A stretch of DNA of 64,000 nt, taken from positions 4,236 to 68,235 of the IMG/VR virus record IMGVR_UViG_3300021256_000099. One strand, written 5' to 3'. Both the position numbers and the translations under genes were made by a program. Every line of letters begins with the position of its first letter. Positions within the stretch are counted from its first letter, which is position 1. Source of the DNA: a virus (Duplodnaviria; Caudoviricetes). The notes under the pieces are model-generated. The model had not been told where the DNA came from, ran no database searches, and worked only from the letters and a program-made list of their open reading frames with translations. Positions 1 to 64,000 of the stretch are shown piece after piece.

Positions 1-1
1 G

Positions 2-319
2 ACGTATGAAGTAATCAAAGTTAACGGAAAACCTGGTGTTGACGCTTTCCAGATGGGGCCTAATTCGTCTGTCCTTCTTCTCGACGAAACAGCTAACATT
101 GTATGGCTTGCTCAGACGGACGGGGCTGGATACAAGACCGCTACCCCGTTTGACATCGTTCCGCATCAGGAAGCGCCCAAAGTGGACATAAATGCTATCG
201 ATTCACGTATTCAGAGCATTGAAGCTGAGTTAAAGGAAATGAGGGACAGATATGCAAAACTCGATTCTGCAAGCGCTCCAAAACAACAGCGGGGTGAATC
301 AAAACCCCGTCAACAGTAA
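2..319 (+). CDS. Conserved gut-phage hypothetical protein, 5'-truncated; first gene of the four-gene Gln/Cys-rich cluster
   Basis: Frame is open from base 2 (TYEVIKVNGKPGVDAFQMGPNSSVLLLDE...TDGAGYK) to the stop at 319, so the start lies left of the window. Confidence 0.75.
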   Translation, partial: TYEVIKVNGKPGVDAFQMGPNSSVLLLDETANIVWLAQTDGAGYKTATPFDIVPHQEAPKVDINAIDSRIQSIEAELKEMRDRYAKLDSASAPKQQRGESKPRQQ

Positions 320-524
320 CAACAACCCAATGAGCATCGTGCAGGCAATTAGAACGGCCCAAAATCCCAACATGATGTTACAGCACCTTGCGCAGAACAA
401 TCCCAATGTAGCTAATGCCATGAATCTGGTACAGCGATACGGCGGTGACCCGCAAAGAGCCTTCTTTGAAGAAGCTAAACGAAAAGGTATCGACCCGAAC
501 CAGATCATCGCGATGCTTAGATAA
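252..524 (+). CDS. Small Gln/Asn/Met-rich hypothetical protein
   Basis: ORF track; low-complexity QNPNMMLQHLAQNNP; the true start may be slightly downstream. Confidence 0.65.
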   Translation: MQNSILQALQNNSGVNQNPVNSNNNPMSIVQAIRTAQNPNMMLQHLAQNNPNVANAMNLVQRYGGDPQRAFFEEAKRKGIDPNQIIAMLR

Positions 525-587
525 CGGTCTGGCCAGACCTGTGTAACATGTCAACTTGTCTAACTAATCTATCGGAGGTACATAATC

Positions 588-1238
588 ATGGCTGATGGAA
601 ATTTCTCTCCTGCTGATATCGCGGCGATGTCTGGAGACATGGGCGGCAACAACGCTTTCTTCTGGATCTTTGCTCTGCTCCTGCTTGGTGGTATGGGCAA
701 TGGTGGCTTCTATGGCAATGGTGGCTATCATCCTCAGTATGCTACACAGGATTTTGTCCAGAACGGCTTCAACTTCAACGACCTTCAAGACCAGAACCGT
801 GACCTGATGGGTGCTGTCACTGGTGGTACTGCACAGGCTGTAGCTGCCACTCAGCAAGCTAAGTACGACAACATTAACGTGATGAAAGATGTCCAGATGG
901 CTCTTGGTCAGCAGATCGCAGATGTACGTTCTATGGAGCAGAATATTCTGGGCAATCAGAATGATTGTTGCTGTTCTACAAAGATGATGATTGCAGAGCA
1001 GGCTGCAAACACAAACGCAAAGATTGCTCAGAACCAGTATGATACATCCATGCAGATTGCGGGACTTGAGCAGAGGCTTACTGCAAAGATGGATGCGAAC
1101 GAAATCCAGAATCTGCGTGATCAGGTAAATCAGCTTCAGCTTAATCAGGCAACTGCCGGGGTTGTGAGATATCCTAACAGTTGGACTTTTAACGCAGGCC
1201 AGTTCCCGAACTGCTTCTGCGGTGGATGTAATGGTTGA
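588..1238 (+). CDS. Gly-rich/hydrophobic N-terminus, coiled-coil, Cys-cluster protein (spore/capsule-associated-like, function unknown)
   Basis: RBS GGAGG at ~574; FFWIFALLLLGG segment, YATQDFVQNGF motif, NDCCCS and CFCGGC clusters. Confidence 0.75.
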   Translation: MADGNFSPADIAAMSGDMGGNNAFFWIFALLLLGGMGNGGFYGNGGYHPQYATQDFVQNGFNFNDLQDQNRDLMGAVTGGTAQAVAATQQAKYDNINVMKDVQMALGQQIADVRSMEQNILGNQNDCCCSTKMMIAEQAANTNAKIAQNQYDTSMQIAGLEQRLTAKMDANEIQNLRDQVNQLQLNQATAGVVRYPNSWTFNAGQFPNCFCGGCNG

Positions 1239-1252
1239 TTGGGGGTGTTTAA

Positions 1253-1627
1253 ATGCTCCAAGTATACAGCATCAATGTCGATGTAGGTGCTGATAGCATC
1301 GTACCTTTCAACAACGTAGCGGTGGATAAAGGTTGTGCCGAAAAACTGACAGGTGTTGGGACAATCGAACTTAACAAGGCCGGGATCTACGGCGTACATG
1401 TCGATGGAGTTGCGTCCGCATCTACGACAGTTCAACTTCTTCGGAATGGCGTGGCATTACCACAGGCTCAGTCTACCGGGACTACCATTGGGTTCGATAC
1501 GTTTGTACAAGTTCCAAACAACAACTGCGGATGTAACTGCAATACATCTCCAGTAACTCTTCAGTTGCACAATCTTACTACAGCAACATTACCAAATATC
1601 AATTTAGTTGTCCGTAAAATGTCATAG
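1253..1627 (+). CDS. BclA-C/C1q-like beta-sandwich protein with Cys-rich loop
   Basis: Pattern VPF...G.I.L..AG.Y.V....V.....VQL.RNG.ALP.AQS typical of BclA C-terminal-like folds; NNNCGCNCN. Confidence 0.55.
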   Translation: MLQVYSINVDVGADSIVPFNNVAVDKGCAEKLTGVGTIELNKAGIYGVHVDGVASASTTVQLLRNGVALPQAQSTGTTIGFDTFVQVPNNNCGCNCNTSPVTLQLHNLTTATLPNINLVVRKMS

Positions 1628-1635
1628 GACTTTTT

Positions 1636-1671
1636 GGGAGTCTCCTCTATTTTGGGGGACTCCCATTTTTT
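1636..1671 (+). terminator. Intrinsic terminator
   Basis: GGGAGTCTCC/GGGGACTCCC hairpin followed by a T run. Confidence 0.8.
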
Positions 1672-1688
1672 AATCTACAGGTAAGCAC

Positions 1689-2828
1689 ATGGGAAAACTT
1701 CACTGTCCAGTATTTTCGTCCGGGTGGGGAGATATGGAAATCCTTGAGTCGGACGGAAAATTCCTAATCATCGACACCTTTACAAACGGCAATTCAAAGC
1801 CAAGGAAGTATGTCAAAAACCTACTCAACGGAAGGAAGAGTGACCTTCTCTTCTCCCACGGTCATCAGGATCACAATGACGATGCTGAATGGTACATAAA
1901 AAACAACTTGATAAAACATCTTTATGTCAGTATGCACCAACCGGGTCAGGAAACGCATAAAGATAGGACGAGACAAAATAATATTATTTCACTTTGTAAG
2001 AGCAAAGGTATCCCTGTTACCCAATTAGGGACTGGGGATACTTTTAGTGTTGGTAAAGCAACCGTAAAAGTTCTATACGCAAAATCAACCGGGGGGAATA
2101 ATGCTAAGTCGCTTTGTCTCATGGTCACTCTCAATGGGGTTAAAATCCTTCTTTGCGGAGATGCAGAAACATCCACCGTAAAAGCAATGGTCAACAAGTA
2201 CTCTATATCATGTGATATAGTAAAGTTCAATCACCACGGGGTCAAAGAGAATAACCCTTCCATCTTTGCTGAAAAAGCGAAAGCGAGTTATGCGTTCTGC
2301 AATTGTTGTGATGAAGGCTCATCCACCTTTAGGAGTTGGGCAAAAGAATCCTACGCAAAATTTGAAGCGCAGAATACTAACTGTGTTTCAGTCCTGTACA
2401 ATGGTGGAATTGTCTTCGACTGCTATGCCGGGGAATTCAACGTCTTGATGGGAAGGAACTATAAAACCGCCATTAGTAAGATTAAGCGTGACGGATTTGT
2501 TGTCGAAAAGCAGTTCCATTATTGCGACAAAGAGCCTTTACACATTGCCAAGTCGATGGAGTATATCGACTTACAACTTGCTAAAGATACCATCTGCGGA
2601 CGATTCGGCAACGGATCAGAGCGCACAGAGAAATTGAAGAGCAAAGCTGCTACCGTCCAGAAACTTGTCAACGGTCTTATCGGCGAATTTGCTGACAGGA
2701 TGATTGCCGGGGAAGGAGGAAACGGTGAGGCAAACAGAACAGCTTGGCTGAGAAAATGCGGTTTCGTTTATGATCCCGCTGTTGCATACTCTGTCATTCA
2801 GAGCGAAGTGAATAGAAGAACGAAATAA
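1689..2828 (+). CDS. ComEC/Rec2-type metallo-beta-lactamase hydrolase with C-terminal CW_7-like cell-wall-binding repeats
   Basis: HGHQDH (HxHxDH), LLCGDA and KFNHHG motifs; C-terminal GRFGNGSER and GEGGNGEANR repeats. Confidence 0.8.
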   Translation: MGKLHCPVFSSGWGDMEILESDGKFLIIDTFTNGNSKPRKYVKNLLNGRKSDLLFSHGHQDHNDDAEWYIKNNLIKHLYVSMHQPGQETHKDRTRQNNIISLCKSKGIPVTQLGTGDTFSVGKATVKVLYAKSTGGNNAKSLCLMVTLNGVKILLCGDAETSTVKAMVNKYSISCDIVKFNHHGVKENNPSIFAEKAKASYAFCNCCDEGSSTFRSWAKESYAKFEAQNTNCVSVLYNGGIVFDCYAGEFNVLMGRNYKTAISKIKRDGFVVEKQFHYCDKEPLHIAKSMEYIDLQLAKDTICGRFGNGSERTEKLKSKAATVQKLVNGLIGEFADRMIAGEGGNGEANRTAWLRKCGFVYDPAVAYSVIQSEVNRRTK

Positions 2829-2833
2829 CTTTC

Positions 2834-2870
2834 AAGGGGTGTCCCAGTAACTTGGGATGCCCCTTTTATT
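2834..2870 (+). terminator. Intrinsic terminator
   Basis: AAGGGGTGTCCCAG/TTGGGATGCCCCTT hairpin then TTTT. Confidence 0.8.
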
Positions 2871-2919
2871 GTCCTATAATATAAGTAACTATCATTTTAT
2901 ATATAAAGGAGACTTAAAA

Positions 2920-5103
2920 TTGCCAGATGTATATCAAAGAGTCATCAAACGTGATGGCAAGGAAGTCGCATTCGACCCGTCAAAGATTGAAAACGCTATC
3001 AGGAAATCCAATGCAGAGGTAGACCCGGTACATCAGCTTTCGGACGCTCAGATTGAGGCTGTGGTTGACATGTTGACCGAGCAGATTAACGACATCCAAC
3101 ATGCTGTCAATGTGGAAGACATCCAAGACATGGTCGAAAAGGGAATCATGTCCGTACGGGGTTACGAAGTTGCCCAGAAGTATGTCCGCTACCGCTATAA
3201 GAGAGAACTTGCGAGAAGAGCGAATACAACAGACCAGAACATCCTGTCGCTCATCAATCTGAGCAACGAGGAAATCAAGCAGGAAAATTCCAATAAGAAC
3301 CCTGTCATCAATTCTACTCAGCGTGACTACATAGCAGGAGAAACCAGTAAGGACTTGACTGCTCGTGTTCTCATCCCGAAAGAAATCTGGGACGCTCATG
3401 AACAGGGCATTATCCATTTCCACGATGCCGATTATTTCCTTCAGAGCGAACATAATTGCGATTTAATCGCACTCGATGACATGCTCCAGAACGGTACTGT
3501 CATCAGCGGGACTCTTATCGAAAAGCCTCACAGCTTTTATACGGCTTGTAATGTAACGACCCAGATCATCGCACAAGTAGCATCCAACCAGTATGGCGGG
3601 CAGTCTTTCTCTCTGGCACATCTTGCCCCGTTCGTACAGGTGAGTAGAGACAAGATCCGTCAGGAAGTCATCAATGAGCGTGAGCAGTGCGCTGAGAAAC
3701 TTGACAGGGATATCATTGACCAGATTGTAAAGATCCGCCTCAAAAAAGAAATCACTGCGGGTATCCAGACTATCCAGTATCAGTTGATTACCCTGATGAC
3801 ATGTAACGGGCAAGCACCGTTTGTTACGATGTGGATGTACCTTGATGAAGTCCCGGAAGGCAGAATCAGGGATGACCTTGCCATGCTTATCGAGGAAGTC
3901 CTTAATCAGAGAGTCCAAGGAACAAAAAATGAACAGGGTATCTGGGTAACCCCTGCTTTCCCGAAACTCATTTATGCCCTTGACGAGGACAACATCCGCC
4001 CCGGAACAAAGTATTGGGATCTGACCGTTCTGGCCGCAAAGTGTACAGCCAAGAGAATGGTTCCTGACTACATCTCCGTCAAGAAGATGAAAGAGTACAA
4101 GAACGGTGATGTATATCCGTGTATGGGATGTCGTTCATTTTTGACACCAGATACCGTTGGCTTAAACCCTGATGGAAGTCATAAGTATTACGGAAGATTT
4201 AACTGTGGTGTCGTAACTATCAACCTTGTTGATGTAGCATGTTCTTCCTACGGCGATATGGATAAGTTCTGGGAAATCCTTGAAGACAGACTGGAACTCT
4301 GCCACCGGGCATTGCAATGTAAGCATGAACGTCTTAGAGGCACTGTATCGGACGTTGCTCCTATCCTTTGGCAACATGGTGCGCTTGCACGGTTAAAGAA
4401 GGGCGAGAAGATTGACAAACTTCTTTATGGAAACTATTCCACAATCTCTCTTGGTTATGCCGGGATCTATGAGATGTGTGTCAGAATGACAGGAAAGTCG
4501 CACACCTCTGAAGAAGGCAAAAAGTTTGCTCTGGCCGTCATGCAGAAACTCAATGACAAATGTGCCGAGTGGAGAGCTGCAGAAAACATCAGCTACTCCG
4601 TTTATGGCACTCCTATGGAGACAACGACTTACAAGTTTGCCAAGTGTCTCCAGAAGCGATTCGGTATCATCAAGGATGTGACGGATCACAACTACATTAC
4701 CAACTCGTATCACATCTCTGTCAGGGAAGAAATTGATGCCTACAGCAAGTTGAAGTTTGAATCGGAATTCCAGAAGTTGTCTCCCGGTGGAGCAATAAGT
4801 TATGTTGAAGTTCCAAACCTTCAGAACAACATCCCTGCCGTCATCAGTGTCATGCAGTTCATCTACGATAACATCATGTATGCTGAACTCAACACCAAGA
4901 GTGACTACTGCTCCGTCTGCGGTTTTGACGGAGAAATCCAGATCGTTGATGACCACGGCAAACTTGTTTGGGAATGCCCCAACTGCGGTAACCGTGACGA
5001 GTCAAAGATGTCAGTAACAAGACGCACATGTGGTTACCTTGGCAGTCAGTACTGGAATCAAGGAAGGACTGCTGAGATCCGGGACAGAGTCCTGCATCTG
5101 TAA
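2920..5103 (+). CDS. nrdD: Anaerobic (class III) ribonucleoside-triphosphate reductase with N-terminal ATP cone
   Basis: TTG start after AAGGAG; ATP cone VIKRDG..V.FD..KI..AI; CMGCRSFL, NCGVVTINL, TPMETT; Zn site CSVC..CPNC; glycyl radical motif RRTCGYL. Confidence 0.95.
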   Translation: MPDVYQRVIKRDGKEVAFDPSKIENAIRKSNAEVDPVHQLSDAQIEAVVDMLTEQINDIQHAVNVEDIQDMVEKGIMSVRGYEVAQKYVRYRYKRELARRANTTDQNILSLINLSNEEIKQENSNKNPVINSTQRDYIAGETSKDLTARVLIPKEIWDAHEQGIIHFHDADYFLQSEHNCDLIALDDMLQNGTVISGTLIEKPHSFYTACNVTTQIIAQVASNQYGGQSFSLAHLAPFVQVSRDKIRQEVINEREQCAEKLDRDIIDQIVKIRLKKEITAGIQTIQYQLITLMTCNGQAPFVTMWMYLDEVPEGRIRDDLAMLIEEVLNQRVQGTKNEQGIWVTPAFPKLIYALDEDNIRPGTKYWDLTVLAAKCTAKRMVPDYISVKKMKEYKNGDVYPCMGCRSFLTPDTVGLNPDGSHKYYGRFNCGVVTINLVDVACSSYGDMDKFWEILEDRLELCHRALQCKHERLRGTVSDVAPILWQHGALARLKKGEKIDKLLYGNYSTISLGYAGIYEMCVRMTGKSHTSEEGKKFALAVMQKLNDKCAEWRAAENISYSVYGTPMETTTYKFAKCLQKRFGIIKDVTDHNYITNSYHISVREEIDAYSKLKFESEFQKLSPGGAISYVEVPNLQNNIPAVISVMQFIYDNIMYAELNTKSDYCSVCGFDGEIQIVDDHGKLVWECPNCGNRDESKMSVTRRTCGYLGSQYWNQGRTAEIRDRVLHL

Positions 5104-5132
5104 TCCACAAGTTATCCACAAAGTTATCCACA
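5101..5132 (+). promoter_or_regulatory. Cluster of three DnaA boxes
   Basis: TAATCCACA (5101-5109, one mismatch), TTATCCACA (5112-5120), TTATCCACA (5124-5132). Confidence 0.6.
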
Positions 5133-5140
5133 ATCATCAT

Positions 5141-5182
5141 GCCCCCTGTGGTCGGAAGTTCCCGGCTGTAGGGGGTCTTTTT
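5141..5182 (+). terminator. Intrinsic terminator after nrdD
   Basis: GCCCCCTGTGGTCGG/CCGGCTGTAGGGGGT hairpin then TTTTT. Confidence 0.75.
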
Positions 5183-5249
5183 CGCCCATTTTTATATGAA
5201 AATTGGGAAATAAACAGCCAATGTGGGAGATATGTATAGGAAACCTAAA

Positions 5250-5520
5250 AATGTAACGTTATGTAACGCTTAGATATATGTCAGGATAAAAATTTTATAA
5301 ACTTTCTAAAAATTTTATAAACTCAAATTTTTCGCTCTTGTTATATATGTACAAAAACATAAAACATGTAATCTGTACTTTTGTGAAAAGTGAACTACAT
5401 TTACATCTTATGTAACGTTACTGTAACGTTACGGTAACGTTATTCCTCTTATTCTTATTCTTATATCTTTATCTTTATTCTTTTTCTTTTGCTTCTTTTC
5501 TTTTTCTTGTTTCTTTGGAT
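5250..5520. other. Putative replication origin: AT-rich spacer with GTAACGTTA iteron-like palindromes
   Basis: TGTAACGTTA/GTAACG at ~5252-5270 and three tandem copies at ~5411-5442; AAAATTTTATAA twice; pyrimidine tract 5443-5516. Confidence 0.5.
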
Positions 5521-5819
5521 CATCCCTTGATGCCCCCTCAACCTGTCAACAAGGGTCAATCGCCGACTAAAAATCCCAGACGAATCTGGAAGAGAATGTC
5601 TTCGCTTGAAAAAGTGTCCACAGGTAATCTAAAACCGCCCAGAATCGCCCGGAAACGACCAGATATCCCTACTCATTGTTAAAGCGCAAGCTGCAGGATG
5701 ACACTGCTCTACATGTTATATAACTTCTCCACTGACAGACTATTTAAGAGTCCTTGATTTTGGACTCCAATGAAGATAATATCTTTATAAGAACAAACGT
5801 TTGGAAAGGAGATATCGCA

Positions 5820-5930
5820 ATGAGACAGATGATAAAAGACATGATAGACAGAATCGATGATTACGAGCTGCTTATGCTCATCTATGAAGTTATCCACAAT
5901 TTGGTTCTCAAAAAAGAAAAGGGGGAGTAA
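5820..5930 (+). CDS. 36-aa small protein convergent with the repressor
   Basis: AAAGGAGA RBS, ATG at 5820, MRQMIKDMIDRIDDYELLMLIYEVIHNLVLKKEKGE; below the ORF-track length cutoff. Confidence 0.6.
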   Translation: MRQMIKDMIDRIDDYELLMLIYEVIHNLVLKKEKGE

Positions 5931-5944
5931 TCCCCCTTGTAATT

Positions 5945-6286
5945 TCAGCCAGAAATTTTATCAACCAGATACCTGATTGCTTTCTTTGTGTCCGGGTCGA
6001 GTCTCTGGTACTTGGATATCAATTCAAGCGCATCATTGTCAAACGCCATATCAGCAATGATTGATGCCTTTGACCTGACGGTACTGTCACCAAGTAAGTC
6101 AGATGCTGACAATCCGTATAAACCCAGAAGCACTTCTATTGTATCCGCATCAGGACGATGCCTGTCATTTTCCCATTCGCTTATAGATGAATGGCTGATC
6201 TTCAAAATATTCGCCACTTCTTTTTGAGTCAGACGTTTATCAAGTCTGGCTGCCTTTAGTTTTTCTCCAAGTGTCATACATGTCAC
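5945..6286 (-). CDS. CI-like XRE-family repressor
   Basis: LGEKLKAARLDKRLTQKEVANILKISHSSISEWENDRHRPD HTH; divergent from the cro-like gene. Confidence 0.85.
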   Translation of the reverse strand: MTCMTLGEKLKAARLDKRLTQKEVANILKISHSSISEWENDRHRPDADTIEVLLGLYGLSASDLLGDSTVRSKASIIADMAFDNDALELISKYQRLDPDTKKAIRYLVDKISG

Positions 6287-6302
6287 CTTCCTTTCTATCT
6301 TA

Positions 6303-6331
6303 ATTATAAGTCAAAGCATGTTCGACATCAA
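6303..6331 (-). promoter_or_regulatory. sigmaA-type promoter for the repressor
   Basis: TTGATG-17 nt-TATAAT on the minus strand; TCGAAC directly follows the -35. Confidence 0.7.
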
Positions 6332-6365
6332 ATTAAAAAAATTCGAAAAAAATGAAATTTGTATA

Positions 6366-6394
6366 TTGACTTCGAACCCCTATGGTGCTAACAT
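6366..6394 (+). promoter_or_regulatory. sigmaA-type lytic promoter with candidate TCGA-core operators
   Basis: TTGACT-17 nt-TAACAT with extended TG; TCGA cores recur at ~6322, 6344, 6372, 6402, 6431. Confidence 0.7.
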
Positions 6395-6481
6395 AAGGAT
6401 GTCGAAAGAAATGAACTCAACCACAAGAGTTCGAGTGAGTAGACAAGGCTATCTTGCGAGGGTATCAACACATAGAAAGGA

Positions 6482-6706
6482 GTGAAGAGATTGAAGTCCG
6501 TGGGACTCAAAATCAAAGAGTATATGGAAGAAAAGGGGATCAACCAGTCAGAGATTGCTGACATGGTGGGTATTCCGAGACCGAAACTCAACAAGATGCT
6601 TAATGGTGAGCAAAAAATCTCCCTTGATGATTACGAACTCATCTGTGGTGCGCTTGGAGTTGGTGTCGATGAATTCCTGTCCCCGAAGAGGATAGTGCTG
6701 TTATGA
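6482..6706 (+). CDS. Cro-like XRE HTH protein
   Basis: GLKIKEYMEEKGINQSEIADMVGIPRPKLNKMLNGEQKI; GTG start after AAAGGA. Confidence 0.85.
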   Translation: MKRLKSVGLKIKEYMEEKGINQSEIADMVGIPRPKLNKMLNGEQKISLDDYELICGALGVGVDEFLSPKRIVLL

Positions 6707-6912
6707 TCTACGTCTACAAGAATTGCCTGTGTGGCAAGACCCCGGTAGTCAAGCACTATCTGAGAAACAATCTGCCCTATGCCGAAGTCAAATGCAGATG
6801 CGGGAATCACGCTTCAGAGTATTCCCAGAAATCCGAAAAGGATGCGGTAATCAGGGTGATAACACGGTGGAACGACACCATCAAGAGGAGAAAGAAGGCT
6901 GACAATGTTTGA
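6703..6912 (+). CDS. Zn-ribbon protein (Lar-like)
   Basis: CLCG...CRCG and a WN motif near the end. Confidence 0.55.
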   Translation: MIYVYKNCLCGKTPVVKHYLRNNLPYAEVKCRCGNHASEYSQKSEKDAVIRVITRWNDTIKRRKKADNV

Positions 6913-7102
6913 GGTAGGATGCCTTACAACAATCTCGCTCCTTATCGGGGCATTAGGTTATCTGGTCACAAAGTTCATCGCAGATACTGCTGCTGAACAC
7001 AAATCCCAGAAAGATATCATTGCCTCGATGGAGTGCAGAGACAAGATGTTCAATACATGGCTCAATGATTGTGCCATTGAAAAGAGAGGAAAGAGAAAAT
7101 GA
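6905..7102 (+). CDS. Small membrane-anchored hypothetical protein
   Basis: Overlapping start/stop; N-terminal hydrophobic helix. Confidence 0.6.
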   Translation: MFEVGCLTTISLLIGALGYLVTKFIADTAAEHKSQKDIIASMECRDKMFNTWLNDCAIEKRGKRK

Positions 7103-7323
7103 AGGATGTAGTAACCATCAGCACTCTGGAAAAGAATGCCAGAGAGGCGAGCCGAGCAATCACGAAACTTAACGACAACATGACGGTATTTTTCTACAGC
7201 TATTCCGGGAACGGATCGGCAGACCTTGCCATGACACACGGCATGTTGGCAAGTACCGCAGTTGGAAAAGTCTTGAAGGCTCTGGCCAAATTTGAAAAAG
7301 AAAGAAAGGGGGAAGAACAGTGA
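7099..7323 (+). CDS. Hypothetical protein
   Basis: ATGA-coupled ORF in the operon. Confidence 0.6.
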   Translation: MKDVVTISTLEKNAREASRAITKLNDNMTVFFYSYSGNGSADLAMTHGMLASTAVGKVLKALAKFEKERKGEEQ

Positions 7324-7880
7324 TTAAGCCAGAAGATATCGCTGTAAGAAGGAAAGCACTTGGATTATCCCGGAAAGAACTGGGAGAACTCACCTACACA
7401 TCAGAACAGCATGTAGGTGCTATTGAACGGGGGATCAGCACGAGGCCCAACACACTTCTGCTCTTCCAGTATGTTCTGGATGAATTAGAAGGCAAAGAAA
7501 GTGGAGAGTCCAAAGAGGCGGGATACAAACTTGCCCAGAACGTCTTCAACATCCTCAAAGAAAATCCAAATCATCCTTTTGTTGAGTCAACAATGGGAGA
7601 CATCCTGACACTCACTGACATGATGAACATGGACATGGAAGGTGCTGAAAGGTTTGTTAGAGACTTTAACGAATACAACGAAATCAAGGCGGGTACAATC
7701 GTCCGGGTATATGTGAACTCTCGTGAATATAAAGGTCTTGTAACAGAGATTAACGGCAATACCTTCAACGTCTTTGTGTTCGACCTTAATGAAGTAGTTG
7801 CTTTCCCCAGAAACGGTCTCTTCAAGCTGCAGGAAAGGCTTACATTCGAAATGAAAGGAGATAATGATGTTAAAAATTAA
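7320..7880 (+). CDS. XRE HTH-domain protein
   Basis: IAVRRKALGLSRKELGELTYTSEQHVGAIERG. Confidence 0.75.
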   Translation: MIKPEDIAVRRKALGLSRKELGELTYTSEQHVGAIERGISTRPNTLLLFQYVLDELEGKESGESKEAGYKLAQNVFNILKENPNHPFVESTMGDILTLTDMMNMDMEGAERFVRDFNEYNEIKAGTIVRVYVNSREYKGLVTEINGNTFNVFVFDLNEVVAFPRNGLFKLQERLTFEMKGDNDVKN

Positions 7881-8154
7881 TCTGCATGACGTTTCTATCA
7901 CCGGGTTCCCGTCAATCCTCTTAGCTGAGTATTGTACCCTGACCACAGCACTCATCGAGGACTCGAAGGTGTTCGGCGAGACCAAGGAAGAGAAGAGGAA
8001 GAAGTATGAGGAGATCCACAACATGATTATCAAGAACGTGTTTGAGGGTGATTTCCCGGAGATCTCCGAAGAGGATAAAGAGAGAGCAAAGAACGAAATC
8101 GAACTGCTCTCCTTGCTCAGTGACATTCTTACAAAGAAAGGGGATGAAGAATGA
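7864..8154 (+). CDS. Hypothetical protein
   Basis: Coupled ORF with AAGGAG RBS. Confidence 0.6.
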   Translation: MMLKINLHDVSITGFPSILLAEYCTLTTALIEDSKVFGETKEEKRKKYEEIHNMIIKNVFEGDFPEISEEDKERAKNEIELLSLLSDILTKKGDEE

Positions 8155-10079
8155 AACTCACCGTAACAAAAGTCAGTGGCGAGAACTACTGCGGTAAACA
8201 GTCTGTCAGCCTCAATCTTTCTGACAGGACTGTCATTTGCGGAAAGAACAAGACCGGGAAGACCACGGTCGGTAACATGATTGCTGATCCGCTCACTGGC
8301 AAGACGATGACCGGGTCTGAGATTGATTCCAGACCCAAGGATGAGAACGGCTCTGCCATCGACCACATCGAGACCAAAGCTGAAGTTGATATCTTGGTTG
8401 ACGGCACACCTTATACCCTGACAAAAGTCACAAAACAAAAATGGGTTAAGAACCGGGGTGAGTCTGAGGCAAAGTTCACTGGATATTCCAACGAACTGTC
8501 TATCTCTGGCGTTCCGAAGAAACAGAAGGATTACGAGACCTTCCTGACAGACCTGATCGCTCCTGCTGATGTCAGAGTACGTTGCATGATTCCGCAAGCA
8601 ACTCTGTCGCTCGACACGAAGAAGCGCAGAGAACGCCTGATGGCAATGGCTGAAGATGTCACTGACGAGGTTGTCATCAAAAAGTATCCCGAATACAAAG
8701 AACTGGCTGATGACTTGAAGTTCGCTACTCCTGATGAACTGATGGCAAGGGGTAGGAAGGTTGTCAAAGCCAAGAATACAGAGCTGCTCCAGATCCCGGC
8801 AAGGGTTGACTCTCTGAACAGCATGAGAGTACAGGTTGATGAAGAGGCTGTCAAAAATGCAGAAGACACCATCGGCGAAGTCAACGAAAAGATGAGCCAG
8901 TACAAGGCAGAACTGGCAAAGCTGAGAACGGAAGAGGTTGTCATCAGCGGTTCTGTCACGGATGAATCCGCCAAACTTTCTTCAAGACGAAAAGAGGTCA
9001 TGAAAGAGGCAATGGACAAAACAGCGGAATACCGTGATGCCTTAGACGCAAAGGCGGCTACCCTTAACAAGGTCAATAACGAGATCACCAAGGCGGAAAT
9101 CGCCATCATCAACTGCAAATCCATCATGGCTGATGCCAAGGCTGATATTGATGCCCTTAAGGCGGAGCAGAAAGCTGCGAAGGCACAGAAGATGTCTGCA
9201 AAATCTCTCATCTGTCCCACATGTGGTCGTGAGTACGATAAAGCAGACCGGGATAAGATTAAAGCTAAGTTTGAAAAAGACAAGGCTGACAGGATCACCA
9301 GTATCAATGCCAAAGGCAACACCTATGTTGAGAGATTCAATTCCAACAAGAAGAAACTGGAAGAAGAAACAGCCAGACTCGAGGAGTTGAAGATTGCCAA
9401 AGCAAATCTTGAGGCAGAAGTGGATAAAGTCAAGAAGGCAATCCCTTCCTTATCAGACGCTGATTTCTCTAAGGATAAAGAGTGCGTCAGCATCGAGAAG
9501 AAGATCACAAAGCTGAAGGCAGAGTTCACGGTGAATCATAAGAAGCAGGATGACGTAGAGAATTGCATCACACTGCTCCGGGAAACGGAATCAGAGGCGA
9601 AGAAGTATCTGCTCACAATCGAGACCACCCGAGATGTCAACAAGAGTGTTGATGACAAGATTGAAGGTCTCAAGATGACTCAGCGGATGCTTGGACAGGA
9701 GATTGCCAACGAGGAGCGGATCATCGAACTGCTGAAGTCCTTCCAGATGACGAAGATTAACATGGTGACTGACAAGGTCAACCAGAACTTTGACATGGTC
9801 AAGTGGGTTATGTTCAAGGAGCAGGTCAATGGTGCGTATGCTCCGATATGTGAACCGACAGTCAATGGTGTTTCCTATTACTCCACACTGAACCACTCTG
9901 ACAAGATTCTGGCAGAGGTAGATATCTGCCTTGGATTCCAGAAGGCTGCAGGAATCAATCTTCCTATTATCATCGATGATTCTGAGTCTGTTGACGCAGA
10001 CAGAATCCCGGAGATCGACCGTCAGCTTATCATCCTGAGAAGAACTGATGATGATGCCCTGACTGTCAAGACGGCATGA
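8151..10079 (+). CDS. SMC/Rad50-like AAA ATPase with long coiled coil and Zn hook
   Basis: Walker A GKNKTGKT, CPTCG hook, coiled coil, C-terminal PIIIDDSES Walker B. Confidence 0.85.
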   Translation: MKLTVTKVSGENYCGKQSVSLNLSDRTVICGKNKTGKTTVGNMIADPLTGKTMTGSEIDSRPKDENGSAIDHIETKAEVDILVDGTPYTLTKVTKQKWVKNRGESEAKFTGYSNELSISGVPKKQKDYETFLTDLIAPADVRVRCMIPQATLSLDTKKRRERLMAMAEDVTDEVVIKKYPEYKELADDLKFATPDELMARGRKVVKAKNTELLQIPARVDSLNSMRVQVDEEAVKNAEDTIGEVNEKMSQYKAELAKLRTEEVVISGSVTDESAKLSSRRKEVMKEAMDKTAEYRDALDAKAATLNKVNNEITKAEIAIINCKSIMADAKADIDALKAEQKAAKAQKMSAKSLICPTCGREYDKADRDKIKAKFEKDKADRITSINAKGNTYVERFNSNKKKLEEETARLEELKIAKANLEAEVDKVKKAIPSLSDADFSKDKECVSIEKKITKLKAEFTVNHKKQDDVENCITLLRETESEAKKYLLTIETTRDVNKSVDDKIEGLKMTQRMLGQEIANEERIIELLKSFQMTKINMVTDKVNQNFDMVKWVMFKEQVNGAYAPICEPTVNGVSYYSTLNHSDKILAEVDICLGFQKAAGINLPIIIDDSESVDADRIPEIDRQLIILRRTDDDALTVKTA

Positions 10080-10184
10080 TTGCGGAACAAAAGACTTCGA
10101 GTCTTTTATAAGTGTCTTCCGAGGAAGAGACCGAATTTAGGGTTTACGGTAATCCCTTAAAACCGTTTTAAAGGTGACAAATTT

Positions 10185-10550
10185 ATGAGCAGAAATGGTG
10201 GAAAACATCTTGGTTCGAAAAGAAGAGCCGAGATTTACAAAAGAGAAGGTCGTTTAGCGATAAACAAAAAGGAGAAGCAGAGGAAGATTGCTGAGAGCAA
10301 GATGAAGAGGCTCAAGAGCAAGAAAACAAAGAAAACCCCTCAGATGATCTGGGATGACTACATCAGGAACACTCCCAAGGGATGCTCTGGCAATGAAGAA
10401 ATGGAGAAATTGATCCCGAAGAAATATCGCCCGGTCGTGCCAGAGAAGAAAAGGCCGATGAGGACTGAAGGCTATTCAAGTAGGAAGAAAGGATGGACAA
10501 GATATGGCGGAAACAACAGCGTTAACACTTTCAGAGTCTCTGGAAAGTAA
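10185..10550 (+). CDS. Basic hypothetical protein
   Basis: ORF track; Lys/Arg-rich; overlaps the recT start. Confidence 0.5.
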   Translation: MSRNGGKHLGSKRRAEIYKREGRLAINKKEKQRKIAESKMKRLKSKKTKKTPQMIWDDYIRNTPKGCSGNEEMEKLIPKKYRPVVPEKKRPMRTEGYSSRKKGWTRYGGNNSVNTFRVSGK

Positions 10551-11247
10551 GGTTGCATCTGTCGGGGTAGACAATCTCCCAAAAAATTTTAACGCCGTAA
10601 AGTGGCAGCTTAATTGTCTGGCGTTCATCAGGGAGAACAGGAACAATTTCAGCAACTTTTCCGTTCCGCAAATTGTGGAAGGCTTGATGAAGGGTGCTTA
10701 CCTTGGACTCGACTTCTGGAACAAAGAATGCTACCTCATCCCTTATGGCAATCAGCTTCAGTTCATGGCTGACTGGCGAGGCAGTATCAAACTGGCAAAG
10801 AGGTATTCCACAAGACCTATCAAGCAGATCAATGCAAAAGTTGTCAGGGAAGGTGATGACTTCCAGATGACATCTGAGTCTGGACAGGATTCCTTTACCT
10901 TCAAGCCTCTCCCGTTCAATAACGGCAAAATCGTGGGTGCGTTCGCCTACGTCCAGTATGAAGACGGCGGGGTAGAAGTCGAGACGCTTAATGTCGCTGA
11001 ACTTGATTCGGCGAGGAGCCAGTCTAAGGCTCAGAACTCCCCGGCGTGGAAGAAGTTCGGTTCGGAGATGTACAGGAAGGTCGCTATTCACAGACTCTGC
11101 AAGCACATCCCGATTGACTTTGAACTGCCTAATCAGCAGTCTCTGTTGATGGAAGGCATCGATACAGTAACAACAGCAAAGGAACAGGCACTTGCCGATG
11201 CAGAGTATCAGGCAAATGCAATTGATGTTGAGGTAGAAGACTTCTAA
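10504..11247 (+). CDS. recT: RecT-family single-strand annealing protein
   Basis: GLDFWNKECYLIPYGNQLQFMADWRG, VVREGDDF, IVGAFAY, SPAWKKFGSEMYRKVAI. Confidence 0.9.
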   Translation: MAETTALTLSESLESKVASVGVDNLPKNFNAVKWQLNCLAFIRENRNNFSNFSVPQIVEGLMKGAYLGLDFWNKECYLIPYGNQLQFMADWRGSIKLAKRYSTRPIKQINAKVVREGDDFQMTSESGQDSFTFKPLPFNNGKIVGAFAYVQYEDGGVEVETLNVAELDSARSQSKAQNSPAWKKFGSEMYRKVAIHRLCKHIPIDFELPNQQSLLMEGIDTVTTAKEQALADAEYQANAIDVEVEDF

Positions 11248-11249
11248 GC

Positions 11250-11921
11250 ATGTTGGAAGTTATTGGAACAGGGTCAAGTGGTAACTGCTACATATTAACG
11301 TCAAAGAGCGGACAGCAGTTACTGCTCGACTGTGGAATTAGACTTTCCGGGATCATGAAAGGTCTAAGATATGACATCATGAAGTCCCAAGGCTGTCTGG
11401 TGACGCACTCGCATAAAGACCATGTCTTATCAGCAGATAAACTCGAACTATACGGTATCGATGTCTGGAAACCTTACGAGGACATTGAGAAGAACAACAT
11501 GACTGTCCGGGAGTTCGGAGACTTCAAAGTAATGTGCTTCGAGGTTCAGCACGATGTCCCTTGCGTAGGATACCTTATTAAGTATGATGGCAGAAAGCTG
11601 CTATACGTAACTGATGCAGAGTATTGCAAGTACTCGTTCAAAAGGCAGAAAGTCAATGATTTTTTGATTGAATGTAACTATCAGTCGGATTTGGCAGAAC
11701 AAAGCCACAGTGACATGGTAAGGGACAGGGTTTATCTGACACACATGTCTGAGGACGCTTGCGTAGCTTTTCTCAAAGCCAATCAGACCGAAAGCATGGA
11801 AAATATACTGATTTGTCACATGTCTTTTAGTGGGTGCGTCCCTGAGATGGCCGTTAAGAGAATAGAGGAAGAAATCGGGATAAAGGCAGATTATGCCGTC
11901 CCCGGTAAATCATATTTTTAA
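11250..11921 (+). CDS. Metallo-beta-lactamase-fold nuclease (YycJ-like), RecT partner
   Basis: GTGSSGNCY, LLDCG, THSHKDH, HDVPC, TDAEY, IECNY, HMS. Confidence 0.85.
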   Translation: MLEVIGTGSSGNCYILTSKSGQQLLLDCGIRLSGIMKGLRYDIMKSQGCLVTHSHKDHVLSADKLELYGIDVWKPYEDIEKNNMTVREFGDFKVMCFEVQHDVPCVGYLIKYDGRKLLYVTDAEYCKYSFKRQKVNDFLIECNYQSDLAEQSHSDMVRDRVYLTHMSEDACVAFLKANQTESMENILICHMSFSGCVPEMAVKRIEEEIGIKADYAVPGKSYF

Positions 11922-11935
11922 AGAGAGGTAACTTA

Positions 11936-12316
11936 ATGTTTAGAACACATGGAATTGGTAGATTTGTAAGAGATCCAGAACTCCGCACTGCGGGTCAGAC
12001 CGATATAGTGCGGTTCACACTTGCAACAAACCGCAAATTTAAAAAGGAAGGACAGCCTGACGCTGACTTCATCAGTTGCGTAGCATTCGGCAAGATGGGC
12101 AATAACATCTGCAAGTACTTCCACAAGGGTGATCTCATCTATGTCAACGGTCACATTCAGACCGGGAGTTACACAAATAAGGATGGCAACAAGGTTTACA
12201 CCACAGACGTTGTCATTGATGACTGGGAGTTCTGCGGGAACAAGAGCAGTTCCGGGAACAACGGACAGAGTGCCATCGATGATTATGTCAACGCAGGACT
12301 TGACGAATTCAGCTGA
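11936..12316 (+). CDS. ssb: Single-stranded DNA-binding protein
   Basis: GRFVRDPELR, FTLATNR, DADFISCVAFG, GHIQTGSY, acidic tail. Confidence 0.92.
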   Translation: MFRTHGIGRFVRDPELRTAGQTDIVRFTLATNRKFKKEGQPDADFISCVAFGKMGNNICKYFHKGDLIYVNGHIQTGSYTNKDGNKVYTTDVVIDDWEFCGNKSSSGNNGQSAIDDYVNAGLDEFS

Positions 12317-12585
12317 TGGCATATAGCTGTTCGAGATACTTCTACGATATTTCGGGGAATCCAGTAAAAGCGGACAATGTTTGCGGGTACTGTAGGCGGT
12401 ATAAAGGTGTGATGACGAAGGCAAGCTGTCATACGCATGGATGTTTAACAAGGTTGGACGGTAAAAAGTGTGACAAATACATCCACATTGATTATGAGGA
12501 TGAACGTCCGTCCTACACACCTGTTGCCCCTACGGGAGCAGAATATCGCAAGAGGTTCGGAATACATGAGGACACTACTGATTGA
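12316..12585 (+). CDS. Cys-rich hypothetical protein
   Basis: Coupled ORF; CGYC and CHTHGC. Confidence 0.55.
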   Translation: MAYSCSRYFYDISGNPVKADNVCGYCRRYKGVMTKASCHTHGCLTRLDGKKCDKYIHIDYEDERPSYTPVAPTGAEYRKRFGIHEDTTD

Positions 12586-13096
12586 TACACGACAACAGTC
12601 TGGAAAGCATGTTCTGAAGGATAGATATTTCCGGGAACATGGAATCAAGACATTTCGCAGCAAGCTACCTGTCGGTGACTACACAACGATGCAAAACATG
12701 TCGATTGTCATTGACACCAAGAGGAGTATGGATGAGATATGCCAGAATTTGTGTCAAACAAAGGAACATGAAAGGTTTCGCCGAGAGGCAGACAATGCTC
12801 ATGAGAATGGGATCAGACTGATTGTCCTGATAGAAAACGATGATGGGATAAAGACACTGGACGATGTCAAAACCAAGTGGTCAAATCCCAGAATGCACAG
12901 GTATAACACGATAGCAAAAGCACATCGGGAAGGCAGATGGAAGACAGTCAAACTTCCGCCTAAACCTGTCGGCAACGTGACGATGTTTAAAATCATGTAT
13001 AGCTTTGGCAAAAAGCATCATGTGGAGTGGCGGTTCTGCACTCCAGAAAAAGCAGGACAAATCATATCGGAAATCCTCAAATTAGAGGAAGAGTGA
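12566..13096 (+). CDS. ERCC4-domain nuclease
   Basis: IDTRQQ, KLPVGDY, IDTK, FRREAD, LIVLIE; probable start is ATG 12566. Confidence 0.8.
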   Translation: MRTLLIDTRQQSGKHVLKDRYFREHGIKTFRSKLPVGDYTTMQNMSIVIDTKRSMDEICQNLCQTKEHERFRREADNAHENGIRLIVLIENDDGIKTLDDVKTKWSNPRMHRYNTIAKAHREGRWKTVKLPPKPVGNVTMFKIMYSFGKKHHVEWRFCTPEKAGQIISEILKLEEE

Positions 13097-13132
13097 CCGG
13101 GAAGGCTTGGACAGCTTAAACCCGGTTTTTTA

Positions 13133-13639
13133 GTGGAGAAAACTATGCGTTTTGAAAAGGTAAGCTACAAAAAGTTTTACGAAAACAAAAAAAGCCTGAT
13201 TCCAGACAAGAATGTGATCTGTGACTACAATGCAGTGCAACTTCCCAAAAGAGCGACCAAGTCGGCTGCAGGATACGATTTTGTTTGCCCCTATGACCTG
13301 ACTTTTCGTCCGGGTGAACTTATTAAAGTAAACACTGGAATCAAGTGCAACTTCGAGGGGAATGATTCCTTCCATCTGGAAATCCATCTCAGGTCATCAA
13401 TGGGAATCAAGAGAGGATTTGCACTGGCAAATGGAACTGGCATCATCGATGCTGACTACTACGGCAACGAGGACAATGAGGGCGACATCATCATTGCTCT
13501 CAGGAACATGACATCTACCAACCAGACTATCAGGTTCGGCGAGAGAATTGCACAGGGCATTTTTGTGATTCACGGTCTTGTCGTGGGAGATGATGCGGAT
13601 GGCAAGAGAAAAGGTGGGGTCGGCTCAACCGGGATCTGA
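13133..13639 (+). CDS. dut: dUTPase (trimeric type)
   Basis: RATKSAAGYDF, RSSMG, GIIDADYYG, RIAQGIF, RKGGVGSTG. Confidence 0.95.
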   Translation: MEKTMRFEKVSYKKFYENKKSLIPDKNVICDYNAVQLPKRATKSAAGYDFVCPYDLTFRPGELIKVNTGIKCNFEGNDSFHLEIHLRSSMGIKRGFALANGTGIIDADYYGNEDNEGDIIIALRNMTSTNQTIRFGERIAQGIFVIHGLVVGDDADGKRKGGVGSTGI

Positions 13640-13713
13640 AGCTGCAAGAGTTTTTAGAAACTACGAATGCGAGGGACAACTTAGCCTATTTGACTTTTTA
13701 GAGGAGAAAGCAA

Positions 13714-14049
13714 ATGAAGAGAATACTGATGATTTTCCTGACATGCCTGATGATGGTGATTCCTGCATGGGCGGGTGAAGACTATGCGGATGGTGATATA
13801 GAACAGGTCTTTGTCTGGGTACAGGAAGGTGATGCCCGTTTCTGCTACATCAATAATGGCAGTTGGAGTGAGGCTGATATGTTAGTGGGTTGGCACACCA
13901 TTGATGACGAGACCTACTACTTCTACCCACAGGAGATGGTCGATGCCCAGTATGGACAAATGGCAACGGGTGAGGTGTGGATCGGTGCTTGGGTCTGCTA
14001 TTTCGATTCAGAAGGTCATCTTACCGACTGTCAGCGAGGTGTGTGGTGA
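13714..14049 (+). CDS. Secreted protein with cell-wall/choline-binding-like (YG) repeats
   Basis: Signal peptide MKRILMIFL...PAWA; MLVGWHTIDDETYYF and GQMATGEVWIG..CYFDSEG repeats. Confidence 0.7.
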   Translation: MKRILMIFLTCLMMVIPAWAGEDYADGDIEQVFVWVQEGDARFCYINNGSWSEADMLVGWHTIDDETYYFYPQEMVDAQYGQMATGEVWIGAWVCYFDSEGHLTDCQRGVW

Positions 14050-14732
14050 AGCGGTTTGTAAGGCTTCTTTCGATATTGCTTGCTTGTTTGATGTTCCTGA
14101 CTCCTGCTTACGCAGATAACGCAAAGCGTGGAAAGAAACAGAAAACAAAAGAGCAGATTGCCATCGAGAAAGCTGAGAACGAAAAGAAGTACAGGGTCTA
14201 CGATGACCACGGTGTAGAACTGAACCTTATCTTTAAACATGGCAAATATAGCAAAACACCAACGTCTGATGTTAAAGCCAAAGGCCGAGATGTTAAGAGC
14301 GATACAGAGTATGCGATTATAGCGGATCTCCGCTACGGCAAAATGTGTCTCTTCCTATATAAAGGCAAACGTGGCAAGAGAAAACTAATAAAGTGCGCTC
14401 CTTGCTCCAGTGCTGCAAATATCCCCGGAACCAGAACGACTAAGACCCCGGCAGGATCACATAAAATCGGGTGGAAGTCAGACAGATTGGTTTACACCAA
14501 TAAGGAAGGTAAAAAATGGCAATACTGGAGTTGTTCCATGACATGGCAAGGTTGGGGGATCCATAGCTTAACCTATCACATGTATGCCAGATGGAGATAT
14601 GACAGAGCCTACCTTCTTGGTGGAAAACTGGGAGCGCACAACTCTCCTGCCTGTATTCGCACCGAAAACAAGATGGCGGACTACATCTATAAGCACTGTG
14701 GCAGAGGCACAACAATCTACGTTATTAGATAG
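14046..14732 (+). CDS. Secreted L,D-transpeptidase (YkuD-like)
   Basis: GTG start with signal peptide; TKTPAG, WGIHS and NSPACIR catalytic-type motifs; GTTIYVI end. Confidence 0.75.
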   Translation: MKRFVRLLSILLACLMFLTPAYADNAKRGKKQKTKEQIAIEKAENEKKYRVYDDHGVELNLIFKHGKYSKTPTSDVKAKGRDVKSDTEYAIIADLRYGKMCLFLYKGKRGKRKLIKCAPCSSAANIPGTRTTKTPAGSHKIGWKSDRLVYTNKEGKKWQYWSCSMTWQGWGIHSLTYHMYARWRYDRAYLLGGKLGAHNSPACIRTENKMADYIYKHCGRGTTIYVIR

Positions 14733-14740
14733 AGGTAAAG

Positions 14741-15067
14741 ATGGATAGAAAAATTACAAAAGAAGAGGCAATCGCTCTGCACAGGCAAATGTGGAGTGAT
14801 ATGAAGGATGCCCTTGGCAATAGACCGGGCAGTTACGCACGAATGGAATTCAAGAGAAGGTGGTGCGAGATTAATGGATATGAGGATGTGTGTGCGGACT
14901 GTTTTCTCTGCGAATACGTAGAGCAGAACGAAGACCTGAGTCGTGCCAAAGGTGGTTGTACTTCAGTATGCCCGATTGACTGGGGCAAAGGATGTATGAG
15001 AGGAGATGTCAAATATAGCAGTTCCCCTATCAGCGAGATCCTTGCTCTGCCAGAAAGGGGGACGTAA
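14741..15067 (+). CDS. Cys-rich family paralogue 1 (LHRQMWSDM...CFLCEY...PISEIL)
   Basis: Shared motifs with 15067, 15403, 29367 and 30986. Confidence 0.8.
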   Translation: MDRKITKEEAIALHRQMWSDMKDALGNRPGSYARMEFKRRWCEINGYEDVCADCFLCEYVEQNEDLSRAKGGCTSVCPIDWGKGCMRGDVKYSSSPISEILALPERGT

Positions 15068-15399
15068 TGGACTTAACCAGAGAACGAGCGTTGGAGCTGC
15101 ATCGGCAGATGTGGTCTGATATGCAAAAGGAACTTGGCGATTGCCCTGCACAATATGAGCGACATCGTTTCAAAATGAAGTGGGTGCATAAAAAATTCCC
15201 GAAAGAGGCGGTTTGCTCAAACTGTTTTTTGTGCGAATACGTTGATTCTGTACAGGACTTTCGATGCTCTTGTTGCCCTATCAATTGGGGGAGAGACGGA
15301 GAATCCACAAACTCTTGCGAGAAAACCATAAGTGGTATAGGGGTTGACTGGAGAAGAAGCCCTATCAGCGAGATTCTCGCCTTGCCTGAGAGGTGTTAA
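15067..15399 (+). CDS. Cys-rich family paralogue 2
   Basis: LHRQMWSDM, CFLCEY, CSCCPINW, PISEILALPE. Confidence 0.8.
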   Translation: MDLTRERALELHRQMWSDMQKELGDCPAQYERHRFKMKWVHKKFPKEAVCSNCFLCEYVDSVQDFRCSCCPINWGRDGESTNSCEKTISGIGVDWRRSPISEILALPERC

Positions 15400-15402
15400 A
15401 AG

Positions 15403-15741
15403 ATGGATTTAACAAGAGAGGAAGCATTAAAGCTGCATCGGCAGATGTGGTCGGATATGCAGAATGATTTGGGAGACTGCCCTGACGTTGAAGCGAGGGA
15501 AACGTATAAGGATGACTGGTGTGATAAACACGGATTTGAAGACGTAGATAACTCTTGCTTCCTGTGCGAATACTCACACGGCAAAAGACCGGCGTCTTGT
15601 TATTACTGTCCTGTCAAATGGCCCACATGGAGCGGAATCTGCTTTTCGGCCTTCTTGGAAGATGGCACTAAATTAAAGGGCGACTATTATCAGGTTGCTC
15701 CTATCAGTGAAATCTTGGAACTCCCAGAGAATGAGGTGTGA
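15403..15741 (+). CDS. Cys-rich family paralogue 3
   Basis: LHRQMWSDM, CFLCEY, CYYCPVKW, PISEILELPE. Confidence 0.8.
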   Translation: MDLTREEALKLHRQMWSDMQNDLGDCPDVEARETYKDDWCDKHGFEDVDNSCFLCEYSHGKRPASCYYCPVKWPTWSGICFSAFLEDGTKLKGDYYQVAPISEILELPENEV

Positions 15742-15744
15742 TAC

Positions 15745-15906
15745 ATGAGGAACGCAGTAGACATCTTAGGAATGTTAGAGATTGCCCTGTTTATAGCTGC
15801 TTTGTTCATCACCGTGGTCGTGTTCCAGAGGATTGCAAGTTCCGCCAAAAAGCGAGACGAGAATATCAGGTATCCAGATGGCGAAGAAGACGATAAACAA
15901 GGGTGA
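15745..15906 (+). CDS. Small membrane protein (53 aa)
   Basis: GAGGTG RBS, ATG 15745, one hydrophobic helix. Confidence 0.5.
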   Translation: MRNAVDILGMLEIALFIAALFITVVVFQRIASSAKKRDENIRYPDGEEDDKQG

Positions 15907-16087
15907 CAGGGTAAAAATAAAGATTGGCGGTTCTGCATCTGGTGGTGGTCTCCAAGGAAGGAAAGGCACGGTCTTATCAATAGTTGACGGCTTTTTGTTC
16001 CGGGCAAAAACAGATGACGGACTACTGGATGTAGACGGCTACTTCACGATAAAAGACATAGAGAGGATAGACAGAGATGACAAGTAA
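15878..16087 (+). CDS. Small SH3/KOW-like hypothetical protein
   Basis: KGDRVKIKIGG...GRKGTVLSI. Confidence 0.5.
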   Translation: MAKKTINKGDRVKIKIGGSASGGGLQGRKGTVLSIVDGFLFRAKTDDGLLDVDGYFTIKDIERIDRDDK

Positions 16088-16298
16088 ACAGCAGGAAGAC
16101 CTCTGGATTCCAGTTGATAAGAAAAGCCCAGAGGTTGAAAGGTGGTATGCGGTAACCACGGAAGGTTATTACAGACCTAAAATCAGGGCTGCCTTCTGGA
16201 ATGGAGAACATTGGTATGGCCAGTTTGCCGACAGAATCGTGGCTTGGTCTCCGCTCGAACCGTACAAGGAAGAGGTAAAAGATGATCCGGGTAAATGA
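16077..16298 (+). CDS. DUF551-like small protein
   Basis: WIPVDKKSPE...IVAWSPLEPY. Confidence 0.6.
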   Translation: MTSKQQEDLWIPVDKKSPEVERWYAVTTEGYYRPKIRAAFWNGEHWYGQFADRIVAWSPLEPYKEEVKDDPGK

Positions 16299-16572
16299 CG
16301 ATTACGTCATCCTTATTGATGAAATGAATTATGCCCCGGCAAGAGACAGGCATCGGACGGTAGTGTCTAAAGGGAAAGAAAGAGCGGTGTACGACATCAT
16401 CGGGTACACTTCAATGCTTGAAAGAGCGGTAAAGATGATCCTTGACAGGACTACCGCAGAGACTCTTGCTGATGGAGAAATAAGTCTTGCTGATGCCATC
16501 AAGGAGATAAGAAACATAAACAGTCATTTTGAGGAAATGCTTGGGGTGGCAGTGAGAGGTGATACACGTTGA
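16282..16572 (+). CDS. Hypothetical protein
   Basis: Coupled ORF with GAGG RBS. Confidence 0.6.
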   Translation: MIRVNDDYVILIDEMNYAPARDRHRTVVSKGKERAVYDIIGYTSMLERAVKMILDRTTAETLADGEISLADAIKEIRNINSHFEEMLGVAVRGDTR

Positions 16573-16780
16573 TATGAGGTTGACAGGCAGAAACATAGAG
16601 GACTTGATGGATCGCAGACACCTTTCTGTGAAGGATGTTGCCGAAGAGATGATGGTAAGTACCAGAGCGGTCAGGATGTGGTTATCAGGGGACAGACTTC
16701 CAAACTACGACAATCTGGCGAGGATGTCGATTTCGTGGAAAGTTCCGATAAACAAGATTTTGGAGATAGTGGAGACCTAA
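16559..16780 (+). CDS. XRE HTH protein
   Basis: LSVKDVAEEMMVSTRAVRMWLSGDRLPNYDNL. Confidence 0.75.
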   Translation: MIHVDMRLTGRNIEDLMDRRHLSVKDVAEEMMVSTRAVRMWLSGDRLPNYDNLARMSISWKVPINKILEIVET

Positions 16781-16784
16781 AAGC

Positions 16785-17531
16785 ATGAGCGGGGTTAAGT
16801 GGATAAAGATTGTTGTGGATATCTTCGATGACGAAAAAGTGAAACTCATCGAGGAACTGCCAAACGGGGATGCTGTGATTGTTATATGGTTCAAGCTGCT
16901 TTGTCTCGCCGGGAGATGCAACCGTGGTGGGATGCTGATGCTAACCGACATCATACCTTATACGGATGAGATGTTGGCTGTGATCTTTCGCAAAAAGGCA
17001 AGCGAAGTCAGGCAGGCATTAAAGGTGTTTGAAGATTTCGGCATGATTGAGATTGTCAACGATGCCATTACGATTCCTAAGTGGGGAGAGTATCAGTCAG
17101 AAGACAAACTTGCTGAGAAACGAGCGCAGAATGCTGAACGTCAGCGCAGATACCGGGAGAAAATGCTCGAACAGCACGATGCTCCAGAAGGGAAGGCTGA
17201 ACGTCAGAACAAATATCAGTGGCTGATTGATGCGTGGAACAACACCATGCCATCCAACATTCCGAGACTGAGAAGTATCGACAGCAACCGAAAGAAGAAG
17301 GTGGATTCCCGAATCGAGGCTTATGGACAGGACACAATCCTTGAAGCCATTTCCGTAGCAGAGAAGAGTGACTTCCTGATGGGACGAAAAGAAAAGTCTA
17401 TGCGCTCATTCAGTTTTGATTGGTTCATTGGCCCGGAAAACTTCAAGAAGGTATTGGAAGGCAACTACAACAATCGAGACTACAGACCCGCCATAGGGAC
17501 TCAGAGCCAAGGTACATCGATATGGCAATGA
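16785..17531 (+). CDS. Phage replisome organizer (Rep_org N-terminal domain) with DnaD-like C-terminus
   Basis: VKWIKIVVDIFDDEKVKLIE...IVIWFKLLCLAG...IPYTDEMLA; C-terminal SFDWFIGPENFKKVLEGNY. Confidence 0.88.
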   Translation: MSGVKWIKIVVDIFDDEKVKLIEELPNGDAVIVIWFKLLCLAGRCNRGGMLMLTDIIPYTDEMLAVIFRKKASEVRQALKVFEDFGMIEIVNDAITIPKWGEYQSEDKLAEKRAQNAERQRRYREKMLEQHDAPEGKAERQNKYQWLIDAWNNTMPSNIPRLRSIDSNRKKKVDSRIEAYGQDTILEAISVAEKSDFLMGRKEKSMRSFSFDWFIGPENFKKVLEGNYNNRDYRPAIGTQSQGTSIWQ

Positions 17532-19621
17532 TGTTTGACGAGGAAGAGGTCAGAAAAACAATATCTGTCCTCAAACCAGATAATCAGCTATATGAATGCA
17601 GGATCATCTACGAAGGAAAGAATCCTATAACCGGGTACTTCCGTGGTTCAGACATTCTGTTAAGAGAACTTAAAAGGCAAGGTCTTCAGAACTGCAATGT
17701 CTACATCACGCTGAATCATCTGGATGACGCTTGCTACAGCAGATCCCAGAGAGACAGGTTTGTCGGCGGAAAAAACATCAAATCGACCAGTGACGGTGAT
17801 GTCCAAGGATACGAATGGCTGTTTGTTGACTTAGACCCTGTCAGACCGTCTGGAGTATCGGCATCAGATGATGAGCTGCAGTTGGCAAAAGATTTGGGCA
17901 ATAAAGTCTATCTGTTCATGAAACAGGTCGGCTTTGAGACTCCTGTTACTGCCGAATCTGGCAATGGTGTTCATCTACTTTACCGAGTGGCGATAAATGC
18001 CAATGACGAAGGCAAGGCTCTGATGAAGACGGCATTAGAGGCACTGGACATGCTGTTTTCTGTACCTGACAAAGTCAAGATTGATGTGACGAACCACAAT
18101 CAGTCAAGGGTACATAAGCTGTACGGAACTCTAGCTGCTAAAGGGGCGAACACACCAGAAAGACCGCACAGGATGTCGAGGATACTTCATGCCCCTGATG
18201 AGATAAAAATGACGGACAGGAAGTATCTGGAGAAACTCGCATCGTACCTTCCAAAAGAGCCTGAGAAACCACAGAAGTATAACGGTTTCAATCCGGGATC
18301 TTTCGACCTTGATGCTTGGCTGACTAAGTACGGTCTGGATTTCTACAAACAGCCTTACAGCGGTGGAGTCAAGTATGTTTTATCGCATTGTCCATTCAAT
18401 GAGTCTCATACCGGGAAAGATGCCTGTGTATTCCGCAGTAGTAACGGTGCTATCGGGTTCAAGTGCCTTCACAATTCTTGTGCTGACAAAACATGGTCTG
18501 ATCTCCGTATGAAGTACGAACCAGACTATCAGGAAAAGCGTCAGCAGGAATATGAGAAGAAACATTATAACCACTACAACCGTGATCGTGACGAATCAGC
18601 GCACATCATTCCAAGAGACGGAGAACCCGTCTTTTACACAGCAATGGACATCTTTGAGATGCCACATGAGGAAGAGGTCTTCATCAGGACAGGTACGACA
18701 GAAATCGACAGGCGAATGAGAGGTCTCAAAAAAGGGTGTGTTTCAGTAGTAAGCGGACTTAGAGGCGGTTCGAAATCAACGGTGTTGTCCCAATGGATGC
18801 TCCAAGCTGTAGATGATGGATACAATGTCGGGTGTTTTTCTGGGGAACTGCGACCAAGGAATTTTATGAATTGGATGAACCTACAGGCTGCAGGAAAAGG
18901 TTACACCGTAGAGACCCGATATGAGAATTTCTACGATGTGCCAAAACGTACAGCATGGCAGATAGCTGCTTGGTTGGGAAAGCACTTCTTTCTATACAAC
19001 AATGCCTACGGAAACAATTTCGAGGCGGTTTTAGAGCAATTCCAGAAAGTCATTAAGGATCATCATCTCGACTTTCTTGTTCTGGATAATCTGATGGCCT
19101 TTGACACCAAGTCTCTCTCCAGAGACAAGTATGAGGCTCAAACAGAATTTATCTGGAGACTGCAAGAGGTTGCCAAAAATAAAGACAATCCAATACATCT
19201 GTTATTCGTAGCACATCCGAGGAAGTCACAAGGTTTCCTTAGACTTGATGATATATCAGGATCAGCAGACCTCGCCAATGCTGTTGATAATGCTTTCATC
19301 GTCCACAGAAACAATAACGACTTCAAAAGGTTGTCAAAGCAGATGTTCTATTTTGCCGATGATGATCCGATATATTCTGGGACAAACGTCATTGAGATTG
19401 CAAAAGACCGTGATGGCGGTTCTACGGATGTCTTTATTCCGCTCTGGTATGAGAAAGAATCAAAAAGGCTTAAGAACAGCTTTGTTGAGAACAGGATATA
19501 CGGTTGGAATAAGGACGCACCTAAGAATCAGCCTCAAGTAGATAACAGGATGGAGTTTGAACAGGGGAGATTCGAGGATTTCGCTGATGATACTCCATTC
19601 GATGAGTCACCATTTATATAA
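17522..19621 (+). CDS. AEP-type primase fused to an SF4 (DnaB/Twinkle-like) helicase
   Basis: N-terminal WLFVDLDP, ESGNGVHL, HKLYG; CPF..H...CLHNSC Zn site; C-terminal SGLRGGSKST, LDNLM, VAHPRK, ISGSADLAN, KDR. Confidence 0.8.
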   Translation: MAMMFDEEEVRKTISVLKPDNQLYECRIIYEGKNPITGYFRGSDILLRELKRQGLQNCNVYITLNHLDDACYSRSQRDRFVGGKNIKSTSDGDVQGYEWLFVDLDPVRPSGVSASDDELQLAKDLGNKVYLFMKQVGFETPVTAESGNGVHLLYRVAINANDEGKALMKTALEALDMLFSVPDKVKIDVTNHNQSRVHKLYGTLAAKGANTPERPHRMSRILHAPDEIKMTDRKYLEKLASYLPKEPEKPQKYNGFNPGSFDLDAWLTKYGLDFYKQPYSGGVKYVLSHCPFNESHTGKDACVFRSSNGAIGFKCLHNSCADKTWSDLRMKYEPDYQEKRQQEYEKKHYNHYNRDRDESAHIIPRDGEPVFYTAMDIFEMPHEEEVFIRTGTTEIDRRMRGLKKGCVSVVSGLRGGSKSTVLSQWMLQAVDDGYNVGCFSGELRPRNFMNWMNLQAAGKGYTVETRYENFYDVPKRTAWQIAAWLGKHFFLYNNAYGNNFEAVLEQFQKVIKDHHLDFLVLDNLMAFDTKSLSRDKYEAQTEFIWRLQEVAKNKDNPIHLLFVAHPRKSQGFLRLDDISGSADLANAVDNAFIVHRNNNDFKRLSKQMFYFADDDPIYSGTNVIEIAKDRDGGSTDVFIPLWYEKESKRLKNSFVENRIYGWNKDAPKNQPQVDNRMEFEQGRFEDFADDTPFDESPFI

Positions 19622-19633
19622 GAAGGAATAACG

Positions 19634-19912
19634 ATGGGAAGATGGAGAAAATTTACGAACAGGTCAATGCCAGAGCCATATGAGCCTGTGCTTTGTCTTG
19701 GCAAGAACGGAAGTCCTTTTGTGGGATTTATGCCTCTGAATTCATATGTCGAAAACAACCATGTGTTTATGAACCTTAATGGCATACAGAACGGAAAAAT
19801 GGCTTTTATGTGGCAGAGGATCACATATCCAGATTGGGACGAGTTTGAAAAACTTACAGGCAAAAAAGTGTTGCCGAAATATAGGAATCAGAAATGGGGG
19901 TACGAAGATTGA
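19634..19912 (+). CDS. Hypothetical protein
   Basis: ORF track; GAAGGA RBS. Confidence 0.55.
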   Translation: MGRWRKFTNRSMPEPYEPVLCLGKNGSPFVGFMPLNSYVENNHVFMNLNGIQNGKMAFMWQRITYPDWDEFEKLTGKKVLPKYRNQKWGYED

Positions 19913-20568
19913 TTAAGTATGATAAGATCCCTGTCCCTTTTGTAAGGGATAGCAATAAGAAGATGACAGACCAGTGGTCATCCCCGGAACTCTACAACCT
20001 GAGATATATCGACTGGATAATGCTTGAAAAGATAGACGGCACAAATATCGGTGTTCACTGGACAGGTTACGATGTCGAGTTTCAAGGCAGGACTGAAAGA
20101 GCGGACATTCCGAAACATCTGTTACAGAGTCTTAACGAGACTTTCCGGGGAGACGCTGCGGAAGAGATTTTTGAACAGGCATTCGGCGATAAGGAAGTGA
20201 TCCTGTTTGGCGAAGGATATGGAAACAAAATCCAGAAGAACGGCGATAAGTACATGGCAGATGAATGTGGCTTCATCCTGTTTGATGTCTACTTCCCCCA
20301 GACAGACATCTGGTTATGCCTTGACGATGCATGGGACGTTGCTGACAAGTTCGGGATTCCTTCAGTACCTGTTGTACATGTCGGAAATTTGCAATTAGCG
20401 ATAAGCCTTATCAAGAAGAGACCTATGTCGATCATCAATCCAGAGCATGAGATGGAAGGCTTTGTCTGCCGTCCTGCTGTCGAACTGAGAGACAGAATGG
20501 GCAAGAGGATCGCTTGCAAAATCAAAGTCAAAGATTTTTGCGAAGGAGTACCCGGAAAGCAATACTAA
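19894..20568 (+). CDS. RNA ligase (Rnl2-like nucleotidyltransferase)
   Basis: Motif I EKIDGTN, FGEGYG, FILFDV, EGFV, KIK. Confidence 0.8.
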   Translation: MGVRRLIKYDKIPVPFVRDSNKKMTDQWSSPELYNLRYIDWIMLEKIDGTNIGVHWTGYDVEFQGRTERADIPKHLLQSLNETFRGDAAEEIFEQAFGDKEVILFGEGYGNKIQKNGDKYMADECGFILFDVYFPQTDIWLCLDDAWDVADKFGIPSVPVVHVGNLQLAISLIKKRPMSIINPEHEMEGFVCRPAVELRDRMGKRIACKIKVKDFCEGVPGKQY

Positions 20569-20571
20569 CGC

Positions 20572-20781
20572 ATGGGAAACGATGAAATCAACTTCGACCT
20601 GTTGAGCGAGGAAGAGTACAGGATCTGTTCTTGCTGTGGAGAAAAGATGGTCGAAGGGTACGTAGTAGAAGAATGGGACGAATACTTTTGCTGTGACGAT
20701 TGTTTACACAGCACTTATTCAGAAGAGGAGTACGAAGAACTTTGCGAAAAAGATTTAGCTTACTGGACACAATGGATATGA
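20572..20781 (+). CDS. Small acidic Zn-binding protein
   Basis: CSCCG..M..GY and FCCDDC. Confidence 0.6.
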   Translation: MGNDEINFDLLSEEEYRICSCCGEKMVEGYVVEEWDEYFCCDDCLHSTYSEEEYEELCEKDLAYWTQWI

Positions 20782-20788
20782 GAGCTGC

Positions 20789-21433
20789 ATGAAAGTCCTT
20801 GAGTTATTTGCCGGGACAAGAAGTATTAGTAAAGCCTTCGAGAGAAGAGGACATGAGGTCTATACCGTAGATTGGGACAAAGACTTCGAAAACATAGACC
20901 TTTGTAAAGATATTAGTAAACTTACAGCGCAGGAGATATTAGAGAATTTTGGACACCCGGATGTGATTTGGGCAAGTCCAGACTGCTCATCTTACTCCGT
21001 GGCCGCAATCTATCATCATAGGAGAAGAGACAAGACAAACGGGTCACTCGAACCAATAACCGAATATGCGAGGTTTTGTGATGAGACGAATCAGCATGTC
21101 TTAGAGCTAATAAAAGAACTCAATCCGAAGTTCTATTTCATAGAAAACCCAAGGGGGGGTCTGAGAAAAATGTGGTGGATGCAGGATTTGCCGAGATACA
21201 CAGTGACGTACTGTAAATATGGCGAGACCCGTATGAAACCCACGGACATTTGGACGAATCACCCAGACCCTAAGTTTATTCCGCCTTGCAAGAATGGAGA
21301 TCCGTGCCACGAGAAAGCACCAAGGGGAACAAAGTGTGGAACTCAGAAGATTAAAGGCTCAAAGAACAGGGCGAAAATCCCAGTTCTTCTGTGTGAACAT
21401 ATTGTAGATATTTGTGAGGAATATATAGATTGA
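20789..21433 (+). CDS. Short phage C5 cytosine DNA methyltransferase
   Basis: Motif I LELFAG, motif IV WASPDC, motif VI FIENP, KPTDIW. Confidence 0.85.
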   Translation: MKVLELFAGTRSISKAFERRGHEVYTVDWDKDFENIDLCKDISKLTAQEILENFGHPDVIWASPDCSSYSVAAIYHHRRRDKTNGSLEPITEYARFCDETNQHVLELIKELNPKFYFIENPRGGLRKMWWMQDLPRYTVTYCKYGETRMKPTDIWTNHPDPKFIPPCKNGDPCHEKAPRGTKCGTQKIKGSKNRAKIPVLLCEHIVDICEEYID

Positions 21434-21730
21434 AGTTCGATTATCTTGGTGAAGAATGGAAAGAAATAGGTTGGTGTACGAATAGTGAAAAATCAAATTC
21501 ATGCGTACAGGTTAGGACTCAATAAGGTCACTGGCAGAGCGGGGAGACCAAAGACAAGAGTAGTCCAGATCGACCCAAGAACAGGTGAGGCGATAAGGGA
21601 ATACGAGTTCATAAATGAGGCAGGAAGACAGACGGCTATATATCCACAGAACATTAGGAAAGTGCTTATGGGGCAAAGGAACACTGCGGGTGGTTACAAG
21701 TGGAAGGGGGTGAGAAAATGGGCAGATTAA
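21430..21730 (+). pseudogene. Degenerate NUMOD4-HNH-NUMOD1 homing endonuclease
   Basis: TTG start EEWKEIG joins directly to WCTNSE(N)QIHAY, the usual HNH tail; +1 A in the run at 21488-21492; NUMOD1-like EYEFINEAGR..NIRKVL..TAGGYKWK is intact. Confidence 0.65.
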
Positions 21731-22565
21731 CTTTTATAGATTTTTTTGCCGGGATATAGGGGGTTTCCGTCTTGGCATGGAAAGAGCGGGGCATGAGTGT
21801 GTCGGGTTCTGTGAATTCGACAAGTACGCCGTCATGGCTTATACAGCTATGCACTTGTGTACAAAGGAACAGATTGATTATTTATCAAGTCTCCCACCCA
21901 GAAAACGGCAGAAGGAAATTTTAAAGGAAGAGTATCGAAATGGAGAGTGGTTCAGAGAAGATGTCAGGAATATCAGGGCAGACGAAATCCCAAGAGCAGA
22001 CTGTTGGTGCTTTGGATTCCCGTGTCAAAACATCAGTGTTGCCAGAGCAGAGAGCAGACAAGGACTTAGCGGAGAAAAATCAATCCTCTTCTATGAAATC
22101 ATCAGATTGCTCAAGGACACAAAAAAAGACGATAGACCCAGTTATTTGCTCATTGAGAACGTTAAGGGATTGCTTGGTGTCAACCGGGGATGGGATTTTG
22201 CCAGAGTCCTCAGTGAACTGGATGGAGTCGGGTATGATGCGGAATGGCAGATTCTTGACTCAAAATATTTCGTCCCACAACACCGGGAAAGAATCTTCAT
22301 TGTTGGACATCTTAGAGGAAGACACACCTCAAAGGTATTACCTATCGAAGGAGCAAATGGAAAAGATTGCGCTAACCAAATAAAACAAGTAGGCCATCTA
22401 GCAGTGTCTCTTCGCCATAATCCTGACAGGTACAGAGTTTATGATCCGACAGGTATTTGCCCTACTCTCAACAAAATGGAAGGTGGCGGGAGAGAACCAC
22501 ACATAGTCGTGGGGGTGGCTGCTCTTCGTGGTAAGGGAAAGATTGGAAGTGACAGCGATGAATGA
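21718..22565 (+). pseudogene. C5 cytosine methyltransferase, motifs I-VIII, with a 2-bp frameshift in motif I
   Basis: MGRLTFIDFFAGI then TAG; removing TA at 21757-21758 restores FAGIGGFRLGMERAG into ORF 21777 (FGFPCQ, ENVKG, QHRERIF). Confidence 0.75.
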
Positions 22566-22803
22566 TGGCAGATATTTTAAGATTTCAGATGACCTTGTTG
22601 TTTATGCAGTCTGGCATCCTGTAAGGCAGCACTGGGTCACTATAAGAAAACTCACCCCAAGGGAATGTTATCGTCTGCAAACGTTCCCAGATGACTATTT
22701 CGACCGGGCAAGTCTGCTGTGTAGCGATCATCAGCTTTATAAACAGTCTGGAAATAGTGTTACGGTAGATGCCGTTGAGGCACTGGCGAGAAAAATGGCA
22801 TGA
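22558..22803 (+). CDS. C5 methyltransferase C-terminal part (motifs IX-X) as a separate ORF
   Basis: RKLTPRECYRLQTFPD and QLYKQSGNSVTV; ATG overlaps the upstream stop. Confidence 0.75.
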   Translation: MNDGRYFKISDDLVVYAVWHPVRQHWVTIRKLTPRECYRLQTFPDDYFDRASLLCSDHQLYKQSGNSVTVDAVEALARKMA

Positions 22804-23054
22804 ATATCAAAGACATAGTTGATGATATGGACTTGGATGTCCCGGTTTTGGTTATAGACGGTTACGATGATGCGGTCATCGGAATGTCTACAAACGACAG
22901 GCTCGTGTACAGCATTGATAGGATGTGCGAGATTCTTGCCGAGAAAGACAACATCTCCATCGAAGAAGCGTCAGATTACATCTTTTACAATGTTGTTTCA
23001 CAATTAGAGTATGATACCGGGATGAATCCGATACTTATCTACGAGATAAATTAG
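22800..23054 (+). CDS. Conserved phage hypothetical protein
   Basis: DGYDDAVIG...LVYSIDRM..IL...EEA.DYI.YN. Confidence 0.65.
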   Translation: MNIKDIVDDMDLDVPVLVIDGYDDAVIGMSTNDRLVYSIDRMCEILAEKDNISIEEASDYIFYNVVSQLEYDTGMNPILIYEIN

Positions 23055-23064
23055 GAAGACAAAA

Positions 23065-23583
23065 ATGAACTACCAAAAGCTAAAAAAAGTATCAATTGAG
23101 AATGGGGACGGTGTCCGAGTGAGTCTATTTGTCTCAGGCTGCAGAAGACACTGCCCAAAATGCCACAATCCAGAGGCGTGGGATTTTAACTCTGGAGAAA
23201 AATTTACAAGGCGAGTCATGATGATGACTTTGTATGAGTGTGAAAAAGATGGGATCTCTGGTCTGTCAATCCTTGGTGGAGAACCGTTAGAAAAAGAAAA
23301 CGTCAGGGATGTAGCACTCCTCATCCGGGCGTTTCGTGGTCGGTTCGGTAACTCAAAGACTATCTGGCTTTACACTGGGTTCAATTTCGAAAGTCTCAGC
23401 ACGTACAGAAGGATATCCACAAAAGAAGATGCTTACTGGGTGGGTGTTATCTTGGACAACATCGATGTTCTGGTTGACGGTGAATACGTTGATGAGTTGA
23501 GAGTTCCGCCCGGATCTCAGTTTTATGGCTCTTCTAACCAGAGAATCCTTCACTTGATGGACGGTGAAATCATTGATGCATGA
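23065..23583 (+). CDS. nrdG: Anaerobic RNR activating protein (radical SAM)
   Basis: NGDGVRVSLFVSGC, CRRHCPKC, GLSILGGEP, IWLYTG, DVLVDG, GSSNQR. Confidence 0.93.
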   Translation: MNYQKLKKVSIENGDGVRVSLFVSGCRRHCPKCHNPEAWDFNSGEKFTRRVMMMTLYECEKDGISGLSILGGEPLEKENVRDVALLIRAFRGRFGNSKTIWLYTGFNFESLSTYRRISTKEDAYWVGVILDNIDVLVDGEYVDELRVPPGSQFYGSSNQRILHLMDGEIIDA

Positions 23584-23825
23584 TTCGGCAAAACAATGTG
23601 TCTGGATTTGAAGAAGGCGGTTATAGCGAGACCGAGTGGGCATTGATACTGGCTAATGAGGATGGTCTGTCGATGGAAGAGACGGAAGAAAGAACAGGGA
23701 TAACCCTAAAGCAGATAAAAAAAGTATCAGCGTACCTTGGTCTGGATTGGGGTATCCGCAACGTGAACAAAAGGAGATTTGTTAAAGAGTGGAAAGAGGT
23801 TACGAAACTTTTAGGAAGGCTATAG
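23580..23825 (+). CDS. Small HTH-like hypothetical protein
   Basis: Coupled ORF; LSMEETEERTGITLKQIKKV. Confidence 0.5.
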   Translation: MIRQNNVSGFEEGGYSETEWALILANEDGLSMEETEERTGITLKQIKKVSAYLGLDWGIRNVNKRRFVKEWKEVTKLLGRL

Positions 23826-24391
23826 CTGCCGGGGTGTTTATCGGGATGGGGTGCATTGCATACATGAGTTGCGGAAACAAGGTAATTGGTGCGTTCCTGT
23901 TTGCTATAGGTCTATGTTCTGTTGTTATATTCGGCAGTAAGCTGCTTACCGGGGCATTATGCACAAGCGATGACTGGGGTGAACTTGGCTTGATTAACCT
24001 TGGCAACTATGTTGGCATCTTTGTAATGGCTTTATTAGCAAGAGCCTCTGGAATCATAGGCGAAATCGATATGTCTGCAAGGGTAGGAAGACCGTTTTAC
24101 GAGAACATCCTGCGTGGAATTATCTGCGAGATTTGCATCTACATCGCAGTAATGGGACACAAAAAGGGTCGCAAACTATTGATTGTGGTTCTGGGAGTTA
24201 TGACATTTATCTTATGTGGATCAGAACACTGCGTCGCAGATTTTTTCTACATCCTTATGTCATCGTCAGGCGGGGTCTGGTACAAAGAGATTCTGTTTGT
24301 ACTTCTCGTGACAGTCGGCAATATAATTGGAGCTGCCTTTATGCGGTGGTTAGATCCTTATGATGATTATTACCTTACATTCGAGTTTTAA
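23789..24391 (+). CDS. Formate/nitrite transporter (FNT/FocA family)
   Basis: AIAAGVFIGMG, GAFLFAIGL, KLLTG, GNYVG, FILCGSEHCVAD, TVGNIIG; about six hydrophobic helices. Confidence 0.82.
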   Translation: MERGYETFRKAIAAGVFIGMGCIAYMSCGNKVIGAFLFAIGLCSVVIFGSKLLTGALCTSDDWGELGLINLGNYVGIFVMALLARASGIIGEIDMSARVGRPFYENILRGIICEICIYIAVMGHKKGRKLLIVVLGVMTFILCGSEHCVADFFYILMSSSGGVWYKEILFVLLVTVGNIIGAAFMRWLDPYDDYYLTFEF

Positions 24392-24393
24392 AG

Positions 24394-24726
24394 ATGCCAG
24401 AAATTCTTAACTGTCCGAATTGCAATGCTCCAGTAGATGGCGAAAAGTGCGAGTACTGCGGAACGGTATTCCACGACTTTACCTCGCTCAGTTTTGACAA
24501 ACCCACCTATATTAAGATCGATGTAGGTGGGGGCAAAATGATAGCCAAAGCATATCTTTCCGACTTAGAAATTGAGGATACAAGTTATACGGAATCTTAC
24601 AGTAGACTTGACGGTATACTTAGACTCAGAAGAGTCCCAGATGTGACACTTTCCGCAAAGTTTCACCTGATAGATAATGATGGGACTGTATATACATGGA
24701 AGAGAGGTGTGCTAACTAATGGATAG
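24394..24726 (+). CDS. Zn-ribbon protein (paralogue of 30002)
   Basis: CPNCNAP...CEYCGT. Confidence 0.65.
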   Translation: MPEILNCPNCNAPVDGEKCEYCGTVFHDFTSLSFDKPTYIKIDVGGGKMIAKAYLSDLEIEDTSYTESYSRLDGILRLRRVPDVTLSAKFHLIDNDGTVYTWKRGVLTNG

Positions 24727-25024
24727 AATGATAAACCTTGATGTTGCCCTACTGGCAATGAATCGGCTTTATGATGAGGATATCAAGGACTATGGATGCG
24801 AAATCCCAGAAGGGTTTAACAGAGATTCCAGAGACCGTGCAAGTTTTGCGCTGAAACAACTCCCCCGGAAAGAAATCGTGTACTGTGAGGAGTGCGAACA
24901 TTGGGACGAGGATGACGGCATGTGCAAACGTCCAGAGTTGGCGGGCAACAGGTATCATGATCCAAAATTCTTTGAGACATATTTTGATGATTTTTGCAGC
25001 TATGGAGTGGAGAAAGATGAGTAA
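24719..25024 (+). CDS. Cys-rich hypothetical protein
   Basis: CEECEHW...C...DDFCSYG. Confidence 0.65.
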   Translation: MDRMINLDVALLAMNRLYDEDIKDYGCEIPEGFNRDSRDRASFALKQLPRKEIVYCEECEHWDEDDGMCKRPELAGNRYHDPKFFETYFDDFCSYGVEKDE

Positions 25025-25199
25025 CGCACAAATTGTAATCAATATAGCTTTTACAATATTTTTGGTAGTTAACGCCTTTATTGCTCTTGGGGTTATTGCC
25101 ACAACAGAAGACAGCGCATGTTATTTTTGCGGGTTAATGGGTGGATGGTTTGCTATCTGTGTGATAGGTGTGATCTGGATAGTAAGTAACGGCTTTTAA
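25017..25199 (+). CDS. Small two-helix membrane protein
   Basis: ATG 25017; two hydrophobic segments. Confidence 0.55.
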   Translation: MSNAQIVINIAFTIFLVVNAFIALGVIATTEDSACYFCGLMGGWFAICVIGVIWIVSNGF

Positions 25200-25219
25200 C
25201 AACAAAAGGAGAACGAGGA

Positions 25220-25546
25220 ATGTTGATGTTAACACTCGATGATGCTGTGGCAGTCTGTATGCGCTTTCTCCGTGAAACTACATACTTTGACGATATGCCA
25301 AGAGGAGAATACAAAAGTATGTTGGAGTTTATCAGAGGTGAGTTTGAGCAGAAATGTTGGTTCCCACCAAAAACGGATAAAGCTGCAAAACAGCTAAACG
25401 ATCTGATTTTCGACATCAACCCTACCGAGATATGTAGCCAGATTGAATCGGACAATTTGAAAAACTGGTGTAGTACGGTTCAGACCGAAATGAAAATGGC
25501 AATGGTACAGTTGCCGTGTTGGGCAGAGAGGAGAACCGATGAATGA
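25220..25546 (+). CDS. Hypothetical protein
   Basis: AAAGGAG RBS. Confidence 0.6.
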   Translation: MLMLTLDDAVAVCMRFLRETTYFDDMPRGEYKSMLEFIRGEFEQKCWFPPKTDKAAKQLNDLIFDINPTEICSQIESDNLKNWCSTVQTEMKMAMVQLPCWAERRTDE

Positions 25547-25943
25547 TTGTATGACATTTCCAGATACCGTGGAAGAGTTTATGGAGCAGTACAAAATTGT
25601 AGATACAGAGCATATCTACACGAATGGCTCTGAATTTGTGCCGATATTCCGAATGAAGCAGTGGTTTGAACATTTGCCATCCGAACAGTCAGAACCCGAA
25701 GCCACATCCAGATGGAAAAAGGAATTTAGAGAGTATGTCGATTCGCTTGATATTACAAGGGACGATTGGAAGGGCATTATTGAGTATATTGACGAACTGC
25801 CGTCCGCACAGTCAGACGTTATCAGGTGCAAAGATTGTGTAAATTATATTGATAATCGTTGTGTGGTGGCAAACCATCATGTCGCTCCTTTTAGCTGTTG
25901 CCGGGATGTGTTTAATGCAAGGAGAAGAGGTGAGCATGGCTGA
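25539..25943 (+). CDS. Hypothetical protein with repeated LPS(E/A)Q and Cys tail
   Basis: Coupled ORF; CKDCVNY. Confidence 0.6.
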   Translation: MNDCMTFPDTVEEFMEQYKIVDTEHIYTNGSEFVPIFRMKQWFEHLPSEQSEPEATSRWKKEFREYVDSLDITRDDWKGIIEYIDELPSAQSDVIRCKDCVNYIDNRCVVANHHVAPFSCCRDVFNARRRGEHG

Positions 25944-26202
25944 ATGTAAATTCTGCGAAGCGATGAAAACCAATCGGCAGATAGAAGAGCTTTGCAAGTC
26001 GTGGGCAACTGAATCCGAGATCAAGCAATATGGAAAGTACATGGTCGAGTATACCGTGGCGATCGTGAAACGCACTTGGTACACAAAGATGGGCAAACGT
26101 AACTCTGGAAGGAATGTGGAGTATCGGCACAGAGGGCTTGGATTCAAATTGAATTTTTGTCCAGAGTGCGGAGCAGATATGAGAGGTGAACCGAATGGAT
26201 GA
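25936..26202 (+). CDS. Zn-ribbon protein
   Basis: CKFC at the start, NFCPECGADMRG at the end. Confidence 0.65.
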   Translation: MAECKFCEAMKTNRQIEELCKSWATESEIKQYGKYMVEYTVAIVKRTWYTKMGKRNSGRNVEYRHRGLGFKLNFCPECGADMRGEPNG

Positions 26203-26500
26203 CTTAATCCGCAGACAGGCTGTTAAAGACATACTGTTTAACGAAAGAGGGGTCAGGATCTATACGCATAAGGGCGAAAAACTGAAACGCTATGCCAAAA
26301 TAGACCTTGATGACTTTGACGCTATTCCATCCGCAAAGCCAGAACGCAAGACAGGGCACTGGATACCAGTCACAAACGGCAGAGGCGGTCACAAATGTGA
26401 CAAGTGCGGTTCCTATGCACCGTCCTATCAGTCTGGTGCGGAATGGCTGAGCAATTTTTGCCCTGAGTGCAATGCAGATATGAGAGGTAAAGCAGAATGA
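26195..26500 (+). CDS. Zn-ribbon protein
   Basis: DDLIRRQAV start; GHW..CDKCG..NFCPECNADMRG. Confidence 0.65.
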   Translation: MDDLIRRQAVKDILFNERGVRIYTHKGEKLKRYAKIDLDDFDAIPSAKPERKTGHWIPVTNGRGGHKCDKCGSYAPSYQSGAEWLSNFCPECNADMRGKAE

Positions 26501-26643
26501 TCCGAAAACTGATTAAGGCTATAAAACGAAGAATTATGTGCAAGAGAAATCGTTATTATTGCCCTGACTGTATCTACCATGAATGGGTATGGGAAGGTGC
26601 AATATTCAGGGGAAACAGATGCAGATATGAGAGGTGAACAATA

Positions 26644-26853
26644 ATGACGATTGATGAAGCGATCAAAGATATAAAAGACAATATCAAACCTGCCGTTGGT
26701 GGAAAATCGTTGGACATGGCAATTGAAGCGTTGGAAAAACAGCGGTGGATACCTGTGACGAAAGAAGAAATATTCAAAGCAGGATATGAAGGAAGAGAAA
26801 TCAAATTCCGAGTTGACGGTAGATTATTTGCAATAAGAGAACTTGCACAATAA
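26644..26853 (+). CDS. Hypothetical protein
   Basis: MTIDEAI...AIEALEKQ motif. Confidence 0.6.
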   Translation: MTIDEAIKDIKDNIKPAVGGKSLDMAIEALEKQRWIPVTKEEIFKAGYEGREIKFRVDGRLFAIRELAQ

Positions 26854-26867
26854 GGAAAGGAGAGAAG

Positions 26868-27371
26868 ATGGTTAGACACTTAATGGACAAAGTAGAAATT
26901 AAAAGAAATACAAATGGTGATACCAGAGTAGCAGAAAAAACACCTACTTTTTATGAGTTCTCAGATGCAAACACTTCTCACATTGAAGACGTAAAAAGTA
27001 TGATGAGAGCAATTGCGTATATGATTAATGATGCAGGAGCAAATCACGATTGGACAAAAACAAAAGAGCCATACAGAAGCAATTTCTACCGTGACCTTTG
27101 TAACACCATTGAAGGCAGAATCAAATTCGAAGATGGACAATGGAACAAAGACCACTATGCTCTCGAAAGACATCATCTACTGAAGAGATGCCCTGATGAT
27201 GTAAATCTTATCGATGTAATCGAAATGATTTGTGACTGTGTCTGCGCAGGAATGGCAAGAAGTGGAGAGGTTAGAGATTTAGAAATCAGTGAAGACATAC
27301 TGGTGAAGGCTGTAAGAAATACAGTTGAAATGTGTAAAGAAGCGGTTGTGTTGGAAGGAGAACAGGAATGA
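26868..27371 (+). CDS. HD-like phosphohydrolase candidate (DUF5662-like)
   Basis: NHDWTK, DHYALERHH, DVIEMICDCVCAGMARS. Confidence 0.55.
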   Translation: MVRHLMDKVEIKRNTNGDTRVAEKTPTFYEFSDANTSHIEDVKSMMRAIAYMINDAGANHDWTKTKEPYRSNFYRDLCNTIEGRIKFEDGQWNKDHYALERHHLLKRCPDDVNLIDVIEMICDCVCAGMARSGEVRDLEISEDILVKAVRNTVEMCKEAVVLEGEQE

Positions 27372-27543
27372 AAACAGCAATAGCAAAACCTTTATCTGCC
27401 GTCATGATCATCATATCTTGTATCGTGCTTTTTTAAGTCATGATGAAGTGGCGGTTCCTATAAGTGCCTTTATGTTGGTCGTGGGAATGATTGTATTGCT
27501 GACAACGGCAATCATTGACATGGTGGAAGGAAGGTGAGCAGGA

Positions 27544-27744
27544 ATGGGAAAGGCAGAATTAAAACCATGCCCATTTTGTGGCGGAAAAGCAGTTTTACTA
27601 AGTAGCGTATTTTTTTCTGCATCAGCAGAAGTAAGATGTAAAAAATGTGGAGTAAGAACGATAGAGTATAAAGGTATGAATTATTCGGATGTTGAACTAT
27701 TGGCATCCCAAGCGTGGAACAGGAGAGTAGGAGAGCAGGAATGA
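27544..27744 (+). CDS. Lar-family restriction alleviation protein
   Basis: LKPCPFCGGKA...CKKCG...AWNRR. Confidence 0.75.
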   Translation: MGKAELKPCPFCGGKAVLLSSVFFSASAEVRCKKCGVRTIEYKGMNYSDVELLASQAWNRRVGEQE

Positions 27745-27899
27745 GTAGATATTATGTCGAGGGGACTTTTGAAGGTTACATCGAAGCGGATTCAGCAGAT
27801 GAAGCTGAAGGCAACTTTGACGAGCATGATATTGATGACATTACTATCTTGTCGGTTTATAAGGACGAAGACGAGGATGAGGATGGTGAGGAAGAATGA
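27741..27899 (+). CDS. Small acidic hypothetical protein
   Basis: ATG 27741, coupled. Confidence 0.5.
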   Translation: MSRYYVEGTFEGYIEADSADEAEGNFDEHDIDDITILSVYKDEDEDEDGEEE

Positions 27900-28244
27900 T
27901 ACAGATTGATATGGATATGCCATCGGACTGTTTATATTGTCCAACACTTCAACGTTGTGGGAAAAGATGGTACTGCGGGATCAATAAGAAAGAGCTTTTC
28001 GGTGTTTTTAAACGGGATGAATCCTGTCCGTTGATTGAGGCAAAGGATGGCTGCGAACAAAGATGACACATCAAGAATTAATGATTGAGTGCGATATGTT
28101 ACAAGGTAACATTAACCGTATGATGGTTACGAAAGACCTGAGAGAACTAACACGGATGTACGAATTTGCTGAAATGAGATTGCAGAAAATACATAAGGAA
28201 CGTGTTAAGGAACTGGATGTAAAGATGGAAGGCGGTAATTAGGG

Positions 28245-28670
28245 ATGATTATTTGTGGATTCCCCGGAGTGGGAAAAACGATAATGGCAAAGTTTAGCAA
28301 TTGGGTGGACTTAGAAAGCACACCGTTTGAAAAGAACTGGTTGCTGTATGCAAATGTGGCAAAGCACATGAGCAACAACGGATACACAGTCATGGTATCG
28401 ACACACGCAGAAATGTTAGATGCGTTGGAGCAGCTTGAAGCAAGTTACATCGTTGTAATACCACCGTTGACTGACAAAGCCACATATAGAAAGCGGTATA
28501 TCCAAAGGGGAAACGATCAAGCTTTTATAGACAATGTAATGAATAATTGGGATGTGTGGCTTGAAGGAATCTGTGGTTGGCCGACTATGTGTAAAACAGT
28601 TGTGGTACTTCCAAAAGACGGGTGTTTGCGAGCGTTAGCGGAAACGTGGAAAAGTGGTGGTCAGGAATGA
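28245..28670 (+). CDS. P-loop NTPase/kinase-like protein
   Basis: MIICGFPGVGKT Walker A; DLES. Confidence 0.75.
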   Translation: MIICGFPGVGKTIMAKFSNWVDLESTPFEKNWLLYANVAKHMSNNGYTVMVSTHAEMLDALEQLEASYIVVIPPLTDKATYRKRYIQRGNDQAFIDNVMNNWDVWLEGICGWPTMCKTVVVLPKDGCLRALAETWKSGGQE

Positions 28671-28833
28671 AAAAATATGTGATCACAAAAGAAGGTTATT
28701 CACAGACTATTGTCAACATGACAGAACGTGAAGCAAGGGTGCTTGAAAGGTTTATAGAATGGGCATGTCCCACTGCCGATTACTTTATCGAATCTGTTGA
28801 CGATTATGAAGCGGAAGATTGGGGATTGCAGGA

Positions 28834-29178
28834 ATGAGCGAAGAGATAAATGCCGTAATTGATAAGCTGTGCGAGAAGTTGGGGACAACAGCACAGTGTC
28901 TGATTCCAGAGATGGCAAAACTGGGGATAGCAGAGGCGATAGTTGGAATTATTTTTTCAGCCTTGATTTTGATGGTTTTGATATACCTTTTCCCTAAATC
29001 GCTCAAACGTGATGACAGGGAGTTTTCGGCATGGTCTGTTATACTTACAGTCATAATAGTGGCAGATGTTGTCTTGCTTTGGTGTAGCGTTCTCGACCTC
29101 GCCGGGTGGATCACATCACCTACAGCAAAAGCGATTAAGGAAATTATAAATACGGTAACTCTGATGAGGTCAGCATAA
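28834..29178 (+). CDS. Membrane hypothetical protein
   Basis: Two hydrophobic helices; ATG 28834. Confidence 0.6.
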   Translation: MSEEINAVIDKLCEKLGTTAQCLIPEMAKLGIAEAIVGIIFSALILMVLIYLFPKSLKRDDREFSAWSVILTVIIVADVVLLWCSVLDLAGWITSPTAKAIKEIINTVTLMRSA

Positions 29179-29179
29179 T

Positions 29180-29374
29180 ATGGGAGACATATCCACAAGG
29201 GAAATTGTGAAGGCATTATATTATATCATTGACTGCGTAATTTTTTACGACAGGGTAAGCAAGTTGCCGTGTTGCAACACATGCGGAAAGCTAAAAGACT
29301 GTGAATACAGACCAGAATGGGGTGACAATACACGGATTAACTGTCCCATTTGGGAGAAAGAAGAAAATGGATAA
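29180..29374 (+). CDS. Cys-rich hypothetical protein
   Basis: CCNTCG...C...NCPIW. Confidence 0.55.
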   Translation: MGDISTREIVKALYYIIDCVIFYDRVSKLPCCNTCGKLKDCEYRPEWGDNTRINCPIWEKEENG

Positions 29375-29753
29375 GCTGATAACAATGTCAACAGCACTTA
29401 AGCTGCATACTAGAATGTGGTCTGATATGCGAGAAGCGTTAGGCGATTGCCCGGACTGGAAAAAACGTGTTTGGTACAAGATAGACTGGTGTAAAGAACA
29501 CGGATTCGAAGATGTAAAGAATGATTGCTTTCTTTGTGAACATGTAGACCAGTTGGGCAGGATGATTGGGCATGAGTTGTCGTGTGGTTGGTGTCCTGTT
29601 ATGTGGCCTACAGCGGATGGGAGATGTTATTTTAAGGATTATAAAAAAGGATCTGACGGCTATTATTTCAGCGAACCTTATTATTTAGAAGCACCTATAT
29701 CAGAGATTCTGGGTTTACCAATTTGGGAGAGGATAACAACGAAGAATGATTAA
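29367..29753 (+). CDS. Cys-rich family paralogue 4
   Basis: ALKLHTRMWSDM, CFLCEH, CGWCPVMW, PISEILGLP. Confidence 0.8.
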   Translation: MDKLITMSTALKLHTRMWSDMREALGDCPDWKKRVWYKIDWCKEHGFEDVKNDCFLCEHVDQLGRMIGHELSCGWCPVMWPTADGRCYFKDYKKGSDGYYFSEPYYLEAPISEILGLPIWERITTKND

Positions 29754-29997
29754 ACGAGTAATTGCAATCCTTATCGCAGTAATTATGCTGACAGGATGTT
29801 CTAAAGTAACCGAGGCCGAGAAAGAAAGGCCTGACGAGAGTAGGTTTGCCATTGTAGAAGTAACAGGAATGTGGATAATCGTTGCGGATAGAGAAGAAGG
29901 TGTTATGTATACTGTCTCTCATGGAACGTATAATGGCGGAACGTTTACGTTGCTTGTTGACAAAGATGGCAAACCGTTGATCTGGGACGGGGAATAA
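29746..29997 (+). CDS. Small lipoprotein
   Basis: Lipobox MLTGC after a hydrophobic stretch. Confidence 0.7.
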   Translation: MIKRVIAILIAVIMLTGCSKVTEAEKERPDESRFAIVEVTGMWIIVADREEGVMYTVSHGTYNGGTFTLLVDKDGKPLIWDGE

Positions 29998-30001
29998 TTT
30001 T

Positions 30002-30370
30002 TTGGAGCAAAGAATAATGAAAGAACTGCGCTGTCCGAACTGTGGCGGATATGTGAATCCAAAAACTTGTGTCTGCGAATATTGCGGAACAAGGTTTGAA
30101 AAAACTTTTGACAGTGTTCCGACAATAAAATACGTAGTGGAAAGTCCGAAGGTCAGGACGCTCGCCTATGCGATGCATGTGGATGGAAATGATGTAATGC
30201 ATTTCGGGGCAGACAAGGTATCAGAATGGTGTGTCAGGGAAATGTCCTCTAATCTGGCAAAACAGCTTGAACCGTTTATAACGTTAGAAGTCGAGGATGA
30301 TCCTTGCGGTTTCCACAAGTTGGTCAGGGGTAAGGTAAGACTTGTAGACCCGTCATTTAGATTTGTATAA
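30002..30370 (+). CDS. Zn-ribbon protein (paralogue of 24394)
   Basis: CPNCGG...CEYCGT. Confidence 0.65.
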   Translation: MEQRIMKELRCPNCGGYVNPKTCVCEYCGTRFEKTFDSVPTIKYVVESPKVRTLAYAMHVDGNDVMHFGADKVSEWCVREMSSNLAKQLEPFITLEVEDDPCGFHKLVRGKVRLVDPSFRFV

Positions 30371-30379
30371 GGAGACTAT

Positions 30380-30673
30380 ATGAGAAATGAACGCCGTTGT
30401 ACACGGTGCAAGCATATTGATGTTATTCCTGAGAAAGAACCTTGTTACTCGTGTCTATGTGACAAAGAACGCCGAAACTTTGAGCCAAATAATGACCCGG
30501 CAAAGAAAGCTAAGATTGTCAGTAGGCTTAGTTCGTGGCAATACACAATCGGATATGTACAAGGGATATTGGTTGAATCTGACATAAAAGATAAGTCTGT
30601 AACCGACTTGCTTGAAGGGTTGGCTGCAGATATTCAAGGTTTTGTCTCAGATGTGTTGAACGATATGGAGTAG
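30380..30673 (+). CDS. Cys-rich hypothetical protein
   Basis: CTRCKH...EPCYSC. Confidence 0.6.
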   Translation: MRNERRCTRCKHIDVIPEKEPCYSCLCDKERRNFEPNNDPAKKAKIVSRLSSWQYTIGYVQGILVESDIKDKSVTDLLEGLAADIQGFVSDVLNDME

Positions 30674-30699
30674 GTTCGGATTTTTTGTAGGAGACAAAT

Positions 30700-30999
30700 A
30701 TGGCAAGGAAAGAGTTTAAAGAAGGTACACCAGAACGCAAGCTGATGTCTTGGTTCATGGGCATCTCACAGGCGAACTGGACACCAGAAGAGAATGACGA
30801 GTACTGGCAAAAATTCATTGCTGATGCCGAGAAATTTACCGGGGAGTTCTGCAATCCTTCCAGTTTCAAAAATGCGGAAGAGAGGTTACTTGGTGATTTG
30901 GCTAAAGCTATTATCTTGGATCTGTCCATGTACCTTGAAGCCAAGGCCCGTTTAGGACTTTTTAAGACACAAGAGGAGAGTAAAGATGGAGTTAACTAA
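30700..30999 (+). CDS. Hypothetical protein
   Basis: AGGAG RBS. Confidence 0.6.
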   Translation: MARKEFKEGTPERKLMSWFMGISQANWTPEENDEYWQKFIADAEKFTGEFCNPSSFKNAEERLLGDLAKAIILDLSMYLEAKARLGLFKTQEESKDGVN

Positions 31000-31342
31000 A
31001 GAAAAGACACTTGAGCTGCATCGGCAGATGTGGTCAGATATGAGAGACGAACTGGGGGATAATCCGTCATTTGATGAACGGTGGGAGTTCAAACGTGATT
31101 GGGTTACAGAACACTTTCCTTCAGAAACTGTAATACATTACTGCTTTCTGTGTGAGTACGCAATAAACGAGGAAGGCAATCACACAAATGTTTGCAGTGC
31201 AGTTTGCGCTTATTGCCCTTTAAAGTGGACTGCGAAACACATTCCAAATACGTGCGAAGGTTATGACTACTTTAACACTCTTCACAACTGTGATTGGAGA
31301 TTCAGTCCCATAAGCGATATCCTTGCGCTCACGGAGAAGTAA
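30986..31342 (+). CDS. Cys-rich family paralogue 5
   Basis: LELHRQMWSDM, CFLCEY, CAYCPLKW, PISDILAL. Confidence 0.8.
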   Translation: MELTKEKTLELHRQMWSDMRDELGDNPSFDERWEFKRDWVTEHFPSETVIHYCFLCEYAINEEGNHTNVCSAVCAYCPLKWTAKHIPNTCEGYDYFNTLHNCDWRFSPISDILALTEK

Positions 31343-31409
31343 CAAGATTTTTGCAAATTGCCTGTGATGTGCTATGATAGGTATGTCACAGGCTCTTTTA
31401 GAGGATAAA

Positions 31410-32609
31410 ATGGGAAAGGACAGAAAAGGAAGAGAATTAGGCGAAGGACTAAGACAACGAGTAAACGGAAAGTATGAGGCAAGGTTCGTAGACAGGTTTG
31501 GAAAACGGATCAGCATCTACGGCGATACATTGCAGGATGTCAGGAAGAAGAGACTCCAAGCGTTGGCTGTAGATTTTTCCAGAAAAGCCATCCGGGAAGA
31601 GATGACACTCGACCAATGGTATTACAGGTGGTTAGAAGTGTACAAAAGACATTCTTTGAGACAGGACTCACTCTGCTATTATAAGAACGTCTACGAGAAG
31701 AATATCGAGGTGGAACTGGGCAATGTGAAGTTGACAGACATCACCAAGTCGATGATCCAAGATGTCATCAAGAAAGCACATGACAAAGGATATGGGTACG
31801 AGCGTCAGAACAAGATACGAATCATGCTATCTGACATGTTCGACCGTGCGATAGAGGATGACTTGCTGTTGAAGAACCCGGCAAAGGGTGTCAGGACGAT
31901 ATCGAAGAAGAGCGTGGCTGCGGAATTTTTGACGCAAGAGGAGCAGAGAGAATTTTGCATAGCTTGCTCTGGGACTTTCTACGAAAATGCCTTCATGACT
32001 CAGCTTAACACAGGTCTGCGTCCGGGCGAGCTGTACGGACTCAAAGAGGAAGACATCGATTTTGATGGCGGGATCATCAGGGTGAGGCGGACACTTGTCT
32101 ACCAGAAGTATGAGGAAGACACCGGGAAGACATTTCACGAGGAAGAACCCAAAACGCCTCAGTCAATCAGGGATGTGCCGATGAACAGCGAGTGCAGGAA
32201 ATTTTTGCAGAGACAGGTGTGCCAGAAAAGGGTTGTCGCATCCAATAACCCTGACAGGACTTGCCATTATCTTTTTGTGACCGGGCGGAATTCACCGCTA
32301 AATGCGTCCATCTACAACGATGCTATAAAACGGATCGTCACTGACATGAATGCGATGAGGATCAAAGAGGAACAGTTGCCATATTTTTCAGCGCATTGCT
32401 TTAGACATACCTTCGCTACCAGATGCTTTGAGGCGGGAGTCGATGCAAAAGTAGTCCAGAAATTTTTAGGACACGCATCAATCAAGATGACGATGGATCT
32501 CTATACTCACGTTGTGCAGGATAAGATGCTTGACTCGATAGAGATGATTGTGCCGGGAGACTGCGGTTTCGACTCAGTCGAAATTGACTGGAGTGCTGTG
32601 GGGTATTGA
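31410..32609 (+). CDS. int: Tyrosine integrase (Tn916-like N-terminal DNA-binding domain)
   Basis: GKDRKGRELGEGLRQR..GKYEARF; TGLRPGE, PKT, HCFRHTFATR, LGHASIKMTMDLYTH. Confidence 0.92.
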   Translation: MGKDRKGRELGEGLRQRVNGKYEARFVDRFGKRISIYGDTLQDVRKKRLQALAVDFSRKAIREEMTLDQWYYRWLEVYKRHSLRQDSLCYYKNVYEKNIEVELGNVKLTDITKSMIQDVIKKAHDKGYGYERQNKIRIMLSDMFDRAIEDDLLLKNPAKGVRTISKKSVAAEFLTQEEQREFCIACSGTFYENAFMTQLNTGLRPGELYGLKEEDIDFDGGIIRVRRTLVYQKYEEDTGKTFHEEEPKTPQSIRDVPMNSECRKFLQRQVCQKRVVASNNPDRTCHYLFVTGRNSPLNASIYNDAIKRIVTDMNAMRIKEEQLPYFSAHCFRHTFATRCFEAGVDAKVVQKFLGHASIKMTMDLYTHVVQDKMLDSIEMIVPGDCGFDSVEIDWSAVGY

Positions 32610-32856
32610 TTGCTTAACTTGGTCACAAAATGGCTTAATTACGTCATTTTTTGGAATTTGACCAAGATGAAAATCGACTTATTACGTTTATCAGGCAACG
32701 CCTTATGACATCTCAACAATCAGTGAATAATGGCTCAGATAAGCCGAAAGGAGAGAGTGCGACAATGTTCGACATGAAAATGAAATACGGATAGAAAGTG
32801 CCATAGATTTCGAGTGAAATGAAGCTGAAGGAGTGCCAGTGGGGTACAGGATTTTT

Positions 32857-32895
32857 TGTGGGGTCTGTGACAAAGAACAAGGGAGAACAGGTACA
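32857..32895 (-). terminator. Terminator for the minus-strand early operon (probably bidirectional)
   Basis: AAGGGAGAACAG/CTGCTCTCCCTT hairpin. Confidence 0.6.
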
Positions 32896-32916
32896 TTCTG
32901 CTCTCCCTTTTATATT

Positions 32917-33156
32917 TCAGCCGTTGTTGTATTCTTCCAGACTGATTCCTGCCATCTTGATTGCCCACTCAAGATTTTTGCGGTCTGCGTCCAGTTCTTT
33001 GATTTTTAACAGTTTGTGCAATGCCACATCGGCAAAGTGCGGATCATCTTTATGTCCGTTTGCCCAAGTCAGGAACAGGTCGATGTAATCTCTATACTCG
33101 ATGTCCCGATTGTTCTTGAGCATGATGATTGTATCCTCAATTCCCATATCTTTCAC
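32917..33156 (-). CDS. Hypothetical protein
   Basis: Coupled with the upstream gene. Confidence 0.6.
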   Translation of the reverse strand: MKDMGIEDTIIMLKNNRDIEYRDYIDLFLTWANGHKDDPHFADVALHKLLKIKELDADRKNLEWAIKMAGISLEEYNNG

Positions 33157-33569
33157 ACTCCATCATACCATGCGATCACTCCGTCCTCGTAGACTTCCAA
33201 CCAGACTGTGTTGATGCACTCTTCCTCAAACTCTTCTAAAGTCATGTCCTGATAAAAGTCTGTGCGCTCATCCAGAGCTGCTTTGATAGTTTTTGCCGTC
33301 ATAAGCTGTTCCGGGGTCATTTTGACAATGAACAGGATTTTGTAGGTATCTTCCTTAACATTGTTGACACTACCCTTGAATCTGTAGATGGTCTTTTCCG
33401 CCAATCTGTCAAGCTGATAGTCTGTGAGTTCTTTCTGGCTTAATTCTCTGCCGTAAACGAGGATGTCGAAATATTTGTCTGTCGGATCATCCTCTCTACG
33501 GATAAGTCCAGTCATCGGCTGACACATTGGAGCAAATCCTCTTAAGCGCATGCCATATCTAAATTCCAT
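33153..33569 (-). CDS. DarA C-terminal-like (defence against restriction) domain protein
   Basis: YGMRLRGFAPMCQP...FDILVYGRELSQKELTDYQLD matches the DarA_C pattern as recalled. Confidence 0.6.
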   Translation of the reverse strand: MEFRYGMRLRGFAPMCQPMTGLIRREDDPTDKYFDILVYGRELSQKELTDYQLDRLAEKTIYRFKGSVNNVKEDTYKILFIVKMTPEQLMTAKTIKAALDERTDFYQDMTLEEFEEECINTVWLEVYEDGVIAWYDGV

Positions 33570-33574
33570 GTTTG

Positions 33575-33775
33575 TTACCTTGCCCTTTCTCTGTGGTCTC
33601 TGATTGCGTTTAATGCCCCTTCAAAGGTCATTGCCATCTCAATCGTTCTGTTGCCATAAGCTGCTCCGTAGGGGTATCTGCCCCCGCCTCTGGAATAGAT
33701 GTAGTAGCCATCCTCTGTCTTCCTATAGACCAGAGCGTTCTTGGTGTCACTAAAATCCATATACTCAATCATCAT
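33575..33775 (-). CDS. Hypothetical protein
   Basis: ORF track; coupled. Confidence 0.55.
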   Translation of the reverse strand: MMIEYMDFSDTKNALVYRKTEDGYYIYSRGGGRYPYGAAYGNRTIEMAMTFEGALNAIRDHRERAR

Positions 33776-34287
33776 TATCCCCTTTCTGAAATGTATATGA
33801 CCTCTGGCTCTTGTGTAGGTTCGCCGTCTCTGCCATAGGACTCCTTCACAATCCAGAACTCTGTCACAACGGCATCATACCCGCTGATGGATACCACCGT
33901 CTTATAGTTTTTTGCCTCTTCCAGAGCCGTCTCCTCGTCCTCTGTTGACAGGATAGTCATAGGGACTGCCTTGGGATTTTTTGCGACACATCCGGGTTCG
34001 AGATCATCTACCTTGGCCGCATCAAATCTGCCCTGTGCAAGCTTCAGCGAGTAGGTTGTCTGTTCAAACTCCTTGCCGTCATCCTTATCCATCTGGGCAT
34101 AAAGTGCGATGGCGATATATCGTGCTACAGATACGCCTTTTCGCTCTGCATGCTCGACTAACTGCTGTTTCGTGCCGAGCGGAAGATTCGCCTCGATTCG
34201 GTCATACTTGGATCTGCGTTTCCCGTCATCCCCGACAGGCCTCATGATTTTTCCTTTAAACTCTTTGCCTTTGTATTCGATTGCCAT
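33775..34287 (-). CDS. Ribbon-helix-helix-like DNA-binding domain protein
   Basis: KYDRIEANLPLGTKQQLVEHAERKGVSVARYI. Confidence 0.6.
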   Translation of the reverse strand: MAIEYKGKEFKGKIMRPVGDDGKRRSKYDRIEANLPLGTKQQLVEHAERKGVSVARYIAIALYAQMDKDDGKEFEQTTYSLKLAQGRFDAAKVDDLEPGCVAKNPKAVPMTILSTEDEETALEEAKNYKTVVSISGYDAVVTEFWIVKESYGRDGEPTQEPEVIYISERG

Positions 34288-34414
34288 TTTTAATCTCCTT
34301 ATCTTGCTTATTCTGGGCGATTCCAGACATCCTGCTCCAGATTATAGGCTGTAATACAAAAGTGCCCAGAATCGCCCGATATCGTGTTAATATGCTTTCT
34401 CTGCGAGTTCCGCC

Positions 34415-34606
34415 TTAATATTCCTCTCTGGTTATCCATCCGTGCTGTACATTGGTGTAGGTTGCCTCAACCTCGATATAATTGCCGTACCAGATAATGT
34501 AGTATCTGCCGTCTTCTACACTGCGGTAAACCGTTCGTCTGATTGTCTTTTTACTACCTCTCAGGTAGACTCTGCAATCCGAAAGATGCCTTTTCACTCT
34601 CCCCAC
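34415..34606 (-). CDS. Hypothetical early protein
   Basis: ORF track; co-oriented. Confidence 0.55.
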   Translation of the reverse strand: MGRVKRHLSDCRVYLRGSKKTIRRTVYRSVEDGRYYIIWYGNYIEVEATYTNVQHGWITREEY

Positions 34607-34944
34607 CTTTCTGCTTCTTCCTTGATGATGTACATAATTACCCAGACCTGTTCGTCTCTGAACCAGTCTGCCAGTTCATCGAGCTGCACCTCGTCCTCTA
34701 CGTCATCCTCTACATGTGCAAAGATGGATGCGAGGTAGTAGAGTTCCCTGTCTTCCCAGTCTTTTGCCACCAAAAAGTCATTGCTACCGGGAGTAACCTC
34801 AAGAGTCTCGATTTCTCCGTCAGACCATATATAAACCTTATAGCCTACTCTACCGCCGTATTCAGCAGACCGCTTATAGCTGTCTACCAGTGCATCTTCA
34901 ATGATGGTTTCAAACTTTTTGTACACTTCCAACTTTACTGCCAT
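34594..34944 (-). CDS. Acidic hypothetical early protein
   Basis: AAAGGA RBS. Confidence 0.6.
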   Translation of the reverse strand: MAVKLEVYKKFETIIEDALVDSYKRSAEYGGRVGYKVYIWSDGEIETLEVTPGSNDFLVAKDWEDRELYYLASIFAHVEDDVEDEVQLDELADWFRDEQVWVIMYIIKEEAERWGE

Positions 34945-35025
34945 TATTTTATTTCCTTTCTTTTTATTGTTGGTTAATGTCCTTACCTCTGCCCTGTTCC
35001 GTGGATCAGAGCAGAAATTCGGATA

Positions 35026-35319
35026 TCAGCCATTGCATTCTGCCATCGTCTTCAGCAGTTCTCTGCCTTCTTTGTAGGAGTTTGCCCATCTAAAAAAATG
35101 GGTATTTGCGAATTTTTCTATATCGCAACCGAGCCACAGAACGTCCATGTCATCTGTTACGCACCATGCGTACTGGTTCATCCAGACACATTTCTTGAGG
35201 AGATAGTAGCCGTTGAGGAAGTACCCCATGATTTTGCCGTCAGAATCAAACAGTTTCTCAATTTTTGCTTTAGCCATCGTTATCTCCTTTCTTAATAATG
35301 CCCTGCTGCTATGTCCCAC
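35026..35319 (-). CDS. Hypothetical early protein
   Basis: Probable start MAKAKIE after AAGGAG. Confidence 0.55.
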   Translation of the reverse strand: MGHSSRALLRKEITMAKAKIEKLFDSDGKIMGYFLNGYYLLKKCVWMNQYAWCVTDDMDVLWLGCDIEKFANTHFFRWANSYKEGRELLKTMAECNG

Positions 35320-35483
35320 ATGTCTTCGACCTTACGGACGATATACCTGATGTCCTTTTTGGTGTATCCTTCCTCTACGAGCGTCTCCCGGATGTCTTCC
35401 TCTTCCCGGTAACAGCAGTTAAACATCCTCAATGCTCTGCTGTCTAGAGCTGCTTTTTTTGCATAGTCGAGATTCTGATTCAT
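35292..35483 (-). CDS. Hypothetical early protein
   Basis: AAAGGAG RBS. Confidence 0.55.
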   Translation of the reverse strand: MNQNLDYAKKAALDSRALRMFNCCYREEEDIRETLVEEGYTKKDIRYIVRKVEDMWDIAAGHY

Positions 35484-35734
35484 TCCGATACTCCTTTCTC
35501 AAAGCATCTGCCGTAGATGTTCCCAAGTGCCATGTCTGCCATGTGTGCCATCACACTGGGGAAGTTTGCGTATCTTTCTACCAGCCGCTTGTGTTTGGTG
35601 GGGTAGTGATTTCCATCATATGCACGATAGGCGTAATAGATGCTGTACGGATTGGTCTTGCCTTCTTCCTCATAGATTGTGAAGATTCCCGGCATGTTCG
35701 GCATATTCAGTTCGCCGATTTTTCTTTTTTTCAT
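35480..35734 (-). CDS. Hypothetical early protein
   Basis: GAGGAG RBS. Confidence 0.6.
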   Translation of the reverse strand: MKKRKIGELNMPNMPGIFTIYEEEGKTNPYSIYYAYRAYDGNHYPTKHKRLVERYANFPSVMAHMADMALGNIYGRCFEKGVSE

Positions 35735-35814
35735 GTTGTTTCTCCTCTTGTACTTTTGTTAGTGTCCTTACCTCTGCCCTATTCCGAAGAGCAGGACAGA
35801 AGTCTGGATACCAA

Positions 35815-36021
35815 TCATTCAGAGACTACAATTATAGAAAACATCGTAGGAATCTGTCCGGGGACGTTTAACAATTCCTCGACAACTTCCTTTTTGTACG
35901 TACCTTCCAAAATGAAGGTCGCACGTTCTTTCGTGATTTCCGCCTCTGTTCCGTCTGCTTTAGAGATTCTGAAGTATTTCATTTGAGCTGCTCCTTTCAA
36001 ATGTTGTCTCTGCGTTGCCAC
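35815..36021 (-). CDS. Hypothetical early protein
   Basis: Probable start MKYFRI after AAAGGAG. Confidence 0.55.
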   Translation of the reverse strand: MATQRQHLKGAAQMKYFRISKADGTEAEITKERATFILEGTYKKEVVEELLNVPGQIPTMFSIIVVSE

Positions 36022-36182
36022 CGGGGAAGTTTGTCGATTCCGTATTCTTTGAGTTTCTCCCGGAGTTCCTTCAGCGTTCTTCCATGCTCACCAGTGCACT
36101 TGCCGTCATAGAAGAAGTTGGCGAAGTATCCGCCGTACATTGATGCTCCCCAATCTAATAACTGGATTTCTTTATCCTGCAT
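35997..36182 (-). CDS. Hypothetical early protein
   Basis: AAAGGAG RBS downstream of the promoter at 36225-36253. Confidence 0.55.
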   Translation of the reverse strand: MQDKEIQLLDWGASMYGGYFANFFYDGKCTGEHGRTLKELREKLKEYGIDKLPRWQRRDNI

Positions 36183-36224
36183 GCTGCTCTCCTTTCTAAA
36201 TGCTGTGTACTTCTATTTGAGTAT

Positions 36225-36253
36225 ATTTTACTACTTCCAGACACATTTGTCAA
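36225..36253 (-). promoter_or_regulatory. sigmaA-type early promoter
   Basis: TTGACA-17 nt-TAAAAT on the minus strand. Confidence 0.8.
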
Positions 36254-36294
36254 CACAAAATGTATGGTAATACAGGTCTGGTTTGGAAATTCTT

Positions 36295-36366
36295 GCTGTC
36301 AGGATGCTTCGGATGTTCCTGATGCCGTTTTACATCCCCTGTCCGGGGATGCCGTCAACCGTCAGC
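36295..36366 (-). ncRNA. Twister ribozyme, type P5 (copy A)
   Basis: GA-CGG / P1 hairpin / UAA / P2 / GC / P4 loop AUCCGAAGC; T1 CGG:CCG, T2 GC:GC. Confidence 0.85.
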
Positions 36367-36649
36367 CAAACCGCTTTTTGTAGTCAAGAAACATTTTTCG
36401 CATCTGCTTTGTGTGGATGTCGGTAATTTTCTCGACCTGAGCCATGTAAGCGATGATGTCCATATCTCCGTACTCATATACGACTCTGATGTCCTCTGAC
36501 ATCGTCCTGAAGTTATCCGCCATCCTGTTACTCCATCCGTACAGGCTGATCTTTCCACTCAGTAGCTGCCTGTAGGCTCTGCCGGAATCTTCCTGATAGT
36601 CTGCGATGATGGTTTTGATTTTTTTCTCAGTTAGCTTGGTAGTAAACAT
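36362..36649 (-). CDS. Hypothetical early protein
   Basis: GGAG RBS; stop codon lies in ribozyme stem P5. Confidence 0.65.
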   Translation of the reverse strand: MFTTKLTEKKIKTIIADYQEDSGRAYRQLLSGKISLYGWSNRMADNFRTMSEDIRVVYEYGDMDIIAYMAQVEKITDIHTKQMRKMFLDYKKRFG

Positions 36650-36671
36650 CTTAAATCTCCTCTCTGTAGTT

Positions 36672-36908
36672 TCAAAATTCTTCTTCTGTGAAGAATTCAG
36701 AAAAGATTTCGTCCAGTACAGGTCTTACTGCCTTCCTGCGAATCGCCGTCTCTTCTGGTGTATCACCGTCCATGTAATCGCCATCCATGATTGACTCGTA
36801 GACAGCCTCCTTAAACTCATCTGTCGTATCATAGTCAGCCGGGGAAATGTAGTAATCCACATTATCGCCCATGAATTCCAAGATGCGGTCTCTGATTGCC
36901 TCGTACAT
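36672..36908 (-). CDS. Acidic hypothetical early protein
   Basis: AAAGGAG RBS. Confidence 0.65.
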   Translation of the reverse strand: MYEAIRDRILEFMGDNVDYYISPADYDTTDEFKEAVYESIMDGDYMDGDTPEETAIRRKAVRPVLDEIFSEFFTEEEF

Positions 36909-36956
36909 GCTCGTCTCCTTTCAAAATTTTTACCTCTGGTTTCGGAATTCTTACTT

Positions 36957-37028
36957 ACCGCCTGTTACTTTGGATACACAGGGTGTAGCTTTACATCCCC
37001 ACATCAGGGGATGCCATCAGCTTTCGGT
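36957..37028 (-). ncRNA. Twister ribozyme, type P5 (copy B)
   Basis: GA-UGG / CAUCCCC..GGGGAUG / UAA / AGCU / AC / loop AUCCAAAGU. Confidence 0.85.
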
Positions 37029-37249
37029 TAGGCCAGTTTTGCGATGATTTCGTCAATCTGGCGTTTATCCATGTCGGCTTTTGCAACATCATACCAGTCG
37101 TTGAGCTGCATGATGTCCTCTGTCGCAACACATCCATCATGCCCAAACAGAGCCTCAAACCTTCTGCGGTATTCCTGATTTAAGTCCTGCTTTTCTCTTT
37201 CGTGCTTTTCACGGATCTTCCTCATCCTTTCAATCCTTGTCGTATCCAT
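37028..37249 (-). CDS. Hypothetical early protein
   Basis: AAAGGAG RBS. Confidence 0.65.
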   Translation of the reverse strand: MDTTRIERMRKIREKHEREKQDLNQEYRRRFEALFGHDGCVATEDIMQLNDWYDVAKADMDKRQIDEIIAKLA

Positions 37250-37262
37250 CCTGATTCTCCTT

Positions 37263-37538
37263 TCAAAAAATTTCCTTGCGTTCTTCGTCCATCAGGAACC
37301 TGTAGCAATCGTCAATGCTGTTGGGCATGGCCGTGTAAAAGTCTACACGAGTCTCATACTTGTCTTCGAGCCGGGTAATTGCCTCTTCAGAGACCTCTTT
37401 CATCGTCTCTGGGTAGATGTCGATTTGAAACTCTGTGACACGCAGACGGAGCCTGTTATCTCCGATGTAGCGGGTGTATCGCCAGATAGTGAATGCTTCC
37501 CCTTTGTAGTTGCCGAACGCTTCTCTTTCCATTTCCAT
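37263..37538 (-). CDS. Hypothetical early protein
   Basis: AAAGGAG RBS. Confidence 0.65.
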   Translation of the reverse strand: MEMEREAFGNYKGEAFTIWRYTRYIGDNRLRLRVTEFQIDIYPETMKEVSEEAITRLEDKYETRVDFYTAMPNSIDDCYRFLMDEERKEIF

Positions 37539-37560
37539 GGTCTTTTTCTCCTTTCTGTTT

Positions 37561-37631
37561 GGTTGCCCGGTGCTTTGGATGTCCGGGGTGCAACTTTACA
37601 GCCCTGGACGGGCTGCCATCAGTTTTCAACC
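37561..37631 (-). ncRNA. Twister ribozyme, type P5 (copy C)
   Basis: GA-UGG / CAGCCC..GGGCUG / UAA / AGUU:AACU P2 / GC / loop AUCCAAAGC. Confidence 0.85.
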
Positions 37632-37872
37632 GTGTAGACGGCTTTGACACCGTTGTCGTGAGTAATCACAATCGTCTGGGTCCCGTCATAGTTCGGAATC
37701 CTCTTGATGCTCCTGATATAGGTGCATCTGTTAATCTTCTTATCGATGAGGCATTTAGCCAAATCTTTGTAGATGTATTCAGCATCTGTTGTACGAAAAG
37801 GGACTGCCCATTTTCCATCCTGCGTCTTTACCATTGTGTACATTTCAAGTTCCCGATTTACTGTAAGATTCA
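37619..37872 (-). CDS. Conserved gut-phage hypothetical protein
   Basis: Probable start MNLTVNRE after AAAGGAG; stop is the UGA in the ribozyme core. Confidence 0.65.
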
Positions 37873-37908
37873 TTTCGGATCTCCTTTCGTTTGGATATTT
37901 TTGATTGA

Positions 37909-37977
37909 GCTGCCCGCTACTTTGGATGCACGGGAGTAGCTTTACGTGGGATTGCTCCCACGCCATCAGCTTTCAGC
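37909..37977 (-). ncRNA. Twister ribozyme, type P5 (copy D)
   Basis: GA-UGG / CGUGGG..CCCACG / UAA / AGCU / AC / loop AUCCAAAGU. Confidence 0.85.
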
Positions 37978-38499
37978 ATCTCTTGCCCGGTCGATGAGAC
38001 CTTGGACTAAGTGGAATACCATGCTTCCTTGTGTCCGATTGGTGTACTCCTCAAACTCGTGGGAGAGGATGTATTCCTCTTTAAATCCAAGTACGAATTC
38101 CCCTTCGAAAAATCTTTCAAGGATGTTGCTACGCCTTATGACATCAGCTACGCATTCGCGAGTAATCAGGCAGAAGAAGTCTTCTGTGAAACCGTTCGGA
38201 TCTAACGCATCGAACTCGTAGGGGAGTTTCAGTTTTCTTACGGCACTGGTAAAGGGAAGCAAATCGTGAGCGTTCGACATCATGAATCGGTCGCAATCAT
38301 TCGTGTCGAACTCGTAGCAATAAGCGTACCCGGTGTTGAGCCAGTTGCGGAAGTTCTCCTGCATATCGACCTCTACACCGTTAAGGAACTCCTCTTTGTT
38401 CCTGAATGTGAGTCCCATATCTCTTGCATTGGTGAAAGATTCGTGGATTCCTTCGATAAAGAGTTCTTCGAAGATGCCATAGTGATTAAAGTTTTTCAT
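37966..38499 (-). CDS. Acidic hypothetical early protein
   Basis: GAGGAG RBS; stop is the UGA in the ribozyme core. Confidence 0.65.
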   Translation of the reverse strand: MKNFNHYGIFEELFIEGIHESFTNARDMGLTFRNKEEFLNGVEVDMQENFRNWLNTGYAYCYEFDTNDCDRFMMSNAHDLLPFTSAVRKLKLPYEFDALDPNGFTEDFFCLITRECVADVIRRSNILERFFEGEFVLGFKEEYILSHEFEEYTNRTQGSMVFHLVQGLIDRARDAES

Positions 38500-38529
38500 G
38501 TTTTTTCTCCTCTCATTTTGGAATTTTTA

Positions 38530-38601
38530 AGCTGCCTACCACTTTGAATGCGTAGGGCGTTGCTTTACATCCCCTGACGGGGATGTCATCAGCTATCAGC
38601 C
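38530..38601 (-). ncRNA. Twister ribozyme, type P5 (copy E)
   Basis: GA-UGA pairs with loop AUUCAAAGU (compensatory T1 change); P1 CAUCCCC..GGGGAUG. Confidence 0.85.
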
Positions 38602-38603
38602 TG

Positions 38604-39104
38604 TTACATCGTGACATCACCAGTGACGATGTTGTAGATGAGGCCTGTCTCGCCCAGAAATGTTGTGTCGAGCTTTCCATAGTGGATGTCTACGTCATAG
38701 AGTGCGACCCATCCTAACCTGTCGTCGTCATCGTAGTCGTTGTACGCCTCGGAAAGAGTGCCGTCATCTACACAGAGGCATTTACGATGGCAGTTGGCGA
38801 TTTTGTCGCTGTAGGGAACGAAATCCTCTGTATCCTCATCTGTGCACTCTGCCTCGATAAAGACGTATTCCTCTATTTTTCTGTGGCCGAAAGCTTTTTC
38901 GTACCGCTCGTCCCCGACATCAACGGAGAAACCGCCGAACTTTTTACGGAGTTCAGCAACGACTGCCGGAAAAACGACGTTTTCGATGTGCTCGTAAGCC
39001 TCAAACATTGCGTCGTCAAAGTCGATTCCCTTTTCACTGGCATAGTCGATGATGTCATCAACCTTGTACATAACCTTCTTAATATCCATTTCTTTTCTCC
39101 TCAT
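38604..39104 (-). CDS. Acidic hypothetical protein, first gene of the early operon
   Basis: Probable start MDIKKV after GAGGAG. Confidence 0.65.
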   Translation of the reverse strand: MRRKEMDIKKVMYKVDDIIDYASEKGIDFDDAMFEAYEHIENVVFPAVVAELRKKFGGFSVDVGDERYEKAFGHRKIEEYVFIEAECTDEDTEDFVPYSDKIANCHRKCLCVDDGTLSEAYNDYDDDDRLGWVALYDVDIHYGKLDTTFLGETGLIYNIVTGDVTM

Positions 39105-39193
39105 TTTTGTGTCTTACCTGTCTGCCAGTCCCCGGCGGAGCGTGTACCCACGCTAGAGGTGGCTTTAAATAAGATATATTTTTCCTTTTCTAT

Positions 39194-39222
39194 ATTCTAC
39201 TACTACGTGATACATTTTGCAA
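39194..39222 (-). promoter_or_regulatory. sigmaA-type promoter of the early operon
   Basis: TTGCAA-17 nt-TAGAAT; spacer AATGT...GTAG shared with the promoter at 36225. Confidence 0.7.
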
Positions 39223-39828
39223 TACTTTTTGCATCCGTAATTGTAAAATGTTTATTAAATTGAGTACAAGTCTGGCTTGAAAATTTTTGCGTATATGGGT
39301 CTGGTTTCGGAATTTTTACATGCCTCTGGTTTCGGAATTTTTGCGTATACATATAACCCCCGGCGGATCTCCTCTGGTGTCGAGCTGCTACCCTATCCAT
39401 GTATGGTTTGATGGGTGGGAGAGGATAGGATAGCCATATTTCTCCGTATTAGCCTTGTATAGGCGTTTTTACAACTTTATAGTATATGGTATCACCCAAC
39501 AATAAGTCTTGCGTATGGGCATTTTAAGCGATTTTTTAGCAAAACAGAGTACATGTATAAACGCTGTCGCTTCCCTTCCAAACATCGGTAAACGTTTCTC
39601 ACGGCAAAGTTTAGTTGCGTACGGTAGCACTTTACTCATGGGAGTTTCTTCTTATTGTAAGGTTTCCCGGCTCAAATGGTAGCGGGTAGCGTTGCCGATA
39701 TCGCCACCGCTTTTTGCCCTGTCTGCATCACCTCTATATATAAGCCTCTTTTGCGTGTACACACGCCCCCACCTATAAGCCTCTTTTACGCATGTACGTG
39801 TACGGACACCAGAGCGGATCTATCCGCC

Positions 39829-39918
39829 CTGCCGGGTCTGCCGGGTCTGCCGGGTCTGCCGGGTCTGCCGGGTCTGCCGGGTCTGCCGGGTCTGCCGGGT
39901 CTGCCGGGTCTGCCGGGT
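39829..39918. repeat. Perfect tandem repeat, 10 x CTGCCGGGT
   Basis: Read directly from the sequence. Confidence 0.95.
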
Positions 39919-40943
39919 CCCGGGGACACATTGTACCGTTTACGTCCAGTGTGCATGTTATATAACAGATAGAACAACTGGCTCAAAAATAAGATCAGCC
40001 AAAACTGTTATACGTGGTATATAACACGCATATCAAGGCCTGGACCTAAAGTTAATTGTTTCAATTGTGCATAAAATATATACAATAGGCACAATAATAA
40101 CAGGACGCAAATTAATCAAATTGTGTATAAAAAATATACAACTCAAACAATTCTTGAATGTGGCCGCCGCCGCCAAATTGTCAGACAATAAACAAAATAA
40201 ACAGAAAATTAGCACTTCACATTTTAGAGTGCTAATTTACAGAAAATAATGTGAATTGTCAGATAAATTGTTTCGTGCTCTAACGCAATACAAATTAACA
40301 GACAATACGGATAATTATCAGATAATAGGAAACGGATCTATTTTTATAGTTTGTTGTGTCTAACATATGTGGGACAAAATTAGTACATTTCTACCGCCAG
40401 GGAATTTGTTCGAATTATCAGAAAACTATACACAATTTATACGGATCGCATTTTTGTTTAAAAGTATGTCATACTGCCGATTTTTATGCATTTTAACCCT
40501 GTCTTTTTGCATAAAAACTGTATAAAACATGAAAACATGTATAAAACATGTATAAAGTGCCGAAAAGAAGACGGAAAAATGAATAATCTGACAATATAGC
40601 GAATTGTATAGCTCCAACAGAAATCAAGGCTTTTATGACATGGGCGGGGGGATATACCACAAACGCAAAAAGTCGCTTAAATCGCCAAATAAACGATTTT
40701 ATGGATATATCGAAAAGATGATATAAAATAATCAAAATACGGTACATTATAATTGTACAAATAGGAACGAATACTATATTATGGCTGCCGATACAAAAAA
40801 AGATATAAAATGAATCTAGCAATATTTGGCTATACAATGTACTAATATAGTGATACAATAGTATTAGATACATATATAAGTTTTGTATCTGTTAGGTGAT
40901 ACTAACGGATGCGATACAATTTTATGGAAAGGTGGATTATAAA

Positions 40944-41810
40944 ATGAATAAGGCAACAGTTACGAGAAAACAGAATATTGCAACTAAGTTGGCGAATGCA
41001 ATCAACAGCGGGAACTATAAAGAAATCCCGAACATTGTTAATAAGGCAACCTTATTTGCTATCATTGACGCGCTCAAGTCAGACGCTGTTGACGGCGATA
41101 TGAACGCGATTCCAATTCTTTTTGACATGGCATTAACAATTAGAAAGAACATCGGCCGCCCTTTTACCATGTCAGAATGTAAAGAATATTATGGTTTGAG
41201 TTTTACACTTAACCATAATGGCAAAATGTCTGGGATGGTAAGTATTAGCACTGATAACAAGTTGAATCCTTACTGTTGTGCTTACAAGTGCAATCCTGAT
41301 AACATCTGTTATAACTGTTTTGCCGATGGACAGTTAGACAGGCAACCTTCACAAGAAATCCCATATATTTACAACACGCTCCTGTTGACACATTATATTA
41401 TCCCTGTAGAGTTATTGCCAATTATCAATAATCTGTATTTTAGGTTTGAATCGTTTGGGGATCTGATTAACAGTGTACAGTTTACAAACTATTGTAACAT
41501 CTGTTTAGCTAATCCGATGGTACACTTTTCGGATTATACTAAAAACCTTTTTATCATTGATAATACATTTCGCAGTGGCGTCAAAAAACCCGGCAATCTT
41601 AAAATCGTAGCAAGTAGCATTAAAAAGAACATTGTGCGACAGTTAACAGAATATCAAAAGACATATGTTAATCATGTCTTTACTGTTTACACTGTTGAGT
41701 ATCTTAAATCCCATGATATAAAGATTAACTGCGGTGCCCGGCACTGTTTGAGCTGCTTAAACTGCTATATTGATGATACAGATTTTTATATCAATGAAAT
41801 TGAAAAGTAA
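40944..41810 (+). CDS. Gp88-like Cys-rich phage protein
   Basis: HNGKM.G..SIST...N.YC, ICYNCFA, FRFESFGDL, YTKN, NCGARHCLSCLNCY; low GC. Confidence 0.55.
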   Translation: MNKATVTRKQNIATKLANAINSGNYKEIPNIVNKATLFAIIDALKSDAVDGDMNAIPILFDMALTIRKNIGRPFTMSECKEYYGLSFTLNHNGKMSGMVSISTDNKLNPYCCAYKCNPDNICYNCFADGQLDRQPSQEIPYIYNTLLLTHYIIPVELLPIINNLYFRFESFGDLINSVQFTNYCNICLANPMVHFSDYTKNLFIIDNTFRSGVKKPGNLKIVASSIKKNIVRQLTEYQKTYVNHVFTVYTVEYLKSHDIKINCGARHCLSCLNCYIDDTDFYINEIEK

Positions 41811-41821
41811 ATCAGGGAAAC

Positions 41822-41860
41822 AAAAACCCGGCGGTGGATCTGTCGCCGGGTTCATTTTTT
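41822..41860 (+). terminator. Intrinsic terminator
   Basis: AACCCGGCGG/TCGCCGGGTT hairpin then TTTTTT. Confidence 0.75.
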
Positions 41861-42253
41861 GTGAAGTGATTGTACGCAATTGAATTGCGCACAATCAAAA
41901 AACATGATCATGAAAAAGTGCACAAAAGAGCGACCTTGAATTTGTATAAATTGCTGGACACGAAAATGACGGCCACATAGCAAAGTGCACAAAAATCAGA
42001 CCCTCAATTTGGTGAAAATTGGTCATACAAATTTTGAGTCCAGGCCCTGATATGTATGGGCAAAACAACCAAAACAGGGGCGGCAAAATTGTGCAAGTTG
42101 CCGGACACATTTACTTTTCGGATCTCTCAAAAGTCGCTAGTATATGTATATGTACATATAGCGAACATATAGTAAATGTTAGTTGACACCTGTGGTACAA
42201 TTAGAGTAGGAAAGAAGACGATTGAAGAGGCTTTTTGAGTCATTGAAACATGC

Positions 42254-42850
42254 ATGGATATCGACAGTAACACAATCGAAAGCGCAATAAAAGCATATTA
42301 CAGAGACCGCTATAGTATAGAGGACGACAGTGCACTATATGAGTATATAGAAAACAGTAAACAATCAATCTTTAATGCATCATTAACCTATGCCAATACA
42401 TTCATTGGCTTAAATGCTAAACTGAAAAACAAGTTTGACGGCATTAACGCATACACCATAAACTCATACAATTATGATAAATGTATGAGTATTGCATATG
42501 TGTATATCAATCTATGTGATAAATATAGTAAAGTATCTAATGTGCACGGTTATAGCAAGTTAACAGGGATTGAGTCGCATACTCTAAATGAATGGGCAAA
42601 TGATAGAAAGGTAAGTAACAGCTACAAACAAATAATAAAAATTATATCATGTAGTAATGAAAGCATGTTATCCGATTTGTTGTTAGAATCACGCAACAAC
42701 ATAGGCGTTATAGCTGTACTTAACCATAACTATAACTGGGCAAATAGTACAGTGATACATGAACATCGATTGACAATGAATAGTGACAAACAAGCATTAC
42801 AAACGAAATATAGCCAATATCTAACTGACAATACAGACAATAAAGACTGA
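42254..42850 (+). CDS. Putative terminase small subunit
   Basis: Position near terL; GYSKLTGI...LNEW HTH-like segment, NIGVIAVLNHNYNW ending; low GC. Confidence 0.45.
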   Translation: MDIDSNTIESAIKAYYRDRYSIEDDSALYEYIENSKQSIFNASLTYANTFIGLNAKLKNKFDGINAYTINSYNYDKCMSIAYVYINLCDKYSKVSNVHGYSKLTGIESHTLNEWANDRKVSNSYKQIIKIISCSNESMLSDLLLESRNNIGVIAVLNHNYNWANSTVIHEHRLTMNSDKQALQTKYSQYLTDNTDNKD

Positions 42851-43248
42851 TTTGTATGGTATTATTCATAATATCAGACAGCGTAAACCATTATGCAGAC
42901 AGTACTTGCCCTCTAAACATCGATGCTTTTATGTTTGGTTGAATGTTGTAGTATGGTATACCCCTATGGTATGGACTCAAAAAAACCGCCAATAACCCCT
43001 TTAAATACCGACAAAAACAAAAGGCTCTAAATACACTCAAAGACAAAGGGCTATATAACAACGACAAAGGGCATAAACATAGACAAGATTGAAGTATCTC
43101 ACCTGATGGATCAGTCTATGAAGGTCACTTGTCTGCTAAGTCAAAGATGATATATATGGCCGTCTATTCTCAAAAATCGCCAAAAATAAAAAAGGCCATC
43201 CTTGAAGGACAGCCAATAACTGGACGCTGCATGATTGAAGAACAGAGG

Positions 43249-43455
43249 TTACTCGTCTGAAGGATCATCGTCTAAATCTTTGATGACGAACGAGCAGTTC
43301 ATGAATTCCAGAACCTGTACGAACTCCTCAACCGTCCAAGTATCTCTGGTCAACTTGTTTCTCCACGTTTGATGCTTGATACCAAGTCTATCTGCAAGAT
43401 ACTGACCTTTATAACCTTTAGCCTTCATGATCTGCTTGATGACTTCAGATCCCAT
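43249..43455 (-). CDS. Small XRE-like HTH protein
   Basis: IKQIMKAKGYKGQYLADRLGIKHQTWRNKL; divergent from the recombinase. Confidence 0.7.
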   Translation of the reverse strand: MGSEVIKQIMKAKGYKGQYLADRLGIKHQTWRNKLTRDTWTVEEFVQVLEFMNCSFVIKDLDDDPSDE

Positions 43456-43531
43456 ATTTGATATCTCCTTTACTGATGCCTGATTGATGTATCGATAATA
43501 TAATAAACCATCAATAAACCTTTTGCAAACA

Positions 43532-43560
43532 TTGAAAATGTATCAAAAATATGGTACAAT
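43532..43560 (+). promoter_or_regulatory. sigmaA-type promoter of the serine recombinase
   Basis: TTGAAA-17 nt-TACAAT with extended TG. Confidence 0.7.
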
Positions 43561-43598
43561 ATCCTCATAAGAGGTTGTGTTTGTGAAAGGAGTTTGAC

Positions 43599-44393
43599 AT
43601 GGCATATTACGCATATTACCGGGTATCCACCCAGTCTCAGGTTGAAGCTAACGGCACTCAGATGCAGATTGATGTCATCAGGAAGTACTGCACTGATAAC
43701 GGCATTGAGATAGCTGCTGAATACTCGGATGAAGGTATATCCGGGGCAATAGATGATGTTGATGAGGATGCTATCCATAAGCGCAAAGGTTTGATGTCTC
43801 TTCTGGCTGTTCTGAAGGATGGTGACTCGATTATCGTCCAGAACACTTCAAGGCTCTGGAGATCAGACACTGCAAAGGTCATCGTTCGCCGTGAAATCAA
43901 GAAGGCTCATGCCAACATCAAGTCTGTCGAGCAACCGACATATGATATCTACAAGAAGAATCCCAATGACTTTCTCTTCAATGCCATCATGGAAATCTTT
44001 GATGAGTATGATAAGCTGACTATCGCAATGAAGTTGGCGAAAGGCAGAGATGCTAAAGCGAGGAAGGGAGAAAAGTCCTGTGGAAATACCCCGCTCGGCT
44101 ACAGGTGGACGGTCGATGCCAAGATTGAGATTGACTACAACAATCACCTGATCGTCAAACAGATATTTGACAAGTACATCGAGACTGGCTCGTATGCTGC
44201 TGTACAGAGGTTCTGTGATGCTAATAATATCAAGACCAGAAAAGGCAACAGCTTTACCAGACAAGGGATAAAAGACATCATCACCAATGACTTCTATATC
44301 GGGATCGTCACACATGCCGGGGAGAAGGTCAAAGGTGACCATCCTGTATTTATCGATGAAGAGACTTTCATGAAGGCGAACCATAAAAAGTAA
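43599..44393 (+). CDS. Serine recombinase (resolvase domain plus recombinase domain)
   Basis: YAYYRVSTQSQ, DEGISG, RKGL..LL, SRLWR, GNTPLGY, ITNDFYIG. Confidence 0.9.
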   Translation: MAYYAYYRVSTQSQVEANGTQMQIDVIRKYCTDNGIEIAAEYSDEGISGAIDDVDEDAIHKRKGLMSLLAVLKDGDSIIVQNTSRLWRSDTAKVIVRREIKKAHANIKSVEQPTYDIYKKNPNDFLFNAIMEIFDEYDKLTIAMKLAKGRDAKARKGEKSCGNTPLGYRWTVDAKIEIDYNNHLIVKQIFDKYIETGSYAAVQRFCDANNIKTRKGNSFTRQGIKDIITNDFYIGIVTHAGEKVKGDHPVFIDEETFMKANHKK

Positions 44394-44407
44394 ATAGATA
44401 ATCAATC

Positions 44408-44445
44408 AAAGGCACTGGGTATGTTGTCCCGGTGTCTTTTTTGTT
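44408..44445 (+). terminator. Intrinsic terminator
   Basis: AAAGGCACTGGG/CCCGGTGTCTTT hairpin then T run. Confidence 0.7.
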
Positions 44446-44535
44446 TGCTAAAAAATATCGGGAACTGTCTGTTCCAAAAATCAGGCAAGCAGCACTTGAT
44501 GTGGTATAGTTTGACCATCGAGAAGGGAAAGCCCA

Positions 44536-44766
44536 ATGAGTGTTGATAACGTAAACCATCCGTCTCACTACGAGACCGGGAAATTTGAGTGCATCGATGT
44601 TATGGTCGAGACACAGGGTGTAGAGGCTGTCAAAGGCTTCTGTATCGGAAATGCCTTCAAGTATATTTACCGCCATAACAACAAGAATGGTCTGGAAGAT
44701 GTCAAAAAGGCAAGATGGTATCTCGACAAGTACATTGAACTCAGTGGAGAAGAGAATGGGAAGTAA
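44536..44766 (+). CDS. DUF3310-family protein
   Basis: DNVNHPSHY..GKFECID...GNAFKYIYR..KNGLEDVKKARWYL. Confidence 0.85.
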   Translation: MSVDNVNHPSHYETGKFECIDVMVETQGVEAVKGFCIGNAFKYIYRHNNKNGLEDVKKARWYLDKYIELSGEENGK

Positions 44767-45013
44767 AGACAATCTGGAACTAAAGGATAAAATGGAAATC
44801 CTGTCTTCCATAGACTTCGATGAGTTAGATCCTATGGAACAGTTACTGGTCGTGTTAGCCTTAACAAAGTTTCTTAGTGCAATCGATCCGATACTTGTCA
44901 AGTACAAGAATAAGGCCAAGAAAGCACCAGAGCCTACGGATGATCCAGTCACTCGGATGATTATCGAAGGTCTGAAAAAGGCTTTAGAGGAGACCAATGG
45001 CGAAGATAACTAA
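44756..45013 (+). CDS. Hypothetical protein
   Basis: ATG 44756, coupled. Confidence 0.55.
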   Translation: MGSKDNLELKDKMEILSSIDFDELDPMEQLLVVLALTKFLSAIDPILVKYKNKAKKAPEPTDDPVTRMIIEGLKKALEETNGEDN

Positions 45014-45560
45014 CACAAAGGTATCATTCTTCGATGAGGCTGTTATCGGGTCAAAATATCCGATGTCCACATCTGTTGACTCCCTTACCCCAGAAGTTAC
45101 GGATACGACAAGAAAACTCGCCTCTGCCCCGTCTGGTTCTGGACATGACAACTTTCTCAAAGGTATCGTGGTCGCTTTTGACATGACCTTCTCACAAAAG
45201 GCATGGCCAGAGGCTCAGAGATATCACTTCCTTGAGTTTGTTTCGTCCACATCTACCATGCACCGTCTGGAGAGGATGGACATTGAGTCCTGCTGTAACA
45301 AGTATGTTACCGCAAGTGCAAAAGCCAACCTTGAAAGATGCCGTGATGAGTATCTAAGGACAAAATCCAAGGAAGACTTCCTGACGATGATTTATAACAT
45401 ACCGTCAGGCTTTGAACTCCGGGCAAAGATGGTCACAAATTATCAGCAGCTCAAAACGATCTATCACCAAAGGCGGAATCACAGACTCCCTGACTGGCAA
45501 GTCTTTTGTGATTGGATCGAAGGGTTACCTCACTCTGACCTCATAACTGGCATTAGGTAA
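44997..45560 (+). CDS. Divergent ThyX-like (flavin-dependent thymidylate synthase-like) protein
   Basis: SGHDNFL, QRYHF..FVSSTSTMHR, TNYQQLKTIYHQRRNHRLPDW. Confidence 0.5.
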   Translation: MAKITNTKVSFFDEAVIGSKYPMSTSVDSLTPEVTDTTRKLASAPSGSGHDNFLKGIVVAFDMTFSQKAWPEAQRYHFLEFVSSTSTMHRLERMDIESCCNKYVTASAKANLERCRDEYLRTKSKEDFLTMIYNIPSGFELRAKMVTNYQQLKTIYHQRRNHRLPDWQVFCDWIEGLPHSDLITGIR

Positions 45561-45891
45561 CGTCAGTCATATTTGTTTTTCCTCGCCTTGGGATGGTTCC
45601 AAAGCTGTCTCAAGGAATCGAACATCTATTTACAGTTTCGATGTTCATCTGCTGTGTCATGAGTGTTTCATGTACATACATACATCCTTTCGCCCTATTA
45701 GCGTTGCTGTTAAGAGGTGTCAAAGCCTCGATAGGGTTTAGTCGCTAAGAGCCAATGTTGCGAGTGTTACCATGCCGGGAGCACGAAATGTGCAGTCAAC
45801 TCAAGACCACTGTTCACTTCTCGCCTTTGTCGAAAGGTCTTGAGCGCATCCAGAAGGGTAGAACTCCCCCCGAACGGCTGCCCTTCTATCT

Positions 45892-45964
45892 GGCGGGAGA
45901 GTGAAACGGATTACACATCGGGTTCATGCCCCGAAAACATCGGGTTCGACTCCCGTTCCCGCAA
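45892..45964 (+). tRNA. tRNA-Met(CAU), initiator-like
   Basis: Cloverleaf; anticodon stem TCGGG/CCCGA with three G-C pairs, 1:72 mismatch, TTCGACT T loop. Confidence 0.75.
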
Positions 45965-46151
45965 TTCTGCGTAAGCAGTCAGCCTTCATATCACCTCTAT
46001 ATTATTTGATCCCCGGTTCAGCCTAAAAAACTGTTCCGGGGTTTTTGAAACAAGATTGTCGTTTCAAGGCTTGAAGCATGCTGACGGACTTCTTTTGACA
46101 ATCACTTCCGACTTCGGTTGGACGGTTAGCATCACCGTTAAGTATGCTTTA

Positions 46152-46254
46152 TCCTTGGTGGTTTAATTGGAAAAACGTTAATGTGTCATACCTACGAATG
46201 ACACTGACAGCACCCTACACGGAAGAGTTACAGGTTCGAGTCCTGTCCAAGGAT
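46152..46254 (+). ncRNA. tRNA-like RNA with the anticodon arm replaced by a long hairpin and insert
   Basis: Acceptor TCCTTGG/CCAAGGA, D arm GTTT..AAAC, T arm ACAGG-TTCGAGT-CCTGT; no 7-nt anticodon loop. Confidence 0.65.
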
Positions 46255-46257
46255 CTG

Positions 46258-46413
46258 GGACACCCACAGCAACACATACACAAAACATAGAACAAGTTAG
46301 AACCTTAAAAAGCCGAACGTCCTTTCCAGACTCAGCTATTTGGTGTCCTGTTTTCGTTTATGTGACTCTAACAGCAAATACTTGGTAGACAGCTTATTAC
46401 TAAACGAGTCATG
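46258..46413 (+). ncRNA. Two tandem stem-ACAGCAA-loop-stem-TG elements
   Basis: GGACAC-CCACAGCAA...GTGTCC-TG (46258-46350) and GACTC-TAACAGCAA...GAGTC-ATG (46364-46413). Confidence 0.55.
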
Positions 46414-46428
46414 AGAAAGAAGGTGTTA

Positions 46429-47895
46429 ATGAACTTTGCGACAGCACTGGACGAAGCGTCCAAGGTTACTCGCACGGAAAACGGTGCGTTAGCCTACAAC
46501 ACAACTGATGATGCTTTATTAGACCTCTACTCCACAATAGGAGCATTGAGGAGCGCAGATGATGCGAGAATCGAGCGTCTGTTTGACTGCGCTTACAAAG
46601 CTGATCCGCTTTTTGCCACAAAGATTGTTTTCTACGGAAGAGACATCCGTGGTGGCCTTGGAGAGAGAAAGACCTTTAGAGTTCTCCTTAAGTACATGGC
46701 GGACAACCATCCTTCGGCAATCAAGCCAAACATGCACCTCGTCCCGGAATACGGCAGATGGGATGATATGTACTCCTTTATCGGGACTCCGCTTGAGGAC
46801 GATATGTGGAGACTGATGAACGAGCAGCTTGAGAAGGACTGTTTTGCTCTTGCTGATGGAAAGAACGTTTCCCTTCTGGCAAAGTGGATAAAGACCCCGG
46901 ATGCCTCTTCAAAAGAGACCAGAAGGCTCGGCATCCTTACTGCCAAAAAACTCGGTTACACTGTGTATCACTTCAAACGGATCATCCGTGCGCTTAGAAG
47001 GCAAATCAATGTAACAGAGTCGCTGATGTCGGCCAAGAAGTGGAATGAGATAAAGTACGAGGAAGTACCGTCAAGGGCATCCACACTCTACAGAAATGCT
47101 TTTTCGAGGCATGACGGAGACAGATACCGGGAATTTGCCACTAAAGCGGTAAATGGCGAGGCGAAAATCAATTCGTCAACCCTTTACCCCTATGACATCA
47201 TTCAGCGGTACACTTCTTATGGTTGGGGTCTGCAGGTAAAACCATTGGACTACATACTTGAGGCACAGTGGGAGCAACTTCCTGACTATGTCGAAAAAGG
47301 CTCTAATGCCATTGTGATCGCTGATACATCAGGGTCTATGCACGGAAGACCAATCAACTCAGCAATAGGTCTTGCTATCTACTTTGCTGAGAGAAATACC
47401 GGGGCATACCACAACCTCTGGATGTCTTTCTCCAGAACGTCTACAATCCACAAACTAAAAGGGGATACCCTTCGGCAGAAAATCAACTCTATTGACTTTT
47501 CTGACTGGGAGAACGATACGAACATTGAAGCTGCCTTTGATGGAATCCTCGATATTGCCATCAAGAATAACGTTCCTGCTGACGAGATGCCCAAAGCACT
47601 GGTCATCATATCTGACATGGAATTCAACCAGTGTACATACGGTTTCATGTACGACAGCATGGCAAAGAAGTTTGCAGCACATGGATACGAACTGCCAAAT
47701 GTTGTCTTCTGGAATGTTGACTCCCGGAATGATACCTACCATGTCCGTTCTGGGCAGAAGGGTGTACAGTTAGTCTCTGGATCATCAACTTCAGCCTTTA
47801 AGAACCTTATGGACTGCGTAGACATGACCCCAGTAGAAGCAATGGTGAAAACCATTAACTGCGACAGGTATCTGCCGATAACCATTGAGGAATAG
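46429..47895 (+). CDS. DUF2828-family protein (TROVE/Ro60-like plus vWA domain)
   Basis: RTENGA, LLDLY, FYGRDIRGGLGER, VPEYGRWDD, LLAKW, YEEVPSRA; vWA MIDAS-like DTSGSM, ISDMEF, FWNV, VSG. Confidence 0.85.
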   Translation: MNFATALDEASKVTRTENGALAYNTTDDALLDLYSTIGALRSADDARIERLFDCAYKADPLFATKIVFYGRDIRGGLGERKTFRVLLKYMADNHPSAIKPNMHLVPEYGRWDDMYSFIGTPLEDDMWRLMNEQLEKDCFALADGKNVSLLAKWIKTPDASSKETRRLGILTAKKLGYTVYHFKRIIRALRRQINVTESLMSAKKWNEIKYEEVPSRASTLYRNAFSRHDGDRYREFATKAVNGEAKINSSTLYPYDIIQRYTSYGWGLQVKPLDYILEAQWEQLPDYVEKGSNAIVIADTSGSMHGRPINSAIGLAIYFAERNTGAYHNLWMSFSRTSTIHKLKGDTLRQKINSIDFSDWENDTNIEAAFDGILDIAIKNNVPADEMPKALVIISDMEFNQCTYGFMYDSMAKKFAAHGYELPNVVFWNVDSRNDTYHVRSGQKGVQLVSGSSTSAFKNLMDCVDMTPVEAMVKTINCDRYLPITIEE

Positions 47896-47992
47896 GGACA
47901 ACCCTTTTTCTATATATTTCATATTTGTTATTCTCCTTTCAGCGAACGGCATCTGGTGAGAACCGGGTGCTGTTTTGCTTTTAGATAGATTT

Positions 47993-48064
47993 TGCCCCTT
48001 CGCCAAGCGGTAAGGCACAGGACTTTGACTCCTGTATGCACTGGTTCGAATCCAGTAGGGGCAG
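47993..48064 (+). tRNA. tRNA-Gln(UUG)
   Basis: TGCCCCT/AGGGGCA acceptor, CAGGA-CTTTGAC-TCCTG anticodon arm, GTTCGAATC T loop. Confidence 0.9.
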
Positions 48065-48081
48065 TTAGGAAGGTGTTATAG

Positions 48082-48312
48082 ATGTTATTTCCGTATCTGG
48101 TCACTGTAACTGTCATCTTTATCATTGTGGTCGTAATGCCAACAGTCTTCAAGTACGAAGGCTTGTTTGTTGCTATAGACAATCACGAGGATGTTTTGTT
48201 TGCATTTGCGGTGATGGTACACCTTAAATACGCTTTTACAATAGCGTTAACCATAAATCAAAAGATGTATATGATAGGGTATTCCCTGTTAACAGACTCG
48301 GAAGAGGAGTAA
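48082..48312 (+). CDS. Small membrane protein
   Basis: Two hydrophobic segments; GGAAGG RBS. Confidence 0.5.
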   Translation: MLFPYLVTVTVIFIIVVVMPTVFKYEGLFVAIDNHEDVLFAFAVMVHLKYAFTIALTINQKMYMIGYSLLTDSEEE

Positions 48313-48314
48313 AT

Positions 48315-48587
48315 GTGGCACGGAAAAAGAAACAAATAAGCTATATGGCTTTTGTACAAGGATGGGAAGAGTGGTGCAATTGTGAGATCAGTCTCCCTGA
48401 GTATGCACGGAAATGCCGGGTATCACCACCAACGCTCAAGAAATATATGAACATGGTTCTTAACATGCAACCGTTCCCGGAAGGAGTCATGATCGATGAT
48501 TGGGATGAGGATGAGTTCAAGAACTGGCAAACGACAAGAGTGCCAAGGAAACCAAGAAGAAAAAGAGTAATAGAGGATAAGGAGTAG
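48315..48587 (+). CDS. HTH-like hypothetical protein
   Basis: ISLPEYARKCRVSPPTLKKY. Confidence 0.55.
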   Translation: MARKKKQISYMAFVQGWEEWCNCEISLPEYARKCRVSPPTLKKYMNMVLNMQPFPEGVMIDDWDEDEFKNWQTTRVPRKPRRKRVIEDKE

Positions 48588-48607
48588 GCATCTGTCTTAG
48601 CTGACAG

Positions 48608-51346
48608 GTGCTTTTTATTTGCATGCCAAGACCTAAACCATTCCCGAATGATGAGCCAGAGTATATGAAGATTGCTGATGCCATCGATGCCAAGATATGT
48701 GCGGAAGGTGTCTCTCTGGAACTTGTAAAGGATCTGTTTGACTGCTGTATCCATGAGTCCCAGAACAGGCGAGGATTTGACCATGATTTCTGGTTTGATA
48801 AAACAGCAAGAGTAAAAAAGTACTGCGTCCAAATGATGGGGGATGCAGCTCTGGCAGAAGAAGCGGAGAACATCTTTGAGTCAACACTGTTACTTGAAGC
48901 ACCGTATCTTTTCGAAAGTTATCTCCTGTACCTTGAAAAAGACAGAGAAGACTCGGAGAAGTTTTACGAGCCTAAAATCAAGCAGTTCAAGAAGTTCGGC
49001 ATCATACAGGCATTGCAGGATCTCGAGGATGATAAACTTGATTTCCTGACAATTTCAATGCCACCCGGAACTCAGAAATGTCAACCACTGTATTCCAAGG
49101 TACTTACACCTGACGGGTTCGTGCGGATGGGAGACATCAAGATAGGCTCAAAAGTAATATCTGGCACTGGAAAAGTAGCCACGGTAATTTCTCAGTCAGA
49201 GGTCAAAAAGCGTCCAATCTATGAAGTGACGTTTGATGACGGTTCTAAGGTGAGATGTTCCGACAACCATATCTGGCATGTCCAGACAAGGTACGACAGG
49301 GAAGTAGGCAAATACAGGGACGTAGAACTAAAAGACATGATAGGTCAACTGTATGTCGAAAACGGAAGGCGGAAGAATTACTCCATTGATTACGTTCCAA
49401 AGATTGATTTCCATAAAAAGGATTTTCTGCTTCATCCGTATGTCGTTGGCACTCTGATAGGTGACGGCGGACTGAGCCAAGGATATGCGATGCTGTCATC
49501 GAATGATTATGAGATGGTTCAATTCGTCTCAGAACTGTTGCCAGACGGATATTGCCTCAAGCATCACGATAGATGCACGTATAGTGTAAATGGAAAAACT
49601 GGAAAGGCAAGCGTTGTCCATCAAGAACTTGACAGATTAGGTCTTCTCTGGAAGAAGAGCGTGGATAAGTTCATTCCAAAGGAATACCTGTACGCAAGTT
49701 ACGAACAACGGTTGTGGCTGCTGAGAGGACTGCTCGACACTGATGGATCTGCCAGTAAGGGATATGCTTCGTTTTCTACGGTTTCAGAGCGGTTGGCGAA
49801 AGATGTAGCAGAACTTGTCCATTCTCTTGGCGGATATGCGTCCTGTAAGAAGAGCAAGGCAGGATACAGGGACAAGAATGGCAATTACAAGAAATGTCAT
49901 GATGTTTACAACCTGATCATCCAATTCGATAGCCAAATGGATGATATCTTCTGGCTTGAGCGGAAGAAAAAGGTGTATAAGCCAAAGAGAAAGTCCATAA
50001 AAAGGTTTATTTCTAAGGTCGAATATATCGGGGAAGAAGACTGCAAGTGTATCCTGATAGATGACCCTTCTCATCTTTATATCACTGATGACTACATCAT
50101 CACGCACAATACGACCTGTGAAAAATTCTTTGCTTCATGGATCATTGGAAGGCATCCAAAAGACTATAGCCTGTTCTTTTCCCACTCATCTGACATCACA
50201 GACATGTTCTACCGGGGTGTTCTTGATATAACAACTTCGCCAGAATATAATTGGCGGGAGATATTCCCGGATGTGAGGTTCCTTGGTTCAAATGCCAAGA
50301 AACAGACAATCATGTTCAACAATTATAAGCCTTTCGCTAACCTTCAATGCACATCAAGAGGTTCGAGCAATGCGGGTGTTGTACGATGCAACCGTTACCT
50401 GTATGTCGATGACTTGATTGCAGGAATACAAGAGGCACTTAACAAGTCGTTTCTGGATAAGCTGTGGAACATCTACTCTGTCGATGCGAGGCAAAGGAAA
50501 CTTAATGAACAGGTAAAAGAAATCCACATTGCCACAAGATGGAGTACCGTGGATGTGATCGGTCGGCTGCAGAACCTCTATGGTGACAGTGACAGGGCAA
50601 GGTTTATCTCTATCCCAGACATCGACCCTGTCACTGGAGAGTCGAACTTCGACTACAAGTACAACGGAATGTCCACAGAGTTCTTCAACAGTCAGGCAAT
50701 GGCAATGGATGAGATATCCTACAAGTGCCTGTATAAGAACGAACCCATCGAGCGTGAAGGTCTGCTCTACCACGAGGATGAACTAAGACGATTTGCTGAT
50801 ATTCCGGGGACAGAGCCAGACGCTATCATTGCGGTATGCGATACCAAGTCTACAGGTATAGACTACATGTTTATGCCCGTCTTTTACCAATACGGCACTG
50901 ACTTTTATCTGGTCGATTGTATCTGTGACAACAGCACAGACTTCAACCGTCAGTACTCAAGACTTACCGACATGATTCTTAAACACAATATCCAACAATG
51001 CGAATTCGAGTCAAACGCCGGGGGTGATAGAATCGCCTTTGAGGTAAATACGAGAGTACAGGCTGTAGGTGGAAGATGCAATATAACATCTAAAGCTACA
51101 GAGACTAATAAAGAAACGAGGATCATTGTTAACTCGGACTGGGTTAAGCAACACTGCCTCTTTAAGATAAAGGAATTGTACACAAGAAGGGATGACTACG
51201 GTGCTATGATGTCCTTCCTTCTCAGCTATTCTATTGCAGGAAAAAATCTAAATGACGATGTCCCTGATGGCCTTGCAAACTTCTCTCTGTATATCGCAAG
51301 AAAAGAGAGAATAAAACCGACACAAATATTTAGGTCTCCCATTTAA
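48608..51346 (+). CDS. terL: Terminase large subunit containing an intein
   Basis: ISMPPGTQK|T Walker A split by the intein; LYVDDLI Walker B, IATRWS, AVCDTK, CEFESN, NDDVPD nuclease motifs. Confidence 0.9.
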   Translation: MLFICMPRPKPFPNDEPEYMKIADAIDAKICAEGVSLELVKDLFDCCIHESQNRRGFDHDFWFDKTARVKKYCVQMMGDAALAEEAENIFESTLLLEAPYLFESYLLYLEKDREDSEKFYEPKIKQFKKFGIIQALQDLEDDKLDFLTISMPPGTQKCQPLYSKVLTPDGFVRMGDIKIGSKVISGTGKVATVISQSEVKKRPIYEVTFDDGSKVRCSDNHIWHVQTRYDREVGKYRDVELKDMIGQLYVENGRRKNYSIDYVPKIDFHKKDFLLHPYVVGTLIGDGGLSQGYAMLSSNDYEMVQFVSELLPDGYCLKHHDRCTYSVNGKTGKASVVHQELDRLGLLWKKSVDKFIPKEYLYASYEQRLWLLRGLLDTDGSASKGYASFSTVSERLAKDVAELVHSLGGYASCKKSKAGYRDKNGNYKKCHDVYNLIIQFDSQMDDIFWLERKKKVYKPKRKSIKRFISKVEYIGEEDCKCILIDDPSHLYITDDYIITHNTTCEKFFASWIIGRHPKDYSLFFSHSSDITDMFYRGVLDITTSPEYNWREIFPDVRFLGSNAKKQTIMFNNYKPFANLQCTSRGSSNAGVVRCNRYLYVDDLIAGIQEALNKSFLDKLWNIYSVDARQRKLNEQVKEIHIATRWSTVDVIGRLQNLYGDSDRARFISIPDIDPVTGESNFDYKYNGMSTEFFNSQAMAMDEISYKCLYKNEPIEREGLLYHEDELRRFADIPGTEPDAIIAVCDTKSTGIDYMFMPVFYQYGTDFYLVDCICDNSTDFNRQYSRLTDMILKHNIQQCEFESNAGGDRIAFEVNTRVQAVGGRCNITSKATETNKETRIIVNSDWVKQHCLFKIKELYTRRDDYGAMMSFLLSYSIAGKNLNDDVPDGLANFSLYIARKERIKPTQIFRSPI
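49079..50110 (+). mobile_element. Intein (344 aa) with LAGLIDADG homing endonuclease
   Basis: Starts CQPLYSKVLTPDG, ends DDYIITHN before Thr; GTLIGDG and LLRGLLDTDG motifs. Confidence 0.92.
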
Positions 51347-51348
51347 GC

Positions 51349-51777
51349 ATGACAACAAAAGAATATTTACGACAGATACGCATCATTGACAGAAGAATCG
51401 ACAGGAAGACTGATGAGGTAAACAGGCTCAAAGAGGTCGCTGTAAATATTGGTATGGATATGACCAAGGAGAGAGTGCAGACTTCCGGGACAAAAGACCG
51501 GGTAGGCAACTCAGCAACCGCAATTGTTGATGCCGAAAAAGAAGCACTGCGCTATATAGGCGAGTATTTAGACCTCAGAACAAAGATTATCAGCCAGATC
51601 AACTCTTTGGAAAAGCCGTCTCATAGCGACATCCTGTACTTGAGATATGTAAAAGGCTTGCATTACAAAGAGATTGCAGAAGATTTATCGTATTCTGAAA
51701 TGCATGTGTATAGGACGCATTCAGACGCATTGGCTGCTTTTGAAGCACAATTTGGGTCTACATATCTCGAAAGTTAA
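51349..51777 (+). CDS. RinA/ArpU-like late transcriptional regulator
   Basis: MTTKEYLRQIR..DRRI; ILYLRYVKGLHYKEIAEDLSYS HTH. Confidence 0.8.
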   Translation: MTTKEYLRQIRIIDRRIDRKTDEVNRLKEVAVNIGMDMTKERVQTSGTKDRVGNSATAIVDAEKEALRYIGEYLDLRTKIISQINSLEKPSHSDILYLRYVKGLHYKEIAEDLSYSEMHVYRTHSDALAAFEAQFGSTYLES

Positions 51778-51877
51778 TAGTTAAAGCAAGTTTACTTATA
51801 GTAAACATACAGTTTATTGGTTATTGACAAATAGTAAAATAAGTGATACATGTTATACTGTAAAAATCTAAGCTGAG

Positions 51878-51905
51878 TCAGATTTCTGGCTCGGCTTTTT
51901 CTTAT
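51878..51905 (+). terminator. Hairpin terminator/attenuator upstream of the late operon
   Basis: AGCTGAGTCAG/CTGGCTCGGCT then TTTTT. Confidence 0.55.
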
Positions 51906-51908
51906 GCA

Positions 51909-52103
51909 ATGAAAAAGAAACGAACAATCAACTGCCCAAAATGTAAAGAGCGAATCGGCTTTTACGATGGAAAAGGCAGCATGGACATCTTATGTGCCTG
52001 TAAAAAGTGCCGAATAGCGGTGCTTTATGAAGTTGAAAGCAGGAGTACATTTATCCGCAAATACCCAGAGCGGAACACAATTAGCGGAATGAGGTTTTAC
52101 TAA
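51909..52103 (+). CDS. Small Zn-ribbon protein upstream of portal
   Basis: CPKC...CKKC; coupled to portal. Confidence 0.65.
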   Translation: MKKKRTINCPKCKERIGFYDGKGSMDILCACKKCRIAVLYEVESRSTFIRKYPERNTISGMRFY

Positions 52104-53683
52104 TGCACTACGGACGCTATGACATTTATACGGATGTCCCGCAGATCACATCAGACAATATCATAAAGGTCTTAAGAGAGTCGTATGCCGTCCATGTCAA
52201 GAACGCCCAGAGTTGCAACTTCCTTCTCAAGTACGATGCGGGAGAGCAACCGTTCTACCGCAAAAAGACAATCCGCCCGGACATCGACCATCATACCGTT
52301 GATAACGTAGCAAACGAAATCACAGAGTTCAAACTCGGCTTCAACTGGGGATATCCTATTACCCTTATAAGAAGAGGCGAGAAGGATTCTGGGACAGAGG
52401 ATGAGGTTGAGGCTATCGCCCAACTTAACGAGCAATACGAGATTGACGGCAATAAAGACAAGACCCAGAGGCTTGGAAGGTTCGTTGAAATCTGCGGTAG
52501 AGGTTATACATTTGTTGACATCAATAAAAACTGGAGTGAAGGAGAACCTTACTTCACGGTACAGGCGTTAGACCCCAGATTCGCCTTCATAGTAAGGTCT
52601 TCCAGATATGTTGACAGAAGACCTGTACTTGGAGTTACTTTCCGCATTGATACGAAGGGGAACATTTACTTTACCTGTTATACGGACAAGCAACGGTTTG
52701 AGGTAAAGAACCTTTCCGCATTGTTAGCAGATGGCCCTTCCGCTGATGAGTATGGTTGGTCACAGGAAGAGAATTCTGGATCACTTAACTACCTCGGCAT
52801 GATACCTATCATTGAGTGGAATCGCTCACATGATGGGCAAGGATGTTTCGAGCGTCAGATCCCGGAATGTAACAACCTTAACATGTTGGTTTCCGACTTC
52901 TCTAACCAAGTTGACCAGAACACTCAGGCTGTTTGGTTCACGGTTGATGTTGCTTTCCCGGTAAACCCTGATACGGGAGAGACTGAAACACCACAGAACG
53001 GTGACTGGTTGGCGGCACAAACAACTGCGGATGGCAAAACACCTACAGCTACTCCTCTGGTAGTGCCATATGACTACTCAGGCATGCTTAACAATATCAT
53101 ATCAAGAAGGAGTCTTATCCTTCAGAAATGTAACGTGCCTCAGAGGACGGATGATATCAACGGAGCGACAGGCATTGCTGTTTCCGATTCTTCCGGGTGG
53201 TCTGCAGCTGAGACTGCGGCCTGTAAACAACAGGCTATCATGGAGACTGCCAAGATGCAGGAAGTCAAAGCTGTACTTAAGGCAATTAAAGCGTCCCCGG
53301 ATGTCCCGGCAGATAGTCCTCTGCTCAAACTTCGAGCAATAGACGTTATGCCGAATATCAAACGTCAGAGAACCTATGAACTCACGACCAAGTCTAATGC
53401 TTTCGCCACTTTGGTGGCACACGGTATTGATGGTCTGAGCGCAATCAAGACGGTCAACATGTTTGATGATCCAATGCAAGTATACAGCGATTCTAAGTCG
53501 CTGATTGACAAATACCAGAAGTCAATCTTTGAAAAACAAACCCAGATGGCGAGGAATACAACAGGGACGTACAACTGGCACAGTAATACCAATACCCAGA
53601 ACGATGACAACTTCTCTCCTAACAAGGACAGGATGTCAGGAGACAATTCAGACCAAGAGCAAAATTCGCCTAATATGAAATGA
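52103..53683 (+). CDS. Portal protein (SPP1 gp6-like)
   Basis: NVANEITEFKLGFNWGYPI, ICGRGY, GMIPIIEW.R; size and position. Confidence 0.85.
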   Translation: MHYGRYDIYTDVPQITSDNIIKVLRESYAVHVKNAQSCNFLLKYDAGEQPFYRKKTIRPDIDHHTVDNVANEITEFKLGFNWGYPITLIRRGEKDSGTEDEVEAIAQLNEQYEIDGNKDKTQRLGRFVEICGRGYTFVDINKNWSEGEPYFTVQALDPRFAFIVRSSRYVDRRPVLGVTFRIDTKGNIYFTCYTDKQRFEVKNLSALLADGPSADEYGWSQEENSGSLNYLGMIPIIEWNRSHDGQGCFERQIPECNNLNMLVSDFSNQVDQNTQAVWFTVDVAFPVNPDTGETETPQNGDWLAAQTTADGKTPTATPLVVPYDYSGMLNNIISRRSLILQKCNVPQRTDDINGATGIAVSDSSGWSAAETAACKQQAIMETAKMQEVKAVLKAIKASPDVPADSPLLKLRAIDVMPNIKRQRTYELTTKSNAFATLVAHGIDGLSAIKTVNMFDDPMQVYSDSKSLIDKYQKSIFEKQTQMARNTTGTYNWHSNTNTQNDDNFSPNKDRMSGDNSDQEQNSPNMK

Positions 53684-53691
53684 GGCTTTAG

Positions 53692-54357
53692 ATGAGACGG
53701 ATCTCTATACCTTACAAGAAGTGGTTCGGCGAAATGGGTCTGCCTGATGACCGTGAGCGCAGAAGGATAGAGGCTGCGAAAGATATCGAAGACATCATTA
53801 TGCTCTACTTTGAGATCCTAAAGCAGTATAGGAACATCGGTACTGATGGATTCGGTGTTGCAAGAGAAGTCCTTGTCGGGGAGTATATCCGTCTATTCGG
53901 GAATAGTGAAGCACTCAGGAATAGGGCATACGAGTTTGCTGATGCCTTAAATGACGTTACCAGAAGAAATCTCCAACAATATGATGATCTGAATAACCTT
54001 CAGACAGAACAGGATACCAGAGACACAGAGGAAGCTTTCGTAGTCTCGCACGGCATACCAAAATCGTACTGGACATCTCAGGACAGGGCAATGGCGATAG
54101 CGGAAAACGAGGCAAACACTGTCGTTGGCTGCGAGGAAATGGAAGAGGCTATTGAGGCGGGATACCAAAACAAAATCTGGGTAACAGTTGGAGATAACAG
54201 AGTCCGTGATACCCATAGAGAAGTGGACGGACTTGAAATACCAATCAATGAGGCGTTTGAGGTCGGTGACAGCTTGCTCATGTATCCAAGAGACACAAGT
54301 CTTGGGGCAAGTCCAGACGAAATCGACAACTGCCGTTGTTGGTTGGAATACAGTTAA
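53692..54357 (+). CDS. Minor head protein (Mu gpF/SPP1 gp7-like)
   Basis: RAMAIAENE, KIWVTVGDNRVRDTH..VDG..IPI..AF.VG, NCRC. Confidence 0.85.
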   Translation: MRRISIPYKKWFGEMGLPDDRERRRIEAAKDIEDIIMLYFEILKQYRNIGTDGFGVAREVLVGEYIRLFGNSEALRNRAYEFADALNDVTRRNLQQYDDLNNLQTEQDTRDTEEAFVVSHGIPKSYWTSQDRAMAIAENEANTVVGCEEMEEAIEAGYQNKIWVTVGDNRVRDTHREVDGLEIPINEAFEVGDSLLMYPRDTSLGASPDEIDNCRCWLEYS

Positions 54358-54389
54358 TAAAGACTCACAGAAGTCTTTTTAAAATATAT

Positions 54390-54475
54390 GTCAGAGAAGA
54401 CACTAATCGCACAAATTGTCAGGGAAGACACTAATCGCAACAATTAAGAGATGGTCAGAGAAGACCTTAATCGCA
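54390..54475 (+). repeat. Three 22-bp direct repeats GTCAGRGAAGACNYTAATCGCA before the scaffold RBS
   Basis: Copies at 54390, 54418 and 54454. Confidence 0.85.
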
Positions 54476-54485
54476 GGAGATTTAA

Positions 54486-55088
54486 ATGGCAGAAATCAAT
54501 CAAGAAGCAGTAAATACAACTACAGAACAGGATACTCAGGCAACCAATCAGGCTGAAACTGCGGATAGCGTAGAAACAAAAGAGGTATCGCAAGACGAAA
54601 TCAGCTCTCTCCGGGTTGAACTTGCAAAGATGAAGAGATTATCAGATAAGAACGCATCTGAGGCAGCTGAGTGGAAAAAGAAATACAGGTCTACACAGTC
54701 AGAGAAAGAGGTTCTGGACGCTGAAAAGGCCGAACAGCAAGCAAAGCGTGATGCTGAACTTGCCGACTTAAAGCGGTATAAACTCGTCAGCGAGTATAAA
54801 GATAGCTACATTCAGAATGGTTACCCTATCGACCTCGCAAAGCAAGCTGCAGAAGCACTTGCGGATAACGACAACGAGATGCTGTTCAAGATTGAGAATC
54901 AGGTATTTGAGTCTCGTCTAAAAGCCGAAAAAGCTGAATGGATGAAGTCGATGCCCGATGCAAATATCGGCAATGGTTCTTCCGCTTCTATCACAAAAGA
55001 GCAGTTTGATTCCATGTCTCTCCAAGAGAGGACAAAAATCTACCGGGAAGATCCCGAAACATACAACAGGCTTGTCGGCAACAAATGA
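54486..55088 (+). CDS. Capsid scaffolding protein
   Basis: Acidic coiled coil between minor head and MCP; ITKEQFDSMSLQER ending. Confidence 0.8.
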   Translation: MAEINQEAVNTTTEQDTQATNQAETADSVETKEVSQDEISSLRVELAKMKRLSDKNASEAAEWKKKYRSTQSEKEVLDAEKAEQQAKRDAELADLKRYKLVSEYKDSYIQNGYPIDLAKQAAEALADNDNEMLFKIENQVFESRLKAEKAEWMKSMPDANIGNGSSASITKEQFDSMSLQERTKIYREDPETYNRLVGNK

Positions 55089-55160
55089 TGCTAAAAACTG
55101 TGTGTCAGTTTGGATGGCACACACTTACCGCTGATAACTAAGCGGAGAAAAGAGGTATAA

Positions 55161-56126
55161 ATGCCCGCAAGTGTAAATGCAACAATGCTTGAGCATCTTA
55201 TTGATCCCCAAGTTATTGCAGATTATATCGAAACAAAGTATATCGACAAGATTCGTTTTGCCCCTCTGGCAAGGATCGACAACACTCTGGTCGGCAGACC
55301 CGGTGACGAAGTAACGTTACCTTTTTATCAGTTTATCGGTGCAGCGAGTGCTGTTGCGGAAGGTGCGGATATTCCGATCGCCCGCATCACTCAGGGTACA
55401 AAGAGAGTAAAGGTCTCCAAAATCGGTAAGGCTGTTGAGTTTACCGATGAGGCTCTGCTGTCTGCGTACAACAACGACATCGCTGAAGAGGCCGCAAAAC
55501 AGGTCATGCTTGCAATCAACGACAAGGTTGAAGGCGATCTGCTCACCGCTATGGGTGGTGCTACTCTGACTGATAGCGTTGCCACCGCAACTATCGGTGA
55601 TGACATTGCTGATTCTCTGGTCAAGTTCGGCGAGGACATTGACGGTGAGAAAGTCCTGCTTTGCTCCCCTACTCTTTACGGTGCTATCCGTAAAGCTAAT
55701 GGTTGGATTCCCGGAACAGAACTGGCTGCTGAGAGGATCATTCGTGGTTCTGTCGGAATGATTCACGGATGTGAAATCGTTGTTTCCAACAGACTGACAT
55801 CTGTATCAAGAACTACATATGCCAAGACAAGCGATGTGGCTATCAACTCTTCCAAGACCTATTATGTCAAAGGTGCTGATGACAAGTACACTGCTGTTGC
55901 AACCCCTGATGTTGCCGATATCGGCAATTACTACGAAGCGACAACCGCTTCTGCACAAGAAGCCTACATTGTCAAGCCCGGTGCGCTTGCTATCTACACC
56001 AAGCGTGGCACAATGGTTGAGTTCGACCGTGACAAACTTTGCCAGACCAACTTCATCATCGGCAGTAAAATTTTCGCTCCTTATCTGTACGATGAGAACA
56101 AGATCATCAAGCTGAGTGTAGCCTAA
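55161..56126 (+). CDS. Major capsid protein (HK97 fold, N4-gp56-like)
   Basis: LIDPQVIAD, TLVGRPGDEVTLP, VAEGADIP, GKAVEFTDEA, GCEIVVSN. Confidence 0.88.
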   Translation: MPASVNATMLEHLIDPQVIADYIETKYIDKIRFAPLARIDNTLVGRPGDEVTLPFYQFIGAASAVAEGADIPIARITQGTKRVKVSKIGKAVEFTDEALLSAYNNDIAEEAAKQVMLAINDKVEGDLLTAMGGATLTDSVATATIGDDIADSLVKFGEDIDGEKVLLCSPTLYGAIRKANGWIPGTELAAERIIRGSVGMIHGCEIVVSNRLTSVSRTTYAKTSDVAINSSKTYYVKGADDKYTAVATPDVADIGNYYEATTASAQEAYIVKPGALAIYTKRGTMVEFDRDKLCQTNFIIGSKIFAPYLYDENKIIKLSVA

Positions 56127-56141
56127 TCTGAGGTTGGCTTT

Positions 56142-56312
56142 ATGGGCATGATGATGCACAGAGCAGTCGTTCGGCTTAGACAGCAGAAGACTCAGGAAAC
56201 TCAGACAGAGGTTGAGGCCAAAGAGGTTGTAAGCAACCACAAAGAAGGCGAAGACATCGTTGATAAGCCTGTCAAGAAGAGGTCTACAGCAAAAAGAACT
56301 GCTAAGAAGTAA
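56142..56312 (+). CDS. Small basic protein (56 aa)
   Basis: GAGG RBS; MGMMMHR...KRTAKK. Confidence 0.55.
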   Translation: MGMMMHRAVVRLRQQKTQETQTEVEAKEVVSNHKEGEDIVDKPVKKRSTAKRTAKK

Positions 56313-56326
56313 GGTGGTGGTGTCTC

Positions 56327-56665
56327 ATGTATATGCGAGAGTTAGAGGACGAACTCTTTGAGGATCTGCACGATGAGGTCTCAGGACAGCCGGGTTACTC
56401 AGATCAGATGCTGAGAAGAAAAATCCGTCAGGCTATCAAGTCTGTAAAAAGGGCAAGGAACTACTCTGGGGCAGGATATTCAATCGACCAGATCGAAGAG
56501 GACATTGAAAACTACTACTCCAATATTAGGGACATCGCTCTTTATGACTACAACATCATCGGTGCTGAAGGCGAATCGTACCATTACGAAGGTGGTACGA
56601 ACAGAACCTATATTGACAGGAGAAGGCTGTATAACGGCATCATTCCTCTTGTCGTGATTCATTAA
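56327..56665 (+). CDS. Head-tail connector/adaptor
   Basis: IRDIALYDYNIIGAEGESYHYEGGTNRTY. Confidence 0.75.
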   Translation: MYMRELEDELFEDLHDEVSGQPGYSDQMLRRKIRQAIKSVKRARNYSGAGYSIDQIEEDIENYYSNIRDIALYDYNIIGAEGESYHYEGGTNRTYIDRRRLYNGIIPLVVIH

Positions 56666-56670
56666 CAAAT

Positions 56671-56766
56671 CGGCGAAACAGGAGAATAAGTGCGGACTCT
56701 GGCAGATGCCTTGGCTATACTGGAGTCCATGTGGGGTTGCGATTAGGTGGGTACGCAACTTCGCCG
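56671..56766 (+). ncRNA. Multibranched structured intergenic RNA
   Basis: CGGCGAA/TTCGCCG closing stem enclosing GGACTCT/GGAGTCC and GTTGCG/CGCAAC hairpins. Confidence 0.45.
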
Positions 56767-56794
56767 TATTTTCAAAAATGGGAGAGTATAAATT

Positions 56795-57118
56795 ATGCCT
56801 TGGCAAACGATAATCCCCATTGTCATCAGTATCCTTGCGCTGTGTTATACAGTGTTCAAAGGTACGAGAGAAGAGAAACGTGTTGACACTTCGGAGATTG
56901 AGGCAAGGGCAGCGGAAAATGCTCGTATCAACTATAAGTTGGATGAGAGCATCAGAATCGGCAAAGAGTCGAACACAGAACTCAAAACTCTCCGAAAAGA
57001 ACTGTCAGCGCAAGATGGTCGTTTGATTGCTGTGGAACGAGAAGTCAGGTCGCTTGAAAAACGAATTGATAACACCGATTTGCGTTTAAGCACCATGACA
57101 GGAGAACATCATGATTAA
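56795..57118 (+). CDS. Membrane-anchored coiled-coil protein (holin-associated)
   Basis: N-terminal TM helix, then heptads ending VERE.RSLEKRID. Confidence 0.65.
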   Translation: MPWQTIIPIVISILALCYTVFKGTREEKRVDTSEIEARAAENARINYKLDESIRIGKESNTELKTLRKELSAQDGRLIAVEREVRSLEKRIDNTDLRLSTMTGEHHD

Positions 57119-57392
57119 GATTAACTGGAAACTAAGGTTTCAAAACAAGGTGACGCTCACTGCCATTGTTATGGCTCTGATTGCCCTTGTATATCAAGTC
57201 CTCGGACTGTTTGATGTTGTCCCAAAAATCTCACAAGACTCTGTAGTCCAGTTGGCATCGGCTGTAATTAACCTTCTTGTCCTTCTTGGTATCGTTGTAG
57301 ACCCGACTACCGAAGGAATAGAGGACTCAGACCGTGCTATGGGTTACACCCAGTTAGGTGGTGGACAGCATGAGGACAGTTCTGCGGAATAA
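57111..57392 (+). CDS. Holin (phi LC3 family)
   Basis: MIKINWKLRFQNK...LGIVVDPTTEGIEDSDRAMGY. Confidence 0.9.
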   Translation: MIKINWKLRFQNKVTLTAIVMALIALVYQVLGLFDVVPKISQDSVVQLASAVINLLVLLGIVVDPTTEGIEDSDRAMGYTQLGGGQHEDSSAE

Positions 57393-57804
57393 GAAGTGGC
57401 TTTACTACTCCAGACAAGGCGAAAAAGTCCCCCAGTATCGTAGGGATTTAGATGGCAACATTATCTACATCACGGTCAATGGTGAAAGAATTCCTGCTGA
57501 GACTGGGGATATGGTCTTTTCATACGAAGACCCAGTGAAAATTCTTGCCAACATTTACGTAACAGGTGGACAGGTTGAATATCAGGAATATGGTCATGAC
57601 TTCGAAACTTTCGGTGCAATGATTGTATGTCTTAAAGGTGAGTTCCCGATTGACGAGAATACCCTCATCTGGGATGAGACCGAACCTGTCTTTAAACAGG
57701 ACGGCACTGTCGATATTGACTCTGCTGATTACCGTGTTAAACGTGCGACTTCCAATATCAATGAGGCAAGATACATCCTTGAAAGGATCACAAAGACACC
57801 GTGA
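57358..57804 (+). CDS. Head-closure/neck protein
   Basis: MRTVLRNK...ADYRVKR; position. Confidence 0.65.
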   Translation: MVDSMRTVLRNKKWLYYSRQGEKVPQYRRDLDGNIIYITVNGERIPAETGDMVFSYEDPVKILANIYVTGGQVEYQEYGHDFETFGAMIVCLKGEFPIDENTLIWDETEPVFKQDGTVDIDSADYRVKRATSNINEARYILERITKTP

Positions 57805-58340
57805 GTGTTATAAAAGTACAACTCTCTCAAAAGTCTATACAGAGTGCCATCAATAAACTCAAAAAACTTCAGAAGAAGATAGACAAAGCCACTGATGACT
57901 ATCATGAGCAATGTGTCAATGAAGCTGAAAGGCTGATAGATATAAGAGCACAATCCGCTGTTCACGTTCTCCCGGATGGGAGTCCGCTTACTGTTAGCCA
58001 TGAGACTTCTAAGTCAAAAGGCAATCTTACAACAATTGTATCACTTGTTGGAAGTCAGGCTGTGTTTGTTGAGTTTGGTACTGGTGTCGTTTTCAATGGC
58101 GGTATTGGTTCTCAACCTCATACACAGTATGACACATCGTATGACAATTCCAGATTTGCAATTGGTTCTTGGTCGCTTGGGCCGCAAGGATCAGGATATT
58201 TGGACAGGGGTGATAGTTGGTGGTATTACGGCAAGGAATATGTGGGTTGGGAGCCTTTTGAGCCTATGGAATTTGGCATAAAAGGCATTATAGCTATGCA
58301 TAGAAAATTTGCCGAAGACAGTTTCGGGAGCATCAAGTAA
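57801..58340 (+). CDS. HK97 gp10-like tail completion protein
   Basis: AVFVEFGTG motif. Confidence 0.75.
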   Translation: MSVIKVQLSQKSIQSAINKLKKLQKKIDKATDDYHEQCVNEAERLIDIRAQSAVHVLPDGSPLTVSHETSKSKGNLTTIVSLVGSQAVFVEFGTGVVFNGGIGSQPHTQYDTSYDNSRFAIGSWSLGPQGSGYLDRGDSWWYYGKEYVGWEPFEPMEFGIKGIIAMHRKFAEDSFGSIK

Positions 58341-58759
58341 TGGCACGATTATGGTACGCAGAGGTAGAAGCGAGGATTTTTACTTACCTTAAAACCAAGC
58401 TGACAGAATACCTCGGAGAGAAATATCCTCATATGCAATTCACGACAAAACGTGAAGGCAACTACTCCCCGGAGTTTCCTACGGTCTATTTCTTCCAACA
58501 TGACTCGGATGAAACACTGTTGGATCTCGAAGGTAGTGACTTTAACGGAATGTATTGTCGTGTACAGATTGAGGTCACATCTAACGATGAAGATGTATCA
58601 AAGGAAGTCGCATACTACGCTCTGTCAATAATGAAGGAGTTATCTTTCGAGTGTTATTTCACGCCGAAGTCATCCGCTACAAGACCGGGTGTACCAAGGC
58701 TTGTAGCAAGATACAGGCGAATGATAGGCTCTGGAGACCTTGACATAGTTGGAGAATAA
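58340..58759 (+). CDS. Tail terminator protein
   Basis: PEFPTVYF, QIEVTS, RLVARY; position. Confidence 0.7.
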   Translation: MARLWYAEVEARIFTYLKTKLTEYLGEKYPHMQFTTKREGNYSPEFPTVYFFQHDSDETLLDLEGSDFNGMYCRVQIEVTSNDEDVSKEVAYYALSIMKELSFECYFTPKSSATRPGVPRLVARYRRMIGSGDLDIVGE

Positions 58760-58832
58760 TAACAACGGTCACATCAAATATGGGATGTGATCCTATCCGT
58801 CAACAATTAGACGGAGAAAGGTACAGATAAAC

Positions 58833-59312
58833 ATGGCTAACATTTCCAACCCCGGACTTAGCACACTCAAAGTACGTTTAGGGTACGGTGTAGAAACTAC
58901 AGCAGGGACTAAACCAACTGCGTTTACTTGGCTTCAGAGGGTTAACTCCATCGGTGGTGTTTCCCTGTCTACTGAGCAGATTGATGTATCTGCGATTGAA
59001 GACGATGTCACCAAGTACACCGCAGGCAGACAGGACACAGGTGGAGAATGGACTGTCACTTTTAATGTAAATGACGAAGTTGTCGCACAACTTAACACCA
59101 TGATTTCTGCTTATCAGGCACTTACTGATGGCAAGAGGATGTGGTTTGAGGTCTATAGTCCTTATATGACCAATGCATTCTTTGTTGTAGCTGCTCCGCC
59201 TCTGCATCTGCCTATTCCTGAGACAGGACAGAATGAGGCGTGGACGATGGAACTGACATTTACCATCGTTGAGTATCAGGACGCTTCTACCGCCATCGAG
59301 CCTACCGCTTGA
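58833..59312 (+). CDS. Major tail (tube) protein
   Basis: IGGVSLSTEQIDVSAIEDDVTKYTAGRQDTGGEWTVTFN. Confidence 0.8.
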   Translation: MANISNPGLSTLKVRLGYGVETTAGTKPTAFTWLQRVNSIGGVSLSTEQIDVSAIEDDVTKYTAGRQDTGGEWTVTFNVNDEVVAQLNTMISAYQALTDGKRMWFEVYSPYMTNAFFVVAAPPLHLPIPETGQNEAWTMELTFTIVEYQDASTAIEPTA

Positions 59313-59382
59313 AGGGGTAAGTTCCCAAGTACGGAAGAGATACCTGATACGGATAAATATCCAGAAGTCTAATGTTTATAAG

Positions 59383-59410
59383 GGGCATCCTTCGGGGTGT
59401 CCCTTTCCCT
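59383..59410 (+). terminator. Intrinsic terminator after the tail tube gene
   Basis: AAGGGGCATCC-TTCG-GGGTGTCCCCTT. Confidence 0.75.
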
Positions 59411-59436
59411 ATTTATATAGGGGGGAAAGGTTTTAA

Positions 59437-59772
59437 ATGGAAAGATTAATCACTGTTAACGGCAAAACTTTTAAAGCTGCAGAATTCACATTTAATACAA
59501 TTTGTCAGCTTGAATCTATGGGACTCAGCCTTGATAACATCTCCAGTATGCCCATGTCTATGATCCGTGGCTATATCGCCATCTCCGCCAAAATTACTCC
59601 CGAACAGGCGGGACGAGAAATGGAACAGCACATCATTGATGGCGGCAACTTCGAGGATGTCGGTGCTGTCATGTCCGCCCAGATTGAGGACTCTGGTTTT
59701 TTTCAGACCCTTTCTCAGAAGACGGAGACAGCGGACGAACAGCCGAAGAAAAGGGCAACAAAGAAAGCGTAA
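59437..59772 (+). CDS. Tail assembly chaperone (gpG-like)
   Basis: Position; slippery T7 run at 59697-59703. Confidence 0.75.
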   Translation: MERLITVNGKTFKAAEFTFNTICQLESMGLSLDNISSMPMSMIRGYIAISAKITPEQAGREMEQHIIDGGNFEDVGAVMSAQIEDSGFFQTLSQKTETADEQPKKRATKKA

Positions 59773-60176
59773 AGAGTCCAAGTGATTATCCATCATACCA
59801 TGCCTATGTCTTGGATCAGATGTTGCCAAAAGCCGTTGTATTTGGCTTTGGATACAGGGAACTGATGGATATGACTCCTGCCGTTGTACGAGGTTATGCA
59901 AAAGGCTTTGAGTTAAAGAGTGACCTGATTGATGATTACTCTTACAATCTTGGCAAATACTTTTATGTTGGCTTAATGACTGCGCTTGGAAGCGTACTGG
60001 ACAAAAACGGTAAGCACGATTATCCCGATAAACCGTTCCATGAGATAACGTCTGGTACGACAGTCGAAATCGAATTAAGTGAAGAAGAAATCATCGAACA
60101 GACAAACAGGCTCTTTGCAAACCTCAACATTATGAAGTCAAACTTTGAAAGGAGCAATCCTAAAAGTGGCAACTAA
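59700..60176 (+). CDS. Tail assembly chaperone extension (gpT-like), reached by -1 frameshift
   Basis: The -1 frame is open from the slippery site through DYPSYHAYVLDQMLPK to the stop at 60176. Confidence 0.7.
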   Translation, partial: FSDPFSEDGDSGRTAEEKGNKESVKSPSDYPSYHAYVLDQMLPKAVVFGFGYRELMDMTPAVVRGYAKGFELKSDLIDDYSYNLGKYFYVGLMTALGSVLDKNGKHDYPDKPFHEITSGTTVEIELSEEEIIEQTNRLFANLNIMKSNFERSNPKSGN

Positions 60177-61494
60177 AGAGCAACAGACGTTTATAGATAA
60201 CATCTATAAGTACGTTGCAAAATACGCCCCACAATACGGGGTGAAATGTTACTCGGCGATAATCGCTCAAGCCATCTGTGAATCTGGATGGGGAAAGAGT
60301 AAATTATCTGCCAAGTATCATAACTATTTCGGTCTAAAGTGTGGAACACTGTGGAAAGGTTCGTCCGTGAGCATGCGTACCGGGGAAGAGTATACGCCCG
60401 GAGTACATACGACAATCACGGACAATTTTCGTGTGTACAAAAACATGGAAGAAGGAGTGAAAGGATATTTCATTTTCCTGTTTGATGGAAGAACACGATA
60501 TAACAACCTTAAAGGTGTGACAGATCCGCAAACTTATCTTCAAAAAATAAAGTCTGATGGATATGCGACATCTTCCACATATGTCCAGACTAACATGAAT
60601 CTCGTGAACTCCTACGGCCTTAGAAAGTACGACCCCGGAAACAGCACCAAAACAGATACAGCCAAAGTCTCCCAGAGACAGGCAGTCATTGATGTGTTTG
60701 AATCGTGGGTCGGCAAGAAAGAGGCTGACGGATCTCACAAAGAGATTATCGATATCTATAACAAGTACTTAAGTACAGCAGTCAAGTTTGGTACTCTGAA
60801 TTACCGGGTATCGTCCTCGGATAGTTGGTGTGCTACTGCCGTGTCGGCTGCTTTTATCAAAGCGGGTCTTGCGTCCCTTTGCCCGATTGAGTGTTCCTGT
60901 CCCAGACAGATTGCGCTTGCAAAGAAAATGGGCATCTGGGTTGAAAAAGACAGTACTGTACCAGAACCCGGTTGGATCATCGAATACGACTGGCAAGACA
61001 CTTCTGGCAGTGGTGATAACACCGGGACGGCAGACCATGTCGGACTCATTGTATCTGTTGATAAGTCTGCCGGGGAATTTCGGGTAATCGAAGGCAATAA
61101 GAACGATGCTGTTGGCTATAGGAATATGGCGATCAATGGCAGATATATCAGAGGTTTTGCTGCTCCCAAATATACCGATGAGGATGTCTCCCCAGTTACT
61201 CCTGCAAAACCAATCGCTCCTTCCAACATTGAGACTGTGGCAATGGATGTCATGCAAGGTCTTTACGGCAATGGAGATGACAGGGTCAATACTCTGAAGA
61301 AAGCGGGATATGATCCTACAACTGTACAAAGCAAGGTAAACGAACTTGTAAAGAAGTACGCTAACAAATACATCAATGGTGATGCGGGCAACGGTACGGA
61401 AAATCGTATCGCTTGGCTTAGAAGGCAAGGTTTTACAAAGAATCCTGCTATAGCAAATGAGGCTATCCAGTCTTACGTCAATAAGATTGCCTAA
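60166..61494 (+). CDS. Endolysin: GH73 glucosaminidase + CHAP + CW_7-like repeats
   Basis: IIAQAICESGWG, NYFGLK, FRVY, GYATSSTY; SWCATAVSA, DHVGLI, VIEGN; GLYGNGDDR and GDAGNGTENR. Confidence 0.88.
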   Translation: MATKEQQTFIDNIYKYVAKYAPQYGVKCYSAIIAQAICESGWGKSKLSAKYHNYFGLKCGTLWKGSSVSMRTGEEYTPGVHTTITDNFRVYKNMEEGVKGYFIFLFDGRTRYNNLKGVTDPQTYLQKIKSDGYATSSTYVQTNMNLVNSYGLRKYDPGNSTKTDTAKVSQRQAVIDVFESWVGKKEADGSHKEIIDIYNKYLSTAVKFGTLNYRVSSSDSWCATAVSAAFIKAGLASLCPIECSCPRQIALAKKMGIWVEKDSTVPEPGWIIEYDWQDTSGSGDNTGTADHVGLIVSVDKSAGEFRVIEGNKNDAVGYRNMAINGRYIRGFAAPKYTDEDVSPVTPAKPIAPSNIETVAMDVMQGLYGNGDDRVNTLKKAGYDPTTVQSKVNELVKKYANKYINGDAGNGTENRIAWLRRQGFTKNPAIANEAIQSYVNKIA

Positions 61495-61569
61495 TCACTT
61501 TCCCGGTTCAACGCTTAGAGTTGGATCGCTAACCTTATCAATCACCAATAACTAAAGGTAGGTGATTTA

Positions 61570-64000
61570 ATGGCAAATAATGTTATCGATGCTGTTGAAC
61601 TGCAAATAACGACAACAGCCAAAGGTACTGACGCTGCTATAAACAGCTTAATCAGTAACCTTGAAAGGCTTAATAGTGCGTTAGATAGTTTTAATAGTGG
61701 ATATACCGACAAGATAGGAAGGGTGTCTGGACAGCTTAATGTTTTATCTTCGGCTGTCCGCACAGTCAATAGCGCAGGATATACCAAAGCGAGTAACTCG
61801 CTCACCAAACTTGCCAAAGCTATAGACACATTAGGAAGTAGCGCATCTGCAAACGGCTCTGGCATTGCGTCTGGAATGGAACAAGCGACTAAAGCTGTTT
61901 CAATGATTAGTGGTATTGACCTCACTGCTACCTCTTCTAATCTTGCCAAACTTGCGAAGGCTCTTCCTGCGCTTAATCAGGCATTAACCAATGTAACCAT
62001 AATGTCTGCACAGCTCCAAGCACTTGCAAACGGGCTGACAACACTAAAAGGGGTCAATGTTACAGATACAGCCAATGCGGTAAATACTCTTGCGAAGGCT
62101 CTTCCCGCTCTCAGTCAGGCTTTAACAAGTTCTGGTGATTTATCTGGCAAATTCAGTCAACTTGCATCTGCACTTGGACTGATTAGCAATATTCAGTTGC
62201 CTTCTGCTCAAATATCAAGTCTTGCACGAGCAGTAAAGACTTTCGCCTCTACTGACTTCACTGTAATACAGCAAAATCTGACGCAATTAGCTACCGGGTT
62301 AAACAACTTTACCAATGTTGTTTCCACTGGCAATGAGACCACTATTAAAAACATCACAAGTCTCGTAAGAGGTCTGGCATCTCTTGGCAAAGTGGATTAT
62401 GCCCAACTTGCGGCAGACCTTCCTAATGTCGCTATAGCGTTAAATGACTTGCTTGTTGCTTTACAAGGTACCGTGTCAGCCAATCCAGAGGCAGCAATGC
62501 TTGTCCAAAATCTGGCTGATATTGCCCGGAATGGTGGTCTGGCGGCACTTGGATTGAAGCAGACAGCGAGTGGTGCTATCCAAATGGGATCTTCCATGAG
62601 GTCGGCTAATAGCAATTCTCAAGGTCTCTTAATGACCCTGATGAAGTTCAGAACCATCCTCTTCTTGCTGAGACGGTTCTGGAATGCCTTCACCACTTCA
62701 CTGGACAACGCTTCATCGCTTGTTGAAATCCAAAACGTTATCGACTCGGTTTATGATAGCGCAGGATCAGCAAACCTTCAGTCACTGTCCAAAACAGCAG
62801 CTGCCCAATTTGGTCAGTCTGAATTGACGTTCAAACAGATTGCGTCCAGATATCAGGCAATGGGCAATGCCCTTGGCTTATCAGACCAAGCTGTAGCTGA
62901 CGCACATCAGCACCTTAAAGACTGGGGTGCGCTGACATCTAAAGTTGTGGATGAAACCACTGGTCTTAACAAAGAGTATGGTGTCACAACAGGCAAAATG
63001 TCTGACATGTCACTTACCCTGACTGAACTGGCGGGCGACATTTCCTCGTTCTACGATGTTGATATTGCTGAAGTACAACAGGCTCTGCAAGCTGTTTATA
63101 CTGGCCAGACAAGACCGTTAAGACAATTTGGTATCGACCTTACACAGGCAAACTTACAGGCTTGGGCATTGTCTCAGGGTATCAACGCTGATATGCAGTC
63201 GATGACTCAAGCAGAGAAGGTCATGCTCAGATACCAATATGTCATGGCTCATGCTACCAATGCAATGGGAGACTTTGAGTACACGGCGGACAGTTGGGCA
63301 AACAGAGTTAGATATCTCAAACAGCAGATCATCCAATTCTCTACAGTTATCGGCACAATCTTTATCAATGCCTTTAAACCTCTGCTGAGAACTCTCAACA
63401 ACGTTATGAATTCCGTAATCGTTTTTACGGAAAACATTCTTAACGCTCTTGGCAAACTGCTTGGATGGCAAGTAGAGATTTCCACTTCTCCCGTAACTAC
63501 AGACTTAGAAGATGCTACAGCCGGGATTGCTGATAACCTTGGTGGTGCATCTGATGGTGCGGGTGGTACTGCAAGCGGACTTGGTAACGCTGCAGACAAC
63601 GCCAAAAAACTCAAACAGCAACTTCAAGGATTCGACAAACTCAACCTTTTAACCACAGACAGTTCTGGCTCTGGTGGGTCAGGCGGTTCTGGTGGTTCTG
63701 GTGGTGGTTCTGGCGGCGGTTCTGGTGGTGGCGGAGCAAGCGGTGGTTCTGGCATCTCGGTTGTTTATCACGCTGAAAAGACACTCCAAGACTACATGTC
63801 CGATATTGACACTTGGTACGAACTGGGTGAATATATCGGAGATACCCTTAAAGGGGTAATGGAAGACATCGACTGGGATAGCGTCTATAAAGGGGCGGAA
63901 GACTTCGGAACAAACTTTGCCATGTTCCTTAATGGACTGATTTCCCCGGAACTCTTCTATGACTTCGGAAAGACTGTGGCGGGGGCGCGCAAATCAGCTT
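61570..64000 (+). CDS. Tape measure protein (3'-truncated by the window)
   Basis: MANNVIDAVELQI... Ala/Ser/Thr-rich, no stop seen; LAGDISSFYD, GQTRPLRQFG, DFEYTADSWAN; Gly/Ser linker ~63660-63750. Confidence 0.85.
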   Translation, partial: MANNVIDAVELQITTTAKGTDAAINSLISNLERLNSALDSFNSGYTDKIGRVSGQLNVLSSAVRTVNSAGYTKASNSLTKLAKAIDTLGSSASANGSGIASGMEQATKAVSMISGIDLTATSSNLAKLAKALPALNQALTNVTIMSAQLQALANGLTTLKGVNVTDTANAVNTLAKALPALSQALTSSGDLSGKFSQLASALGLISNIQLPSAQISSLARAVKTFASTDFTVIQQNLTQLATGLNNFTNVVSTGNETTIKNITSLVRGLASLGKVDYAQLAADLPNVAIALNDLLVALQGTVSANPEAAMLVQNLADIARNGGLAALGLKQTASGAIQMGSSMRSANSNSQGLLMTLMKFRTILFLLRRFWNAFTTSLDNASSLVEIQNVIDSVYDSAGSANLQSLSKTAAAQFGQSELTFKQIASRYQAMGNALGLSDQAVADAHQHLKDWGALTSKVVDETTGLNKEYGVTTGKMSDMSLTLTELAGDISSFYDVDIAEVQQALQAVYTGQTRPLRQFGIDLTQANLQAWALSQGINADMQSMTQAEKVMLRYQYVMAHATNAMGDFEYTADSWANRVRYLKQQIIQFSTVIGTIFINAFKPLLRTLNNVMNSVIVFTENILNALGKLLGWQVEISTSPVTTDLEDATAGIADNLGGASDGAGGTASGLGNAADNAKKLKQQLQGFDKLNLLTTDSSGSGGSGGSGGSGGGSGGGSGGGGASGGSGISVVYHAEKTLQDYMSDIDTWYELGEYIGDTLKGVMEDIDWDSVYKGAEDFGTNFAMFLNGLISPELFYDFGKTVAGARKSA

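Follow-up and report, generated by a model that had tools for sequence, protein, structure and literature searches.

The locus described here raises the question of why a phage should carry the gene of a putative formate channel two genes past nrdG, which encodes the activase of an anaerobic ribonucleotide reductase (RNR). The window, which is the whole stretch of 64,000 nucleotides analysed, is contained in a 68-kb IMG/VR record of a temperate phage from the gut or rumen, and has the phage genes for terminase, portal, major head protein, tape measure and endolysins. The genes of a tyrosine integrase (31374-32609) and a serine recombinase (43599-44393) indicate that the phage is temperate. Two lysin genes are located at 1689-2828 and 60145-61494, and a CW_7 repeat in the endolysin suggests a Gram-positive host. 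A host search via the major head protein against 399 Clostridia genomes yielded only distant prophage matches, with an identity of 48% at most.

The locus consists of three genes on the plus strand: nrdG (23065-23583), a small conserved ORF that we call orf81 (23580-23825; 81 aa), and the gene of a 200-aa protein of the FNT family, a putative formate channel hereafter termed mini-FNT (23789-24391). All three are embedded in a dense block of genes for replication, modification and nucleotide metabolism, all running in the same direction. The middle ORF shares 4 nt with nrdG and 37 nt with the FNT gene, and neither a terminator nor a convincing (strong) promoter was found in the interval from nrdG to mini-FNT. 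The mini-FNT gene starts with GTG and is preceded by AAGGAG 12 nt before. The reductase gene nrdD (2857-5103, plus strand) lies ~18 kb upstream in the window, and the three-part set is non-contiguous. A preliminary description of this DNA had placed nrdD, nrdG and FNT in the phage, with FNT two genes past nrdG, and all of these placements were confirmed. The position 2920 it gave for nrdD falls in the right gene, but is an internal start of the 2857-5103 ORF; the complete formate-fed class III RNR module it had claimed is present in its components but not contiguous, with nrdD set apart from nrdG-orf81-FNT. Neither a class I/II RNR in the window's record nor a pflB near the FNT gene was found. 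A metagenome scan revealed two sister contigs (L199 and L200), both of which keep nrdG-orf81-FNT under purifying selection, with a dN/dS of 0.125 for nrdG against L199. A holin or lysis role was set aside, as mini-FNT resides in the replication/nucleotide block, distant from both lysin genes.

Both profile searches and the predicted structure identify the 200-aa protein as a member of the FNT family, by a match not due to chance. It hits the Pfam profile PF01226 (Form_Nir_trans) with 76.3 bits (cut-off 34.6), and the match spans positions 20-233 of the 240 in the profile. The profile of its own family, A1, which was made from 19 short FNTs with the window protein first, matched the V. cholerae FocA (PDB 3KLY) best among the solved FNTs, at 1e-24, followed in order by HSC, NirC, LciA, E. 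coli FocA and PfFNT. The AlphaFold2 model, built from 68 sequences, has a pLDDT of 92.8 and a pTM of 0.88. It is predicted to adopt the aquaporin-like protomer fold of six transmembrane helices (residues 2-27, 31-48 plus 53-56, 63-87, 103-127, 130-142 plus 148-157, and 164-188), in which TM2 (omega loop) and TM5 (S loop) are broken. Structural comparison using Foldseek gave TM-scores of 0.76-0.84 to FocA, HSC and NirC.

We mapped the pore of mini-FNT onto that of E. coli FocA, using the nine pore residues examined in PMC9380403 together with those of the constrictions, over 68 mini-FNTs. The central Thr (T54, FocA T91) and the central His (H147, FocA H209) are invariant in 68 of 68 sequences, as are the residues of the hydrophobic constrictions, F38, L42, L52 and F140 (FocA F75, L79, L89 and F202, respectively). 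The structural residues E146 (FocA E208) and N178 (FocA N262) are nearly invariant, and the basic vestibule residue R98 (FocA K156) is Arg or Lys throughout, with Lys in most mini-FNTs. C148 is a natural variant of FocA S210. At the position of FocA N213, the window clade and most mini-FNTs have Asp (D151 in the window protein) and the rest have Asn; the N213D variant of FocA is functional (PMC9380403). Judged from this mapping, the pore core of FocA is conserved in mini-FNT. At the site of FocA N172, a conserved Asn that pairs with T91 and is required for translocation, the window protein has E114; Glu is found in 10 of 10 members of the window clade, compared to Asn, Gly or Asp in the other mini-FNTs. 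Translocation by FocA is lost in the N172T variant and weakened in N172A, and Gly is the sole natural variant at this position within the set studied (PMC9380403).

As had been claimed, mini-FNT is shorter than FocA (200 vs 285 aa) and has no N-terminal extension: its alignment to FocA begins near FocA residue 30, and the N-terminal cytoplasmic domain of ~30 aa is absent. In addition, the segment between the central Thr and TM3 (TM2b) has ~8 residues, compared to ~21 in FocA. A protein that is 85 residues shorter, with shortened loops, no N-terminal helix, a reduced TM2b and an atypical E114 at the N172 site might be taken for a degenerate or non-conducting FNT remnant. However, the gene is under purifying selection, with a dN/dS of 0.28 and 0.21 against the two sister contigs, and the confident model contains all six transmembrane helices and both broken helices. 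Moreover, a profile search among 1.84 billion representatives retrieved 1178 clusters (50% identity) at E <= 1e-30, and this entire subfamily is a class of ~190-225 aa with an invariant pore core, the best 150 of the 1178 clusters being nearly all 190-225 aa long. The subfamily-wide length means that the short form is not a truncation, and we regard a remnant as very improbable. Among the longer members of the subfamily, no domain fusion such as NrdG-FNT was found, and their extensions have no Pfam domain. In viral collections, PHROGs has no family for mini-FNT, BFVD has one good viral match, machine-named “Formate/nitrite transporter”, and the ESM Atlas contains an all-viral cluster of 187-aa FNTs with 92 members.

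In GTDB, the subfamily occurs in more than 565 species, mostly rumen and gut Clostridia and Fibrobacter. These bacterial mini-FNTs share the ~190-225 aa length class and the invariant residues of the window protein, to which they are 31-43% identical, and are annotated just as “formate/nitrite transporter family protein”. They differ in standing alone and in having Asn, Gly or Asp at the N172 site where the window clade has Glu. In all four bacterial genomes sampled, mini-FNT is the sole FNT gene and nrdD is located elsewhere in the genome, and three of the four have a bona fide pyruvate formate-lyase (PFL). Since it is the only FNT gene in these genomes and PFL is present in most of them, mini-FNT would fit the role of the formate channel in these formate-producing bacteria. 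A conserved bacterial partner was sought by clustering the neighbours at 80 loci and was discarded, as no family was present in more than four loci.

Among characterised channels, a close counterpart is the formate channel FocA of E. coli, Salmonella and V. cholerae (TCDB 1.A.16; PDB 3KCU, 3KLY, 3Q7K and 9G49), which has the same fold as the mini-FNT model, with TM-scores of 0.76-0.83. They both possess the His/Thr pair, the constrictions F75/F202 and L79/L89, and a basic residue at the position of K156. Moreover, both channel genes are tied to a glycyl-radical enzyme that involves formate, in focA-pflB-pflA of E. coli and with nrdD/nrdG in the phage; however, the partner enzyme of FocA makes formate, whereas NrdD, the partner of mini-FNT, consumes it. 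Despite the shared fold, they differ in length and motif: the 285-aa FocA has EHS..N and N172, compared to EHC..D and a Glu at the N172 position in the 200-aa mini-FNT. The FocA equivalog cut-offs are missed by a wide span (TIGR04060, 43.1 vs 290.1 bits; PRK10805, 21.8 vs 440). Below these cut-offs, and with neither the N-terminal domain nor a focA-pflB operon, the window mini-FNT is not a FocA orthologue. The N-terminal domain of FocA contacts PflB and gates translocation, as described in the passage of PMC12559229 that cites Kammel 2021.

Structural similarity extends to FNTs of other substrates. HSC of C. difficile (PDB 3TDO), NirC (PDB 4FC4), PfFNT (PDB 7MXY) and LciA (PDB 9V2A), which are ~250-310 aa long and carry hydrosulfide, nitrite, lactate and bicarbonate, respectively, match the model equally well (TM-scores of 0.76-0.84) and share its pore architecture. 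The sulfite or nitrite reductase operon partners of other FNTs are absent at the window locus. FNT substrates are not readable from sequence, and relatives of the protein carry nitrite, HS-, lactate or bicarbonate. Mini-FNT might be a general weak-acid or anion pore (for formate, acetate, lactate, nitrite or HS-) that tunes the fermentation or the cytoplasmic pH of the host during infection rather than specifically feeding NrdD, for example by letting out fermentation acids to keep glycolysis and the supply of ATP running. Such a pore would agree with the about equal structural matches to FocA, HSC, NirC and LciA, with the missing FocA-specific N-terminal domain and the score far under the equivalog cut-off, and with the several different anions that isolated FNTs translocate (PMC9380403). 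It has to be weighed against the distribution of the FNT gene among phage genomes.

NrdD of the window (748 aa) is a class III (anaerobic) ribonucleoside-triphosphate reductase, NrdD1 / T4-like, with an N-terminal ATP-cone. It contains PF13597 (630 bits), in addition to the glycyl-radical domain PF01228 and the ATP-cone PF03477. NrdG (172 aa), the radical-SAM activase of NrdD, scores 141.3 bits against TIGR02491, above the cut-off of 126.1, and 131 bits against PF13353, and has the radical-SAM cluster motif CxxxCxxC in the form C-RRH-C-PK-C. The best solved relatives of NrdD are StNrdD of S. thermophilus (PDB 9d3x, 1e-133) and T4 NrdD (PDB 1h78, 1e-104), compared to only 5e-8 for the T. maritima-type NrdD. 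Its active site has N198-C199 (T4 N78-C79), N449 where T4 has N311, and the radical Gly (in RTCGY), and the finger loop M423-G424-C425 (CMGCRSF) is the same as in T4. The T4 N311 site is the position of the second redox Cys in class I enzymes, and with Asn there the window NrdD has no third Cys at this site. C450, directly after N449, is an odd local difference.

Subtypes were defined after PMC4493059 and PMC12662201: NrdD2 and NrdD3 are distinguished by an extra active-site Cys (PMC4493059), and StNrdD is a formate-dependent NrdD1 (PMC12662201). By these definitions, the window NrdD is of the formate-dependent NrdD1 type, the T4 / S. thermophilus kind, and formate is its predicted reductant. 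The subtyping that the preliminary description had proposed as a check thus came out as formate-type, not thioredoxin-type, by sequence, with StNrdD and T4 NrdD as the nearest relatives and the active-site residues kept. For each nucleotide that they reduce, NrdD1 enzymes oxidise one formate, according to the passage of PMC13689563 that cites Mulliez 1995. The window NrdD and NrdG are clear members of the group of T4 NrdD/NrdG and StNrdD, with like active-site residues; however, T4 and cellular NrdD systems use formate made by the host, and their operons have no channel gene.

Scanning IMG/VR by a pattern plus tblastn with the subfamily alignment gave 37 FNT loci, and the co-occurrence that had been put forward for checking is borne out. 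The records of 28 of the 37 loci contain nrdD, a class I/II RNR large subunit is missing from all 37, and at 25 of the 37 loci FNT lies within ~3.5 kb of nrdD and/or nrdG; in 21 of those 25, the flanking nrd gene is on the same strand and within 700 bp. The genes are arranged as nrdD-nrdG-FNT (L001, L014-16, L020, L024, L026 and L034), nrdD-FNT-nrdG (L002/3/36, L006, L017-19, L027, L029 and L031/32), FNT-nrdD-nrdG (L005) or nrdG-x-FNT (L013 and the window). When near-identical contigs are collapsed, the nrd linkage is found in 20 of 28 lineages (L166 and the window counted). By contrast, among 80 bacterial loci belonging to this FNT subfamily, a single one had nrdD in its flanks (within 6 kb); 38 of the 80 are flanked by 3 kb or more on each side. 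Fisher's test of 20/28 lineages against 1/80 loci gives 2e-14, with relatedness ignored. The genomic linkage of mini-FNT to nrdD/nrdG is phage-specific, and mini-FNT, when phage-borne, usually travels with class III RNR genes. The window is a looser case of the pairing, with a distant nrdD and the clade-specific Glu at the N172 site.

The linkage holds across FNT divergence down to ~30% identity, and the carriers of mini-FNT span 36 to 380 kb and three genetic codes, some reading TAG or TGA as sense. Wherever the HSPs of an FNT-linked NrdD cover the active-site positions, the residues there are of the T4 type. An insertion in the nrdD of L175 was compared to Rfam for a group I intron, with no match. 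Among 50 phage records picked for the closest NrdD relatives, a single one has any FNT, directly after nrdD; the channel is therefore dispensable, an optional accessory. A general weak-acid pore leaves unexplained why FNT adjoins nrdD-nrdG in 20 of 28 lineages and in four orders when its bacterial relatives have no conserved neighbour, and why no carrier among the 37 has a class I/II RNR. It would be at ease with the remaining 8 of the 28 lineages, in which FNT is apart from nrd genes, beside integrase, amidase or terminase. Five of these eight have no nrdD in the record, including the G011 provirus and G037, both rated 100% complete. Weighing the two sides, we consider the weak-acid pore possible but unlikely. 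Another metabolic partner was sought at the non-nrd phage loci and dismissed, as only integrase, amidase, resolvase, terminase, portal and a HAD domain were found.

The same loci bear on a further explanation, in which mini-FNT is moron or lysogenic-conversion cargo from a Clostridia host, or a hitch-hiker in an inherited cassette, and has no tie to the reductase; the lysogen might gain from it via formate exchange for the host. The phage is temperate, judging from its two recombinase genes, mini-FNTs occur widely among bacteria of the gut and rumen, and in L022 the FNT gene adjoins an integrase. In the tree, phage FNTs are long-branched and apparently form several lineages, with L002/3/36 inside a bacterial clade. 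A single phage FNT clade was nevertheless not rejected by the AU test (p = 0.31), and independent acquisition by several phage lineages is therefore not claimed. As a single phage origin is not rejected, part of the nrd linkage may be inherited rather than reselected, which is in keeping with a hitch-hiker. However, cargo of this kind would be expected neither in a packed, co-directional replication/nucleotide block away from the integration end nor as a gene overlapping its upstream ORF with no terminator or strong promoter after nrdG. Furthermore, it would not explain why the nrd linkage survives such FNT divergence and such a range of genome sizes and genetic codes. Cargo or hitch-hiking is in our view quite improbable, the more so than a weak-acid pore.

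Altogether, mini-FNT most likely brings in formate for phage dNTP synthesis, a role that we propose with moderate confidence because the pairing recurs in many phages but not in bacteria. The idea of the preliminary description that the phage controls the formate supply for anaerobic dNTP synthesis is in this respect supported by genomics, namely by the NrdD1 type and the nrd linkage. That formate is the substrate and that the net flux is inward we infer. Mini-FNT would be a working channel of the compact FNT subfamily, expressed with nrdG in the replication/nucleotide block and inserted as a pore in the host membrane during infection. Formate or formic acid might then enter the infected cell or equilibrate across the membrane, with an acidic exterior favouring entry; FocA-type channels carry formate/formic acid both ways, as stated in the passage of PMC13689563 that cites Mulliez 1995. 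This would raise the supply of reductant for the phage NrdD1, which is predicted to oxidise formate to CO2 with every dNTP, and the inflow could sustain the reductase at a surge in dNTP demand or at low formate production by the host. With no FocA N-terminal gate and a short TM2b, the channel may be independent of control by host PflB. Several observations count against a formate role: the Glu at the N172 site, nrdD at a distance of 18 kb, the 8 of 28 unlinked lineages and the dispensability of FNT.

Neither the FNT family nor class III RNR nor the focA-pflB precedent is new, and a full-text literature search turned up no publication describing a phage FNT, a phage formate channel or an nrdDG-FNT cassette. 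We put at about even the chance that mini-FNTs are a “reductant importer”, a class of phage auxiliary gene so far undescribed. On that reading, an ungated formate pore, together with NrdD1 and NrdG, might free phage dNTP synthesis from the PFL activity, FocA gating and formate hydrogenlyase of the host. If so, replication could become possible in hosts or states that make little formate, and the replication of gut and rumen phages would be tied to the extracellular formate pool that is shared with methanogens and acetogens. A membrane channel as a helper of nucleotide metabolism had been called unusual, but a phage-borne precedent for import of a small precursor, used in a metabolic pathway that the phage encodes, exists in the PnuC-type NMN transporters (in BFVD, of Lactococcus phage AM4 and Enterococcus phage vB_EfaM_A2). 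These transporters differ in having an unrelated fold and substrate and in being linked to NAD salvage rather than ribonucleotide reduction.

Should mini-FNT import formate, a virus would encode an enzyme together with the membrane passage for its co-substrate, and the concept of auxiliary metabolic genes would be widened from enzymes to substrate supply, here for nucleotide synthesis under anoxia. Formate is a key carrier of electrons between species in the rumen and gut, and phage productivity would then be tied to it. The large uncharacterised subfamily to which mini-FNT belongs, found in the bacteria of both habitats and in their phages, would be given a testable function. In addition, a minimal FNT of ~190-200 aa with no gating domain offers a model for the transport mechanism.

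The small ORF between nrdG and the FNT gene is missing from the other phage FNT loci. It belongs to no family in Pfam, NCBIfam or PHROG, and the Atlas gave weak leads only. Its product matches the L199 counterpart at 100% identity and the L200 counterpart at 91.5%, with a dN/dS of 0-0.07.

The nrdD gene of the sister contig L175, which is 97% identical to that of the window, carries a 915-bp insertion (L175:2380-3294) that corresponds to window site 4127/4129 inside nrdD and falls exactly at the finger-loop codons M423-G424-C425. Since it contains in-frame stops in addition to an ORF with a GIY-YIG-like motif, the insertion resembles an intron that encodes a homing endonuclease; a search against Rfam gave no match to a group I intron within it. 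The same region of nrdD is also interrupted in several other phages (L002, L003, L036, L017, L020 and L024). In L002, L003 and L036, the two nrdD halves share a single 1037-aa open frame, so the interrupting element in these phages looks like an intein. Further downstream in the window NrdD, the residue immediately after the Asn equivalent to T4 N311 is a cysteine, C450 (4204-4206), whereas it is a leucine in the NrdD proteins of T4 and S. thermophilus. This position is mostly occupied by Ile or Val in the other FNT-linked phage NrdDs, with Cys otherwise found only in L033.

The FNT and nrdD genes contain in-frame TAG codons at conserved positions in phages L012, L029 and L030, and in-frame TGA codons at conserved positions in L018, L019 and L027, exemplified by a TGA aligned with Trp. 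All of these are stop-codon-recoded phages bearing the same FNT cassette. Phage L013 possesses a 64.6-kb genome with terminal repeats and a completeness rating of 100%, in which nrdG, two unknown ORFs, the mini-FNT and thyX are clustered (L013:8752-11178), and no nrdD was detectable throughout this genome with the Pfam model. L013 appears to encode the activase and the channel, with its own reductase missing.

In the interval between nrdG and FNT, the window has an 81-aa ORF (23580-23825) of no known family, which is conserved in two sister contigs (100% and 91.5%, with a dN/dS of 0-0.07) and absent from the remaining nrd-FNT loci. Upstream of nrdG, a C5 cytosine DNA methyltransferase (21777-22803) is divided between two ORFs that overlap in different reading frames and match profile positions 44-169 (ORF 21777-22565) and 268-322 (ORF 22528-22803), respectively. 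This arrangement may reflect a frameshift, a pseudogene or the scar of an insertion; the alignment with the sister contig L199 is broken at this position as well. At 20789-21433 lies a third ORF resembling a methylase.

The large terminase ORF (48608-51346) is unusually long at 912 aa and matches terminase profiles in two successive blocks (about residues 147-503 and 502-900), in addition to P-loop matches close to the N-terminus, and may represent a fusion or an insertion. Just upstream are tRNA-Met(CAT) (45893-45963) and tRNA-Gln(TTG) (47992-48065), flanking a DUF2828/DUF7788 (VWA-like) protein (46411-47895). Moreover, a low-GC island (40001-44000; GC of 0.34-0.38 versus ~0.45 elsewhere), which harbors a 304-aa ORF without assignment and is adjoined by a serine recombinase/invertase (43599-44393), may be an element acquired separately.

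What the first reader, a model, noticed from the sequence alone, without database searches (positions are those of the whole stretch)
36295..38601. Five type-P5 twister ribozymes cut the early operon into one- to two-gene pieces
Five minus-strand elements (36295-36366, 36957-37028, 37561-37631, 37909-37977, 38530-38601) sit at gene ends in the early operon. Seen directly, they share the order P5 - P2' - GA-NNN - P1 hairpin - UAA - P2 - T2 - P4 with loop AUYCRAAGY - P5'. Base pairs covary: T1 is UGG:CCA, UGA:UCA or CGG:CCG; T2 is AC:GU or GC:GC; P1, P2, P4 and P5 differ in sequence but keep pairing. That matches the published twister core. Predicted U^A cuts fall between 36332/36331, 36993/36992, 37598/37597, 37944/37943 and 38567/38566. 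Twisters in gut phage DNA are known, but their purpose is not. Inference: the phage uses self-cleavage as a host-independent mRNA processing system that sets stoichiometry or decay of uncharacterised host-takeover genes. The resulting 5'-OH ends could stabilise or destabilise the pieces.
Basis: partly seen in the sequence, partly recalled or inferred. Interest (0 to 1): 0.92.

Follow-up and report, generated by a model that had tools for sequence, protein, structure and literature searches.

The report
Five variant twister ribozymes between phage genes
Five copies of a slightly unusual form of a known self-cutting RNA (the type-P5 twister ribozyme) sit between small unknown genes of a temperate gut phage and probably chop one long message into one- and two-gene pieces with hairpin-capped ends; this arrangement has been known in phages since 2011, and its purpose is still untested.

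Summary
Five minus-strand elements lie at the stated coordinates, and each has the type-P5 twister order: P5, P2', GA, T1', P1 hairpin, U^AA, P2, T2, P4 loop, P5'. All six helices, including both pseudoknots, keep pairing through compensatory changes. Pairing is 96.6% of cells in the five copies and 98% in 42 distinct copies from other phage and MAG contigs, against 31-44% in slid controls.

Rfam's Twister-P5 model misses them at its threshold. With lax filters it scores e2 at 24.6 bits and e1 at 15.9 bits, against a cut-off of 37.6, and gives nothing for e3-e5. They are therefore a divergent subtype. The departures from the consensus are compensated changes in P2, T1 and T2, plus a conserved 12-nt L4 loop in place of the usual 8 nt.

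In other phages the subtype lies in series, on the same strand, with threshold-passing Twister-P5 and Pistol ribozymes. It also forms arrays of up to six copies.

The layout is regular. The upstream stop codon lies in or beside the element's 5' edge, 24-40 nt before the cut in the window (29-61 nt in most other copies), and the next start codon lies about 60 nt after the cut.

No RNA data exist, so cleavage and function are inferred. The processing idea dates from 2011, and "early" and "host-takeover" are unsupported. This scan has already noted many twister arrays on other DNA.

The parts
38530..38601 (-). e5: variant type-P5 twister; predicted cut between U38567 and A38566; T1 is UGA:UCA
   Evidence: (93.3 bits with R1). 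Rfam gave no twister hit even with lax filters.
37909..37977 (-). e4: variant type-P5 twister; predicted cut between U37944 and A37943. The stop codon of ORF177 (UGA, 37968-37966) is the last U of P2' plus the core GA.
   Evidence: (84 bits).
37561..37631 (-). e3: variant type-P5 twister; predicted cut between U37598 and A37597. The stop codon of ORF84 (UGA, 37621-37619) is the last U of P2' plus the core GA. T2 is GC:GC.
   Evidence: (88.6 bits).
36957..37028 (-). e2: variant type-P5 twister; predicted cut between U36993 and A36992. The stop codon of ORF73 (UAA, 37030-37028) touches P5.
   Evidence: the only Rfam family hit is RF02684, 24.6 bits, E 9.6e-4, full model.
36295..36366 (-). e1: variant type-P5 twister, last of the series; predicted cut between U36332 and A36331. 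T1 is CGG:CCG and T2 is GC:GC. The stop codon of ORF95 (UGA, 36364-36362) lies in P5 and the junction.
   Evidence: RF02684, 15.9 bits, the only hit. In bovine-gut relatives a P4 pair changes from A-U to G-C (36317 with 36304).
38604..39104 (-). ORF166, first gene of the ribozyme-bearing unit; no family match
37966..38499 (-). ORF177, between e5 and e4; its start lies 67 nt after the e5 cut and has a strong RBS; no family match
37619..37873 (-). ORF84, between e4 and e3; its start lies 70 nt after the e4 cut; no family match
37028..37538 (-). ORF91 (37263-37538) and ORF73 (37028-37249), the two-gene piece between e3 and e2; no family match
36362..36908 (-). ORF78 (36672-36908) and ORF95 (36362-36649), the two-gene piece between e2 and e1; no family match
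39194..39222 (-). Promoter-like site (TTGCAA, 17-nt spacer, TAGAAT) about 85 nt upstream of ORF166; candidate start of the unit. This is a consensus match only.
36225..36253 (-). Promoter-like site (TTGACA, 17-nt spacer, TAAAAT; 11 of 12) about 40 nt after e1. No minus-strand terminator-like site lies anywhere between 39.2 and 36.3 kb, so e1 may form the 3' end of the unit.

Best explanation
The five elements are self-cleaving RNAs of the twister class in the type-P5 permutation. They belong to a divergent subtype that is widespread in gut phages. The subtype differs from the curated consensus by compensated base-pair swaps in P2, T1 and T2 and by a conserved 12-nt L4 loop closed by an A-A mismatch.

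The proposed sequence of events is as follows. A roughly 2.9-kb message is probably transcribed from a promoter-like site near 39.2 kb, with no terminator before e1. As the message is made, each element folds. The core G of the GA motif activates the 2'-OH of the U that follows P1, and the chain breaks between that U and the conserved A. This would give pieces of about 620, 623, 346, 605 and 661 nt carrying one or two genes each.

Because of the P5 permutation, every upstream piece keeps its complete ORF and stop codon. It ends flush in the stable P1 hairpin (-13 to -15 kcal/mol) with a 2',3'-cyclic phosphate. Every downstream piece starts with a 5'-OH, AAA and the P4 hairpin, then an RBS and a start codon about 60 nt on. 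The likely effect is to uncouple the stability and translation of neighbouring cistrons and to give each a standard, hairpin-capped 3' end and 5' leader. e1 would act as the 3'-end former of the unit.

Shown: the fold, the conservation, the geometry and the company of canonical ribozymes. Inferred: transcription as one unit, the cleavage itself, and the effect on expression.
For: Fold:
- MAFFT plus RNAalifold recover P5, P2, P1 and P4.
- With T1 and T2 added, 96.6% of cells pair in the five copies, 96.1% in 14 distinct sequences and 98.0% in 42 distinct sequences. In one search, 23 of 24 pairs show double changes, and slid controls give 31-40%.
- T1 and T2 were never part of the covariance models, yet they pair in 99% of cells.

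Core:
- GA, UAA, the C of T2, the U before T1 and the AAG after T1 are invariant in all 42 sequences.
- Rfam aligns e2 to the full Twister-P5 model, with GA, the P1 hairpin and UAA in register, and it is the only family that hits. The same holds for e1.
- The catalytic roles of that G and A are established for the O. sativa twister (G45 and A7; PMC6154101).

Company:
- In related loci the subtype lies on the same strand a few hundred bases to a few kb (0.3-4.6 kb) from threshold-passing Twister-P5 (L040, L031, L034) and Pistol (L029, L050, L035, L031) ribozymes.
- Arrays of 3-6 same-strand copies occur in other records.

Geometry:
- In the five window copies and in the 20 of 23 other copies that have an upstream ORF of at least 50 codons, the stop codon lies upstream of the cut. 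The next start codon, with an RBS, clusters 53-71 nt after the cut in the other copies and lies 59-84 nt after it for e2-e5.

Natural variation: relatives show a compensatory A-U to G-C change in P4 of e1, and their other listed changes that I mapped in e2 and e4 fall in a loop or the linker.

Precedent:
- Clustered hammerheads flank genes in prophages and cleave in vitro and in vivo (PMC3088659).
- The engineered pRAP system uses a twister between cistrons and needed a stem-loop just upstream of the cut for the released cistrons to be expressed (PMC9872166).
Against: - No copy reaches the Rfam Twister-P5 gathering score (37.6 bits). Three of the five get no twister hit even with lax filters.
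- The enlarged L4 loop and the loss of the Watson-Crick pair that closes it are untested for activity.
- Promoters and the absence of terminators rest on consensus scans only.
- The biological pay-off is unknown. In Bacillus the 5'-OH product of the glmS ribozyme is destabilised rather than protected (cited in PMC6765202), so the direction of any effect on the downstream piece is open.
Confidence: 0.75

Rival explanations
1. The elements are twister-derived structured RNAs that no longer cleave. They act only as intercistronic structure: 3' or 5' stabilising hairpins, translational insulators or protein-binding sites.
For: The Rfam scores are sub-threshold or absent. The L4 loop is 12 nt rather than 8 nt and is closed by a conserved A-A mismatch instead of a Watson-Crick pair. 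Many computationally predicted ribozymes fail to cleave when tested (PMC8782182).
Against: Every catalytic and near-invariant core position is kept in all 42 copies, which a mere hairpin function would not require. Both pseudoknots are kept through compensatory change. The subtype takes the same intercistronic places as canonical Twister-P5 and Pistol ribozymes in related phages.
Confidence: 0.1
2. Cleavage is gated by translation. The upstream stop codon lies in or beside the 5' edge of the ribozyme (in e3 and e4 it contains the catalytic G). A terminating ribosome would therefore unfold P5, P2' and T1', and processing would report how heavily the upstream gene is translated.
For: The stop codon lies 1-16 nt before the core G in all five window copies and no more than 31 nt before it in 18 of 20 other copies. 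In L028 the stop again contains the core G.
Against: The overlap may only reflect compact phage spacers, since the 5' part of the element offers UAA and UGA triplets. The distance varies from -1 to -84 nt. Twisters fold and cut fast (PMC6154101), probably before the first ribosome arrives. No data bear on it directly.
Confidence: 0.12
3. The main selected role is at the DNA level. The roughly 80-bp conserved repeats would act as recombination joints that let phages swap small gene cassettes, and the RNA activity would be secondary.
For: In bovine-gut relatives, similarity to this stretch breaks off at or near element borders (loose ends at 36362-36371, 36954 and 38514). The flanking genes have no homologs in any other ribozyme-bearing locus, while the element itself is shared.
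Against: Helices differ in sequence yet keep pairing on one strand only, which points to selection on the RNA rather than on DNA identity. Copies within an array are too divergent in P1, P4 and P5 for efficient homologous exchange. Mosaic breakpoints at gene borders are usual in phages anyway.
Confidence: 0.05

Closest known systems
Type-P5 twister self-cleaving ribozyme (Rfam RF02684; class of Roth et al. 2014 as reviewed in PMC5408937 and PMC6154101)
   Same: The order of parts is the same: P2', GA, T1', P1 hairpin, U^AA, P2, T2, P4 with a loop carrying T1, AA and T2, with the ends in P5. Both pseudoknots are present. GA, UAA and the loop AAG are invariant. It is the only Rfam family to match. 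Canonical copies occur beside the subtype in other phages.
   Different: The scores of 24.6, 15.9 and no hit fall below the 37.6-bit cut-off. P2 has U-A where the consensus has A-U, T1 has U-A (or C-G in e1) where the consensus has G-C, and T2 mostly has A-U where the consensus has G-C. Each swap is compensated on the partner strand. L4 is a conserved 12-nt loop (A-N-A-U-T1-AA-GY-A) closed by an A-A mismatch, not the 8-nt loop closed by a Watson-Crick pair.
Clustered hammerhead ribozymes flanking genes in prophages (Perreault et al. 2011, PMC3088659)
   Same: Several same-strand self-cleaving ribozymes bracket single genes or short gene blocks of varying identity in phage DNA. The same idea was proposed: long phage transcripts are processed into gene-length mRNAs.
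   Different: The ribozyme class is different. Those clusters were shown to cleave in vitro and in vivo, whereas these are untested. Here the type-P5 topology leaves a hairpin on both new ends.
Pistol ribozymes near phage genes (Rfam RF02679; PMC4604425, PMC6154101)
   Same: They occupy equivalent intercistronic positions on the same strand as the subtype in related phage contigs (L029, L031, L035, L050).
   Different: The fold is unrelated, and none occurs in this window.
pRAP, an engineered twister-assisted polycistronic expression system (PMC9872166)
   Same: A twister placed between cistrons converts one transcript into separate mRNAs, each with the same leader. A stem-loop just 5' of the cut was needed for the released cistrons to be expressed, and here P1 sits exactly in that place.
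   Different: pRAP is synthetic, uses a twister that cuts at its own 5' end plus an added hairpin, and was tested in E. coli with T7 polymerase.

Membership tests
Twister ribozyme class (definition as in PMC5408937) | [quoted passage not shown] | tested here: met
   RNAalifold and single-sequence folds recover them. They pair in 97-100% of cells and show compensatory changes in 42 sequences.
Twister ribozyme class (definition as in PMC5408937) | Two pseudoknots: T1 (L4 with the strand between GA and P1) and T2 (L4 with the strand after P2) | tested here: met
   T1 pairs in 100% and T2 in 100% of cells in the five copies, and in 99.2% and 98.8% in 42 sequences. Double changes occur (UGG:CCA, CGG:CCG, UGA:UCA, UAG:CUA; AC:GU and GC:GC). 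Neither pseudoknot was part of the models that made the alignments.
Twister ribozyme class (definition as in PMC5408937) | About ten strongly conserved nucleotides in L1 and L4, with the scissile bond 5' of a highly conserved A next to P1 | tested here: met
   Ten positions are invariant in all 42 sequences: GA, UAA, the C of T2, the U before T1 and the AAG after it. They align to upper-case positions of the Rfam consensus.
Twister ribozyme class (definition as in PMC5408937) | Site-specific self-cleavage giving 2',3'-cyclic phosphate and 5'-OH ends | not testable with these tools
   No RNA run holds the stretch. This needs a bench assay.
Type-P5 permutation of twister | Ends located in P5, with P1 closed by a loop | tested here: met
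   P5 is the outer helix (4-5 bp, 95% of cells paired in 42 sequences) and P1 is a hairpin.
Rfam RF02684 Twister-P5 (curated family) | Covariance-model score at or above the gathering cut-off of 37.6 bits | tested here: not met
   There were no hits at gathering. With lax filters e2 scored 24.6 bits, e1 scored 15.9 bits, and e3, e4 and e5 gave nothing. None of about 20 subtype copies in other loci passed, although three canonical copies beside them did.
Rfam RF02684 Twister-P5 (curated family) | An 8-nt L4 loop (U, T1, AA, T2) closed directly by P4 | tested here: not met
   L4 is 12 nt, with conserved extra A residues and an A-A closing mismatch in 35 of 42 sequences.
Ribozyme clusters flanking phage genes (PMC3088659; PMC10085705) | Several same-strand self-cleaving ribozymes between genes in phage or prophage DNA, near other ribozymes | tested here: met
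   Five copies lie in 2.3 kb between seven ORFs. The phage context is shown by an integrase, a terminase and a portal protein. Related loci mix the subtype with Twister-P5 and Pistol ribozymes.
Hammerhead ribozyme (considered because of the CUGAUG string) | CUGAUGA and GAAA core boxes around three stems | tested here: not met
   The string reads CUGAUGG and is followed by UAAA after the hairpin. No hammerhead model matched, even with lax filters.

The most novel reading that the evidence does not exclude
The arrays may do more than cut. Each excised piece carries the 3' half of one twister at its 5' end and the 5' half of the next twister at its 3' end. For the e5-to-e4 piece these halves are fully cross-compatible in P5, P2 and T1, and for e4-to-e3 and e2-to-e1 there is one mismatch each. 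The ends could therefore re-assemble into a hybrid twister that holds the 5'-OH and the cyclic phosphate together. Re-ligation, by the ribozyme itself or by a ligase, would then give circular single-gene mRNAs. The phage does encode a protein with an RNA_ligase domain. The evidence does not exclude this, but nothing found here favours it. The compatibility follows from sequence similarity alone. The e3-to-e2 piece is incompatible in P5. No RtcB or end-healing enzyme was found. Perreault et al. looked for such products from hammerhead clusters and saw none (PMC3088659).
Probability: 0.05. Interest if true: 0.85.

Novelty: new variant of a known kind. Interest (0 to 1): 0.42.

Why it matters
What self-cleaving ribozymes do in bacteria and phages has been an open question since 2011-2014. 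This locus adds a compact and regular case: seven genes, five cuts, and fixed distances from stop codon to cut to start codon. It also shows that the curated Twister-P5 model overlooks a whole subtype found in 30-odd phage and MAG contigs. Surveys based on Rfam thresholds therefore under-count phage twisters, because pseudoknot partners that covary are scored as mismatches. The type-P5 layout suggests a concrete and testable rationale, namely that both new ends are hairpin-capped, and this matches what engineers found necessary in pRAP. The gain is incremental. The class, the clustering and the processing idea are all published, and the phage is uncultured.

Tried and rejected
- Rfam at gathering threshold over the whole window found only three tRNA-type hits.
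- Rfam at E <= 10 over 3.4 kb and over 441 nt found no ribozyme.
- The genome search with RF02684 on the phage's own record found nothing.
- Rfam on the rest of the minus-strand block, 38.6-41.5 kb, found nothing credible.
- blastn of 4 kb against deposited phage genomes gave no match.
- No RNA holder was listed for the stretch. The same-sample metatranscriptome contigs laid nothing on it. This says nothing about expression either way.
- PHROG and Pfam searches on the seven cassette proteins and their neighbours gave no family.
- tblastn of those proteins against all fetched ribozyme-bearing loci gave no hits.
- RtcB (PF01139) and 2H/LigT (PF13563) are absent from the record, which is only about 70% complete.
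- The three key papers (Roth 2014, Weinberg 2015, Felletti 2017) are not held in the library, so I used reviews that summarise them.
- Rejected reading, hammerhead: the core boxes are absent.
- Rejected reading, intrinsic terminators: no U-tract follows P1 and the scan found none on this strand.
- Rejected reading, plain DNA repeats: the helices covary on one strand only.
- A possible extra L4 pair (alignment A6 columns 81 and 91) is not supported. It reads U-A in 20 sequences but A-A or C-A in 18.
Full report
**1. The observation**

The window is bases 4236-68235 of a 68-kb IMG/VR phage record estimated to be about 70% complete. The five minus-strand elements are real repeats at the stated coordinates.
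- A core pattern finds exactly five matches against 0.01 expected by chance.
- A covariance model built from them finds exactly five hits of 77-93 bits in the window and in the whole record. The next best hit scores 11 bits.
- RNAalifold on a plain MAFFT alignment returns an outer stem (P5), a short stem (P2) and two hairpins (P1, P4), with 16 of 23 pairs showing double changes.
- Each copy folds the same way alone, with z from -2.1 to -3.8.
None of 500 shuffles reached this, and slid controls gave 31-44%.

**2. What the elements are**

The order of parts is P5, AAA, P2', GA, T1', P1 hairpin, U^AA, P2, T2, one or two linker bases, P4 with a loop carrying T1, AA and T2, then P5'. This is the type-P5 circular permutation of the twister ribozyme as the class is defined: three essential stems, two pseudoknots, about ten conserved nucleotides, and a scissile bond 5' of a conserved A next to P1 (PMC5408937).

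Rfam gives a mixed answer.
- Nothing passes the gathering threshold, and nothing scores at E <= 10 over 3.4 kb.
- With lax filters on single elements, Twister-P5 is the only family that hits e2 (24.6 bits, E 9.6e-4, full model, with GA, P1 and UAA in register) and e1 (15.9 bits).
- e5, e3 and e4 get no twister hit. The cut-off is 37.6 bits.

The reason can be read from the alignment and from canonical copies in other phages.
- Where the consensus has A-U in P2, G-C in T1 and G-C in T2, these copies have U-A, U-A (or C-G in e1) and mostly A-U. The partner changes each time.
- Pseudoknot partners are scored by the model as unpaired conserved bases, so each compensated swap is penalised twice.
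- The L4 loop is 12 nt (A-N-A-U-T1-AA-GY-A), closed by an A-A mismatch that is conserved in 35 of 42 sequences. The canonical loop is 8 nt and is closed by a Watson-Crick pair.

The G of GA and the A after the cut correspond to the general base and general acid of the O. sativa twister (G45 and A7; PMC6154101). That positional mapping rests on the Rfam alignment and on my recollection of the O. sativa sequence.

**3. The subtype beyond this window**

Two pattern scans of viral contigs and one scan of prokaryote genomes, followed by model searches, gave 37 further distinct copies from 30-odd phage or MAG contigs.
- On all 42 distinct sequences, 98.0% of cells pair and 23 of 24 pairs show double changes. 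T1 pairs in 99.2% and T2 in 98.8% of cells. New variants appear (T1 UAG:CUA; P2 GGU:ACC and C-G). Slid controls give 31-40%.
- One caveat: the patterns fixed parts of the core, so core conservation is partly by construction. However, the secondary copies were found by the model alone, and the pseudoknots were never in the model.
- None of these relatives passes Rfam's threshold either. On the same strand, 0.3-4.6 kb away, Rfam does find threshold-passing Twister-P5 (L040, L031, L034) and Pistol (L029, L050 twice, L035, L031) ribozymes.
- Sharing positions with other self-cleaving classes is the published hallmark of bacterial and phage ribozymes (PMC10085705).
- Arrays recur: three copies in two phage records, three in a Clostridia MAG, and six within 3.8 kb in a yak-cecum MAG. 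All four MAG hosts are gut organisms, and none is cultured.

**4. Context and geometry**

- The phage has a tyrosine integrase (31.4-32.6 kb, plus strand) and a replication and nucleotide-metabolism module upstream on the plus strand. An 8-kb minus-strand block of small ORFs follows, and then a plus-strand packaging module with terminase and portal.
- The ribozyme-bearing unit appears to be bounded by promoter-like sites at 39222-39194 and 36253-36225. It contains no minus-strand terminator-like site.
- It holds seven ORFs of 73-177 aa with strong RBSs and no Pfam or PHROG match. They have no homologs in other ribozyme-bearing loci.
- In all five copies the upstream stop codon lies in or beside the element's 5' edge, 24-40 nt before the cut. 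In e3 and e4 the UGA stop is the last U of P2' plus the core GA.
- For e2-e5 the next start codon lies 59-84 nt after the cut.
- Among the 23 independent copies, 20 have an upstream ORF of at least 50 codons. In all 20 the stop is upstream of the cut, and in 18 of them it is no more than 31 nt before the core G. The cut-to-start distance clusters at 53-71 nt.
- Each predicted upstream piece therefore keeps a complete ORF and ends flush in P1 (-13 to -15 kcal/mol). Each downstream piece begins with AAA and a hairpin (-6 to -10 kcal/mol).

**5. Mechanism**

Shown: the fold, the conserved core, the regular placement and the company of canonical ribozymes.

Inferred: the unit is transcribed as one RNA; each element cuts itself at U^A; and the result is one- or two-gene mRNAs with hairpin-capped 3' ends and uniform leaders, with e1 forming the 3' end of the unit just before the next promoter.

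The engineered pRAP system supports this logic. Twisters between cistrons give separate mRNAs in E. coli, and the released cistrons were expressed only after a stem-loop was placed just upstream of the cut (PMC9872166). Whether the 5'-OH end protects or exposes the downstream piece is open (PMC6765202).

Variation in bovine-gut relatives fits RNA-level constraint. A P4 pair of e1 changes from A-U to G-C through two linked substitutions, and the other listed changes that I mapped in e2 and e4 fall in a loop or the linker.

**6. Comparison and novelty**

Clusters of same-strand hammerheads flanking genes in prophages were described in 2011, shown to cleave, and interpreted in the same way (PMC3088659). 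Twisters share those contexts (PMC10085705), and polycistronic processing has been suggested for them too (PMC6765202). P5 is present in only about 1% of annotated twisters (PMC6154101).

What is new here is modest:
- a coherent subtype that the curated model rejects;
- its defined differences from the consensus;
- the regular spacing of stop codon, cut and start codon;
- the point that the P5 permutation caps both new ends with hairpins.

This scan has already noted many twister arrays in phage operons on other DNA, some much larger than this one.

**7. Limits**

There is no RNA evidence of any kind. Promoters and terminators come from consensus scans only. The original twister papers were not available to read. 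"Early" and "host-takeover" remain labels without evidence.

Noticed in passing
window 36277-36289, 36935-36947, 39300-39312, 39325-39337 (minus strand): The motif TTCCGAAACCAGA occurs four times (one copy with a mismatch) against 0.78 expected by chance. Two copies lie just 3' of e1 and e2, and two lie upstream of the promoter-like site at 39222-39194. It could be an operator or a duplication scar.
   Followed up: partly
window 39829-39919: A perfect 9-nt tandem repeat (CTGCCGGGT, 10.1 copies) lies in the apparently non-coding stretch upstream of the ribozyme-bearing unit.
   Followed up: no
window 36362-36371, 36954, 37869-37891, 38514: Contigs from two bovine-gut metagenomes are about 90-95% identical in patches. 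Their similarity to the window stops at or near ribozyme borders, as if the gene cassettes between ribozymes had been exchanged among related phages.
   Followed up: partly
window 19894-20568 (+): A 224-aa protein with an RNA_ligase domain (PF09414, 64.5 bits) lies in the replication module. No RtcB or 2H phosphoesterase was found in the record. Any link to ribozyme-made ends is unknown.
   Followed up: partly
window 46152-46254 and 46411-47895 (+): A tRNA-like RNA with a 43-nt insert in place of the anticodon arm (Rfam tRNA, 41.2 bits) lies directly upstream of a DUF2828/DUF7788/vWA protein.
   Followed up: no
window 20789-21433 and 21777-22565 (+): Two neighbouring ORFs both match parts of the C-5 cytosine DNA methylase family (PF00145). 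This may be a split or interrupted gene, or two methylases.
   Followed up: no
L029 9706-10968; L031 3100-5541; L050 4259-7454; L040 5598-6041; L034 3292-3917: Other phage contigs carry mixed same-strand series of Pistol, canonical Twister-P5 and the variant subtype, 0.3-2 kb apart.
   Followed up: partly
L060 4495-6910 (G006:C45:132495-136286): A yak-cecum MAG contig labelled Paludibacteraceae carries six same-strand copies in 3.8 kb. The copies are of two or more flavours that differ in T1 and P2 (UGG:CCA or UAG:CUA with GCU:AGC; UGA:UCA with GGU:ACC or a close variant).
   Followed up: partly
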